DNA of 64,000 nt from Lytechinus pictus (GCF_037042905.1 NW_026974140.1:9610001-9674000); one strand, 5' to 3'; positions 1-64,000 are shown, counted from the first letter of the stretch. Numbers and translations: made by a program. Notes: generated by a model from the sequence alone, not told the origin.

Positions 1-267
1 AAAACTTCATGCCATTTAAGTATAATACCCCTGTTATTTAATTGAGAAAGCAATTTTACTCTAGGTAATCTTGCTCCTCCCAAATCAAAATGCAACCTGG
101 TGTTGCCCCTGTGTGTGACTACATGTAGCATCCATGGACATCTTGAATACAATGATGGCGTAATAATTTACCACAATCCTTTTCTACATGCAAGTCTAGT
201 CATTTGTCATTGTTGTCTCATACCTACCTACTACATGTACATGTACATGTACAATGTACTACATGTA

Positions 268-981
268 CAGTCCGACCTCTCTTATCCGGCCTCCCCTTAT
301 CCGGATCTCTCTATTATCCGGACGCACATTTGCCGAGATTTTTTTTTTTTTTTTTCAATTCAATCTAGTATGTGAGGAAATGAGATTTCAATCTAAACTC
401 AATCCTATGCGCAAACTCACTTTGATTACATATATTCATTATTTTCCAATTTAGTCTACCTACAACATTATTTTTCATGAAAATCACTGAAAGAATTTAG
501 GCAAGATAATTTTCCAGTAAATCAGGGCCAGCGCAAACATTTCATTACGTTCTCTTTTCGTTTCCCGGGAAAAACAATGCATGTCTCGCTAGCTAACGCT
601 AGGCCTCAATACGGACAGCGCCATCTATCATGTTTGAGCCTACAGTCAGTATAACAATGGCTGACATTGGGAAGCTGCGATACCCACCGCGATGATCTAA
701 TTCTCTTTCGAGGGATGCTCAATCATTTTAGTAGGTAAACTATCCAACAGTTTTGGCCATCGATCGATTTCATTTCGGTAAAAATACCGCCTATAATTTG
801 CACTGACACAGCAGTGAATACTGTCTGTACACCCACTACAATAAATAACGTGTAGCTACCGCCGTTAATGTTGGGCAGGCAGCAGCTGCGTGTATTTAAT
901 ATTGGGTCTCCCAGATCCGGATAAATCCCTTATCCGGATTGGTGCTGGTCCCAACGTGTCCGGATAAGAGAGGTCGGACTG
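268..981. mobile_element. Tc1/mariner-pogo type MITE
   Basis: 22-bp perfect TIRs CAGTCCGACCTCTCTTATCCGG / CCGGATAAGAGAGGTCGGACTG, TA on both sides, subterminal TATCCGG repeats, no transposase ORF. Confidence 0.88.
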
Positions 982-2483
982 TACCTTAATGTAGGCTTCT
1001 TTAGATGATGTCTGCTCTAATTGGCTGGAGGTGAGGTTGTGGCACTAGCAGATTGACCATCGGAAAAAATTTATGTGCTTGTCTTTAGATCTTTTACTTG
1101 ATACTGAAAATTTGTAATAAAAAAAATTATCCCAAATCCATTTTACCGCATGATATTTTCTAACATACCAATGATTGTAATTTGATGTTACATTTATGTG
1201 TAGTGCAGGTGCATACATGCAGGCCACTGTGCAATATTAGTAAATGGTATTGGGAGAGGCATCCAAGCAGATGAGACCTTTAACTTTATTTGACAGTAAA
1301 AAGGTTTAGAACAGGATGTTACTATCTTAATAACAAAGGAAGTAGTGACAAGTTTATGTACTTTGGGAATCAGTCAGATATCCTGAAACATGAACATGCA
1401 GATCACTTTTATGAATAATAATAATGCCCTGATTGCCCTTGCAGTCCCAGTTATGATATTATTGGGTGTTGTTGTTGTGTTTTTTTATACATACTTTAAA
1501 AAAAAAAAAAAAAAAAAAGTGAAATAAGTTAAAAAAATACCCAAAACAAGCATATAATGATGTTCATACTTATTTGCTATAGAGATAATGATAAAGTCCA
1601 GTATAGGAAGAGTGTGATGGCACAACGAATGGATTTTGCTGGAGAATTTACCTGCGTATGTGCAAAAGCTATGGGGGAGGGTGCAAAGCCAAATCATTTT
1701 TTTTTTTTTTTTTTTTTTTTTGGGGGGGGGGTGTTTTCTGTTTCCCCTCTTTTGGGTGAAGTACACATCTCAAAGACTTAATTGGAAAATTGCTTTTGTG
1801 TAATAAAGGGGCAGTCCATGCTGTTATCAAACATACATTTATGGGTTATGAGCATTTTACAAAAACATTTTGTGACATTACATCTCAGCAGTTGACCCAT
1901 TACAAATTTCATACTTCCTGTATTTTTAAATTTTTGATAATGAGTGAGGATATTTTTCTCATTTACATGTAAATGTGTATGAAATCATGCATTCTTATTT
2001 CTAAAGAAATAATTTTCTGAAAAATATAATTTCTCCTTCATGTGTTGGTAAAAAACCTATATGTACATGTACTTGCTTTTGGACCAAATGATTTTTTTTA
2101 AATACAAGATGTTCTTATGATGAATATGTGGGGATTTTAGCTGAAGCCTTGTAATAGCCCCCCCCCCCTTCATAAAAGTTCCTATACATATAGTAAAAAC
2201 TAAATATCATAAAGTTAAGAATACAGTTTGAAGCCAAAAAATGAATAAATGAAAATTCACTGCTATTTTCCTGCAAGCAGGAATGTTGCATTCTTGGGTT
2301 AGAAACTGGGAACTTTTTTGCATTTAAGGACTGTAGATGATACTACATGTATTTGATATGTACATGTATGTGGCATGCATGTTGGGTTGAATTATTGTAG
2401 CTACTGTATCAGTTGTCACATGCAGACTTATCTATATGTACAATGAATTTAAAATGTACGTTCTTTTTGTCTTCCAATCACAG

Positions 2484-2676
2484 CCCTCGGAGCAGCCTAT
2501 GGCACGGCAAAGAGTGGTACCGGAGTGGCCGCCATGAGTGTGATGAGGCCAGAGCTTATCATGAAGTCTATCATCCCTGTTGTTATGGCTGGTATCGTCG
2601 GTATCTATGGTCTGGTTGTTGCTGCTGTCATTGCCAATGGAATCCCTTCAGATGCAGGTGCTTACACACTATACAA
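2484..2676 (+). CDS. ATP6V0C: V-type proton ATPase 16 kDa proteolipid subunit c, internal coding exon (first coding exon not found in window)
   Basis: cag|..|gtaagt; reads (A)[52 protein letters not shown]...YTLY(K); phase 1 to phase 2. Confidence 0.97.
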
Positions 2677-2880
2677 GTAAGTAGAACGTTCATTGATCTT
2701 AGTAATGAGTTTTATAGCAAATTAGGAAAATGTGCCATGTGAAAGTATGTAGAGTTTTTAAATGTCTACATTTCAGAAATTGGGGGCTAATTTGACTCTA
2801 ATCCTTTAGCATCATGTAGAGCATACAGAAAATCTCCCAAGTAAAAAAAAAGTCATTTTCGAAAAAAAAAACCCATTTAG

Positions 2881-3076
2881 AGGCGTGATAGCTCAGTCGG
2901 TAAAGGGGGGGGGGGCTCGGATTCTGGTGACCCGGGTTCGATTCCCACTTAGTGCACTAGTGCCCTTTGGCAAGGCATTAATCCTCATTACCAGGTCCCG
3001 CAGAGAGGACCTTAAGCCGTCGGTCCTCTGGTTGCTTACAAGCATTCATGCTTTCTTAGCAGTCAGGTTAAAAAAA
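2881..3076 (+). mobile_element. tRNA-derived SINE (CORE-like) in ATP6V0C intron
   Basis: A box TAGCTCAGTCGG, B box GGTTCGATTCC, CORE-like GTGCCCTTTGGCAAGGCATTAATCCTC, A-rich end; related 3' fragment on minus strand near 42230-42295. Confidence 0.8.
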
Positions 3077-3267
3077 TCACCACCGCCACCACCAGTCAGT
3101 TGCCTCATTTTGTCATGGGACGGCAGTATTTCAAGTAAATATATTTCTTGCTTTGCATATTTTTATTTTTGATGTATTTTTTTGGATAAAATATCAGCAC
3201 ATGTAGTTTTTACGGGATTGTCTGGAACTCAGCATATTAATACTTCCTCTTATCCTTCTCATTACAG

Positions 3268-3472
3268 GAGTTTTATGCACTTGGGTGCCGGTCTTAGCGT
3301 TGGATTGAGCGGACTTGCTGCTGGCTTTGCTATTGGAATAGTAGGAGACGCGGGTGTTAGAGGTACAGCGCAACAACCAAGGCTCTTTGTAGGAATGATC
3401 ATCATCCTTATCTTTGCAGAAGTTCTAGGTCTATACGGTCTGATTGTGGCCCTGGTGTTGTCAACAAAATAG
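3268..3472 (+). CDS. ATP6V0C: V-ATPase subunit c, last coding exon
   Basis: ttacag| [67 protein letters not shown]; includes the proton-carrying Glu of TM4. Confidence 0.98.
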
Positions 3473-5023
3473 ACCACCCCCCCCCCTCAAAAATGTAATA
3501 GTAATTATTTGAATGATTAGGTATGATTGGGCCCCCGTTTATATCTCCGTTGATGTAGTGTTTCAATCAATCGATGTGGTGCCCCAATATATTTGGGTCT
3601 GCTTATGATGTCAAGGAACATGGAAATTCCCATTGCAATGAATGTGAATTGGTATTCAATTGTTCCAATCAGGATATAGACAGATCTTTGGTTCTTGGGT
3701 TTATTCTGTTTAATTAATTTAGTACATGTAGGTGTAATGTGCAGTACTTCTCTTTTTCCCAATCGAAAGGAATATCTGAGAGAAATGTTGTACATTGATT
3801 AAACTTGATCCTCTTCTAATAAACAACCACCTTTCTTCTCTAATCCCCCCCCCCCCCGAGCAATATTAAATGTTAATGGTCTGTACAGTGAAACATTGTA
3901 ATTGATCGCCTGTGACATTGTAGTTTATGTTGGTTTATTGTTTATCATTATTATTATTATTATTAACATAGGTATATTTTTCATGCAAGCTTGCTTGAAA
4001 AAAAAACACTGATGTCCGTTGTCAATAGTTAAGGGTTAATGTGCAAAACAATTCTTTCATATAATCTTTGGAAAATGGTGAAATTTGTTTTATATGGGAT
4101 TCTTCTTTGTTAATGTTTAGTTTGTGTCAAGCTTGGAGTAAAGTACTAGTTGTAGTAGCCTATATATATATTTCCAATCACTGTATATTGGATTGATAGA
4201 CTCTTTAATATGTGATTCAAATGTGGTTTGTTGAATTATGTTTTATTAATGTAAATTCATGCTAGTCCTGAAAAAAAAACCCAGACAAACACAAGAACAT
4301 TTCATTACTAGTACATTTGATTTTACAAAATCATTATATGATATCATCAACTCCAAAATGAAGTTTTATACGTGTACATGTAGTTATCTGGTCTTGAAGA
4401 AGTTGCCCACTTATACACGTACATTTATAATTTTTTCATAACTTTCATTCTAATCTCGGTTCCGCCAGCATTATCTATCATGCTTTACATTGAATCACGT
4501 GTTGCTACTTGAATAACAGAAAGAATTTATTAAACTAAATTGTAAAGATTGAGTTGACCATGTTTCACCCGCAGGATTACCGATATTATTGAATACTGAG
4601 TCCAAGGTGAAATTTGAATTTGTTTATTCACATAGTGAGGACACTAAATTGTGTAAATAATGTACTTTTGGACCTTGTATGTATTCATATGTACAAGACC
4701 TTTCAAGGAACCTTATCAAATTTGATGCAAATATTTTTTTCTGCACTTTGATGGCAAATGCCACTGCCAAATTATGTAAAATATCGGACACATCTCTTCC
4801 TTTTACCTGATTTTTCCATTTTAACAAAGTTAGATGCATTTGTATATAAACACATATATATTCTGAAAGAGACTGGTTTGTCCAGATCAAGATTTATTTC
4901 ATTTTCCACCTAGGTTATAGTGCATTCTATGTAACCAAAGTTATAGCTATATCTGGGAGAAATGATGTGATAAGCATGTACATTGAAACTTTCTAATATC
5001 AGTGAAGTTTGACTTTCTGACAT

Positions 5024-5249
5024 GGGCTGTTAAAACATATCTCAAAACGCATTTTTTAAGGACATCTCAGAAAATGCCGTGTTCTTGAAATATGGCAACC
5101 TCATGTTGCCTGAAAACGGTCTCCTTATTCCTATAGAGAGAACTCTTTTGAAGCAAAAGAAAGTTGTCACCTGCGTCATTACTCCATTAATAGAGGATTT
5201 TCTGAGCTCTCCTCAAAAAGTTTTTGAATTTGGAGAGTTTTAACAGCCC
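5024..5249. mobile_element. MITE (Harbinger-like GGG..CCC ends)
   Basis: TIR GGGCTGTTAAAAC / GTTTTAACAGCCC; related fragments at ~13090-13220 and ~33590-33728. Confidence 0.6.
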
Positions 5250-8200
5250 ACCAACAAAATTTGTTTTGTATGAATACATGATGTGGTATCTCTGGGTTTT
5301 AAGCAATACAATAGGATGAAACTAGAAAGTAATCTTCAGTCAAAGAACAACTGTTCAGCAAAAGAAAATTAAAACGGGTAAATGATTGAAGGGTTTACAA
5401 ATATTCTTGTACGAAAGTGGCAGTCATACTTCTGTTTCCACTAAATAAAGGCATTACTAGACTGGTACCACAGACCTGTTGGGTATATCAAAGAGTTAAG
5501 TATGACTTACATGTAGAGTCGCACTTAAATGCTGACGCGTACACGATATGAAACCCGCAATCATATTGATAAATACGCAGTAGCGCGCGTCCTCTTGGCA
5601 TAATGTGACCAATGCGGTCATGCCTTTTATACCACACGCAACTAGGCAATACCCCCCAGGCTAATACAGGACTTTTGTAAAATGTACATTAGAGTTGAGA
5701 AAAGAAAGTAACATACATGTGGGTTGATGAAGTCATTTTCCCCATCAAGCAATATGTCTTGTAAAAACAATGAGAATGAATTGATGTTGTTTGGGAGGCT
5801 GAAAGACGACAAGGTAATCAGTACTGTATTGACTTCACACTCTTTTCCAGTTTTCTGTCGATTTCTTCCTCTGATAATAGCATGCAGTATGATATAAGAG
5901 CTTCTCCTATGAATACACACATTTGTATGATTAAGAATGCCATATTATTTGACAAATTTTGTAAGATATTGTAATTTATTATTACATGTAGCACCAAATA
6001 ATTATGATCTGTCATTTTAATCCGTTAGTGTACAAATTGTTCATTGCACTCTGTGCAAGTATTAATCATTCCATTTCGTAAAGTGGAAAAGAAGCATGTG
6101 CAAGCGTAAAGGAAAGCCATTCTGTGTTTGTGTACGTGTACTATTATAAATAAAGAGTGAGTAGTTAACAAAAATGACCACTGTTAAATACCGACATGAA
6201 AAAAAAAGTATTTGTTTTGGGGGTGAAATAGTTTCATATTTAGAAATGTTATCCAGCATTGACGAAATCCTTTATATTGTTAGTGTATGAAAAAAAAAGA
6301 TATTATATATCATTAAATATATGTATTAATGAATGTGTACACATGTTTTTGTTTGTATTTACATGTATGCGTATCTATCTCCTTTGTCGAGTGTATGCGG
6401 TGTGTGGCTAACTAGGAAGTCTGCTTGCAGTTAACGGGACTTGCATGTATGCAATCCATGCTCCTATTATCTGACAACTTTCCAGTTGCTTTTCAGGTTA
6501 CCAAAATCAAATCAATGTAGCCCAGAGCGAACATGTGAATTTGCGAGGCCCTATGTGACTGTTTGTGAAATTGATAAAGGTGGGGCTGAGTGTGTTAAAC
6601 TAAGGGAATTAACTTTCAAAATACAAAGTAAACGGGATATCCCTGAGGAAATGACTAAATTCAGTGGCCACAAAAATCTCTTGACAAGTACACGTTATTA
6701 GAATTGAAATAGAAACATTGATGGGTTAAGACATTGCATCAATGAATACCATTAAATGATCATTTATTAAAGGATAATTAATTCATTTTTTAAATCAATT
6801 TTCATCGAGAATCTCTGAATTTTCTGCAATTTAACTTGTTCAAACAATCTTACTCTCTTTCCATAGAATAAGGATAAATTGGGTATCTTTGGAAAGCTGT
6901 TATCATAGTTTCAATCAATAGGAAAAAAATCACAAACAGTCATCAAAGTTGGCTTTATTTATACACCTTGTATAAGGAGATGAAATTCATTTGAAAAATT
7001 ATTAAAAATGAATATTAAAATTCTGATAATGGAATACAATTTGCCAACTGTTACCTATTCACTTAAAAGAAAACAATGAAACTAAAATGCCCATGTAGTA
7101 TTTTCTACTGTGCATCCACCCTTAATATTGCAAATATACGTATATGCAGACCTGTATGCAGGGTTTCCAATTAGGGGGTTCGATTCCTTCTCTTCCTTGG
7201 TTGAAAATTTGACGAGCAAAAAAAAGTCTTCAGTAAAATTCTTTGACATTTCGTATGACAAAAAATATTTTCCTTCCCTATTTTCATTGCTCTGGAAAAT
7301 TAATTTGATCCATATTTTTCAACAGATTTCTTTTTAACACATGAGCTCAATTAAATGACACCTTTCACTTATAGCCAATTCTTTCAGATTGGTAAAAAAA
7401 AATTCCTGAAACTACACATAAATGCCAGTTTCCTCTAATTTTTCTGGTTCTGCAATTCAAGCAAAATTATTTTAGTTTTGATTTCGCCTTTAAGTTGGTA
7501 CACAAATTATTCACTTGACCTTGCTGCATGCAAAGTACATTAGGTACTATACAAGGTGATTACAAGATAAGATCAAACTTTGTCAACAGTCATTCTGCTT
7601 TTGTATGAATCAATTTCCTTATTCCAGTCATTGTGACTCAGAAATGGTAAATTACCAATAGGTCTAAACCTGCTTTATCTAATTTCTGTTCAAATGGTCT
7701 TACATTTTTACTAATCATTTGGTATAATTGCTATTATGCCCATTCACCATAGTACCTTGTTTCCACTCCAGTGATGCTATACCAACATTTTTGTTTTTAT
7801 ACTAGTAATATCAACTTGGTCTAACACCACTTAGGGGGTGTTGAAAGAAAATATTTGCGATCAATTGCAAATTTCAGTTGCAAATATATGAGTGATGGGT
7901 CAATCTTAACCAAAGCAAATCAATTTATACTTGTTGATGCTAGGAGACAATCAATTAATTGCAAATTCGCAATAAAATGCAGGACTTACAATTGATTTTG
8001 AGAGCTAAAATTGACTTGCTATCAATTGCAAGTTTCTTGCAATGTAGTCTATATACTTAAATGAACTGATAATGAACCAAAATTTCATTTGAAAAAGTAA
8101 CATACCGGAAATAAATAGACAAATTGTAAATAAGACCTATTGGGCATTAGACTAAATGAGTATCAAGTGGGAATTGGACCAAGTGTAGTGCAGACTGTAG

Positions 8201-8560
8201 ACTAAACAGCCGTTAGTCTAAATTGATAGTAGACTAAATAGGTTTAGCCCTACCTGAGAAGAAGACTAAGTGAGTCTAGACCTCTCACAGGATGATATTC
8301 AATATACATGTACATGTAACCCTGGAAAAATAAAAATAAATGCAAAGCTGAGCAGTTTCTCAAAGAGATATGAATTCTTGCTGCTCATAGCATTGGGAAA
8401 TATTCATGTGCCAACCTCTAACCAAATGCTTCTGAAACGAAGGTTCGATGGGTCGTAATCTTTTGCATCAATGTCAGGTTGATGAAGGGCCATCATATTA
8501 AATATCATTGTAATAATGGAAGTTTGAGCCTTTTATTATAAAAGGAATATTGCTAGGGGT

Positions 8561-8829
8561 GTGCACGTCGTGGTCTAGTGGTTCTGACTCTCGCCTTTCA
8601 AACAGAGGGTCGTGGGTTCGAATCCTAGCCATGGCACGTTTTCCTTCAGCGAGAAATTTATCCACACTGCTGCACTCGACCCAGGTGAGGTGAATTGGGT
8701 ACTTGGCAGGATTAATTCCTTGCATGCACTGAGCGCTGGTGATGGTAGCTCGAACTAAAGCCGGGGTAATAATAGCAAGCACTTTGTATCCACAGGCAAA
8801 AAGCGCTTTATAAATCCAGCTATTATTAT
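8561..8829 (+). mobile_element. tRNA-derived SINE family A, full length
   Basis: A box TGGTCTAGTGG, B box GGTTCGAATCC, shared core TGCTGCACTCGACCCAGGTGAGGTGAA, (TAT)n tail. Confidence 0.9.
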
Positions 8830-9254
8830 CCTATAATTTCACAAAGAAAAAGGGGATGGAAGAAGGAAAGTTTACAGAGTTAAACAGAATAAGAAAAAAA
8901 AATGGAGGAAAAAAAAGAAAGAAATAGACTGGGTGGATTTTTTTCTTTCTACCTCCATGGCCAGATCAAGAATATGCATATATTACAAGCTACATGTACA
9001 GTAACTTATGTCCTCTATAGTCTATGACCTTGTTACCTTAAAATCTATATCAGATCACCTTAAAGAAATATATGCATACATCGCCTAGTTCTAACTTGAT
9101 CCCTCATACCATTGTTTAGTTATCACAAGAACAATATCTCTTAATGTAAATGATGACCTGTAACTTTTGGCCTCTTGACTAAAGAATTAAATCAGATCAA
9201 GTTTGAAATTGATTTGTTAAACTTTTCTCAAGTAATCATGAAACTGGATGTCCC

Positions 9255-9512
9255 AATAATAATAATAAAGGATTCGTATAGCGCACGTATCCACCTTGTT
9301 AGGTGCTCAAGGCACTCCTACATGTATATTACCCTGGCTAAGCTAGTCTACCGATTCTTGTGCCGGTACCCATTCACCTCGATCACCTGGGTTGAGTGCA
9401 GCACAATGTGGATAAATTTCTTGCAGAAGGATAACACACCATGGCTGGGAATTGAACCCACATCCCTCAGATTGAAAGAAAAGAGTCTTAACCACTAGAC
9501 CACCACGCCCCC
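9255..9512 (-). mobile_element. tRNA-derived SINE family A
   Basis: Reverse complement of the same head and core, with the tail type of the 21259 copy and (ATT)n end. Confidence 0.88.
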
Positions 9513-9809
9513 AATCAAGATGACCTCTGTGACCCTTGACCATGGTATCCCCCAAAACTAATCAGATCATTGTCACTCTTATGCATTCTCGGATCAAGTT
9601 TGAAATTTTTAGGTTCTAAAGTTATCAAGCCGGATGGACAGACAGAACTGGAATACATACAGTAATTATGCGAGTGGAATTAAAAATATAAAAACAGGAA
9701 AAAACCTCCAAGCCCTTGTTGGCTTGCAACTTCACCAATGTCAGCCCCTTCTGTTAAAAATGAGGTTAGTTTGCATCTTGAGTCCCTCTCATGTTAGTAC
9801 TCATTTTAA

Positions 9810-10332
9810 CCCTAAAAGGGCGGGGCATCATGGCTCCCTCCTCAATGCATCAGATGATTTTTATGTAACACAAAGATAGTGCCGCAAAATTTTATGGCTT
9901 TTTTCTTTGAAGTTTACTCCAACTTTTCAAACTAAATTAAAAACATAAGGTATAGCATTATGACATCCACTTTTAACGAGACAATGTCAAGCCAAAATGG
10001 TTAATTGAGAGATGAATTTCACAAAAGAGTGATTTTTCCATTCTTATTAATCAGCTTAATTAATTTAGAGTTAAATTCGATTGTTGATAAGTCTTATTGA
10101 CACAAACGAAAAAAGAAAAAAAAAAAAATTGACCTTCGCCATTTTTCTTTTAAAAAATCATAAAAATGAAAATCTGAACTGAAATTACATGTAGGTGCTA
10201 CATGTAAATATGCAAAATAACTTTAGGATTTTGTTTTTATACTGGCGTGTAGTTTATCTTAAAATGAATGCACATGGTAAATTTTGGAATGATTGCACAA
10301 CTGGCAGCTGATACATATGAAGGGGGGGGGGG
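9810..10332. mobile_element. Possible piggyBac-like non-autonomous element
   Basis: TTAA-CCC...GGG-TTAA ends; TIRs degenerate. Confidence 0.4.
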
Positions 10333-10380
10333 TTAAGAGGGATGAGAGAACATGAAATAAGTTGACAAATTGAAATATTC

Positions 10381-10783
10381 TTGCTGAAGACATCTTGGGA
10401 GGGATGGTAGTACATGGGACAAGTTGAAACATTCTTTAAGTTGAATCTTTCGATGGATGTTGGCACGCTCTTGCTGAAGATTTATTGGGAGGGATGGTAG
10501 TACACGGGACAAGTTGAAACATTCTTTAAGTTGAATCTTTCGATGGATGTTGGCACGCTCTTGCTGAAGATATATTGGGAGGGCGGGTAGTACGTGGGAC
10601 AAGTTGAAACATTCTTTAAGTTGAATCTATCGATGGATGTTGGCACGCTCTTGCTGAAGATATATTGGGAGGGCGGGTAGTACGTGGGACAAGTTGAAAC
10701 ATTCTTTAAGTTGAATCTTTCGATGGATGTTGGCACGCTCTTGCTGAAGATATATTGGGAGGGATGGCAGTACATGGGACAAG
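10381..10783. repeat. 90-bp minisatellite, about 4.5 near-identical copies
   Basis: Unit TTGCTGAAGATATATTGGGAGGG...GATGTTGGCACGCTC restarts at 10381, 10471, 10561, 10651, 10741. Confidence 0.97.
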
Positions 10784-13700
10784 TCCATACATAGATCTCA
10801 TATTCCTGTAGAAAGTACCCCATCTCCTCTAGTCTCCAGTCTCTCTAGATCCCAGCATCATCCTCCATCTCTTGGTATGGTTGTCCATCATCTGTCCTGG
10901 CAAGGTGGTTTGGTTATCAGGACTGACAACACAGTCCAATATGAAGGAATTAGCAAGATGCTAATAAGAGAATAAATCATTTGGTTCTTTCTTGGAGGTT
11001 TTTTTTTTTTTGGATTCCTTAAGAGGAATTCTTCTTTTGAGAACTCTGTACATGTTTTCAACTACTGACTTTACCTGGCACTGATTCTCTTTTTTTTTGC
11101 CTTCCTTTTTTTTATTTTCACTCTCTCTTTTTTTAATCATCCAAAATGTCATGCCAGCTTTTTTTATTTTTTTTTTCAATTTCGGAGAGCTATCTTTTCA
11201 GATTTTGAATGTTTTAATAGTTATTCAAAATCAGGTTTTTCTTTTGTTTTATTTCTTCTTCAGTTGAAAACATAATTGTATTTTTTTCATTTAGTCTAGA
11301 GTTCTCTTTTTGATATTCTTTTCAAACAAACAGTTATCATACATTTCAACAGATTTTACAAAATTGGTACAGGTATATCATGTTTAACTACAAGTACATG
11401 CAGTAGTAAAAATAGTGCATGAGAAATGACTTTAGCCTAGATCCATATGCCTAATTCAATTTGCATATATATATCCAAAGATTTCTTTTTTCCATGGATC
11501 CATTAAAATCCTAGCATCATTAAAACATACCATCAATTAAAAATATGAGCAAAAGTATCCAACCTAAAGTCATTTCTGAACATATGTTTAGTTAAGAAAT
11601 ATACATTATCAAATTCTTGGACAATCATTCAAAATTTCAAATGTGATCAATTCAAAGGAAAGATTTTAAGAGGATTGTAAAGAATGAACATGTCTTGAAG
11701 TTACTTTTTTTAGAGCAACATTTGTATGTAAGTACTACAAGTCAAGACAGGTAAAACTCAGAGACTTCAAGTGCTATTTCATATCTTAAATATCATCTTC
11801 CCAACAATGCTCATTTCTTGTCTATTATTCATATTAATATCAATATATGATACTGCACTGGTCTTCCTTGGTAAGATTTGTAATTGACAATCTATATTGA
11901 AATGCTTTTTAATAAAAATACACTACATGTATAATTGAAAAATGACATGCAAACAAAAAATCATCCCATCATATGGAGAAAACAAATATCAAAAGAAAAC
12001 AACCATTTCTTAGTATTTTCAAAGAAAATATTTCATTGTCAAGAAATTGAAAAGAATGCACCACAAAACAAATTGAAGAGAATAAGCTTACTGTAGCTTA
12101 CGGGCTATTGTGTAAAATATTACTTAGAAAATAGTTAAGATGATATAAATTGCTATGCAAGATTCCAAATGTGCAGGAAGTGATCACTTATAGCCTTTTG
12201 TTTTAAATAAGATGCGACAAAACCATGAATGGTTTTCAAAATGACGAACCAAGGAGTGGAAGTTTTTCGGGGGGGATGGGGGTGTTTAAAAAAGATATGT
12301 TTGTTTAAAAGTGGCATGAGACACATGACCCTAAAATACAAGTCAATCTCTTATATATAAGAACATGTGGTTTATGCCATGACTCGATTCAGAATTCCAA
12401 AGACAAATCCAGTTTAGCGACATTTTAAATGACTTCAGTAAGTGTATTTTTCTGACATCAGTATTTCATTTGCTCAGTCATACAAAGTGGACACAGTCTA
12501 AACCACTGCCAAATCCATGATTCATAATTTCACAATTCCATCAATTCGTCATAGGCTGAATATATTGCATTTTTGCCTATGAATAAGTTATGTTCTTTTT
12601 TACCCAATTCATAAAGTGCAATAGGCAGATCATAGGTAGATTTCAGACAGTTGTATCTATTGTTTTGAATGTTTAAGGCTTTGAAAATTTGTCCTGTACA
12701 TCAGTGAAACAGATGATATCATAAAGTAGAAATGCAAATTATTTTGCTACAAAAATCCTATTACACAATCATATCAAGAAATACATTTCAAAATCCTGAT
12801 ATCAGTACCAATGTATTATTTATTTGATAGAAAAGGTAAGACAATTGACTTCAATGGATCTAATATGGACCTAGCAAACCTGTGACAATTAGACATTCAA
12901 TGTAGAATGTAACAACCATGGACCACATAGGGAACATCCAAAGTCCCATAGCTTTAATACACAGATTACCTGTATAGTTTCTCATGGGTAAATGGGTAAA
13001 GGGTCAATTTTGACCATTAGTAGTTTTTCATAGGTAATGGGGTCATTTTGACCACCTTTCCAAAAAACAAAAACAAAAATCTGCTATAATGTTCAGGAAT
13101 TAGGAGACTGTTTCCAAACAATAATGATGTTGCTCCTATTTCCACATTTCAAAATTTACAGCTTATTTTGAGCTGTCCTATAAATATCAAAATGTTGAGA
13201 TATGAGGGTTTCAACACCCTTGCTATGAAGGACACCAGTGTTACCATTACAGTGGTCGACATCCGTTGGAACCCCCCCCCCCATCAAAATTTATGACAAG
13301 CACTAGTTTTCCCACTAGCAAAGAAAAGTATAACAAAAGATATTCTTAATGTTCAAGCCATGAAAAACAATTTTTTGTTTCGATCTTCCTGTAGCTCTTT
13401 AGCAAATTGTCACACGAATAATTTTCAACCACCAAAAAGAGCCTGGTGATAAGGGACAACCCTGAAGGACATTCATGTATATTACCTTTTGCAGTTGCAG
13501 AAACATTGTAATGTTCAACCCATGATGCCATTCTAAAGATCATCTAATATCCAAAGAAGAGTTATCTGAGAGCGATCTCGATGTACATGTAATTAAAATT
13601 TCTATTCTCTTTTGTACAAAAGATAAAATCCTTAGACAAGACTGGTCATCCCACTTCTATAATTGAGAACTGTATTCGACACCAGCAATGGTGATATCTC

Positions 13701-14173
13701 TATACACAGGCGTTTCTGTTGAACGGTTCAACTATTGAATGTCCAAGAAGATGACTCATATTTGAAAGAAATATGTGCCATTTTAGAGAATCGTCAATGC
13801 CTGAGCCATTCAGAGCAAGCAAACAGCATTTAACCAGTCAAAGTTGTCTTGGAAAGCAATATTCAAATCTGCCATACTAAACAAACTTGTGAGACATTTA
13901 ATATAAAAACACCATCAGTCTTCTTTGGATATTGATAAACAATGGTTCAAGGTTCAAGTATCAAACAACTAATTCTATGACTGATTACACACAACTATGA
14001 ATGAAATCAATTGTAAAAATCGATCCTACAATCAATTGTTTTGTGTCACAAGGCCCTTATTAGATCCAATAATGTCAATAATGGCTACATGCCCTTTTTA
14101 AGCAAGGCATCGGCTTCATTATGTAGTGTTCAATATTTTGCACTCAGAATAAGCATTGAATCTCCTTTAATCG

Positions 14174-14269
14174 TCATCGCTTCCATGATCGTCCTTCCTC
14201 ATCATCCTCTTCCTCCTCGTCATCGACCAGGAGCAGATCGTCCTCAAGCTCGTCTTCCATCTCCTCCTC
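14174..14269 (-). CDS. RBM26: RBM26/27 exon 19 (acidic C-terminus, stop)
   Basis: caacag|EEEMEDELEDDLLLVDDEEEEDDEEGRSWKR TGA. Confidence 0.93.
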   Translation of the reverse strand, partial: EEEMEDELEDDLLLVDDEEEEDDEEGRSWKR

Positions 14270-17200
14270 CTGTTGGTAAGGGAGAGGGGAAATAAACATG
14301 AAGACCGTTGTTGTTGTTTATGTGGGTGATATTATCATTATCAACTTTAGGTCAATGGAGAAAAAAAATAATCACAATACAATGTACTTACTCAGGAAAT
14401 AAGCATGGCTTATGCCATTCAAACTTCAAGTAAAGTATTGAAAAAAGAAAACGCCAAAACTAAAAATGAAACCAATATTTTACTTTGTGAATTATCTCAA
14501 CATGACAGTTTGTCTTAAGAGCTCACTGTTGAAATTGCTCATACTGAAGAAAAATCATAAAAATAAACGAAAATGATCAATATTTCATTCAATCTTCAGA
14601 CACCATTGACATCCCTTCTAATTCATTGGGATGCCACAAGCATTGGTAATAACAACTAGGAATACATGTATCACTGAAGGTGATTATTACTCAGCTCTAT
14701 CAGGAAGGCTTGATATGGGGAACATATATGAATGCCTTGACTGGGATTTGAACCCGGGACCCCGACTTTGGTGACCCAGGGAGCGTTTCATTAACATTTG
14801 TCATCCGACAAGTTTTCAGATCTGACAACTTTCCATGGGTTTGACTGGCTAAGAGGCACTAGTGTTAGACTTTTACTGTGGAAAACTGACAAAGAAGATC
14901 AGAGTTTGTTGGATAAAACATCCCAAGAGTTCTAACATGTAATGTTCCCTGATGTTCTACCAACTGGGCTGTATGCATCTGGGCTCCCACAGAGATGCCA
15001 ACCTGATCAAGAACATTTCAGTATTTTAAAGGCTGAAAATCAGTATTTTCACAGAAATACCAGAGGACAACACATACACGGAAACTTTTATAGAAATCAG
15101 TTATTTGCATGAAACTACCAGTAATCTTTCTCATTTTAGAAACAATTACTGGAAACAATTACTGGAAACCAGTACTACTCGGCAGCTCTGCTCCCATCAT
15201 TGATGCAATGTAATAAATGTGAACAGGCACGGCAAAACCCACAAAAAGTCGCACTGTGTGATTTTTAATCGGAGGACATCAAAAGTATTTGTTTAATTTT
15301 TATTTCATAGAAAGGGTATTTTTTTCTACATTATCAAAATAATGGATGTACTAACAACCCATAAAAGGTTGTTTTGACACTTTAATTCCACCAATATTTG
15401 TCTTTTTTGTATCACCTTGCAATCTGAAAGTCAAACTATTTCCCTAATGTTGAACATCAAAAGACATAAGATAACCTCTTGCATTGATACATGTACCTCT
15501 CTATTATTACAAACAGGATGTGCTTAACCAAAGTGACAACTTTTGAACAAATTTGATGACCCCGTCTAGGGAAAATTCAATGAGTTCTAATCCCCTTATT
15601 GTCACCTTTGGACAATAGTTTGAAGGTAATTATGCTTCATTGGACTAATCGACTTTAATCCCTATTTTCTCAAAACTCTCATTCTGTGGTAAACACAGTG
15701 AACATTCTTTTCTTAGTAATGGGTCCCATTTCACAAAGACTTGTTCTAATAATAAATGCACAATTTATATAACAAGTTCACTATCAGCCAATCAAATCAG
15801 ATGATTTCAGTAGCTTATAATTGTTATTGTTTAAACAACTAATATGAAATCTGGCTTTAGGGTACCGAAACACATTAGCGATTAATATTACGCTTGATTT
15901 GTACAACTGATTGTATATTGTTAAACATAGATTAGCGATTAAGTGTACGTTATATTTTTACAATTGATTGTACATTGTATACAGTCAATGGAATCATTTG
16001 TAGAAAAAAATTCTACGATCATTGCTAAGCTTTGTGTTACAGTTACGGGCCACTGGTCATAATAAGAAGTGGATCTTACCTCTTCATCTTCAAGTTCTTC
16101 TCCTGGATCCACAGTGTCCTCTACCATCTCTGATGTGGGATCTTGCTGTTTGTGCCAGGCTAGACTCAATGAATCCCCCTTGAACTGATAACCTTTAGCT
16201 ACAGCCTGAAAAGAAGAGGTAAATGGGGGGGGGGGGGGGGGGAGATCATATGTATATTTAGTCTGCAATGTGTAAAATCTTCTGATGACATCTTAGATTT
16301 ACAATCCATTTCAACTTATAATACATGGTGGGTGTTTCATAAAGCTGTTCATAAGATATGAATGACTGTACGCACGACTGGTGATCCTTTCTTGTGCTAT
16401 GAGATATTCCTATATGATTGATTTATGACCTAAGAACATGTTCCAGTCATGCATAATTTTACAAACAGCTTTATAAAACACCCACATGGATAATCACAGC
16501 CAATATGCAAAAATAATGCAAATTCTTCCATTTCAGCATCTCTCCTTTTTAGCTTATTTACAACAAATGTTCTTCAATTTTATATGTAGATGTCATGTTT
16601 GATAATTGTTAATACTAAAACTTGTCATAGTTTTTTTTTCATTTTAAATCTAATTAATTACTCATACATGATATACATGCAAACTTGGGGTCAAGAATGA
16701 AGATTCTCCTGTATTTTTGCATTTTACATTTCAAATATATTTCCATATTTATTTTTCCCTCGTACATAATCAAATGCAAAATTCAGCATTCACACTTCCA
16801 ATACCCAGGAAGGAATTCAAACTTATCTGTGAATTGGAGATTGTACAAAGCAAGCATACTATTGTAATGGCCAAAGTGCATTCATGATATTCTAGTAATG
16901 AGATAACAAACTAATGGACTTTGTACTATGGTACACTTAATCTTCTTTTTTTTTTCTACAAACAGTATAAACTTTGTAGTAAGACTCCATTTATTTGCTC
17001 AGATATATGTCTTCTTTGAATAAAAGTTCAGGTGGAACCCCCGTAATAGTGATACACAGAAACATAGTTATGAGATAAGTACAAATTCTTTTTAAAGGGG
17101 AATCCAACCCAAATGAAAACATGTTTTTATAAGGAAAAGAAAAATCAGACAAGTTGATAGGTGAAAGTTGAACAATATTGGACAAACAACAAGAAAGTTA

Positions 17201-20200
17201 TGAATTTTCAAAAGTTGTAAATATTGGTAATCAGTATACCCATGGACACTTCAAATTGGCCGCATATGGGATGTCATAGTGATGTAAGGCAAGGACTACT
17301 CTTCCATGTACTCCAATACATATTATGGCTAAAATGTCATTTTTCCCAAAAGTTTTATTTCAAATTATAATTTTCTTTCATGAGGACATAACACAATATA
17401 CTACCTGGTTATATTTAGATTACTGCCCCAGGGGAATGGGTACTTAGGAGAAAACCACAAATCCCTGATAATAAAGTACATGGCCTATGGGAAAGTTGTC
17501 CTTGCCCCTTGTCATAATTTACCCAGTTGCCAATTTGAAATCTACATAGTATTAGTGATCTCAATTTTAAAGCAGCTATAACTTTCTTATTGCTTGTCCG
17601 ATTTCTTTCAAACTTTCACCATTCTGTTTAATTTATTTTTCTCCTTCCCAACACAACATTTTATGGCCAAGGCTGGATTCCCCTTTAAAGAAAACTAGCA
17701 ATCTGACCTGAATATTAAAACTGACAAGAGTAATTAAGCATTTTGAAATACTAATGATATTCAGCTTTAATATAATGCTTAATACACCAGAATGAAGTGT
17801 CTTAGCACTTCACATTTAAATGTACACTGTACACTTGTACATGTATACACATTAGATATTTTGATCATCTGATTCTAGCTTGCCTGCATGAAATATACTG
17901 TACCTAACATTCTCCACTCCCTGGGAGCTTTCAACTGATAGCTTTTCTCAGTAAAAAATGCTAAGCATACTACACTCTTCTGGCAATTCATTTATTCTGA
18001 ATTTTCAAGAATTAATAACAAAATCATTCAAAATAAAAGACAAAGTATAACAATGCAATTTTCATAACAGTCCACAAGCAAAAGACAGATGCTTCAATTA
18101 AAAGTTTGTCACTGCAATACATACATGTATATAGAAACACATACATATATCTAATCATTTACATTCAATGTGTATGAATAAAAAGACAGAGATAAAGAGG
18201 AACGGATTGTTAGAAAGAGAGAGCACTTTTTTTTTTATGGGGGGGGGGAGACAAATTTATGTAGAAATGCACTAAGGAGGTATTGATAGAGACTTACCTG
18301 CAATTGACTGCATTTATATTTTGCTAATTTGCAAATCATATACCAACATTCACCTAAGTAATAATTTTTTTTTTATATACTTCCTTTTTTTTTACAATAG
18401 CCAGACCAGCAAACCACTTTGAAATTTGCAATTTATTGCCATACATAAGACTGATTTTTTTTTTACTTAACCTTGACTTGCAAGTAATTGCATATTCCTT
18501 GCATGCCCCTTTAGGCATCTTTTATCTTGGGGACGAGATATGACATGCTTACCAGCTCAGCTTCTTGCCGCGTTTTGAATTCTAAAACATATGTTCTGGA
18601 ATCTTCATTGTATTCTACGTTGTCAATCTCGCCAAAACTCTGTAAGGATAAGTATGTGAAATACAATTGAGTCAATTCATTTCCATTGAGAAAAAAGATT
18701 CAATCAAGACAAACTTAATAAAATACTCTTTGTGAAATCCTAAACTAGATTTGCAGAATCAACCAGTACACAAACAACCCACAAAAAACACATATATAGA
18801 CTGAGATTCAATTACAAAGGCAAAGACTCTTTAATAATAATTTGGATTCTTATAACTCACAATTTCAAAGATAAATTCCAGATGTGGTAACTATCTCAAT
18901 GTGAGTTTGAACAGAATCCAATAAAATGACCACCCAATATGCATACATAAATATACAATGTATGTGTCAAATGACACTGGAAGAAAATGTGCGATTATTG
19001 AGAAATGAGCAAAATAGGCATGGTATTCCAGCCAGATATTGGGTCTTTTTGCCAGCAATAATAACACACTTTCTCATCACATGTGCTTATCTGAGTTGAT
19101 AATGTCAGTGTGATCGTTTCATTATTTTGCTAAGGTAGATTTATGTTAAAGGGGAGTACTCAAAAGGGGGGGGGGGGCACACTTGTGTTTTAACAGCATT
19201 TTTATATTACAAATTTTAATTGTGCCTTTCAAAGGGGGGGGGGTGGATCCGCAAGTGCTCCAGGCTGAAAGTACATGTATTAATATTCAAACAAATAAGA
19301 ATCATCAAAATCTTATATCAATTAACGAAGTTATTGAATTTTAAAGTTAACAATATTTTGTAAATACAGTTATATGCACATCATCATGAATATTCATTAG
19401 GTGGGTTGATGATGTCACATCCCCACTTTCCCTTTTTCTTATGTTATTGCATGAAATATTAATTATTTCATTTTTTCATACAAGTGTGAATGATGTGCAG
19501 GTGTGTCTCCCTTATGATAAAATAAGTTGTAGCAATGGATATCTAATGCATTAAATCATTGGGGGGAAAATTTGAATAAACATAATTTCGAGGCTGATTG
19601 GAATTATTTCCTCATAATGACATGTTTTCATCATCTTTTGTTCTGTGTATATACGTTGTATCTACATGTGTGTAAACCAGTGAAAGAAGAATTTCCTTTA
19701 TGGACAATTAAGTTATTCCATTCAATTTAAAATATTAAAATACAAAAGGACAAGTGGAGATATGACATCATCAGTTTGCTCATTGAATACTATTGAAGAC
19801 ATGCACAGAACTGTTTCACTAAGATAATGCAAATCTTGAAAATGCCATAACTTTGTTATTCCTTATCTGAATTTGATCAAATTTTCAATGTTTTGTTTGT
19901 CTAATTTTTCTTTATCTGTTAAAATCAAATTATTTTGAGCCTGGAGTACCCCTTTAATCTACCAGTTCTAGATCTACAATGATATAGTGACAATCAACCT
20001 TGATTCCAAAGACTTCTTCATGAAATAATTGTTTGCTGCAACTACATGTACATTCTCTTAGCTTTAAGGAGTCAGAAGTACATGTACCCTTTAAAAATTG
20101 TACACTATTGAGAGTAAATAAGTGTCAATGTACGAATGGTGGATAAAAAACACAATGCCAATGACAGCCTTTACACTCACAGTAAAGTGGACCAGTACTT

Positions 20201-23200
20201 CGTCTTTATCCTCAGGTGCAAAACCCCCAACTACGAGACCTCTTGGTCTCTTGTCCACCACTTTGTGTGTAGTGGAGCTCCGTCTCCTGGCTGCGACGAA
20301 GGCACTTCCACGACCCCGTCCACGACCTCGGACTGACCTTGGGTTGCCACGCCCCCTGCTTCCACCAGCGTTGTCTAAGAGACCTAGGGCTTGGGCCTGG
20401 AAAATTGAAAATATTAATATTTTATGATAAACTGAGACTTAGAGTTATATATGAATGATTAAGACATTAATAGAGAGAATAAATAAAATGTACCGTCCCT
20501 TCAACTTTAAACTTCCATTTAAATTAAGAACTAGGTAAGCTCTTGCATTGGGTTTTGTTCCTAACAATCAAAAGGATATGCTTAATTGGTGTGCCAAATT
20601 TGGGGTGATATATTGAATCCATCTAGGAAAACTTTATTGATTTTTAGTGACATTCTCACAATGGTCTGATAGTGGAGGTGTCTTTCAATGGACTGGCCAA
20701 TCTCAATCCCTCATTCATCATAAGTAGTATTCTATGGTAGTAAGCATTCTGCACTTTGTCTCTGTGTAAAAAGGGTTAGGATAAGTCTAATTGTAGCAAG
20801 TTAGTCATATCGCATGGGCCTAAGGCAGGAAATTCACAATTCCCTGTAGAAACAGACGCGATGCGGTTTATAGATAAACCGCACCGCGCAAAACACGGTT
20901 TCACATAACCAACTCTGGGAGGTGGTTATTGCCGTGTTAATCCGTTTTGAATGCGAGTTAATCGGATTATTCGCTCTGTAGAAACAGGTTGGTTTAAGGG
21001 CGGTACGGTTTTTTGATTCCGGAAAAGGTAAACCTTTTTTAACAATTCTCTGTAGACGTCGAATGTGTTGAGCTATAAGGAGGACAGTGAGCATTTAAAA
21101 ATTGATAGTTCTTACCTCTCTTCTCAGCTCATCGACTCTCTTTCTTAGCTCTGAGGTATCCCCTCCCTCTGATTGTTGATTGTAGAGGTCCAACTCAGTG
21201 TCTAGAAGCTCCCTCTCAGCCTGGCAGAAAAGACAAAGGAAACAATCACACATATAGTGGGCGCATCGTGGTCTAGTGGTTCTGACACTCGCCTTTCAAA
21301 CAGAGGGTCGTGGGTTCGAATCCTAGCCATGGCGTGTTTTCCTTCAAGAAATATATCCACACTGCTGCACTCGACCCAGGTGAGGTAAATGGGTACCGGC
21401 AGGAAGTAATTCCTCAAAAAGCTGTGCGCACCGGAATCGGTAGACTAGCTTATAGCCAAGGTAATATAGGAGCACCTTGAGCACTTAGCAAGGTGGATAC
21501 ATGCGCTATACAAATCCTATATTATTTTATATTATTATATTTAGAGAAGGATGGGTGATGAAATCTTCTCAAACTCATGGATCCTAGTAGGATCAATGCT
21601 AAAAATCTATGTTCCTTTTAAAAGAGTACACTACAAAATGTACAGGCATGCAGTCTAACAGTTAATGCACTTGTATTAACTATAAGAACTATCAAATTCA
21701 TAGATTTATAGTTATTTCAGCTGGCACTGATTGTACTGAATTCACAACATACAATACATCAGGGGAAAAATACTTTTTTTTTACAGGAGCCATTTTTCTC
21801 ACTGGTCACAAATTTATAGGAGCCATTTTTCAATTTCAAAGAGCCATGTTTTAATTTGCTAGAGCCATTTTTAAAATAAAAAAAGGAAACATCATTTGTA
21901 ATTATTATCATTTTAGACATGTTAAATTTGAAGCATTGTTTGTTGTATTTTAATGTGCCATCCGTACTATTACTTTATTTCTTTTACCAACAAAAGTAAT
22001 GATTGCAATAATGCCATTTGATTTAATGTGCCATCTCTACTATTTTTTTTACTACTAAAAGTAGGCCCTAATGAATGATTTACTTAGATATATATTGCCA
22101 TTTGTCTTTATTCAGTGCTATTGTAGAAAAATCTGATTATCAAATTTTTAATGTGGCTTTGTGAGTGATCCTGAAACTTTGAAAGAAGAGATAAAGAGAG
22201 GTTACTATACAACTGTAAAATAATACATGAAAGGCTGGTATTCAGTATGTTTTGTACAGTATCCAATAGAATAGAGTACACTTCTCATGGATTTTGATTA
22301 GTAAATAAGCATAATTTGGTGTGCAGTTTCCTTAGGAACAAATGCTTAATGCTCATAATAAATGAAGAACATGGTATGCCTCATAGCTGAATGCTTTTTC
22401 ACGTGACTAGAGCCTGAAATGAACTGATCACCAAAGCTCACAACTACCCCTTTCCGATGGGGACTGGAGCGAGCAGCATACGCACGACAGGCCTGGCAGT
22501 AGACCAAAAGCTTCAGTCTGTGTATTTTGGTTGTTCCGCTGAACTGCGTTGGCTCACTCACCATTACATAGACTGAAGATCTTGGAGGCCTGTACGTAGA
22601 CAACGTATTAGCAGTAACGTTAGATCTAATATTTGGAAACCCGATTTTCCGATCGTTTTTTGTACATAAAATGTCACATTATGAACAAGAAATTACATCC
22701 ATATTTACGAAAAAATGTATAAAGTTCAGAAGTATAGTACCTTAGACCGCAGTTACCGCTAATTCCTTTCAAATGATATCGAAACACCGTCATCTTCGAT
22801 CCTTTTGTTGGTCAACGTAAGTTGCCATCTTGGCTGACGTCATCATCCTTACAGACGTATTTACCAGTCGCTATATATTGCGATTTGTGCCGCTGCTTTG
22901 CGCTTGTAATCTACGTGCGTGCGTTCGGAACTTGTCGCTTGCATTGATTCGCCAGGATATCGAAAATTCTAATCGGAAAGCCTTGATAAAAAGCACACCT
23001 CATTGATCATTGAGGGCAGCAACACACGGCTGCCATTTTTTCATCTACCGTACGTACCGTACTAGTGCGCTCACTGCGCTGAGCTTTGTGAATGTGAATG
23101 GTACATTACGTGCACGTTATAACCTACGCACAAAGGGAAGACAGCGGACGTATGGCCGAGCTAGTTACTGTACACAAGATCACGGGAGCAATTTTTTCCC

Positions 23201-26200
23201 CGATCGCTCTCTCTATTGGGTTTGCAAGTGCGATTTCAAAGCTTACAAGAGCGAAATCGCTCAGTGCTCCCGTGTATTTTTTTCCCTGCAATACATATCC
23301 TCAAAGGAGGGATAATTTTTTAAAAATCAGGTTTAAAACAAAGATATAAAATTAGAGTCCGATGTTTCCATTCACTTACATGTCCCGCATTCAGTCTTCA
23401 CTTGAAAAAAATTGGACAGAATTATATTATTATATATTAGTGTAACCATGTAAAATGTAGCATTTTGTATCAAACTAAGGAACCCTCCATGTCTATCATT
23501 TGACTCATATAAACTAAGGCTTATGTTTATTAAAGAGTGATTTTTTTTAAATAAAAACTTGAAAAAAATCAATTATAAAAACGTTTATAATCTTAAAGTA
23601 AAATATTTCTTAGTTTCCAAAGTGCAAAACATTCATGACTTGTTTTTATACAGTAAACGATGCTCTCACCTGTTTCTTATCCTTTGGTTTTGGCTTTGCA
23701 TCCATAAGTTCTTTCTTGGTCTTCTCTATATTCTCAGATAACATCTTAATTGACTTCATGATTTCAGCTCTTTTCAAGGTTGTTATGGTCGACTTCCCCT
23801 GCTCTAACTTTGCAATCAGGATCTAATTAGAGAATGGGGGGGGGGGATGACATATACAAAATTATTCAAAATATGAACAATTTTAGTCTAAAAAAACAAG
23901 ATACTAATAATGGAATATTTCTATTTACAAACACATGTAATCACAACTCCATCCGCATAATATGATGCCATGTGCTGCACTCGACCCAGGTGAGGTGAAT
24001 GGGTACCCGGTAGGAAGAAATTCCTCAAATGCTTGAGCGCCCGATCAAGGTAGCCATGCTTAAGCCGGGGTAATAATAACATAATAATGTTAAGCAGGGC
24101 CCGCTGGGAGAAGATTTCAGAACTGAAGTGGCTACCCTGGGGAAAATATAACATTATAATTGTTATTTGGGTCATAGACATAGAGTACAAAAAAGTGACA
24201 CTATAAAAAAGAGATTTGGCATTTCATTTTTTTTTTTAATTCAGAGGGTCAATAAGGTATTCATGTGGTCATATCTCAGGCCCCTTGAAACAATCCAAAC
24301 AATTTGAGCTGTGGATGTGGATAAAACAGTGTGAAATACAAAATATGTTTTTTGTATGGTGTCACACTTCAGTACTCTATTGTATTTTCATCTACTTTGA
24401 AAATTTATTGAACAAACATAAGAATGCATCAATCATCTTTTGTCATGTTGAAAATGGAATAAATGATATTTCATCTATATAGAGCGATTTAGCAATACAT
24501 TAAAAACGCGTATTTTGGTCTGCATCAATTGCCTGTGCAGTATCAGAGCGTATCCCTAGAATAACCGAAATCCGAAGATTATCTCGTAAGCTCCTGTACA
24601 AAATTTGCTATTGAAGATGAGAGCATATTCAACAGTATACATGTAGTGCGCATGCGCGAATGCGTGAAATATACAACGCGTACAACAATGAAATTAATGC
24701 GATGCGCAGCATAAGAGCACTATGACACTCAATTACGTCATAATGAACTACATGCAACTCGCATGTCAACGACCAAATTTGATCTTATGAAGTGTTGATG
24801 CCATTATGTGATAAGTGGATATGACTTGTTCAATCAAATTTCTCTCTCTTTTTTATTGCTAGGGGTGGGATAGATGATAATAATTATATTGGATGTCTTA
24901 ATTTCATGGAATACCAGAAATATTCCACTCGTTAAGAGCCAATAATCCACTCATCTGCGATTCGTGGAATATTTGCCCAAACTCTTGGAATATATCTGGT
25001 ATTCCATTCAGAGCCATCCAATATAATATAATTATTATTTCATCAGCCTTTGCACTTTCCTTCATCATACAACTTGAACTTTTGAACCCAAGAGGCCTGG
25101 CAGTCTTAATTAGGACATGGTCATCTATCCGATTGTGAATTGCATTCCTACTTGTTTACAGATTCTGCCTTTACAGATAACTCATTGTTGATTTCATCCT
25201 GTAATCTACACTTTTGCCAGCTCAAAACTATCCCCAACACCTGCTTTATGTACATTTCACCAAGTGTTTCAGTGTAATATACATCCAGTGAAATTTATTG
25301 GTACCCAATAGGATACTTGACTTACATCTGTCTCCTTGTGTAGATAATACTATATAATTTGCTGGGGATGGTATTTGCTCTGAATAATCCAAAATGGAGT
25401 CCCATAGCATTTACCATTGTGCAATATGTGATATGCACTTTTCTTTTCCAATCTGTTCTTAAATATGTTTTCTAAAATATTCATATGAAAATTAATCTAA
25501 TGCAATTAATGATACAAATACAACCGTTTGTGTCTACTCTGTCTAATAAGGACACCAATTTATTTACAAAATGAATTATGGATAGAATTCCTTTATAGTG
25601 GTTCTGTGTAAATTAGTCTTAACTTATGAGGTAATTATCTTACGTTTTATGTTAATCATCAGATGTTTTGAGCTTTTGAAACTTTTCCTCTTATTATTTT
25701 GTATTCTATTCTATACATGTACATGTAATTTCTGGTATGTAAAACTTACTGTATTTTTTTTAAATCTACAACTTTAGCTCTTGGTGAATTATTACCCCCC
25801 CCCCCCCGATCAGGTTTACGATAATTTTTTTCTTCATTATTTGAACCGTTTTAAATTGCTCTAAAAATTTAATTTAAAACACATATGAAAACAAAATACA
25901 TTACCTTTTGCTGCTGGATGAACCCATTCATCAGCTCTTGCTTCTGTTTCTGGATCTCCATCTGCTTCTTGGCTACAAGCTTCTTAGCCTCCTCCTGCTT
26001 CTTCCTCACTGCCTCCTGGGCTGCGGCAAGCTTCCTGGCCACCGAGGCCGAAGTGTGGGCCGCTGCGGCCTTCTTGGCGTTGGCCAGGTTGTTCTGGACA
26101 GTGACCAGTCTTTGGTTGATGGCCACCGCCTTGGTGTTTATGATCGTCTTGGTCAAGGTGGAGTTGCTGGGTTGGACGACCACCTGAGACAGTTAGATGG

Positions 26201-29200
26201 AGAGATTTATTTTCATTTATTATTTATTTACTTACTTATTTAATTATATTAATTTATTCATTCAGTAATACATATTTATTTATTTATACAATTACTTATT
26301 CATAATTTATTTATTGATTTATCTATTTATTTATTCATTTAATTATTTATAAATTTACTTATTTATTCATTCATTTATCTATCTTTCACTTATCTATATA
26401 TATATTTATTTTTTCATTTATTTATCCATTCATTTATTTATTTATTTATCTTTTACCTAATTATCTAATTTCATTTCCAGGAATTACATTGACACTTATA
26501 ACAATAGCAAATTTAATTAAATTGTTAATAATTATCAATACAATATTCAAAATGAAATATCAGAAGACAAAGAAAATACACACACAAAGAAAGTGAAAAT
26601 AACACTGCCCAAAGCCTGGTAATTTTCAAAGGAAATCAAGTTTCTGTTAAAAGACTCCTCATTAGCTGGTGATAAAAAGAGAATGTTTAATATTGACAAT
26701 GAATAATCTGTGACAAGATTAATTTGTTATTAAAGGGGCATAATCCAGAATTCAATCTATTTGTAAGGGAATGATATCAATAAAATATATTTATATTGAA
26801 GTTATAGTAATGGGAACTCAAATATATTTGTTCAAAAGGGGTAAAAGTTGAAGAAATAGAGACTACATTATCACGAAAAAGTTGAAATGATTGGAAAGAC
26901 TTTTGACCCAACTTATTTCCATGGGTTTCAATGAAATTAGATGTTATTTATTGAAATGATACACTAAGCAATATCATGTCAATACCAAATCATGTCCATC
27001 CAACAAAAAGTCGAGTTCAATAAATAGGGGAACACAATAAGCTTTACACTGAAAATTCATTAATATTGGATATAGAATGAGCCCGAATCACAATGAATTT
27101 CTGTTTCCTGATAAATCTTCAAGTCTCCAATCTTTGAGACCAAAAATGCAATACCCTGCAAATCCCAAAGCGGTCAGGATCCGCACTGGCACTGCTGACC
27201 GATCCTGATCAGCCTAGTGACTGACAACCCTACCACGCTCTGTGAGCATCTTGGCTTACGACACGAAAGACATGTAGGAGTTGTATGTGTATCCAATGAT
27301 CATGGCCACATGACCAATCAGAGACGTTCCTTTGTATGGCGTATAATATATATAAACAATAATGTACCCTTGTTCTTGACAAGCAGACTGTGTGGAAAGC
27401 ACAGACACACGTTGATTTACAAGGGAGTATGGTATTTAATCTAAGCAGTCTATTGAACACAAAAGCACTCATTAAGTCAGAATACCTCTTTTGTGTTTGC
27501 TGCTTAAGTTATGATCTAAATAAAAGTATGACAATTCAAAAAATTGTTTCAGATTCATCCATTTATTGATCCATATTAAAATATAGAAATTTGCCCTCCA
27601 CTGGCAGTGCATACGTGTACACAGAATATGAATAAAATCTCAAGACAAATATATGTCATGCATGTTAAACATTAAAGCAATACATTAAGTTGAAGTCAGC
27701 TTTAAATTGGAGCCAATGATGAAACTACGTTAATACAATCTTGAATAAAATTCGTTTTTATTCCTACATGGAGCAATAGATTGAAAATTTAGATTTTAGT
27801 ATTAATACCATATTTCATAACTTTAATCTTTAAGATTTAATAGGGCTTGGATGCTCTTACATGTACCAAATGATATTGATCATTCCAAATCCTGATCACA
27901 AACACATCGCGTAGACAATATATCAAGAGAATGAGAGGAAGGAAAATTTGAGAGAAGGAAAGAAGACACCTCTTACTTTATCTGATGGAGCAGGATGATT
28001 CCTAACAACAGTCAGCTGCTTTTTGGTAGGTAATTGTATTCGGTGCTTGGCAGGTTTTCTGGTATGTTGATTTGGCTCATTCTCTCCTGTTGTGTTCTAA
28101 AAAATAAAAAATAAAATAAAATCAATTTTGCAGAATTTATGTGACAGCACATAAAAAGTAAAGGAACTGATGCTATCATTGAAGAACTGGATAGCACTTG
28201 TAAAAAGAAAAAAAAGCAAGGGAAATGATATGGGTAGTCAAAATTCAACAATCTGTGAAATAATTTCAAATAAATATTTCTTAAATCTAACAGTGGAGAT
28301 AAAAAGATGTTTGGTGGCACAGAATTTGAGAACAACACAGAAAACAGATATACATGTACAGTTGAGGCAAGAAGTTTACATACACCCAGGAAATTCAAAG
28401 AAAAGTTGACACTTGCCAAACATCATAAAGTTTGCTTTATCTTATAAAATATTTGTGCTATCATGACGAATTTGATATCAAACGAATGAGTATGTCATGC
28501 CCTTTCATCACATTGCTTTGTCATCAGGAGCTGAAAAATATTTAGGTGTCATTTTCCCCAAAAATTTTTTCAAATTTTAGACAAATAAAAACTAAAAACT
28601 TAAAACCTAATTACTTCTCAACACAAACATTTCAGATTACACTTTTTTGTTCAGTGGTGACATATCATGACAGAAAATGTAATATAAATCATAGATTTGA
28701 CATTTATATATTTCTATGCAATGATGTTTGAAAATATTTAACAAATAGAATACATTTGGCACGAATATTACTTTTTTCTTCAAAGGAAATTCCACCTGAA
28801 ATATACTTTAATCCCAACAGCATCCCAAATATGTGAAAGAGCTTACTATGCTCTTTCATTTGATACCAAATTAGTCATGGTCGTATTTATGTTAATAATA
28901 ATAATATAGGTATATTTACCCAGGAAACCAATTCAGTTCTGAAAACTGTTCTCCCAGTGGGCCCTGTAATTATCATATTTCTGAAGATATAGTAAATTTT
29001 ACGATGTTTGGCAAGAGAACAAATTCCACTGAATTCATGGGTGTATGTAAACTTTTGGCCTCAACTGTACTTATTTTATGTGATGTGCACTTATCAGTAT
29101 GGTGCAAAAATGAATGGAAGTGGTATCTCTTGTGCCTTGCTTCCAATAATTAAAAACAATTATTTATAGGCCTTGAGCACTTTATACAGTGCATACGGCA

Positions 29201-32200
29201 CTTTTTAAGTCACATTATTATCATACTCCGATAGGAGCACACCGCAAAGCTCTGTAGGTCTATTTTCTGCGCAATTTCCAATGGAGATGATATAAATAAT
29301 GCAAAATGTAATTCTACCTCGGGAGGGATATGCCAAAAGACCTTGACAAAGCGATTGTTGAAGACTGCCTCTGTGGACTGGTAAGCTTTCTTGGCCTCTA
29401 AATGAGTTGAGAAGGTGACCAACGCTGCTTCTAAATCCTGAGCATATGCAATCTGAAAAATAGAAAGTGAAGTGTTGATTATTTACTTTAATTGTAGTAT
29501 TTAGCAATGTTAGAATGAGAACAACATCAATCAAAATTCAAAGATACTGCAAATGCAAAATGGCCATGAAACCTGGTTGATGTTTCATAAAGCTGTTTGT
29601 ACGTTACAAGCAACTTTATTAACAACTGGTGATCTTTACTTGTAGTAAATGTTACACACCAAATTTTAATTGATGTTGATTTGGCGCTCAAGAAGGGATC
29701 AAGAGTCGTTCATAAAGTTGCTTATAACTTTATACGACAGCGTTATGAAACATCCACTTGGATTCATATTCATAAGATATGGCAACATAATCTGAAACAT
29801 GGAATGCCAAGTTACTCACGACACATACCTGTAGATTAACAATATTGCCAAACTTGCTGAAGTGCTCGTTGAGCTTGGTGATATTGTTGCAGTCCTTGGG
29901 TATCTTGCGCACCTCCAGGATCCTGTTGTTTGGCACAAATCTTCCCTTCCCCTTCCCTCCAATCCTTGCCCTGAGATCAACTGCACCACCAAAACCGGTG
30001 CCAGGTCCGCCAGTACTCTGGTTGAAAGGCCTCTTCAGTGGATAACCCATGGCGCTGTCATCACTCTTCACCACAGCTCGTCTCTGCTCCTCTTGGACAC
30101 CATCATCTTTTTGGCCCATGGTGAGATCGATAACCTTCCTTTCACTTTGGCCTTCATCAGAGGAATCCTTGTTCGTCAGGGCGCCTATCTCTTCCAATTC
30201 TGTAAGGTTCAAAGGAGTGGTAGAAAGATGGGAGACAAGGGTATGTAATGGTCAAGTTCTCCCAATAAAATGTTGCTTTGGATAAAATGAACAATATCAA
30301 CAGACGTCATTCTGAAAATTTTCATCATAAAGCTAAGATATAGGATGTAAATTTGCATAGGAAAATTCATTTGAAGATGATGACCATTTACTTACCGACA
30401 ACTTTTAGCACTTTGCAAAGTCCCGGTATATTTAGTGTTATAGAAGTTCCCTTTATATATTTGCGGTCTCAAGTTTTGTATGGGCCGGCAACCAAAAACT
30501 TGAACAGCTCAAAATATGGTGTCAATGATACGCTGTAATCTTAAGAGACTGGGCTAGACAACTATGTTAGAACTCACGGTAGATGACATCTCCTTTGAAA
30601 TTGTGGGGTTTTTTTTATAATGAAGGAACATTGCTTTAACACTGGGTGACCCCATCCGCATTTAAACTTTTTGACCACGGATCATCAGTTTGCATCCACC
30701 TGTACTGACCGCACAGAAACGTTGTTAGAGCTAACAATGTGCTAACAGAGGCCCTGTTACAACTGGTAATGTGGCAGCGATGCCTAATGATACAACAATG
30801 CACTACTTACACAATGAAGTAAATAATTTGACTTCACAATCCAAAAGATGTGACTGAGCTTACTGTTAGTGCTTTGTTAGGCTAACAATGTTTCTGTGCA
30901 GTCGGCACTGGTCTACAAGCAGATGGTCTAATTCAATTCTCAGTTTTTCTGGAACCATGAAGGCAAAATCCACTTGGTCCACTAGCAATTTGGTCCAACC
31001 ACCACTTGGTCTAACTGTCCTTTTATGCCCAGATGGTCTAATTTCCATGTTGTCCGCCTATTATTCTGCACTTTCTCAAATGAAAACTTGGTTCACAAAC
31101 AGTTCTTCTAATCATATAGAATAAGTGGTGTAGGAAAAAGAGGATGTTAGCTGAAATGGGTAAAGCCACCCCCATAGTCAAGGACTAAACCGTATTTAAA
31201 ACCTTGGTGACTGACCACATTAACTAGAATTTATATGAAGTGGTAAACAAGCAATTTGGCGATCAGACCATAAGGTGAGTAGGAAAACTGGTTGTAGGAA
31301 CTACAGGTAGGATAAGACCATGTGGGATCAGACCATGTGGGATCAGACCAAATGGAAAGTAAACAAAGTGGTTTTACACCAAGCAGCCTTTTACCAACTC
31401 ACCTTCCCTCGTGGTTGTAGGGACCGTTTGGATGCCTACTAAGGTTCTTAGGTTTGATGAGGCCTGCCTTGGTGCTCGGTTGCCCCCAAAGTAATCTACC
31501 TGAGCCTCCATGCTAGGGTCTTCGGGGTTGTACCCTTCCATCTGGAAATCTGAGGGATGACAAAATGAAGGAGTTCAGTAACAAAACCAGGGGGTGTTTC
31601 ACAAAAACTTAACTTCGAGTCGCACTTAAATGTCAGCTGCGTGCAGTATATAACGCAACACCTCACTGGTCAGATCATGTGTACGGTACATGAACTATCG
31701 CTGATATCTAGCTATCAGATTACGCGTTAAATGAAATGTTAATGCACATTGGTGGTTAAGCAGGGCCCTGGGCAACCGAAAATGAGAGTCGGGCCACCAA
31801 AATCTGTAAAAGCCCACACTCCCAAAGGCTCCCAAAGTTTTGATAAATTGTTATGTTTTCTATAATTTTAGGGCCACCAAAAATATGAAATTGATGATTT
31901 TGATGGACTAATCGGGCCACCAAGAAAAAAAGTTGGTGTAGAGCCGTGGGTTAAGCATGACCCTGAGTCACACTTAACTTTTTGTGAACACCCCCCCATC
32001 CGGTGGGTGTTTCATAAAGCTGTTTGTAAGTTACAAATGACTATATGTTAGGCTGGTGGCCCTTTCTGGTGCTAAATGTAAATGACAGACCTGCCAACCT
32101 TCTACAAAAAAAAGTATTCTTAGAAGGAAAAAAAAGAGTATTTTTAAAAATTTGTCTCAACGGAACATTCACCAGCCTGTTGTAGTGAGATCGGTGAAAA

Positions 32201-35200
32201 AACATGTGAAATGACTCTACATGACAACTTGATAATTCATCATTTTAAACATGTGCTCGTTGGCAAAAATTTACTTGTTCTTTTTATGCAACAAGTTACT
32301 GGCCCGACAGTGATTTTTACCGGTCTGGGAATTTCAGACTGGCGCTAGTGCCGCGCGCTGTGTATAATACATACTCCATGATTGGAAATTTGAAAAAAAA
32401 AGTAACAAATCATATAAAAAAGTATTTGGTGTATTCATAGCAAAAAAGAGAAACAAATACTCTAAAAAAGGAAACGGTTAGCATGTCTGATATGATGTAT
32501 CCCTGTATAGCTGACAAAGTACATGACTACATGTTCAAGTCGAGCATAAAGTTTTACATAACTTTAAGAATGACTATATGCATGACCTTTGACCTTTTGT
32601 GCTACAGTACATGTATGTCTTATATCCCTGTGTAGCTGACTTAGTACCTAATAACATGTTCCAGACGTGTGTTAAAATACCCAACGGTAACATCATGAAA
32701 TTGGTTACATAAAAAGACCAATGATGCTAAATGTGATATACCATTTCCAATATCAAAATAGGTTAAATTCTGTTACAAAATCTATATCCACATTATTTGA
32801 ATACAGAAATAATAATTCAAATGAAACAACAATGTACCCTTGTTCTTGACAAGCCGACTGTGTGAAAAGCACAGACACAAGTTGATTTACAAGGGAGTAT
32901 ATGGTATTTAATCTAGCAGTCTATTGAACACAGAAGCACTCATAAAGTCAGAATGCCACTTTTGTGTTTGCTGCTGACACCTGCCCTAGTCATCAATTCC
33001 CAATATTCTTATGTATTTCTTTTTTTTACTGCTTTTCAATAGAATATGTTGGCGACTTTATTCTGATCATTAACAACAAGAAATTGAATATAAGATAGTA
33101 ACAGTAAAAATAATGATTAACTTCTGAATATTGGCTCTGAAAAACTCAATCTGCATTGAATTTGTACATTTGTAATTCATGTTTTCGAAAGTGTTGCATG
33201 ATGAAAATTCTCAAATATTAGGGATTAATTGTAAAAAATGCACCCCTCTCATCTGAGTATTAGGATCAATGCTCACCTTGAGAAGATGCATAATTCTTAG
33301 TTTCTGATGGTGGTGGAGGGGGACTGCATTCCCTAGGAGGTGAAGATGGAGGTTGAGGCACTGGAAGCAAGAGAAAAACACTCATATTTCAGACAAGTCA
33401 TTTGAGTGCATAATCATGAAGAAAACTATCGCTATGTTGGTTCTTGTTGTTGTTAAGATGAATCTTATCATGTTGCACTTTCACTGTAGTTTACAATAAC
33501 AAACAGTATTGCTCCTATTAAACTTTGCACCTCTAAACGTAAAGTTCTGAGGGAAGTTGGGAAAAATACTGATTTTAGAGTTATGATATAAAAGTTCTCT
33601 ACAGGAATTAGGAGACTGTTTTAAGAATATATGAGATTTCCACCACTGCCATCTTTATAAAATTACAGCTTTTTCTGAACTGCCCTCATTATTTTCCCCA
33701 TTTATTTATACAAGGTTTTAACAGCCCATTCATGATATGGTCTATTGCAACGGTAGATACAAATCACAGTTCTGTCACGTTACTTCAGCACTCTAAAAAT
33801 CATATGAAATGGGTAGATTCTGACAGTTATTGACTGACCTGGTGGTGGTATAGTAGCATCTGGTGCAGGAGGTAGAGGAGGAGGGGGTCTGTTCATCTGA
33901 AGAGGCATCGGGGGAAGAGGTGGTCCTCCAGTCGGGGGTGGTGGTATCCTCATGTGTGGGGGCAACCCTGGAGGGGGTCCAGGGGGCGGTCCGTTGGGCC
34001 TCAGTGGTCCATGCATCCTTCCAGGGGGAAGAAGAGGCACACCTCTTGGTGGGGGGGGCAAGGGTATCCCAGTAGTGGGTGGAAACCCAGGCGGGGGCAT
34101 GTTGAAGGGGGGTAGAAGGGGTGGAGGGGGCTGAGAAGGGGGTAACGGGGGTAGAGGAGGTTGTGGGGCAGGGGGTATTGAAGGCACTGGTGGTCGGGCA
34201 TCCATGTTTGGAGGCGGTCTGAACATGTCTATATCCTCCACGACTACAGGGTCGTTGCCATGATCGTATGGACAAAATTCTCCTTTCATGCAAAAACCCT
34301 TTTCTGTAGAATAAATATATATCAGAATGGGAAATTGTTACTCTATAATTACATAATGAAATCCACTTTTTCAATATAGTTGCTTTTATGTCTTCATGAC
34401 TTTACACTGTATTATGCAAATAAAACATAATAGAAAAAACAATCAACAATGACTTCCCATTTTTTATTGACACGGTTTGCAGACCAACATTTTTTACTAT
34501 TTCATTCTATACATTATTCTAGTCACATAATATACAAATTCTAGCAAAGTTACATACAAAATTTACTTGCATGAAACTAGATATAAAGCATTCGACTTTC
34601 AAAATCTGTTAAATTACAGATTACAATAAATTCCTAACTTCCATAAATCCCCTCCACTACGAAATCACTGCTAAAATCACTAACCATCATAATCTCTACA
34701 TCTCTGTCGTATCCTCTGAACAGGTTGTTCTCCCTGCTTGGATGAACCCTGCACAGGTTCAGGTCCATCGTTGGACACTACAGTGATGACGCTGCTGATT
34801 GCAGATGGTTTAGCGCTATTTTCTTTCAACCGATCATCGCGGTCTCGATCTAGGTCCCTGTCACGATTTCTTCCGCGATCATCATACCTGCCGGAGTCTG
34901 AAAGATTGGAAAAATCACAAAACTGGTAATTAACCAGTTATTTTCTTTGCGATTGATCGTTATAGCCTCACGCAAGGTCATTTTCCTTCACAATCACCAT
35001 ATGCAATGGAATGTAAAAGAATGGGAAAATCATGGGACTGGTAACCAACCAGTTATTTTCTTCGCGATCGGTCATTATTATGTTAACTTCAGTCATCCCA
35101 AATAAAATCTTACTTTTTGCAAAGATATATGAATCAAGCCATACAACGATTTCATTACAGACTACAATATCAATAATTCATGAATTCTTTACACCCAGCG

Positions 35201-38200
35201 AGAGCACAGTAAGGATTTGTTTACTAGTAATGTACATGGATGTATGTTGAATTTCTAAGATTACACAATAATATTTCGGTTGATCTTCCTACCTCTTCCA
35301 TCGCGCCCTCTCATACGATCTCTTTCCCGGTCTCTGTCTCGATCTCTGAAATCTCTATCCCTGTTACGCTCCCTATCCCTATCTCTATCCCTGTCTCCAT
35401 ACCGGCGAGGGCCGTAGCGATCCAACCGATCATCTCTCCTCCTTCGGTCATCATCTCTTCTCCTTCTCCTGCAATGACAACGAAGACGTCAAAGGCAAAG
35501 AGTGTAAGGATCAAGAAATAGATTTATTTATTTCCATTCAACAAAATAAACAAATATAATCAATGTAATAGTACATATATTCAATACAATGTAGACAGTT
35601 CAATAACGTTTTATAACAAATATGGAAGATAAGGAGGGACTTGCCAAGAAAGCAATGCTTGTATAAAAGGCAAGTCCCCAAACTTAGTTTCAATACTAAT
35701 TATCAAAGCTATATACAATAATGGAGATGGTAAAAACAAGTAATCTACAAAGACAAATCAAAATAAAGCAACTACAAAAAATAAGAGAAGACCCCGAGAC
35801 GCCAACGAGTGTGGACGCATGCAACCCAGCTGCTCCTCACCCGGCGCCAAGGTCTACAACCTGTAGAAGCATCGTAGCTGTTATATTATTATAGATCTAC
35901 CTGTTTTCTACCGTGTGGCATCATTAATGCAAGTGTCAGGTGAGTATAAGTTGTTGTCACTGTTTCATTCCGTGAGTAAGTACCGTAAGTAACGGTCTAT
36001 TAACCGCACCTTTTTCTCGGCGGGATAGAAGCAAAAGTCGGGGGTGCGGTTTATCCACGGTGACGGGTCTGAGCCCGCCCGCGTAACCCCTCCCGAACAT
36101 GTAAGACGTCTGCCAGTTCACAGCACATCGAGTGGCCGGGCGTAGCCGCCCAGGACAATGTCGTTTAGAGGGGTATGAGCCGCGGGTAATGGGAAGCGAT
36201 TATTACGATCTTAATCAAATATTGTCCATAACAAACGCACCCACCTTCATGACACTAATTTCGACTTTATTCTCGATTCATAGCAGCGAAGTTCCTTGGC
36301 TAAGTTCAAAGAGACGCCAAGCATTCTCGGTTATAATTTGTCATAGCTAGCTGACCGAGAGCCGATAGCTTGCGTTGTATTGTGGTTATAGTGCGACTCA
36401 AGCTGGCGCTATTCATTTTAACCCCTCTCCAAAGTCCCGTTTCGCGCCAGCTTATTTTTTCTTTCCTGTTTGCTTTTCATAAGATACCATGTACACCGTG
36501 CACCACGCACAAGAGAGACGGCACGAAGCCGTAAAACAACTGGAAAAAATGCAAATTTCTTTGTTTCTTGAACCTTCCGTAATCCCGTATCCAAAATTCA
36601 TGCTAAGACATCGAATGCTAGACAAATTCTGAAAGTGATTGTGAGGTTGTGATGCAAGAAATGTGATCACAATTTGATAAGATGTACTGGTAAGTGGTAC
36701 CGTATCGTAGTTTGCAATGTACAAAAACGGCAGTGCTGTGTGTGTGTACACTGTGACTGTGAGGTGAGTGAGTGTGTAAGTGGCCAATATTGTCGGGACC
36801 TTTCTTTCTTGCTAACATTTGTAGATTAATTGATCAAGAACAGCAGATTTCCACATATCGGTAATCTCTTTAATACTTTGAAATCTTTAACTTAGTTTTT
36901 GTTTCTTCGTACCTCAAATATGCATGTAAATGTGAGAAGGATTTTTTTTTTTTTTTTTTTTTTAAAGTCCAAAGTTGGGGGTGTGGTTAATACACGGGTG
37001 CGGTTTATAGTCCGTTACTTACGGTATCCATATTTAAACCACAACTTCTGACCAGGGTCTGTCCTCCATGACATACATGTTCTGTACATGCATTCTGCGA
37101 TAGATATTTAGCATGAAAAGAATATTTCATGAGTTTCTTCTTTCAAGTCCTGCACAACTATTAAAAGCAAAATTTTAATAGCAAATCTGGATAAATAGGG
37201 TTAAATTAAACCCAGGTTCACAATTTGTTTATTACAAGTACCTTGGGCTGTAACTTCTGCTCCTACTCCTGTTCTTGGGTGAGTGGCTCCTGGACTTGCT
37301 CCTTGAATGTGACCTGGAGTGTCTCCTGCTGCTCCGCCGATGATCCCTCTCATCATTCTCTACAGTCTGGAATGAAATGCAAACATGTTGTTTTTATTTT
37401 GATGTTATTGATGTTATGTTTGTCCCCCCCTCCCCCATCATAGCCTTTACTTTTAAGGGTTGTCTTACCATTTGGTTACAATGCACTGTATATTAAACAT
37501 TTTCACTATTTCACATGGTTGAATAAAACTTAAATTAATGTTGACATGGTGAAGTTGATAAATAAATAGTAAAACAGTATTTAATAAATATTCTTGAAAA
37601 TAGCACTATCGAGAAAGCTCACCAAGTGGATGTCATCTTTTTTTTTTTTTTTGAGGGGGAGGGGAGGGGGTGTTTGTTTCATTGTATACGCATACCTAAC
37701 TCACATCCAGAAACCCTAGAAAGTTACATCAATCATAAAACCCATGGATATTTCCCATTTTCTAATTTTTCCTTTTATGTTGATGAAAATATCAATATAA
37801 TATAAGGTTTCCATAGCTTTTTATGAAACACTTACTTAGCACTGGGCAAAAAATACAATAAGATCTTTGGTCCTCTTTAATCGTAATGATGACAAGAATG
37901 TTCAAACAAAAATCATATGGCAAGGTTTCCAAAAGGGACATAAATGCCGAGAATAGAAGGTAACAGTAATGCCTTTTTACAATTAGAAGGGATATGTGTG
38001 ATTATGAAAGATGAAGAGCCCATGGGGAGATGGGGGGGGGGGGGTGCAGCGGATTGTCACGCTCGTTGCTGTTGGTGGTATGGTACTTCCGCTGTTTGAG
38101 ATTTTGGGAAAATCCAGGGGCTCTTGCTCATGTACTTAACATACATGTATATTTGACTTCTTCAAGAAGGTTTAATCCAACAGCCCATTTCAGGAGCTAC

Positions 38201-41200
38201 CAATGGCCCTTTTCAGGGCCACCAAAGATTCAAGAAAGATAGCGTCCTATAGTATGGTAATAAATGACTACCACATAATAAAATAATTTATTAAAAATAA
38301 ATCAAATCCAATAGTAACATGTACATGTAAATAGAAACAAAAAACAAAGCAAATACATGTAGTTTATTTCTATAATTATTTTATTACAATTCATATGCAC
38401 ATACATACACTTGTACATACCCTTTCTTGTTATACAATACAATTGTTTAAAAAATCAAAATGGCTGCCAACCTGTCTATAGTGGCCACTTTCGCTGCTTC
38501 CCTTGAGTGTCCACTATAGACAGGTTTGACTGTAGTTATTACATCACTATATTTGCATGTATTCTGCCTTCTTCTCATTTAATGAAAATTGTATTGTGTT
38601 TCATGATTCCATAATAAAACACATGCGCATACACACAAATATATTGTTGTCTGCAGAATCAACTATTTTTCAAAACTTGCTCACCACATCTCTATTGGAG
38701 CTCCTTGACCGAACCTCTTCTTTGGTTGACGTTTCAACAACAACAGCACTGGTCGGTAAGTCGCCACCACCAGGAGCCGCTGCCGCAGGCTGTAATGGTG
38801 GATCTTGTTTGCCGCCCTCTACTGCTGTAATATTGGCACTTCCCCCTGGAATGTAAGACTTTGTGGCAAGAGCGACAAAAAGGTCATCTACGAAGGACTG
38901 GGTTTCTGCAAAAAAACAGCACAAAATGGATGTAAAATTGCATTGTCAGTAATTAATGGCACATTGAACATTCACTTTCACAGATGTGTACATGCAATAA
39001 CAAACACAATATCTTGACAAATATGGGGAATTTCAGCAGAAGGACAATCTAAGATTGGAATGAAATATAAAAACTCTTTAAAGGACCTGAGCCTCAACTC
39101 GAACAGTGTTTTATTTTGACCTGTAGAATAAAATCATACAAGTAGCTGCACAATCTTGGAGATAAAATTCTTGTATTCTTTACTTGATATTCAGTTACAA
39201 TTAAGTAATTACCTTACAGAAATTACATCCTTTACATGCACTGTAACTTTCTTCAAAATCATTACTTGAAAAGGTGGGTTGTGGTAGTAGCAGTTAGTTT
39301 GAAAAAATAAGAATGTACATTGTTGATGACTTGTATTGGCCAATGTTGTGGTTAAGAATGTAAAACTGCTGGTGCCATAACCTCATCTCAGACCTGCAAC
39401 AGCTGTACTTGCATGAAAAGTCCTGTAGGGTAATTACCTTTACTATACATGCAATGCAGATGTGATGTTCCATCTCTATATTTTCAGCCAATCTGATTTT
39501 TCTTTCAGTTCATGGGTGCAAAATCTTACACTTAAAGGTCAAGTCACCCCATAAAAAGGTTGATTTGTACCAATATAAAAAACAAGCATAAAGCTGAAAA
39601 TTTTATCAAAATCGGATGTAAAATAAGAAAGTTATGACATAAAGCTTCACTTATTTTTCACAAAACAATTATATGCACATAAAGTGAAATGCAAACAAGA
39701 TTCGATGATGTCCCTCACGATTTGTTTAATTTTTTATAACTAGTTTGAATTAAAGAATATTTTAAGTTTTACCCATTTGACAGCAAGGACCATCTTCACT
39801 GAAAATGTTAAAACAGTAATTCAACATGTTCAGGGAGGAATAAAACTTTGTTTCACAGGACAATGAGGAGAAAATTAGAATACTTCATATAATAAAATAC
39901 GGAAGAAATAGTCAGTGGACGACACCATCAATCCCTTCATTTGCATACTGACCAGAATTGGCATATAACTAGTAATTATAAATGGCAACAATGCTGGCTA
40001 TACTATCATGGAAGCTCTACTAGTAGTACATTGTGTAAAAAACATACCATTTACAAGAAAGACACCAAGCTGATCAATGCATGTAGCCCTCAGCTCATCT
40101 GCGCTTTTATCCTTCTTCGCCAACGCCACTACATACTTGGCTAAGGCATTAGGGTCCGCATCACAGCTGTTGGAGATAAAATATTACACATGTATGTGTT
40201 AAAATCATGACAATTATTGCACTGGTTCACATGATTAAACTGCTTTATCTTCCCTTTTTTTCCGCACAATCGTGTTCAAACTTCCCCTTAAAATGAAAAA
40301 TTGTACTGTTCCAAGTTTTAATCCCTAATGATGTTAACGTTATACACTAAGGCCCGTATTCTGAAGTCGGGTTTAACTTAAACTCAGGTTTAAAGTTATG
40401 GTTTAAGTATGGATAGCCAATTGTTATATAAATCACTAACGGTAGAGATTTCATATTTCAGCTCATTTGGCTCTCAAATCATTAATAATTGTCTAGGAAG
40501 TATAAATAGATGATTATCTTCACCATCGATGAATCAGGAAAGAGCACAGTAAAAATAAGAAACATACAACTTGAAAAAAATTTGAAACTTTTGGCTTCCC
40601 ATAATTTTAGCACAGAGTTAGACCATGGTCTAAGTTAAACCTGACTTCAGAATACAGGCCTAAGACTGCCTGGACGTATGGTTTTATCATGACTCCTGTT
40701 TGAAGTTTCCAGCCTGAAATGCACAAATGTTGGGCCCATCACAATCGCCAGACAGATCGTGGGAATCAACAACTTAGCTCAGTTGGTTAGAGCGCCTGTT
40801 TCGGATAAGACCATTCAAGATCGACGTTCAGGGGTTCAAGTCCCACTCATGCCGAGAGACATCTTACAAAAACTGATGCTAACATTGTATGTTATTGTGC
40901 CTCACCGGTGCACTCAGTGTACTCTGTCCAATGGAAAGGATGCAAGCATTGCTCACTGTATAGGAAAGTCACAACCTACTGTATATGCACTTTTACTAAA
41001 CCAATACACTGGGTGATTTCAAGTACGGTGTTGAAATCTGGTGTTGGTGTTGTGACAACACCAACACCAGCCACAACACTGTACTTGAAATCAGGCTGGT
41101 GTTGGGATCGACCTCGGAAAATATGACGTATTTCCGGCAGTTCGTGTCGAAGGCTGGTGTTGAATGTTGTCTACTGAACCCAGCACTGCGGCAGGTGTTG

Positions 41201-44200
41201 ACGATCTACGTGCAATTTCCCCATTCACCAACACAAAACCCCAGGGATTGGGAAAATCATGATCTCAAGTTCGGTGTTGGTGTTGGCAATCTTAAGCCTG
41301 TGAACAGGCCGCGAACACGATGAACAATCCCCCTAACATTAGCTTTTACAGTTAAAATCAGTACAAATTATTTGAGCTTCATATATTTTGATGAAGATGA
41401 GATTCACCCTTTCGAATTCTTGAATTAATTAAAGCATTGGTATTCTGTACGATGAGAATCTAATGCATTTCTCTCCAATTTCATTTTCTTTGTCGAGACT
41501 TCTCGCGTGAAGTTGAGATGATTTAGCAGCGCAGCGCAGAGGCATGACGTCATGTGCTTTCGATAACGCAATGGATATCGTTCCTCTGAACCCAGCTCAG
41601 TGTTGGAGTTCGGTTCAGCTGCCTTTTTATGCACTCAACACCAACACTGAACTTGAAATCACCCGATATCACTGCCAGTTCCCAGCAAACCTCAACAGGA
41701 CTTGAGGATATCTCATAATACACCAATAAGATGGTCTGTCATGTCTCTAACTATAAAATGAAGAAGTCAAGAAACATGCAGTATTTTGATAGTCCGGCCG
41801 AGCAAGAGCCTAATAATTGGCCCATTGTGCCACTGTTTGCACATAGATTTTGATGGAAAAATGCGCACTTTATGTGTGGAACCGTGACTGCAGTGTGACG
41901 AAGGATTCCCATGCTGATTTTCTACAGAGGCTGTAATACATCGCAAAATACAAAGAAAACCTGCAACTCTTCATAGCTTTCGAGTTATATTCCATTTAGA
42001 TCTACCCTGTTTTCCTCCAATATTAAACACATTCTAGATATTGAGGCACAGATAATAAAATTTCTTTGAATGATAAAAATTAATCTTTGCATAATAAAAA
42101 TCAAGATGAGTACATAGTTTTAGAATCCCTTCCAAAATACAGCGGTAATCTCAAGAGGTGTTTGGAAAATACAGTGGGATTTTCATTTTAGTGAGTCTGT
42201 GATATTTTGGTAAATGGTGGTGAGTTTTTTACCCGATTGCTATTTGCTAGGAAAGCATGAATACTTGTAATAATGTAAGCAAGAAACCAGAGAAACCATT
42301 CAAGCAAAAATTACATGTAGTTTTAGCACGCTTATATGCTCAAGTTATAAATGTACGTGCTCAGCATACATGTAGGTTGTAAAGCCAGAAAAGATAAGAA
42401 AAGGATAGAAACGTTTTCAGAATACCTATTTGAGATCGTTACGTAGATATTAACATATTTGAGATAAGAACCTTTTTAGAATACTGCCCCCAATTTTTTT
42501 CTTCTTCTTCAGATCAGGTAGTAGAGGCCACCATCTGGTGTATTGTCATATAAAACTCTAAGACGTAAATGTATTAAATGTGGAATTATTATTTTTAGTA
42601 CTTACAAGACTACAAGTTGTACAAATACGACAGGTTCTAATTTTTTTGCCCTTGTTAACTTTAATAAAAATCATGTAATCACGACATGTTAACCAGGACT
42701 TTGATTACCAGGCATTGATGACATCATCTTCTTTTTCTTCTCTAAAAGTACAGGCCACCATCTGGCATATTGTCGTACTGTTGTGCAGGTGCAATGTATG
42801 TACAGTGTCTCAAATGAGGGGTCTAAAATAAACTGCCAGTAGGCTACCCAGCAGGAAATATTTTCCAGGCCTTGCAAACATTATATTCCATTATATTTTG
42901 GGACATAAGATCAATACAAACAAATGCCAATAAGTAAGAGTAAACCTTGCATTTGCATTATCAAATGATGTTCTAATGCATACTTAGATCTAGGCCCCCC
43001 CAAAAAAACAATCCCTGTGTGAGTACAAAGTGATCAAATTATCATGCTTGTTAAAAAAAATGCATATTTCATGGACAGTCATTTCTCTACAAAAATTATT
43101 CAAATTTCTTTAAAATCTGAAATCATCATCATATGACCTGTAATCACCTTTTAATATAGATTTCTAAGATCAGTGGATCTATTCACAAAAATATTGACAA
43201 AATATTGGCAAATTTGTCAACATTTGCGCCCGTTCCGAAATAGATCTGAAAAAAACTTCTCAACAAGCATCAGGAAACCATCATTCGCAATCAGATATCG
43301 GAAAAAATGTGAGTAAAACGTGATAGTACGTATGTAGAATCTAGGCCTAGGCTGATAGTGATAGTACTTCTACTGAGTACTGACCGATAACATTTTGAAG
43401 TTCATCTTATATAAATATCTCACCTTTTGAGTTTGTCTTTTTGTTTATTAAATCTCCACAAAACTTTTGTCCGCGATGTTAGACGACACTTTTTCAGAAT
43501 GGTTTTCCAGCACAGCACGCACTCATTGAATTGATCAGAATAGCAGTCCTTCACGTTTATAATTTCGTGGAGCTCAATAAATCGCTCTCCTTATTTTATT
43601 GAGGAGCTCAATGGAGCTCCTCAGAATCGCTCTCCGTGAGGAGCTCAAATCAATTCAATGCAATACATGTATGATAAATTGTAGATTTTTCTTAACATTG
43701 TATATATGCAATAGCTGTGTTAGCTATTAATTAATCTGTGGTGAAACTAGGCCTGGGTCACGTCAATACGTTCACAAGATGTCGTATGCGCTACTGCTAA
43801 AAAAAAAAAAAAAAATGACAAAAAAAATTGAAAAAAAAATTGAAAAAAAAAATTGAAAAAATTACACATTTTACATCTTTAAATCCATGAAATGGCTTTC
43901 TTTTTTCCATAATTCCTTGAAATTACTTTGATTTAGTTGAAAACTATCAGAAAAATGAAGAATATTCACCTCTTTCCCGACTCTGATTTGAACTTACCTC
44001 GGTAAATATTGTAGTCCCACATGTAGACTTCCATGGTGTTGCCATGAAAATCTACATATGGGACTACATGGGACTGCAATATTTACCGAGTTTAAATTAA
44101 AATCAGAGTCGGGAAAGAGATGAATATTCTTCATTTTTCTGATAGTTTTCAACTAAATCAAAGTAATTTCAAGGAATTATGGAAAAAAGAAGACCATTTC

Positions 44201-46487
44201 ATGGATTTAAAGATGTGAAATGTGAAATTTTAGCAATTTTTTTTTCATATTTTTTTTTTTTTTTTTTTTTTTAGGAGCGCGATTTTTTGCTCTCCTTATT
44301 TTTTTCAAGGAGCGCGGTAGGAGCGCCGGCGCGATCGCGCTCCTCAAAAATGAAGGTCTGGAATAGAATTTTGAGATCGCGGTAGATCTACTGGCGAAAC
44401 TTCTTTAAGGACAAGTCCACCCCAACAAAAAAATTATTTGAATAAAAAGATAAAAATCCAACAAACATAAAACTGAAAATTTCATCAAAATCGGATGTAA
44501 AATAAGAAAGTTATGACATTTTAAAGTTTTGCTTAATTTCATAAAACAGTTATACATGTATGCACATCCTGATTGGTATGCAAATGAGGAGACTGATGAC
44601 GTCATCCACTCACTAAATATTTTATTGTATGAAATTTCAAGTGAAACAACCATTCAACCCCCTGAACATGTGGAATAAGCATTGCTCAATACTATATGGT
44701 TCAGTCAAGTCGGTCCTTATTGTCAAATCTGTAAAAAATGAAATATTATATCATTCAAACAATAAAAAACAAAAGAAATAGTGAGTGAGGGACATCATCG
44801 ACTGTCTCATTTGCATGTCACCAAGTTGTGCATTTCAATGTTTTGTGAAAAATAAACGAAACTTTAAAATGTCATAACTTTCTTATTCTACATCCGATTT
44901 TGATGAAATTTTCAGTGTTATGCTAGTTTGATTTTTCTCTTTTTATTCAAATCAACATTTTTTGGGGTGGACTTGACCTTTAAATTAACCTCAAGATTTA
45001 GACCTGAGACCTCTAACTGTTACAGCCTCTACCTTGGCTTGAGCCTAAGGCTAAGCCCTAATCTACTTCACATTTTCTTCAATAAATTTTAAGTTTACGA
45101 TTTTGCCTTCAATTTGCAAGCTATTAGGCCTAGTATTATTTGAATTGGTTTTTGTATAAAATGTAAATATTTTGTGAATGAAGTTTAACGGTAGCCTGAT
45201 CATGCTGATGAATAATTTTGAAATGTCAATTGTTAGCGCAGTTTGTTAATGTTAAAAAAAAATTTAATCATAATGTTGGACACCCCACATTACATGTATA
45301 AGTTAATATAAGAAAATATAACAAACAGTTCATGCAGGTAGATACTTGGTATACCCAGTGGTTGTGTGTCCGGACGGGTTGGGTTCAAGGGTGTCCGGAC
45401 ACATGACTTTTACTCTCAATTTTGAAAAGTTTACAAGCAATGTCTTTAATTCTTTTTAGCACAGAATATAAGAAAATATTATAAAGAACAAATATTGATG
45501 GTGAAAAAAAACTATTCAACCTATATTTTTGGTTTATTCCCGAGATAAAAACAAGGCTTCATTTCTGTTACGTGTCCGGACACCCAACCCCCCATCCTAT
45601 TCAATGGTAGGAATCCTCCAAAAGACCTATATGATGGGGGGACCTAAAGCTACGCACTTTGTTTCCAAACGATAAAAACTATGCCAATTGTAATATTTGA
45701 ACAATTATTTTTCACTAATTTGTATTAAATATTCTAAATATCCTTAACCAAGAAGAAAATATCACAAAACTCACTAATACGAAAATCCCGCCGTGTTTTC
45801 CGAACACCTCTTAATTTCGCCGCCCGATGTAGAAGGGGTCCTAAAGCTACGCACTCAATTTATCATGCAAAGAAATAGTATTTCCTGTGCCTCAATTTCT
45901 AAAATATGTCCGTATTATTATAGGAAAATATGAAATCAAAGTGAATATAACTCCGAAATTCCAAACATTTGCTGGTTTTCTCTGCATTCAAGGATTTATT
46001 GCAGCCTCTGTAAAAAAATTGAATAGGGATCGTTCGTCACAGCTTCACACACAGAGCTAGAGTGCGCATTTATTTTGCCATTGGAATTGCATGCGCGATG
46101 AGTGGTGCGTAGCTTTAGGACCCGCGTAGCTTTAGGACCCCCAACCATATACCCAGTTGTTGTGTGTCCGGACAGGTTGTGTGTCCGGACGATCAATTTT
46201 AGAAAGTCATTCGGAAAAAATTACACGCGAAGTTTCATCAATTTTTAATACAAAATGTTAGGAAATATTATAGAGAACAAAATAGTAGGCCTAGATGATT
46301 ACAACTATTGAATTCACATCTTTAGTGTAATCCAAAGTAAAAAAAGAAGGCTTCAAAAATATAAAGTGTCCGGACACCCGACCCCCCATCCTACTTGGCT
46401 ATATTATGCTAATAGTAATACTCACATTGGTTCCAACTTTTTGGACAGCCATGTCATCAAGTCCTCCACATTTTCAATAACAGGCAT
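14174..46487 (-). CDS. RBM26: RNA-binding protein 26/27 orthologue, complete 19-exon CDS span (1099 aa)
   Basis: 19 exons assembled by hand, all GT-AG and phase-compatible, total 3300 nt. N-terminal PWI (WLSKKLEPICDADPNALAKYV), CCCH finger (RCRDYDEKGFCMKGEFCPYDHG), two RRMs, C-terminal DDEEEEDDEEGRSWKR. Probably co-orthologous to vertebrate RBM26 and RBM27. Confidence 0.95.
14640..14972 (-). mobile_element. tRNA-derived SINE with its head interrupted by a small MITE (~14776-14952)
   Basis: Minus-strand A box AGCCCAGTTGGTAG at ~14956-14970 and B box GGTTCAAATCC at ~14744-14754, separated by a CCAGGGAGCGTTTCAT...ATGTAATGTTCCCTGA insert. Confidence 0.6.
14990..15190. mobile_element. hAT-like MITE with 6-bp TSD
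   Basis: TIR CAGAGATGCC / GGCAGCTCTG flanked by CTCCCA on both sides. Confidence 0.75.
16080..16205 (-). CDS. RBM26: RBM26/27 exon 18 (end of RRM2)
   Basis: ttcag|AVAKGYQFKGDSLSLAWHKQQ...EELEDEE|gtaaga, 126 nt. Confidence 0.92.
16328..16485. mobile_element. Harbinger-like MITE
   Basis: TIR GTGGGTGTTTCATAAAGCTGTT / AACAGCTTTATAAAACACCCAC; family copies near 29575-29757 and 32002 onward. Confidence 0.7.
17096..17684. mobile_element. TTAA-specific MITE (Kolobok-like, AGG..CCT ends)
   Basis: TTAA-AGGGGAATCCA ... TGGATTCCCCT-TTAA with long imperfect inverted arms. Confidence 0.85.
18553..18639 (-). CDS. RBM26: RBM26/27 exon 17 (RRM2)
   Basis: ttacag|SFGEIDNVEYNEDSRTYVLEFKTRQEAEL|gtaagc, 87 nt. 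Confidence 0.93.
19150..19953. mobile_element. TTAA-specific MITE (Kolobok-like) carrying nested insertions
   Basis: TTAA-AGGGG..TACTC / GGAGTACCCCT-TTAA; hAT-type fragment at ~19161-19257 and LINE 3' end at ~19590-19725 inside. Confidence 0.75.
20181..20396 (-). CDS. RBM26: RBM26/27 exon 16 (RGG region, start of RRM2)
   Basis: ccag|AQALGLLDNAGGSRGRGNPRSVRGRGRGRG...VVDKRPRGLVVGGFAPEDKDEVLVHFT|gtgagt. Confidence 0.94.
21116..21220 (-). CDS. RBM26: RBM26/27 exon 15
   Basis: ccag|AERELLDTELDLYNQQSEGGDTSELRKRVDELRRE|gtaaga; ELLDTELDLY is conserved in the family. Confidence 0.94.
21259..21540 (+). mobile_element. tRNA-derived SINE family A, full length
   Basis: Same head and core as 8561 copy; (ATT)-rich tail. 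Confidence 0.9.
21760..23288. mobile_element. Non-autonomous hAT DNA transposon (~1.5 kb)
   Basis: TIR CAGGGGAAAAATAC / GTATTTTTTTCCCTG, perfect 8-bp TSD CAATACAT, subterminal GAGCCAT repeats, no transposase ORF. Confidence 0.88.
23670..23822 (-). CDS. RBM26: RBM26/27 exon 14 (coiled coil)
   Basis: attag|ILIAKLEQGKSTITTLKRAEIMKSIKMLSENIEKTKKELMDAKPKPKDKKQ|gtgaga. Confidence 0.92.
23971..24155 (+). mobile_element. 5'-truncated SINE family A with a third tail type
   Basis: Core TGTGCTGCACTCGACCCAGGTGAGGTGAATGGGTACC then GCAGGGCCCGCTGGGAGAA...CCCTGGG tail; the same tail occurs alone on the minus strand at ~28893-28966. Confidence 0.8.
24882..25028. mobile_element. Short palindromic MITE
   Basis: ATTATATTGGATG...TGGAATACCAGA / TCTGGTATTCCA...CATCCAATATAAT inverted arms. 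Confidence 0.6.
25905..26183 (-). CDS. RBM26: RBM26/27 exon 13 (Ala/Lys/Gln-rich coiled coil)
   Basis: ctcag|VVVQPSNSTL...RKKQEEAKKL...KQELMNGFIQQQK|gtaatg, 279 nt. Confidence 0.93.
26205..26460. repeat. Degenerate (ATTT)n microsatellite
   Basis: Runs of TATT/TATTC. Confidence 0.8.
27360..27505 (-). ncRNA. Box H/ACA snoRNA, copy A (RBM26/27 intron 12), predicted 28S rRNA pseudouridylation guide
   Basis: On the host strand: hairpin, H box AGATTA (27442-27437), hairpin with CCCTTGT/ACAAGGG base, then ACA (27365-27363) plus 3 nt; 3' pocket AAATCAA / TCAAG; paralogue at 32830-32975. Confidence 0.85.
27977..28096 (-). CDS. RBM26: RBM26/27 exon 12
   Basis: tttag|NTTGENEPNQHTRKPAKHRIQLPTKKQLTVVRNHPAPSDK|gtaaga, 120 nt, phase 0/0. 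Confidence 0.82.
28359..29067. mobile_element. Tc1-family non-autonomous element
   Basis: TA-CAGTTGAGGCAAGAAGTTTACATACACCC ... GGGTGTATGTAAACTTTTGGCCTCAACTG-TA. Confidence 0.88.
29318..29452 (-). CDS. RBM26: RBM26/27 exon 11 (second half of RRM1)
   Basis: ttcag|IAYAQDLEAALVTFSTHLEAKKAYQSTEAVFNNRFVKVFWHIPPE|gtagaa. Confidence 0.95.
29829..30199 (-). CDS. RBM26: RBM26/27 exon 10 (first half of RRM1)
   Basis: ttacag|(E)LEEIG...LEVRKIPKDCNNITKLNEHFSKFGNIVNLQ|gtatgt. Confidence 0.95.
30705..30906. repeat. Inverted repeat / small MITE (~45-bp arms)
   Basis: GACCGCACAGAAACGTTGTTAG..CTAACA..GCTAACAG versus CTGTTAG..TGTTAG..CTAACAATGTTTCTGTGCAGTC. Confidence 0.65.
31403..31549 (-). CDS. RBM26: RBM26/27 exon 9
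   Basis: ctcag|(D)FQMEGYNPEDPSMEAQ...NLRTLVGIQTVPTTTRE|gtgagt; family motif GYNPExP. Confidence 0.9.
31589..31997. mobile_element. Harbinger-like MITE with nested hAT-like element (31761-31948)
   Basis: Outer TIR GGGGGTGTTTCACAAAAA / TTTTTGTGAACACCCCC; inner CAGGGC..GCCGTG flanked by GGTTAAG repeats. Confidence 0.65.
32086..32489. mobile_element. hAT-like MITE nested in a Harbinger-like MITE
   Basis: TIR CAGACCTGCCAACC / GGTTAGCATGTCTG; flanks AAATGA / ATATGA. Confidence 0.7.
32830..32975 (-). ncRNA. Box H/ACA snoRNA, copy B (RBM26/27 intron 8)
   Basis: Close paralogue of 27360-27505; H box AGATTA (32914-32909), ACA (32835-32833); identical pockets; similarity stops at the predicted mature ends. 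Confidence 0.85.
33277..33360 (-). CDS. RBM26: RBM26/27 exon 8 (Pro-rich, symmetric 84 nt)
   Basis: ttccag|(V)PQPPSSPPRECSPPPPPSETKNYASSQ|gtgagc, phase 1/1. Confidence 0.82.
33839..34303 (-). CDS. RBM26: RBM26/27 exon 7 (CCCH finger end, Pro-rich region)
   Basis: tacag|(E)KGFCMKGEFCPYDHGNDPVVVED...PDATIPPP|gtcagt, 465 nt. Confidence 0.94.
34685..34897 (-). CDS. RBM26: RBM26/27 exon 6
   Basis: ttcag|(D)SGRYDDRGRNRDRD...SSVITVV...RQRCRDYD|gttagt. Confidence 0.93.
35293..35468 (-). CDS. RBM26: RBM26/27 exon 5 (RD/RE-rich)
   Basis: ttgcag|(R)RRRRDDDRRRRDDRLDRYGPRRYGDRDRDRDRER...RGRDGR|gtagga. Confidence 0.92.
35520..35785 (-). mobile_element. LINE (CR1/L2 group) 3' UTR remnant
   Basis: Terminal stem-loop GGGACTTGCC..AAGCA..TGCTT..GGCAAGTCCC followed on the minus strand by TGGAAATAATAAA. 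Confidence 0.55.
35983..37024. mobile_element. pogo/Tigger-like non-autonomous element (~1 kb)
   Basis: TA-CCGTAAGTAACGGTCTATTAACCGCACC ... GGTGCGGTTTATAGTCCGTTACTTACGG-TA. Confidence 0.88.
37242..37366 (-). CDS. RBM26: RBM26/27 exon 4 (RS domain)
   Basis: ttccag|TVENDERDHRRSSRRHSRSHSRSKSRSHSPKNRSRSRSYSP(R)|gtactt. Confidence 0.92.
38685..38905 (-). CDS. RBM26: RBM26/27 exon 3 (end of PWI)
   Basis: ttgcag|(E)TQSFVDDLFVALATKSYIPG...RSRSSNRDV|gtgagc. Confidence 0.94.
39536..39990. mobile_element. TTAA-specific MITE (same family as 44408), right end truncated
   Basis: TTAA-AGGTCAAGTCACCCC start; internal CAAAATCGGATGTAAAATAAGAAAGTTATGACAT shared with the 44408 and 50945 copies. Confidence 0.7.
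40048..40166 (-). CDS. RBM26: RBM26/27 exon 2 (PWI)
   Basis: caacag|(I)CDADPNALAKYVVALAKKDKSADELRATCIDQLGVFLVN|gtatgt. Confidence 0.96.
40351..40660. mobile_element. PIF/Harbinger MITE
   Basis: TAA-GGCCCGTATTCTGAAGTCGGGTTTAACTT ... AAGTTAAACCTGACTTCAGAATACAGGCC-TAA (3-bp TWA TSD). Confidence 0.9.
40760..41765 (+). mobile_element. tRNA-derived SINE-like element interrupted by a TIR element (~41008-41668)
   Basis: A box TAGCTCAGTTGGTTAGAGC and B box GGTTCAAGTCC; inner TIR GGGTGATTTCAAGT / ACTTGAAATCACCC with GGTGTTG/CAACACC subterminal repeats. Confidence 0.65.
43544..44360. mobile_element. Fold-back DNA element with a ~400-bp internal palindrome
   Basis: Ends CAGTCCTTCA / TGAAGGTCTG flanked by GAATAG; 43860-44230 is a near-perfect inverted repeat bracketed by A and T tracts. 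Confidence 0.75.
44408..44979. mobile_element. TTAA-specific MITE (Kolobok-like)
   Basis: AGGACAAGTCCACCCCAA ... TTGGGGTGGACTTGACCT-TTAA with ~130-bp inverted arms. Confidence 0.85.
45350..46393. mobile_element. Cluster of three short TIR elements at the start of RBM26/27 intron 1
   Basis: Two related units TACCCAGT.GTTGTGTGTCCGGAC...GTCCGGACACCC.ACCCCCCATCCTA (45352-45599, 46150-46393) flanking a GGACCTAAAGCTACGCAC / GCGTAGCTTTAGGACC unit. Confidence 0.6.
46426..46487 (-). CDS. RBM26: RBM26/27 exon 1 (start codon)
   Basis: ATA ATG: MPVIENVEDLMTWLSKKLEP(I)|gtgagt; resembles the family N-terminus IIENFEALKSWLSKTLEPI. Confidence 0.94.
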
Positions 46488-47286
46488 TATTGTGTCCTTT
46501 TCCAGCTGAGCTTCGACTCTTCGTCTGTAATTCAATTGAAATTGCATGCACATGCACTTTGTGCACTAGGCCAGTGCAGTGTCGACTCGTGTAGAAAATA
46601 CTGACTTTGAAAGTTGATGTCCGTAACGTATGTTTTACGTAGTCACACAATTCGCAGAGACTCAGCAGAATCAGTGGCAGAAGAGCGTAGGTGCTTCAAT
46701 ATAGTTAAAAAAACAATTTCAACCACTATCTATTTGATAATATACACGCCATCTTTGACTCAATTTATGCGAAATTTGTGGAATTTTCAGTGTAGTCCCA
46801 CACATAAACGCACAATGCACGTTGACTCTTCACTTATTTTTCTTACGCTTGCGCACGCTGTACGTGCGCGTACAATGCATGCAGCTAAAGCACGTGCGCG
46901 CTGTTTGAAAAATTAATAATCGTGCCGTGACGCCTTATATTGGGGCCTTATTGCAGCTTTTTTTTTTTGGGGGGGGGGGGGGGGGGTTCACGGGAGTAAA
47001 ATACTTTCCATAGACTTAATTGTGTGTTAAAATGGCACTTAAAAAAAAATCATAAAAATAAGGATGAAATTAGAGGGTCGAATGTTTACTACCAGTTGGT
47101 AATTAACATCCGGGGGGGGGGGGGGCACTTCCATGTATTGACGAGTGGCGGGACGAGTGGATACAAAACACGTAAAAAGGATGTCTTTTTCAAGATAGGG
47201 CATGTTTCGTAACGTAATAAGGGCGCCAAAAACACTAAAGCTAAAATAATGAAAAAAGGGTTTATATTTCGCTATAGCAGGCTATA

Positions 47287-48055
47287 CAGAGTGAGTCAGA
47301 AAAAATGTCCCACTTTTGTAAAGTTGAATTGTTTAAAATATGAATATTTAATCATTAGTTTCATGATATGTCTTGATAGAGGTATCCTCCAAGTAGACAG
47401 ACAGACTGGCATGCTCACACACACGCACACACACAAACACACACAACACACATGGTAATAACTGGTTCATAATTTTCTCTTTTCTGATTAAGCATTGATT
47501 TTTAGCAAGATCGCTGAATGTTTAAGTGGCAATTCCCGACAATCTTTCCCCTTAAAACACATTCACTACCACCATCATATCATCATCATCACGGGCATCA
47601 TCATCCTCATTGAGACCTAATGACCTATGTTGTGGTGCGAATTGAGGACGAACCATGATTCGTGTACTTTTGCTACTGTAAAAAGAGGCTCAAGTGACTG
47701 CTGCCAAATCAGGCAAGCCCTTTTATAGGCAAGTGCAACAAAAGCACAGACATCCATTGTAAATTTTCATTGTTAACCAACAAAAGACATAACCAGCATA
47801 TTGGATTTATGTGCACTTGATGATGATGATGAAGATGAAGATCAAGATCAAGATGATGACAATGAGGATGATGATGATGATATGATGGTGGTAGTGAATG
47901 TGTTTTAAGGGGAAAGATTGTCGGGAATTGCCACTTAAACATTCAGCGATCTTGCTAAAAATCAATGCTTAATCAGAAAAGAGAAAATTATGAACCAGTT
48001 ATTACCATGTGTGTTGTGTGTGTGAGTGTGTGTGTGTGTGTGTGAGGGTGTGTGT

Positions 48056-48086
<31 letters not shown>

Positions 48087-48349
48087 AGCATGCCAGTCTG
48101 TCTGTCTGACTGTCTTTGTCTAAAGCACTGTTTTATTCATCACCCAGTAACTTGGCGCAAGTGAGATCTGACAGTCTTCTAAAGATTGTCCGATGTTCAG
48201 TCATGCGTGTACGGGATCAAATGAAAATGGTACTTGAATGTACTTGGAGGATACCTCTATCAAGACATATCATGAAACTAATGATTAAATATTCATATTT
48301 TAAACAATTCAAATTTACAAAAGTGGGACATTTTTTCTGACTCACTCTG
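47287..48349. mobile_element. Tc1/mariner-type element with long inverted arms
   Basis: TA-CAGAGTGAGTCAGAAAAAATGTCCCAC ... GTGGGACATTTTTTCTGACTCACTCTG-TA; arms inverted over ~300 bp including (CA)n/(TG)n and (CAT)n/(ATG)n; the left arm lacks a ~130-bp segment; another end at ~60739. Confidence 0.88.
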
Positions 48350-48495
48350 TATAGGAAAACTACGTGTTCGGTCCAATTTGCGAGCTAGGGTATAAAAAGA
48401 CTAAAATACTTTATAAAGGATGTACTTTGTTTTGCTCCAACAGGTACAGTACGTGTCCGATTTGTGCGAGGTGTGTGGGGGTGATAAACCCAGTA

Positions 48496-48805
48496 GCCCG
48501 TATTCTGAAGTCGGGTTTAACTTAAACTCTGGTTTAAAGTTGTGGTTTAAGTATGGAAAGCCAATTGTTACATAAATCACTAACAATATAGGTATCATAT
48601 TTCAGCTTATTTGGCTTTCAAATCATTCATAATTGTCGAGGAAGTATAAATAGATGATTGTCTTCACCAACGATGAATCAGCAAAGAGCGCAGTAAACAT
48701 AAGAAACTTACAACTTAATGAAGATTTTGACACTTTTGGCTTTCTATACTTAAACCCCAACTTTAAACCTGAGTTTAAGTTAAACCCGACTTCAGAATAC
48801 GGGCC
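48496..48805. mobile_element. PIF/Harbinger MITE (same family as 40351)
   Basis: GCCCGTATTCTGAAGTCGGGTTTAACTTAAACTC ... GAGTTTAAGTTAAACCCGACTTCAGAATACGGGCC; degenerate third copy ~62878-63121. Confidence 0.88.
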
Positions 48806-50944
48806 AATGAAGGTAAACCCGATGTCCGTGTCCAACAATTAAGATATCGTTGCAGAGTTCTTTAGGAGTCAATTCAGAACTTGTTAAGGGGTAGGGTTTC
48901 ACACGCCATACTTGTTATGGGTTGCATTTTCAGAACATGGAAAATAGGCTTGTTTAGAGTACTTTTCGAAACCCCATGGTCACACATGGTATCCACTCGT
49001 CATGCCCTATGGCTCCGGGGTATAGGTATACCACTGATCTGTATTCCATGGGGGGACTCAACTATCGGGCATTAATCCTCATTAAAAAAAAGTATTTATG
49101 AAGCCATCTCTTGACGGGATCAGATCGTCACTTAGAAATGAAACATTAACCCCCCTAATGTATAACTCCAAAGTTAAGTGTCTGATAATAAGGAAGTTCT
49201 TCATTAAAGCCCCTCATGCCATATGTGTAGATCGATTTCGCCCCCTATATTTTCCTACCCCTTGTCCCCCCCCCCCCCCCCCTGCTTTGGAGAATAACAA
49301 ATGAAACAGCGGAGCTACCGGAGATCATTATTAGTAGGAATATGTGGGCAGCTACTAGGGAGGTGGAATCCATTACTTCCGGGTCCACTCCAACTTTTTT
49401 AATTATAAAAAAAAACCATAACTTTAATTGAGGCACAAAAGACCTAAACACTTACTTCATAAACACAATTCACTGATCTGTATACTAATCCGGAAGTGTC
49501 AAAAGTTTTAGAGAATCCCTCATTTTTTTCATATTTTTTGTAGGTGTTTCTGCATTTATTGAAAATCCAATATATGAAACGCAGTAATCATAATGAATAT
49601 AAAGAAATACAAAAATAAATGAAATAATTACAAATTGTGACGATTACATAATAGAAGAATAATTTACATAGATATACATGTAAGCAATGATATATAAAAT
49701 AAAATGCAGTGGCCAGCTATCATAAGCAAAATGCTTGAGAGAATAGCAGCCATTTACTCTTTGTATTTCTTTAGTTTTTCATTCGCTTTTTTTTTGGGGG
49801 GGTGGGGTTGGGGGCTTTACCTCGTTAGATCAAAAATATAATTTTTACAACCTTACAAATCTCATTATCATTATGTACCAGCACAAGGGCTATATTATTT
49901 CTTTTTGATGGATGGATGGAGAGCGGTATGAGTGTCACATGGTATATGTCAAAATCTATAAAAAATTAGATTTTTCATTTTATTAGGCTCTACAAAATTA
50001 AGTACTGATCGAAAATACCATGTTTGTTTTGGCTTCTCGCTTCACTCGCTCACAAATGTTGTAAATGCACCGTTCGGGGGAAAAACTGAAGCCGCACATC
50101 TTTATTTCTTACTATGCCACCATGGACCATGATGCCACTATAGATTGACCTGTTGAAGACTCAAGATGATGATATCCAAGATGGCTGTGTCATTTAGGAG
50201 CGGGCGCCAGGGTATTTTGACAGGGGGTTGGGAAATTTTTTTCTGCAACGGGCTCAGTCAACCGTGGCCAATGAAAACTTATTTAAAAAAATTCCGATCG
50301 CCCTGTAAGCCTACACAATCCAAATGCGAAATTGATTAATTGAGTCATAATATCTTTTATGGACTGGTGATAAAATATGATTATCTTGATATTGGAATAT
50401 ATCAAAGGAAAACTTAACGCAAGCATTTTAACATGTTTAAACAATATTTCTGAAAGTTTTTTTTAGGGATTCAGATTGACCATAAAATTGTGAAAAAGTA
50501 TCAAAATTCATTTTGGGCTTTTGGTTTCAATAATCTGCCTTATAATTATGTAGGCCTATGCGAGGTCTCTGATCAGTAGGCCCATAATTATCTTATCTAT
50601 TTTTATTTCTTGCTGTACGGAAAATATTTTTGGTAAATTGTTGTCTAATCCCTATGGTAACGGGATGAAGATACCCAACTCTAAACCATATGAGTGGGAG
50701 ATGATGATCATTGAGTTACTGATGTCAATCAGTTATCGTGATTAACTGCACTAGATTAACAAAAAAAAGTACAGTTGTAATAAACAGTGCATATTGTCAG
50801 TGGGCATGGGAACCAAGGAGGAGGTGGGGGGGGGGGGAGGTAGGGGTTAGATGGTAGAAGAGGGGATCGAGAAAAGTTGCCAATATATATTGAGGTGCGT
50901 ATATCTACCCTATATAGATCCTTTCCAGAGATGAAATTTTAATT

Positions 50945-51790
50945 TAAAAAAAGAAGTCCACCCCCAAAAAGTTGATTTGAATAAAAAGAGAAAAATACAC
51001 TAAGCATTACAATGAAAATTTCATCAAAAGAGGATGTACATGTAAATAAAAAAGTTATGACCATTCTAAGTTTCGCTTAATTTCACAAAACAGTTATATG
51101 CACATCCTGCTGGTCAGTATGCAAATGGGGGGGGGGGCTGATGATGTCAGCCACACACCATTTATTTTGTATTTTATTACATGAAATTCAAAATATTCTT
51201 AATTTTCTCATCATTGTCATGTGTAACAAAATCTTAGTCCTCCCTAAACACGTAAAATTATAACCATTGTTTCAGGGGCGGATCCAGGATTTTTCGAAGG
51301 GGGGGGGGGCACATTATCCCGCGGATAAATTAAGCAAGAAAAAAAGTGTTTTAACAAAAAATTAAGGATATTTCGTCCACGACAAAATTTGACAAGCATA
51401 AAAAAGGGGGTCTTCACTCTCAAGGGATGGGGAGGGGGCACACTCCTGTTTTAACGGCATTTTTACATTACAAATTTTAATTGTGCCTCTCAAAGGGTGG
51501 GGGGAACGGGTCGGCCCCCCTGGTTCCGCCAGTGTATTGTTTCAAATTTTATGGTTCAGCGAACTTGGTCCTTATTTTCACATCTATAAAACTTGAAATA
51601 TTAGATAATTCAAACAATAAAAAACAAACCCAAAGAAGGAGTGAGTGAGGGACATTATCGACTCTCTCATTTGCATGTCACTGAGTTGTGCACAGAAACT
51701 GTTTTGTAGAAAATAAGCGAAACTTTAAAATGTCATAGCCTTCTTAATTTACAAAATCGTTATACTGAATAAAAATTGGGTGGACACTTT
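50945..51790. mobile_element. TTAA-family MITE with nested hAT MITE (51273-51534)
   Basis: Outer AAGTCCACCCCC / GGGTGGAC; inner CAGGGGCGGATCCAGG / CCTGGTTCCGCCAGTG with 8-bp flanks CATTGTTT / TATTGTTT. Confidence 0.75.
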
Positions 51791-53662
51791 ACAGCCGCCC
51801 ATCACTGTCATGTTTGGTAACGAGGGCAGTTTATTGGTCACATGTCCATGGGGAGTGACAAACTAGTTAGGTACACGCGCCCCACCCTCAAAATACCTCC
51901 CAGTTATTTATTAAAGGAAATCTGATCCAGGAACGGTCATACTACACGTAAAACAGGAAGGTCAAACCATTATTTAGCACAGAAATTAAATTAGTGCGTG
52001 TATATAGGAAAATATTTAATGGACGATATATTTCTATAATTGAATGAAAGTGGAAACGAAAAGATTTTGCCCATTCTTTGTTCTTCTTCTTGTACCTTTA
52101 CTCTTCTCCTTCCACTGCTGTTCTTGTTCTACTTTTCTTCTTCTTCTTCTTTTTCTTCTTCTTATAACACGTTCAAAGTGAATCTTATAGACAGTAAAAC
52201 AAATTAAGGGTATTTTACTCCAACTTATTTCAATAAAGCAAAATTACACTTGAATTACGAAATTTACTTAAAATTAATGTTCAATATACGTATCAAAATT
52301 TGTAGAAAATATCTCCGCGTTTTAACATAATTTTAAATCCAGGGTGTGTAAATAATTCTCTTTCTTTGGAAAAACGAAAGAGCAACATTAAACATATCCA
52401 CTGAGTATTTGCAAACGACTTGCTAAACAACACATATTTTGAGAGAAATGTTGGGGGGAAAAGTCGTCTCATTTGCATAATACAGATAAAAAATAAAAAT
52501 ATCAATGCAAAATTTCTATATGCGACACACTCATAGGTTTGTCTTCAACTTAATTGAACTCACCTGCACACCCCACAAACACCCTCACTTTCAATTATAC
52601 TAGCAGATAGGCATCCATGCACACCCCCATTCACACAGGCCAGTCTTTGAATTAGTCATTTTGAATGGGTGCATATAGGTTCTTGAACTTGTTATGACCA
52701 ATTTTAGGTACCACCCCAGAATTTACTGAAATGCATGCTTATTTTAACAATGATTTATATCGAGACTAAATTAATGACAAATTTTATACCGTTTCACTTT
52801 CAAGCAACTTTATTACTACTACCTCATTCGAATTAATTTATAGGTATTGGGTGGAAAAAAAATCATACACATGATCTATTGTTGAAATTGTTATGTTTGA
52901 ATTAGAAAAAAGAAGAAACAAAATATTAATGAACTTCTGTCCATGAACAAAGTCACATTTATTCTTAAAATATAGTTAAACAATATCAATCACACAAAAG
53001 TGGAAAATATGCATGAATAATCCCCCTTTTCTTCTTGTACTGTGTATCTAGTACCTATCAGTTATCAGTTTGGAATATATAACCATCCTTTTCAGAGTAA
53101 ACCCTAAATATGGAAGAAAAAAATTGCCACGAGAAAGCTAAGCAAATATTGTTTCCTCCCTTTTACGACATTTTCCTTTAAGAATTATCAATTTACGAAA
53201 ATATGAATCTCTGAAAGTCAGTTGTATAGGTATTATGAGAGGAACGCTAATGACAGAAAAATGAAATATTATTGTATGTGTGTGTGTGTGTGAGGGTGTG
53301 AGTTCAATGCATGTGTGCGATATAGGAGGTGAATTAAAGTGGGATGTATGATTGCAGTGCTCTTTGGTGTGGTAGTGCCTATAGTTTAAATGAGTAAGAA
53401 TGTGCGTGATTGAGTATAGTGAGTTAATGAATGCATCCCAGGGAATGCATGCTTGTGGGAGTAGGCCTAAATAAAGCTGTGTGTGTGTGTGTGGGGGGTG
53501 CGTACATATGCGTCAGTGTGTCTGTATGTTGTAATTATATTTTTAAGCATTTTGTGTGTTTGTGTGTGTAATAAAAGGGTGAGTGCAATATGTATAGGTG
53601 TCATGAGTGCCTGTGTGTGGGTATGAATATAATTATGATCTTAATTGTGTGAGTAAAGTGTG

Positions 53663-53790
53663 GGGTTCCGTGGCCGAGTTGTCTAAGGCGTCCGATCTCA
53701 TGCAAAGCTGTGGTCGATTTCCGGCAAGGCGTCTTTACCTTTGGACATTAGCAAGTTTTCGCTTTACAACACACGACGGATTCAAGAACA
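53663..53790 (+). mobile_element. Degenerate tRNA-derived SINE head
   Basis: GGTTCCGTGGCCGAGTTGTCTAAGGCG is a Ser/Leu-type A box; the B box is degenerate. Confidence 0.45.
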
Positions 53791-54174
53791 TAGAAAATCT
53801 ATTGTCATTCATGACAATGAACAACCAAGAAGTCTTTAGTAAAAATTGGTTAATCAAAACATCATTTTCGTTCTATAGGCTCTGGACAAACGACCTATTT
53901 GCATGGTTCCAATGGTGATTTCAAATTGGCCACGTTTCGGATAAATCATTACGACTTGAAGTTGATCTTACTATGTGAAATTTGAATATCTAAAGTATTA
54001 GGCATCTCAGTTCAAAACATCAATAGGTATCTTACACGGGAGTATCATACTTATTATTGTTTAACCTATTTTCTCAAAAGAATCATCCTTTACCAAGTTT
54101 CAATTCCCCCTTCAAACTTCCTACTTAATGAAGAAGGTGGAAGAAATTAAAATAATAAAGGAAAAGTAAGACCC

Positions 54175-55431
54175 TTATTTATCAGGAATAGGAAATCCAG
54201 TGACAGTATATTTGCATGACTTTGTCCACCATTTATCCCAGTCGTCCACCACAGGCTTCCTTACATGCTTCCTTTCTTTTTTATCAGACTCAATCTCCTC
54301 ATCCTTTAAAACTCGACGAACGACATTTCTGCAAAGGGATTCAGGTTCGAAGTTAGAATACTGGAGAAAAGATTCAACTGACCCTTCTTTCTTCCACTGG
54401 AAGTATCTGTTATACAGGTCATCATTCTCACTCAGTTCAACAAGGTAGGCCGCAAGTTTCGCTATAGATGGAAAATCTGGGATAAATATGAATGAATTCG
54501 GTGGAGCTTCTTTTAGATAGTTTTCTTTCGGAGCTCCGAACACGATGGGGACCAGACCAAGGGTGAGTGAATTGTACCAGAATTTCTCGGTGATATAATC
54601 CTGGCATTCCGAATTTTCGAGGGCTAGATAAAACCTGTATTCTTGCAGGCCACAGGTAGCTATGTCTTTGCAGGGCCTTGAGCCACAGTGACCGAACGTA
54701 TCAACTCTAATATGACGGGCCAAAGCATTTACAAATCCTGTACGATCATAGGACAGCATTGCAGGGTAACAGTTTGAAGCTACCCAAGCGACTAATTTTG
54801 TTTTATTTTCTGCCCAATTCCTGTTATCATCATTCTGAACAGAGGGCCTTGTTCCATCAAAATAACCATATCCACCCTCAGATAGGTAGGCGTCTTCGTT
54901 AGATGCTCCTTTCCGAAATGACATGATGTAATCATATGTTCTATTTGAATATTCTTGTGGAGGGATGATACGACGCGGAGGGATGTGCCGTGGGCTCTCT
55001 GATGTCCAAAATACCCATTTCTGCCTGTCGGACTGATGCTTCAGTACTGCTTGCCAGTCCCACTTGTGTTTGTAGAAGAGAAAAACGACATCACTTGCAG
55101 CGAGTTCAGTCAGGTTCCGTCCATGCTCTATTTGCACGCCACAAGAAAGACCGGGACAGGAAAACCTACCAACCTTCTTGAAGAGTAGTTTGACGTGGAA
55201 CTCGTCACGCTCATCCAGCCAAGTATAAACCACTTTATAGCACGGTTTACGAGAATCAACCCCTGTCACATTCACCTTGTCCTTCCCTCTCATAGCGCTA
55301 CGAGTTGCCACAAAAATGTGATTAACCGGATTCGGATTTATAAACCGATCGGTTAGTAAACTGCCAATCCATATTACTGGAATACATAACCACAGTGTAC
55401 CAACAAAGAAACTCTTTTTCGCACAAAACAT
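54175..55431 (-). CDS. Alpha-1,3-fucosyltransferase (GT10 family), single-exon CDS, 418 aa, type II membrane protein
   Basis: N-terminal TM segment; WVFWTSESP, WVASNC, and GT10 motif YRFYLALENSECQDYITEKFWYN..LVPIVFG, SFI..DF, YL..L..ND.LY..YF.W; splice acceptor ~110 nt upstream of the ATG (~55543). Confidence 0.95.
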   Translation of the reverse strand: MFCAKKSFFVGTLWLCIPVIWIGSLLTDRFINPNPVNHIFVATRSAMRGKDKVNVTGVDSRKPCYKVVYTWLDERDEFHVKLLFKKVGRFSCPGLSCGVQIEHGRNLTELAASDVVFLFYKHKWDWQAVLKHQSDRQKWVFWTSESPRHIPPRRIIPPQEYSNRTYDYIMSFRKGASNEDAYLSEGGYGYFDGTRPSVQNDDNRNWAENKTKLVAWVASNCYPAMLSYDRTGFVNALARHIRVDTFGHCGSRPCKDIATCGLQEYRFYLALENSECQDYITEKFWYNSLTLGLVPIVFGAPKENYLKEAPPNSFIFIPDFPSIAKLAAYLVELSENDDLYNRYFQWKKEGSVESFLQYSNFEPESLCRNVVRRVLKDEEIESDKKERKHVRKPVVDDWDKWWTKSCKYTVTGFPIPDK

Positions 55432-55613
55432 CTCAGCAACAGGAGGGGAACGAATATATGTGATAAAAAGCTCCTACTGGAAGGTGTTAACGTTGGTAAT
55501 GAGGTGGCAAATGCGTGTGGGTAAAATGACTTGATTAGTGAGCTGAAATAAGAGTAATATATGGAGTGGCCAAATTCGATAAAACATACGGGTTGGAGAC
55601 GATGCGCACTTAA

Positions 55614-56096
55614 CGGGGAAGTTCACCCTGGTGAAAAGTTTGTTGTATACCAGAAAAGAAAGATACCAGAAAAAAAATATATATTGTGGTGAAAATTTGA
55701 GAAAAATCCATCAAAGTTTTAGAAAGTTATTAGATTTTTTTTATTTGTGACGTTATAAACGAGCAGCTGCCTCATATTTCATGTAATATAAAATGTATGA
55801 ATTTCAATTATATAATGGTTCATGATGACTAAAATACCTTTTTTCTTTCAGGAGAAGGTGTAAAGTGATGTATCTGTTGATATACTGAAGGTATAAGAAA
55901 AACATTTACTATTTTGAGAAACTGATATTTCATGGATTTTCTTAACTCATGATATTTATATAGAACGCTGCTCACAGGCTTCACAAATGAAAATAATAAT
56001 AATCTAATAATTTAAAAAATCTTTTATGGATTTTCCTTAAACCTTCACCATCTTTTTTTTATTGTATTCTTTCTATTTTTACGATAATCTTCCCCT
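55614..56096. mobile_element. TTAA-specific MITE (Kolobok-like), degenerate
   Basis: TTAA-CGGGGAAG ... CTTCCCCT-TTAA with inverted arms. Confidence 0.65.
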
Positions 56097-56139
56097 TTAA
56101 CCTGGGAGGAGGGGGGGGGGAGGGGGGGGGGGTATCCGC

Positions 56140-56926
56140 TTCTCATTTTGCAACCATGGTGCCAGATCCATTCTTAAACATACGAAACCATTATTGTACT
56201 CAACGTTGTTAAAAAAAAATCTTGCTGGTATATGCTTATTTCTTTTTCTAAACAGATACGCTGCAGTGTGCAGTGGTTACAGGTTCCTTGATCGGCCATT
56301 AATAACATTTTATCAGGTGAAAGTGTTTTTCTTTTAATTAGAAAACAGATTTCAATTAATCATATGCGAGAGTGCATAGCGACAGAACAAGAAAATCATA
56401 TAGTTGCTAAATGCGGAAAAGGGGCCTGTGTCGGACGGATATTTTTGCACAAGAAGTGGAAGCTTTAAACACGATTGGTAAAAATGGTATGGTCCAAATG
56501 GGTCTCCATCCCGGAAATTTCTCATTTTGCAACCATGGTGCCGTGATTTCAGATCCATTCTAATACGAGTGGGCCCGACTGAAACATACGGAACCATATT
56601 GTACTCAACGTTGTTGAAAAATTCTTGCTGGTATATGCTTATTGCTTCTTTGAAACAGATACGCTGCAGTGTGCAGTGGGTACAGGTTCCTTGATCGGCC
56701 ATTAATAACATTTTTATCAGGTGAAAGTGTTTTCTTTTAATTAGAAAACAGATTTCAATTAATCATATGCGAGAGTGCATAGCGACAGAACAAGAAAATC
56801 ATGTAGTTGCTAAATGCGGAAAAGGGGCCTGTGTCGGACGGATATCTTTGCAAAAGAAGTGTAAGCTTTAAACACGATTGGTAAAAATTGTATGGTCTAA
56901 ACGGGTCTCCATCCCGGAAATTTCTC
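56140..56926. repeat. Direct tandem duplication, two units of ~380-405 bp
   Basis: TCTCATTTTGCAACCATGGTGCC...TCCATCCCGGAAATT repeated at 56141 and 56520. Confidence 0.93.
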
Positions 56927-57419
56927 AAGAAACATTAATTAATAATGTTAGATACACGTACAGGGGCAGTGGGTCAGAGGATTATCCATTGTACATGGGA
57001 GACTTCTATTGTTGCGTCCCCCGAAATACAAAAGATAATCATCAGCTCCGCCCATGCAAACATAGATAGCAAAATTCCTCAACACAATGAAAACAACGAG
57101 TGTCACATAGAGGGGGGGGGGGGGGGGGGGATGCTTACTCCTGATGTTAGGAGTCCACTTGGCCGTCGCCAGTGTGCGCCAGTTGGTGCCAGTTCGCGCC
57201 AACGCAAAGCGGCTGTGGAGCCTAGTGTCGCCAAAAAGGGTGCCTCGTGGCGTGCAGTGGCCCAAACGGGGGCCCAAACTGCCTCCCAACATGCCCAACA
57301 GGCGAGTGGTGGCGCGTAATGCTAGGAGTCCAGTGCGGCGCCAATTATTCCGCTAAACTAGTTTCGTTATGATTGTCGCAGAAATTTAGGACTTACAAAT
57401 AGATAGCAATTTTGCTATC

Positions 57420-58083
57420 CAAAACAGGGCTGGACGGATAATAACCAATGTTAACCCATACTCTCATACTTCAACGGATCAAATTCACAGCCGCCTTGAC
57501 TGGCAAACTCTATTTGACAGGCAAAAAATACATCTCCTACTCTTCACTTATAAAGTATTAAATAACTTGACCCCAGAATATTTGACAGACAGATTCGGTT
57601 TTAAATCTCTTCCATATTCCCTCCGAAATTTTATCATGCTTACATTACCTAAACTAAGCTTCCTCAGCATTTAATAAATTTCTCACTAATCTGCGTCAAC
57701 TTCCCACTGTAACTATTTTTAGAAATCACCTTCATGAACATTACACACTATAGTTTTTATTAACATTAAGTTGTACCTCTTGTTTATGTTTATGTATATA
57801 TTATTTTCTTTTCATATATGTTTTATTTTGTTTTATTTTAGTTTTGTTCTGTAATTCGTTATATCATTATCAATGGATTTTATTTCATGTTATGATTTGT
57901 CATATTAATTGTCGTACATTGCACTGGCCCCATGTAAGACCAGCAGCAACAATTATAGTTGCATCTGAATATGGGCTATCAGCCTTTATTTCATCTTGCT
58001 TGTATATACTGTACATTTTAATTTGTAACATTGTATATTTTCAATCTTACGGAAATAAAAACAACAACAACAACAACAACAAA
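57420..58083 (+). mobile_element. 5'-truncated CR1/L2-group LINE (ORF2 C-terminus plus 3' UTR)
   Basis: Reads QNRAGRIITNVNPYSHTSTDQIHSRLDWQTLFDRQKIHLLLFTYKVLNNLTPEYL...YSLRN, typical of the post-RT region of these LINEs; ends AATAAA + (AAC)n. Confidence 0.8.
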
Positions 58084-58402
58084 TAGTTATACGGGACAAA
58101 AACAAATATTTGACGTCACAAATCAAAAACTTAAGAATGATAATATATTTCTAACCTTTGATGGATTTACCTCAAACCTTCACCAATATTTTTATTAATT
58201 TTTCTGGTACTTTTCTTCGGAGTGAAAACCACCTTTAATATTCATCACAACATACGGTATAATACAAGCATAATATGATATGACACATGACATACTCATT
58301 GATACCGATAATAATACAATATCCTTGGAATAACGTATGTGACATATTTCTTTGGCGGATATAAATTTCACACACGAGTAAATCATTAAGATTTTAATAA
58401 TA

Positions 58403-58607
58403 CACGGTAAAATTGCTGGTTAGAATCCTATACAACTCTGTTTACTAAATGAACCTTACACTAATTGTTTAAACGGTTTAAATAAGTGTTTAAAATCTTC
58501 AATTTAATACATTCTATTCTCAATAAATTATGCCTTTTTTAAACCGCTAAACAACTACTGTAAGGTTCGTAATTAGTGAACAGATAATTTAACAGCGTTT
58601 TACTGTG
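58403..58607. mobile_element. Palindromic MITE with CAC..GTG ends (CACTA/EnSpm-like)
   Basis: TA-CACGGTAAAATTGCTG ... CAGCGTTTTACTGTG-TA. Confidence 0.65.
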
Positions 58608-58973
58608 TAATATTATCTAAATTCTCGATCTTAAAGAGAGCGAGGGGTGAGATATGAAGGCATTCATTATCTTGCACATTTCTAATGATATTTTTCATCA
58701 ATAATGTAAGTATTCTGTCCATGAGTGAAAAAGAGGCTTCATATTGTGTCATGAGGCTTCAGGAAGGCATGTGCGTGAAAAGACAGTTCTCATAATATAT
58801 ATATATATATATATACATATAAACTGTTGGAACTAAGTACAATGCATTACCACTTTGCCTCATTAATATATATATATATATATGACGGTATTACATTCCG
58901 CGTGTTGGTCACAGATGAGATAAAAGAGGCAAAGAGGTAATGCATTGTTATAGTTCCAACAAGGTTTATTTCC

Positions 58974-59018
58974 AAGTCCAAATTTTCGACGTAAACCCAC
59001 GTCTTCTTCAGGGATACA
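58974..59018 (-). ncRNA. Minimal type I hammerhead ribozyme motif (Penelope type), core intact
   Basis: UCC-CUGAAGA-A-GACGU(GGGUUU)ACGUC-GAAA-AUUU-GGA. Confidence 0.7.
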
Positions 59019-59663
59019 ATAAAGCTCACAGTGACAAGATATTGAAATAATAGATGCATTCATGATTATGGTAGTCATGGAAACGCGTCACCATCATAAT
59101 GAAAGCATACTTGAGGCGCAGGCTGTAAAGTTTATTGCGTAAGTGAGGACATCATTGTTATGTCATAATCACTTGCTAATGACGCAACCACAATCATGAA
59201 AGTGCATGAAAAGAATAAGATAATGGATAAAGGCCTATATATCATGATTATGACATAACAATGATGTCCTCACGCAATAATATTTACAGCCTGCGCCTCA
59301 AGTATGCTTTCATTATTATTATTTTTTATATTTTTTATTGCAGGAGTTTCTGCATTTTATTTACAAATCAATGATAAATTAACATATTCACATAATACCA
59401 AACATATAAATGAATACAATTTAAATGTGACAATTGAAGAGATACATTGTAAATAATACAGAAAAGACTGATAATTAAAACATACATAAGCATGTGATAT
59501 AATGAGTTCCGTAAAATACAGGGGCCAGCTATTATAAGCACAAAGGTGCTTGAAGCAATAGCATTCATGATGGTGATGCTTTTTTAACCTGCGCGTTTCC
59601 ATGACTACCATAATCATGAATGCATCTATTATTTCAATATCTTGTCACTGTGAGCTTTATTGT

Positions 59664-59703
59664 ATCTCTGAAAAAGACGTGGGTTTACGTCGAAAATTTG
59701 GAC
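59664..59703 (+). ncRNA. Second copy of the same hammerhead motif with mutated core
   Basis: UCU-CUGAAAA-A-GACGU(GGGUUU)ACGUC-GAAA-AUUU-GGA; core G changed to A. Confidence 0.55.
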
Positions 59704-59735
59704 TTGGAAATAAACTTTGTTGGAACTCAATGCAT

Positions 59736-59891
59736 NNNNNNNNNNNNNNNNNNNNNNNNNNNNNNNNNNNNNNNNNNNNNNNNNNNNNNNNNNNNNNNNN
59801 NNNNNNNNNNNNNNNNNNNNNNNNNNNNNNNNNNNNNNNNNNNNNNNNNNNNNNNNNNNNNNNNNNNNNNNNNNNNNNNNNNNNNNNNNNN
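59736..59891. other. Assembly gap (156 N)
   Basis: Run of N. Confidence 1.
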
Positions 59892-60230
59892 ATGTGAAGT
59901 ACATTATATTGGGGTGTTGAATGGGGAGTTTTCGCAACAGCTACGTAGACGCTTTTTGGAATGTGAAAAATCTATTGTCAAATGCCCTTTATGACACGAA
60001 GGCTTTGTCGAGGTTTGATGAATCGAAACCGCAGTTTTGTCCGTACAAACGACATTTGTGATTTTTCGTCGAACGAGTCTGCTGTTCTGATTCAACTATC
60101 GTCGACAAAGACTTCATTGTGATTTGATTTGCATTTTCAATGCATTTGCTGCGCCGATGATTCATTCCGCGTCGGTGAGCTGAAATTCACTAATAATGAG
60201 TGAGACGTAGCTCTCCACGTAACGTTTGAT

Positions 60231-60272
60231 CCAACAAGCTTTCGGCCATACCGGCCTCCATCAGGCCTACAA
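60231..60272 (-). ncRNA. Penelope-type minimal hammerhead motif, variant core
   Basis: GGC-CUGAUGGA-GGCC(GGUAU)GGCC-GAAA-GCUU-GUU. Confidence 0.5.
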
Positions 60273-60479
60273 ATAAGAAATTAGAATGAGTTCACGCAAA
60301 ATTATATTTCTGCTTTTTCTTCTATTGCGCAACATATCCTTCACAGCGAAGACCTCTTTTTGTGAATAGCTTTGCATTTGTTTAGTTACGTTTACATCAA
60401 TATGATTTCGACCTTTTTGTTCCTTCTCTTTTTTCTTTCCTGTATATATACGCATAATATATGAATAAGTCGACTATAT

Positions 60480-60678
60480 TTTCTTCATTTCCAAGGGGAT
60501 CCACACTTTGCTTTTTAGTGGACCCCCCTCATTTCCATTTATACTCAATATTATACTGTTTTTTGTTTTACGAAGTAAGAATGCTCGTCTGTAAAAGTGT
60601 ACTTGATTTGTATTACTTCATATTACTTTGTATTTTGTTTTGAATGGAAATGGAATAAAGAATTGAATTGAATTGAAT
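60480..60678 (+). mobile_element. LINE 3' end remnant
   Basis: Stem-loop GGGGATCCAC..GTGGACCCC, then GGAATAAA + (GAATT)n tail. Confidence 0.55.
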
Positions 60679-61058
60679 ATTAGGTCCTATCATCAAAAGT
60701 ATAATCACCATATTATTCTCTCTCTGTGTGTGTGTATACAGAGTGAGTCAGAAAAAAATGTCTCATTATATGAAGTTGTCCTGTGTGAAGTATAAACATT
60801 TTATCATTATTGATATGTTCTGATAGCATATTTTGGAACCATTTTCATATCAATCTTTCATGACAAACTACAAGACAATCTCCGTAACATCTCAGTCACG
60901 CCAAGTTGCTGGGGGGGGGGGGTGCAGGGGCAGATCCAAGGGGGGGGGGGAAACCGACTATTATGGTAAGTCTACCATCCAATGGTAACTACCATGGAAA
61001 CAATGCTCATCAGCCAATCAAAATCACGGATTCCATGAAATATACCTTTGGATGGCAA

Positions 61059-61158
61059 ACAGTGCTTGTATAGTGACTGCACTACGAGTGCTGATTGTCT
61101 AGTTCAAATTTAAACTAGAAAATCAGCACTCGTAGTGCAGTCACTATACAAGCACTGT
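61059..61158. repeat. 100-bp near-perfect palindrome
   Basis: ACAGTGCTTGTATAGTGACTGCACTACGAGTGCTGATT..CTAGTT / AACTAG..AATCAGCACTCGTAGTGCAGTCACTATACAAGCACTGT. Confidence 0.92.
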
Positions 61159-61284
61159 AAGTGCTAAATTAGCACTTCATTTTTTACAGAGTAGTAGTTT
61201 TTCTGCAACGGGGGCCCTTTGAGAACAAAACGCTGGAAACCTATTTTTATATTGGCAAAAAGAAGCTGCTGAAAACTGCTTATC

Positions 61285-61885
61285 TAATAAAAGAGAGCCA
61301 ATGGAGTAAATTAGAAAGTCAAAAGGGGCCTAAGCTTTCGATCCTATATTACAGAATCTTCGTCGGAGGCAAAATGACAAACATATAAAGTGGAACAACC
61401 ATAATATAGACCACAGACAAGCTACATCAACACTAGAACCAAGGAGACAAACGGGGCATTAGTGAGTAGAGAAGACCAATCAGGTTAGTGAAGGGGATGA
61501 AAGAAAAGGAGTAGGCAGACACAAAGGGAAGATAGTGTAAGTAAGGCCAGTAAAAGACCTCAAGCCAAGAGGGATTAAGAAAATGAGGCAGGCAACATCA
61601 AACAGGATCTGGAACAAAACAGGGATAGAGGGTATGAGGAAGAGATGAATAACAAGAGAATTAGCGAGAGGTGGGTCAAACAGGTTACAAAGAAAGGCAT
61701 AATAAACGGGTGCATAAGAGTGGGGAAAAAAGGAAAAGAATGGGGAACAACTGATAATGTGCAAAAGACATAAGTAAAAGTATATATGATAAAGCCTTAA
61801 ACAAACTAAGAGAAGAAGGTAAGTGTAAAGATGTAACTATGGATTGTTCCCCATTCTTTTCCTTTTTTCCCCACTCTTATGCACT
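61285..61885 (-). mobile_element. Penelope-like element remnant with hammerhead motif (61328-61370) and short terminal inversion
   Basis: GCCU-CCGACGAA-GAUUCU(GUAAUAU)AGGAUC-GAAA-GCUU-AGGC; 61710-61750 is repeated in inverted orientation at 61844-61884. Confidence 0.65.
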
Positions 61886-64000
61886 TTTAGTGATTTTATC
61901 AAATCTCATTTTTAACACATGATCCTATGGAGAAATATTTACTGGTGTGTTGCCTTCTGCTCAAGTGCATCCTCTTACATTAAAGTGGTTTACGCCCTCT
62001 ATTTCATGCTTGGATTTTTTTAACAGAATACAAACACCGTCCACCGTAGAACCATACACATTTGCTGTCGGGTCATTATCAATCAGAGTGTTCGGATGTA
62101 TAACATTGTGTGCTATTTTGCCAATGCAGCACTATGTGATTTGAAGAAGCTACATCAACCAAGAAACAAACAGTACAAAGCTTATTAGGGTTAAACTTAC
62201 CTTCCCTTGATGATCTCTACCTAGACAGAGTCGCTTCTAAACTAAAACAGATAATGAAGGATCGACCCCACTCACCCACTCAACGATAATTTTACTTTAT
62301 TTCAACAATTCAGGCATTCGTCTCTGTACGATCGAGACAATCATTTGTCCCCAAAGCTATTCATCACTTTAACATGTTTAACGCTCAATTCCGAAGGTAT
62401 GTGTCTCGCCTGTAATTAGTACCCTACTCTTGTTTAATGGATTGTTTAATAATCACAATGGATAAATGTTGACTATTCATATTAGAGGTTCTCTTTTGGA
62501 AACAGACACACTACACAATGTAAATCCCTTAGTATCAACTACAATTACATTGCACATGCATACCAGCTTTCTATCCATTACTGATCTTTTGCCGATGATT
62601 ATTACAAAATATAATTGTTTTACAATATGAATAATTCTTAAACCAGACTTTCATCTTGACTTGTACAGTTGTAATTCAAATACTTGTGAAATGTAAATTT
62701 TGCGTGAATCATGTATACCCGAGTTGAAATAATTTCTTTATGTTGACATGTAATTGCCATTTTTTTTTGTTCTGTGTATATACTATGTAAATTGTATCTA
62801 AATGTGTGTAAACCAGTGAAAAAAAAAGAATTTCCTTTATGGACAATTAAATTAAATTAAATTAAATTAAATTCAAAGGCCCGTATATTTTGAAGTCAGT
62901 CATAATTCAAACTCTGGTCTCAGGCTGTGGTTTAACTATGGAAAGCCAAATTTGACATGAATGTTAAACAGTATATAAGTTCAATGTATCAGCTCATTTG
63001 ACTCTCAAGTTGTCTTTACCATTAAAGGGTTGGGAAAGAGTGCATTAAAAACAAGACACTTACGACAATGTAAACAAAATATTGACATTTCTGGCTTCCT
63101 ATTAATTTCAGAATATGGGTCATTTTTTTAATTGTTAATTATACATTTTGTAAACATGTTATTTCTTGTTTACATTTCACCTTTGATTTTACCGTAATTT
63201 TCAGTTGCGTTCTGTTTCATTCAGTTTCTGATATATTATTATTAAACATTTGCTTTTAATTGTCTGAAATAATAAATTAACATGAAGAAGGATAGGTGCC
63301 GAGAGATTGAAATAAATGTAAATCGCTTCCATTCTGCAATGCATGGGATTATTACAAAAAAATAAAAACTTGGTAAATTTAGACAATTGAAAACTTTCTT
63401 TTATCATGTTTGTCATCTTTTATTTATTCCTGTTATCATGATTGTAATTCCTCATCGAACTCTTTTCCATAGAAGTCGAATATTATAATATCTATAGATC
63501 CTTGCTGTTGTAAAACAAGTGGCAATGTAAAAGTTCATGTACTTAGTCATTTTACATTTCGAAAACTCGTAGGAAAGATAGTAGACATCAACTGCGCGCG
63601 CCACTTTTTTTTTTCTTATACTACTTCCGGTTGCGTCAGTCTATGTGCTGTTCTCTTCCTCACCACTTCAAAAGGATAATGATTGAAATAATGTTGTAAT
63701 TAATAGAAAATGCAGAGGTCTGACTTTTCCACTCGACAAGTGGGTGACATCCTATGCAGACATATATGTAGTTAACAACGGTTTAACCAACTGTACACAT
63801 AACATAAAACAAATACCGCAATGCACCGTTCATATTTCTGTGGTAATAGTATTAATGATTTAGTTCGAGAATACCTGCGAGTCGCAAATTTGCTCCCTTT
63901 CTGTGATCTAAATTCGAGCATTGATTTGATTTCCCTACAGCCTTGAAATCAGAAGCAATATATGAAACTGGGATAGTAGGCTTTGACGACCCTCATATCG

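Follow-up and report, generated by a model that had tools for sequence, protein, structure and literature searches.

Paralogous intronic sequences in sea urchin RBM26/27 as a predicted box H/ACA snoRNA pair with a candidate target at 28S U3085

Two related sequences in introns of the RBM26/27 gene of Lytechinus pictus are most probably paralogous box H/ACA snoRNAs, long resident in that gene, whose 3' pocket would address U3085 of the 28S rRNA; we place the probability of this reading at about 0.8. The evidence observed or computed here comprises the sequence itself, the copy number, the structure with its covariation, the invariance of the guide, the complementarity to 28S, the host gene and the conservation, and from these we infer snoRNA processing, RNP assembly and modification of U3085. 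As far as sequence comparison can tell, the two copies belong to a genuine H/ACA snoRNA family that echinoderms and hemichordates share and that has so far not been listed, and the gene is of an ordinary kind.

Two copies in the introns of RBM26/27

The window, by which we mean the whole stretch of 64,000 nucleotides that was analysed (GCF_037042905.1 NW_026974140.1:9610001-9674000), contains the following features.

27360..27506, minus strand: snoRNA copy A, ~147 nt, with 5' hairpin, H box, 3' hairpin, ACA and a predicted 3-nt tail
32830..32977, minus strand: snoRNA copy B, ~148 nt, laid out as copy A
27437..27442, minus strand: H box of copy A, AGAUUA
32909..32914, minus strand: H box of copy B, AGAUUA
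27412..27418, minus strand: 5' strand of the 3' pocket of copy A, AAAUCAA, predicted to pair with 28S UUGAUUU
27375..27379, minus strand: 3' strand of the 3' pocket of copy A, UCAAG, predicted to pair with 28S CUUGA
32882..32888, minus strand: 5' strand of the 3' pocket of copy B, AAAUCAA
32845..32849, minus strand: 3' strand of the 3' pocket of copy B, UCAAG
27363..27365, minus strand: ACA box of copy A
32833..32835, minus strand: ACA box of copy B
29829..30199, minus strand: host exon with the first half of the RRM, between the two snoRNA-bearing introns

The ~145-nt sequence that the initial annotation described as occurring twice on the host strand was found at 27360-27506 and 32830-32977, on the minus strand and in the sense orientation of the host, with ~93% identity between the copies. 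The copies show 11 differences, all of them located in loops, in the linker, in a bulge or at weak pairs of the upper stem; the boxes, lower stems and pocket strands are unchanged. The compatibility of the differences with the structure, also proposed beforehand, is seen in the change of GGUAUUC to GGCAUUC, both of which pair with GAGUGCU, a U.G pair becoming C-G. The claim that similarity ends at the mature ends holds on the 5' side, where it stops 1-2 nt from the predicted 5' end, but fails on the 3' side, where it continues at lower identity for ~20 nt beyond ACA+3 (UUGUUU(C)AU...).

The intron carrying copy A is flanked by the exon at ~27950-28110 and by the coiled-coil exon at ~25870-26185, and that carrying copy B by the zinc-finger/proline-rich exon at ~33780-34290 and the exon at ~31400-31560. 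Four exons separate them, which fits a difference of four in intron number, and the ends of the RRM exon were set by a spliced 4444-nt RNA contig together with flanking GT/AG. The introns around both copies are rich in repeats. The host had been named as RBM26/27, and its assignment as an RBM26/27 orthologue is supported by a full HMMER search, in which, by the source names of the matches, the translation matches proteins named RNA-binding protein 26-like or 27. Pfam searches with single host exons gave only a weak RRM_1 match, and a PDB sequence search and an Atlas search were uninformative on host identity.

Searches of the whole 812-Mb assembly, one of the BLAST type and one with a covariance model, each recovered two copies only, not the hundreds of dispersed copies that the initial annotation had held would speak against a snoRNA, and a repeat search of 26000-34500 detected no further duplicated unit except one transposon fragment. 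Because the sequence occupies only two places in the genome, the copies do not represent a dispersed repeat. A functionless decaying repeat, retroposed snoRNA pseudogene or transposon fragment might be suspected from the repeat-rich introns and from the similarity that runs ~20 nt past ACA+3. Against it stand the copy number, the compensatory changes seen in four lineages, in each of which the element keeps its host gene and orientation (see below), and the lack at either copy of a poly(A) tail, target-site duplication or terminal inverted repeat, features whose absence had been noted from the start. Copy number and cross-phylum covariation effectively refute a transposon or retroposon, and we consider any reading of this kind extremely unlikely.

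In the predicted fold, both copies form a hairpin, AGAUUA, a second hairpin and ACA, so that the layout first described is present in each, with a predicted mature end 3 nt after ACA, and is backed by the comparison of four lineages. In both urchin copies the hinge that immediately follows the first hairpin contains an H box of the form ANANNA, and ACA lies 1 nt past the lower stem in all 10 sequences of the family. The copies have the predicted attributes of the box H/ACA class, namely the hairpins, the H box, the ACA and a putative guide pocket. The minimum-free-energy fold closes part of the 3' pocket by pairing CAA of the guide with UUG, and the canonical open-pocket fold lies 1.7 kcal/mol above it in both copies. 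The lower part of the upper stem of the 3' hairpin is weak, with G.U pairs, U.U mismatches and a bulge. The apical loop of the 5' hairpin has UGAG at its edge, and the 3' loop contains no CAB box.

In an rRNA-depleted run sampled at 6%, ~2 reads fell in copy A, 0 in copy B and 0 in the host exons, a yield too low to speak for or against expression, and one RNA contig runs from the intron into copy B, as pre-mRNA would.

Predicted targets of the two pockets

The 3' pocket (AAAUCAA / UCAAG) is identical in both copies, and UCAAG starts 14 nt before ACA, just as the initial annotation had it. At U3085 of the species' own 28S (CUUGA-UC-UUGAUUU), the pocket forms 7+5 Watson-Crick pairs, 12 in all, and the canonical pairing proposed with this conserved 28S element proved to be the unique best match. 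A 28S without the target would have spoken against the proposal; the species' own carries CUUGAUCUUGAUUUUCAG in ~49 rDNA units. U3085 is the sole match of that quality in 18S, 5.8S, 28S, U1, U2, U5 and U6, and only 1 of 1000 shuffled pockets equals it. No snRNA target was detected in U1, U2, U5 or U6, in a scan without U4 and the minor-spliceosome snRNAs.

Because the guide strands are shared with SNORA2 and the distance from urchin U3085 to U3104 is 19 nt, equal to 4282 minus 4263, the correspondence of U3085 to human 28S U4263 is supported. Human U4263 is a known pseudouridine guided by SNORA2, and SNORA2A is listed for 28S-4263 and -4282 with KANSL2 as host (PMC6466398, Table 1). The earlier identification of the site as U4263, guided by the 5' hairpin of SNORA2 in KANSL2, agrees with this source and with the Rfam SNORA2 consensus, in which the 5' hairpin reads GAAUcAAG ... 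UCAAg, 14 nt before the H box, and the 3' hairpin carries GGUCUG. No pseudouridine mapping at the U3085 site was found in the literature for any echinoderm.

It is conceivable that the RNA is a genuine H/ACA snoRNA with another or an additional target, either 18S U1755 (CUUGA-UC-AUUUA) or an RNA outside the scan. The minimum-free-energy fold of copy A, in which CAA is closed with UUG, shortens the pocket, and 18S U1755 fits this shortened pocket with 5+5 Watson-Crick pairs and an unchanged distance from ACA. However, the strand used for the 18S site, UAAAU, varies among relatives (AUAU in Amphiura, GGAAU in Patiria, UAUAAU in Saccoglossus), whereas AUCAA, which the 28S site requires, is invariant. 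The 28S match is also the longer one, with 12 bp versus 10, and lies at a site known to be modified. We know of no pseudouridine near the 18S 3' end in yeast or human, which likewise counts against U1755. As an alternative target, U1755 is disfavoured by the comparative data, and a different or additional target in general appears improbable; 28S U3085 is the preferred assignment.

The initial annotation could not assign the 5' pocket, and no outstanding target for it emerged in rRNA or in U1, U2, U5 and U6. The best candidate, 18S U843, was rejected as within shuffle range, with 41 of 300 shuffled pockets doing equally well or better. The 5' pocket is not conserved between taxa and has no conserved target, and the 5' hairpin folds in all relatives. 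Its role appears structural, which would make it an orphan (non-guide) hairpin.

The same RNA in echinoderms and hemichordates

A search of RBM26/27 introns in related genomes had been suggested with the initial annotation, and the same RNA was found there in Amphiura, Saccoglossus and Patiria. The orthologous RBM26/27 gene contains 5 copies in Amphiura filiformis and 2 in Saccoglossus kowalevskii, and the RBM26-like gene of Patiria miniata contains 1, on the gene strand, which scored 48.5 bits (E ~5e-9) with a covariance model built without Patiria miniata sequence. Host gene and orientation are the same for all copies, and the introns that they occupy differ from taxon to taxon. The presence of the same RNA in the same host of a brittle star, a sea star and an acorn worm argues that the snoRNA is both real and old.

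An alignment of 10 sequences from the four taxa (Lytechinus 2, Amphiura 5, Saccoglossus 2, Patiria 1) shows AUCAAC, UGUCAA and ACA to be invariant in 10/10, the first of these consisting of the AUCAA guide and the C of the pair that closes the upper stem. In the 3' hairpin, 10 of the 15 stem pairs are changed on both sides in a compensatory manner. Paired cells make up 87% of the alignment versus 38-56% with the partners slid, and none of 500 shuffles reached the observed value. The H box of the relatives is AUAGUA or AUAGAA in Amphiura, AGAAUA in Saccoglossus and AGAGUA in Patiria. The 3' guide is UCAAA in Patiria, giving 4 bp with the target, and the 5' guide in Amphiura has one mismatch with it; the 28S target of Amphiura, Saccoglossus and Patiria is here taken to be the same, an assumption based on the identity between human and urchin.

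These data also bear on the possibility of a conserved intronic element with some other role and an incidental rRNA match, such as a Cajal-body scaRNA, a regulator of RBM26/27 splicing or processing, or a small-RNA precursor. A self-regulatory element is conceivable given that RBM26/27 proteins are part of the nuclear exosome PAXT connection (PMC8860595, PMC11788927), and the UGAG in the 5' hairpin counts in the same direction. However, the invariant positions are both pocket strands, the closing pair of the upper stem and the ACA at 14 nt, with stems that covary freely, and this combination is the signature of a guide RNA. The variation from taxon to taxon in the introns used speaks against a position-specific role in splicing, and the 3' loop without a CAB box and the lack of matches in U1, U2, U5 and U6 do not favour a role of this kind either. 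We regard such an element as quite improbable, and the guide RNA directed at 28S U3085 as the better account.

Reads from a sea-urchin relative ('organism D') align only to the host exons (~90%) and to pieces of the snoRNA (~91-98%), with no alignment to the surrounding introns; the run, labelled 'RNA?', has even depth over exons and snoRNA, is probably DNA, and was used for conservation only. Seven RBM26/27 genes outside echinoderms and hemichordates, including those of Limulus, Owenia, Tubulanus, Lingula and Nematostella and a teleost RBM27, gave nothing below E=1 with model R1. By this distribution, the association with RBM26/27 predates the echinoderm-hemichordate split; it does not tell the ancestral deuterostome state. 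The four lineages separated >500 million years ago.

Proposed function and relation to known guide RNAs

In the mechanism that we propose, introns of the RBM26/27 pre-mRNA would release both snoRNAs, which would assemble with dyskerin, Nop10, Nhp2 and Gar1. AAAUCAA would pair with the 3' flank of the 28S site and UCAAG with its 5' flank, leaving U3085 and the C after it single-stranded at the foot of the upper stem, with 14 nt to ACA, and U3085 would be isomerised to pseudouridine. The family would have resided in introns of RBM26/27 since before echinoderms and hemichordates diverged, multiplying and moving among the introns of this gene only.

What is new is that Amphiura, Saccoglossus and Patiria carry the same RNA in their orthologous RBM26/27 genes. 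One host is kept across echinoderms and hemichordates as copy number (1, 2, 2, 5) and intron position turn over. The family has a clear target prediction and, being absent from Rfam 15, is missed by homology-based annotation; it leaves the understanding of how H/ACA guides act unchanged.

The initial annotation offered host switching or an independent origin for this U4263-type guide, a choice that is a matter of interpretation. The literature treats it as common for non-homologous snoRNAs to exchange guide elements and for host synteny to be lost (PMC6984369). One possibility is an independent guide, carried by unrelated snoRNA backbones, in opposite hairpins and unrelated hosts, in echinoderms and hemichordates on one side and vertebrates on the other. 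It is also possible that snoRNA production and the dosage of RBM26/27 as RNA-decay factors are coupled, since RBM26/27 belong to PAXT, a pathway that disposes of snoRNA host transcripts, and such coupling could bear on a residence of half a billion years. The joint proposition, that the guide was independent or transplanted in both lineages and that residence in RBM26/27 is not accidental, we consider rather doubtful.

An Rfam scan had been recommended, and gathering-threshold and E-value scans of the window with Rfam 15 assigned no family to either copy; one Saccoglossus copy reached a sub-threshold 25 bits with SNORA35. SNORA2/SNORA34 (RF00410, gathering threshold 70 bits) matched neither copy in the window even at E<=10, and its highest-scoring match genome-wide (28.6 bits), in an unrelated location with neither guide nor ACA, was discarded as chance. 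Two loci encoding a KANSL2/INO80D-type zinc finger (zf-C3Hc3H, 50 kb) contained no H/ACA by Rfam, pattern or model R1 searches. A genome-wide pattern search for other hairpins with the same guide was uninformative, with 1136 matches versus 269 in the control.

Yeast snR189 guides pseudouridine 2735 of the 25S rRNA, a site within the same helix region, and may act on the equivalent or a neighbouring large-subunit uridine. Unlike the intronic urchin snoRNA, it is an independently transcribed gene; no Rfam similarity was found, and no link between snR189 and SNORA2 was found in the literature.

The closest parallel is SNORA2/SNORA34 (human ACA2a/b/c, KANSL2), which is likewise an intron-encoded H/ACA RNA with several copies per host and a pocket on the same 28S uridine, using guides (G/A)AAUCAA and UCAAG 14 nt from the box. 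However, the urchin guide lies in the 3' (ACA) hairpin and that of SNORA2 in the 5' (H) hairpin, the other urchin hairpin has no GGUCUG guide for U4282, an element absent from both copies, and the host is RBM26/27 instead of KANSL2. The initial proposal that the site is guided here from a 3' hairpin in a different host is borne out by these predictions, with no detectable homology to SNORA2. Guiding of the U4263 equivalent would be a function held in common with SNORA2, and is not evidence of membership in RF00410. The pattern follows a known theme, in which the modified site and the guide strands are fixed and the backbone, the guide-bearing hairpin and the host differ by lineage.

The host gene and the duplicated unit

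The exon at 29829-30199, whose ends are fixed exactly by a spliced RNA contig of 4444 nt and by the flanking GT/AG dinucleotides, was translated and searched against 1.84 billion proteins. It matches full-length proteins annotated in their sources as RNA-binding protein 26-like (Amphiura, Saccoglossus, Limulus, Tubulanus, Patiria, Lingula and Nematostella) or as RNA-binding protein 27 (sharks and teleosts), and PWI and RRM domains are present in the matched gene models; the search thus names the same RBM26/27 host as the initial annotation. The relevant features of the window are, in host order and with the plus-strand element last:

~38.7-38.9 kb, minus strand: PWI exon
33.8-34.3 kb, minus strand: zinc-finger/proline-rich exon, directly before copy B
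32830-32977, minus strand: snoRNA copy B (pairwise alignment)
~31.4-31.56 kb, minus strand: host exon
29829-30199, minus strand: RRM exon
~29.3-29.46 kb, minus strand: host exon
~27.95-28.1 kb, minus strand: host exon, directly before copy A
27360-27506, minus strand: snoRNA copy A (pairwise alignment)
25.9-26.2 kb, minus strand: coiled-coil exon, directly after copy A
38200-38245, plus strand: histone-type stem-loop (37 bits), GGCCCUUUUCAGGGCCACCA ... CAAGAAAGA

Four exons separate copy B from copy A, and the order along the minus strand places both in introns, in sense orientation. The copies are ~93% identical, as expected from the duplicated host-strand sequence first described. Their similarity starts within 1-2 nt of (A/C)AGCAGC and spans ACAUU(A/G), with unrelated flanks beyond both ends. 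The claim that it stops at the predicted mature ends therefore stands for the 5' end and fails for the 3' end, where weaker similarity (UUGUUU(C)AU...) continues for ~20 nt. Neither copy has a poly(A) tail, target-site duplication or inverted terminal repeat, also as reported initially. Both a DNA search and a covariance-model search of the whole 812-Mb assembly return copies A and B only, and not the hundreds of dispersed copies that the initial annotation had named as the case against it. The comparison with Rfam that it proposed leaves both copies unmatched in Rfam 15, at gathering scores and at E<=10.

A repeat search of 26000-34500 found one other duplicated unit, a transposon fragment. 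A short, highly abundant repeat (...GTTTCATAAAGCTGTTTGTA...), present at read depths of thousands to hundreds of thousands, has copies at 29575-29730 and 32002-32079; it looks like a MITE, and its match to the plant miRNA MIR7807 (27.9 bits) is spurious, arising from a long hairpin. Long inverted repeats at 58825-59316 and 61049-61167 give sub-threshold plant miRNA precursor matches (MIR4371, 63 bits, both strands; MIR161, 51 bits).

In a 6% sample of an rRNA-depleted run, ~2 correctly oriented reads lie within copy A, while copy B and the host exons have none. An RNA contig of low depth (32629-32926) extends from the intron into copy B. Just 5' of copy A, at 27544-27548, 12 RNA reads and a contig at a depth of ~50 align in part without reaching the snoRNA; the stretch is probably a fragment of a repeat and not a precursor extended at its 5' end.

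Predicted fold and rRNA target

Each copy is predicted to fold into two hairpins, with the H box AGAUUA and with ACA plus 3 nt, the architecture originally proposed. The 5' hairpin has a lower stem AGCAG/CUGCU, a lopsided internal loop (CAA opposite UCAAUAGA) whose 3' strand begins 14 nt upstream of AGAUUA in copy A and 13 nt upstream in copy B, and a long, almost unbroken upper stem (ACACA.../...UGUGU, then GG(U/C)AUUC/GAGUGCU). In the 3' hairpin, CCCUUGU/ACAAGGG forms the lower stem, AAAUCAA and UCAAGA are the strands of the pocket, and a C-G pair closes the upper stem, with a 5-bp apical helix and a 7-nt loop beyond it; the hairpin is followed by one U, ACA and 3 nt. The minimum-free-energy fold pairs CAA with UUG, encroaching on the guide, and the canonical open-pocket fold lies 1.7 kcal/mol higher in both copies (-14.4 vs -16.1 and -14.5 vs -16.2). 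The 11 differences between the copies are confined to loops, the linker, a single bulge and weak pairs of the upper stem, and spare the boxes, lower stems and pocket strands; one converts U.G to C-G. The 3' pocket is thus identical in both, and that change compatible with structure, as had been claimed.

The species' own 18S, 5.8S and 28S rRNAs (from rDNA) and U1, U2, U5 and U6 were located, and every U was scanned for pairing of the 3' pocket strand with its 5' flank and of the 5' strand with its 3' flank, two nucleotides being left free. Across this set the open 3' pocket has a single match, 28S U3085 (CUUGA-UC-UUGAUUU), with 5+7 Watson-Crick pairs and no wobble, which recovers the 28S pairing proposed earlier. 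The match was equalled by 1 of 1000 shuffled pockets and, with wobble permitted, by 40 of 5000 random ones. If the pocket is shortened by CAA/UUG pairing, 18S U1755 (CUUGA-UC-AUUUA, 5+5 pairs) becomes a second candidate; the strand that it needs is not conserved across taxa, and the 18S reading was therefore set aside in favor of U3085. For the 5' pocket, which the initial annotation could not assign either, no convincing target was found in the rRNAs, U1, U2, U5 or U6; its best candidate, 18S U843, was equalled or bettered by 41 of 300 shuffled pockets.

Conservation in RBM26/27 orthologues

The survey of RBM26/27 introns suggested initially yielded copies in three further genera, in the RBM26-like genes, taken with their introns, of Amphiura filiformis (L024), Saccoglossus kowalevskii (L027) and Patiria miniata (L031):

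L024:6632-6774, sense: snoRNA copy
L024:11236-11379, sense: snoRNA copy
L024:14484-14622, sense: snoRNA copy
L024:20768-20907, sense: snoRNA copy
L024:22953-23099, sense: snoRNA copy
L027:6550-6692: snoRNA copy
L027:8239-8384: snoRNA copy
L031:8023-8100, gene strand: snoRNA 3' half
L027:10748-10793, plus strand, sense: histone-type stem-loop (36.8 bits)
L031:12133-12178, plus strand, sense: histone-type stem-loop (26 bits, sub-threshold)

R1, a covariance model for the 3' half built from the five Amphiura, two Saccoglossus and two urchin copies, finds the Patiria sequence as an independent member (48.5 bits, E ~5e-9). In the model-based alignment of these 10 sequences, AUCAAC, UGUCAA and ACA are invariant, and the lower stem is CCCUUGU/ACAAGGG in the urchin, UUCCCUG/CAGGGAA in Amphiura, UCUUUAU/AUGAAGA in Saccoglossus and CCCUG/CGGGG in Patiria. 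Ten of 15 stem pairs are altered on both sides, pairing holds in 87% of cells versus 38-56% in slid controls, and none of 500 shuffles matched the observed covariation. Invariant predicted guide strands and boxes with freely covarying stems are the comparative signature of a box H/ACA guide RNA. In all 10 sequences a C-G pair, adjoining the two guide strands, closes the upper stem, and the position above it holds G.U, A-U or a mismatch. The pocket geometry, which thermodynamics alone had left undecided, is thereby settled. Guide pairs (5' strand + 3' strand) number 7+5 in the urchin, 6+5 in Saccoglossus, 5(+1)+5 in Amphiura and 7 (one G.U) + 4 in Patiria, the last three counts presuming the target sequence read in urchin 28S, and the first 3'-guide nucleotide lies 14 nt from ACA in all taxa. 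The 5' hairpins share a GCA...UGCU lower stem but not a pocket, which fits a structural role.

The copies occupy different introns in different taxa (tblastn of urchin exons), and those within a species are most alike, which points to repeated duplication or conversion inside the gene. Amphiura has the highest copy number seen, with five near-identical copies in five different introns; among them the 5' pocket strand varies and the 3' hairpin is nearly invariant.

Public runs from two sea-urchin relatives were aligned to 27200-33100. Reads of the closer relative (organism E) cover the introns. Those of the more distant one (organism D), treated as DNA because depth is even over exons and snoRNA, align only to host exons (~90% identity) and to snoRNA pieces: 27368-27427 (1-2 differences per 57-60 nt), and 32869-32930 and 32906-32975 (~91-95% identity), one contig stopping at 32975, the predicted 5' end.

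R1 has no match at E<1 in RBM26/27 from Limulus, Owenia, Tubulanus, Lingula and Nematostella or in one teleost RBM27. Since the snoRNA occurs in echinoderm and hemichordate RBM26/27, in a comparison run without amphioxus, tunicate, crinoid or sea cucumber genes, the association dates back at least to the ancestor shared by echinoderms and hemichordates.

In three taxa the gene also contains a histone-type 3' stem-loop with a purine-rich element downstream. The urchin copy of it lies antisense in the intron that follows the PWI exon, and no histone ORF precedes it; its downstream element, CAAGAAAGA at 38231-38239, fits a sea-urchin genome, given the histone genes of sea urchins. That orthologues from two phyla should both give a significant match by chance is unlikely, and a non-polyadenylated short isoform or nested transcript is one possibility.

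Relation to SNORA2 and other H/ACA guides

SNORA2A (ACA2A), hosted in KANSL2, is listed as the guide for 28S-4263 and -4282 (PMC6466398, Table 1). The consensus of RF00410 (SNORA2/SNORA34 in Rfam), read from the alignment of a chance match, has GAAUcAAG near its start and UCAAg 14 nt before the AAAgaA H box in the 5' hairpin, and UGGUCUGU in the 3' hairpin. These elements are complementary to UUGAUU(U), CUUGA and ACAGACC, and the corresponding uridines of urchin 28S, U3085 and U3104, are 19 nt apart, as are 4263 and 4282; U3085 is therefore the equivalent of human U4263. Together, consensus and literature bear out the initial statement that the SNORA2 5' hairpin guides this site. In the urchin snoRNA the U4263-type guide is in the 3' hairpin, and the GGUCUG guide of SNORA2 is absent. 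No model similarity to RF00410 was detected, and R1 has no match in 50 kb around two urchin loci encoding a KANSL2/INO80D-type zinc finger. By these comparisons the urchin element falls outside SNORA2/SNORA34, though it would work like the SNORA2 5' hairpin.

At the level of sequence the element has all the features that define a box H/ACA guide RNA, the RNP and pseudouridine being predicted, and the case for a new H/ACA family, not in Rfam and of a well-understood kind, is solid. The host switching or independent guide origin envisaged initially is reasonable and agrees with the known evolution of these RNAs, in which the 5' domain evolves independently of the 3' domain, antisense elements are exchanged among non-homologous guides, and host synteny is lost progressively with distance (PMC6984369).
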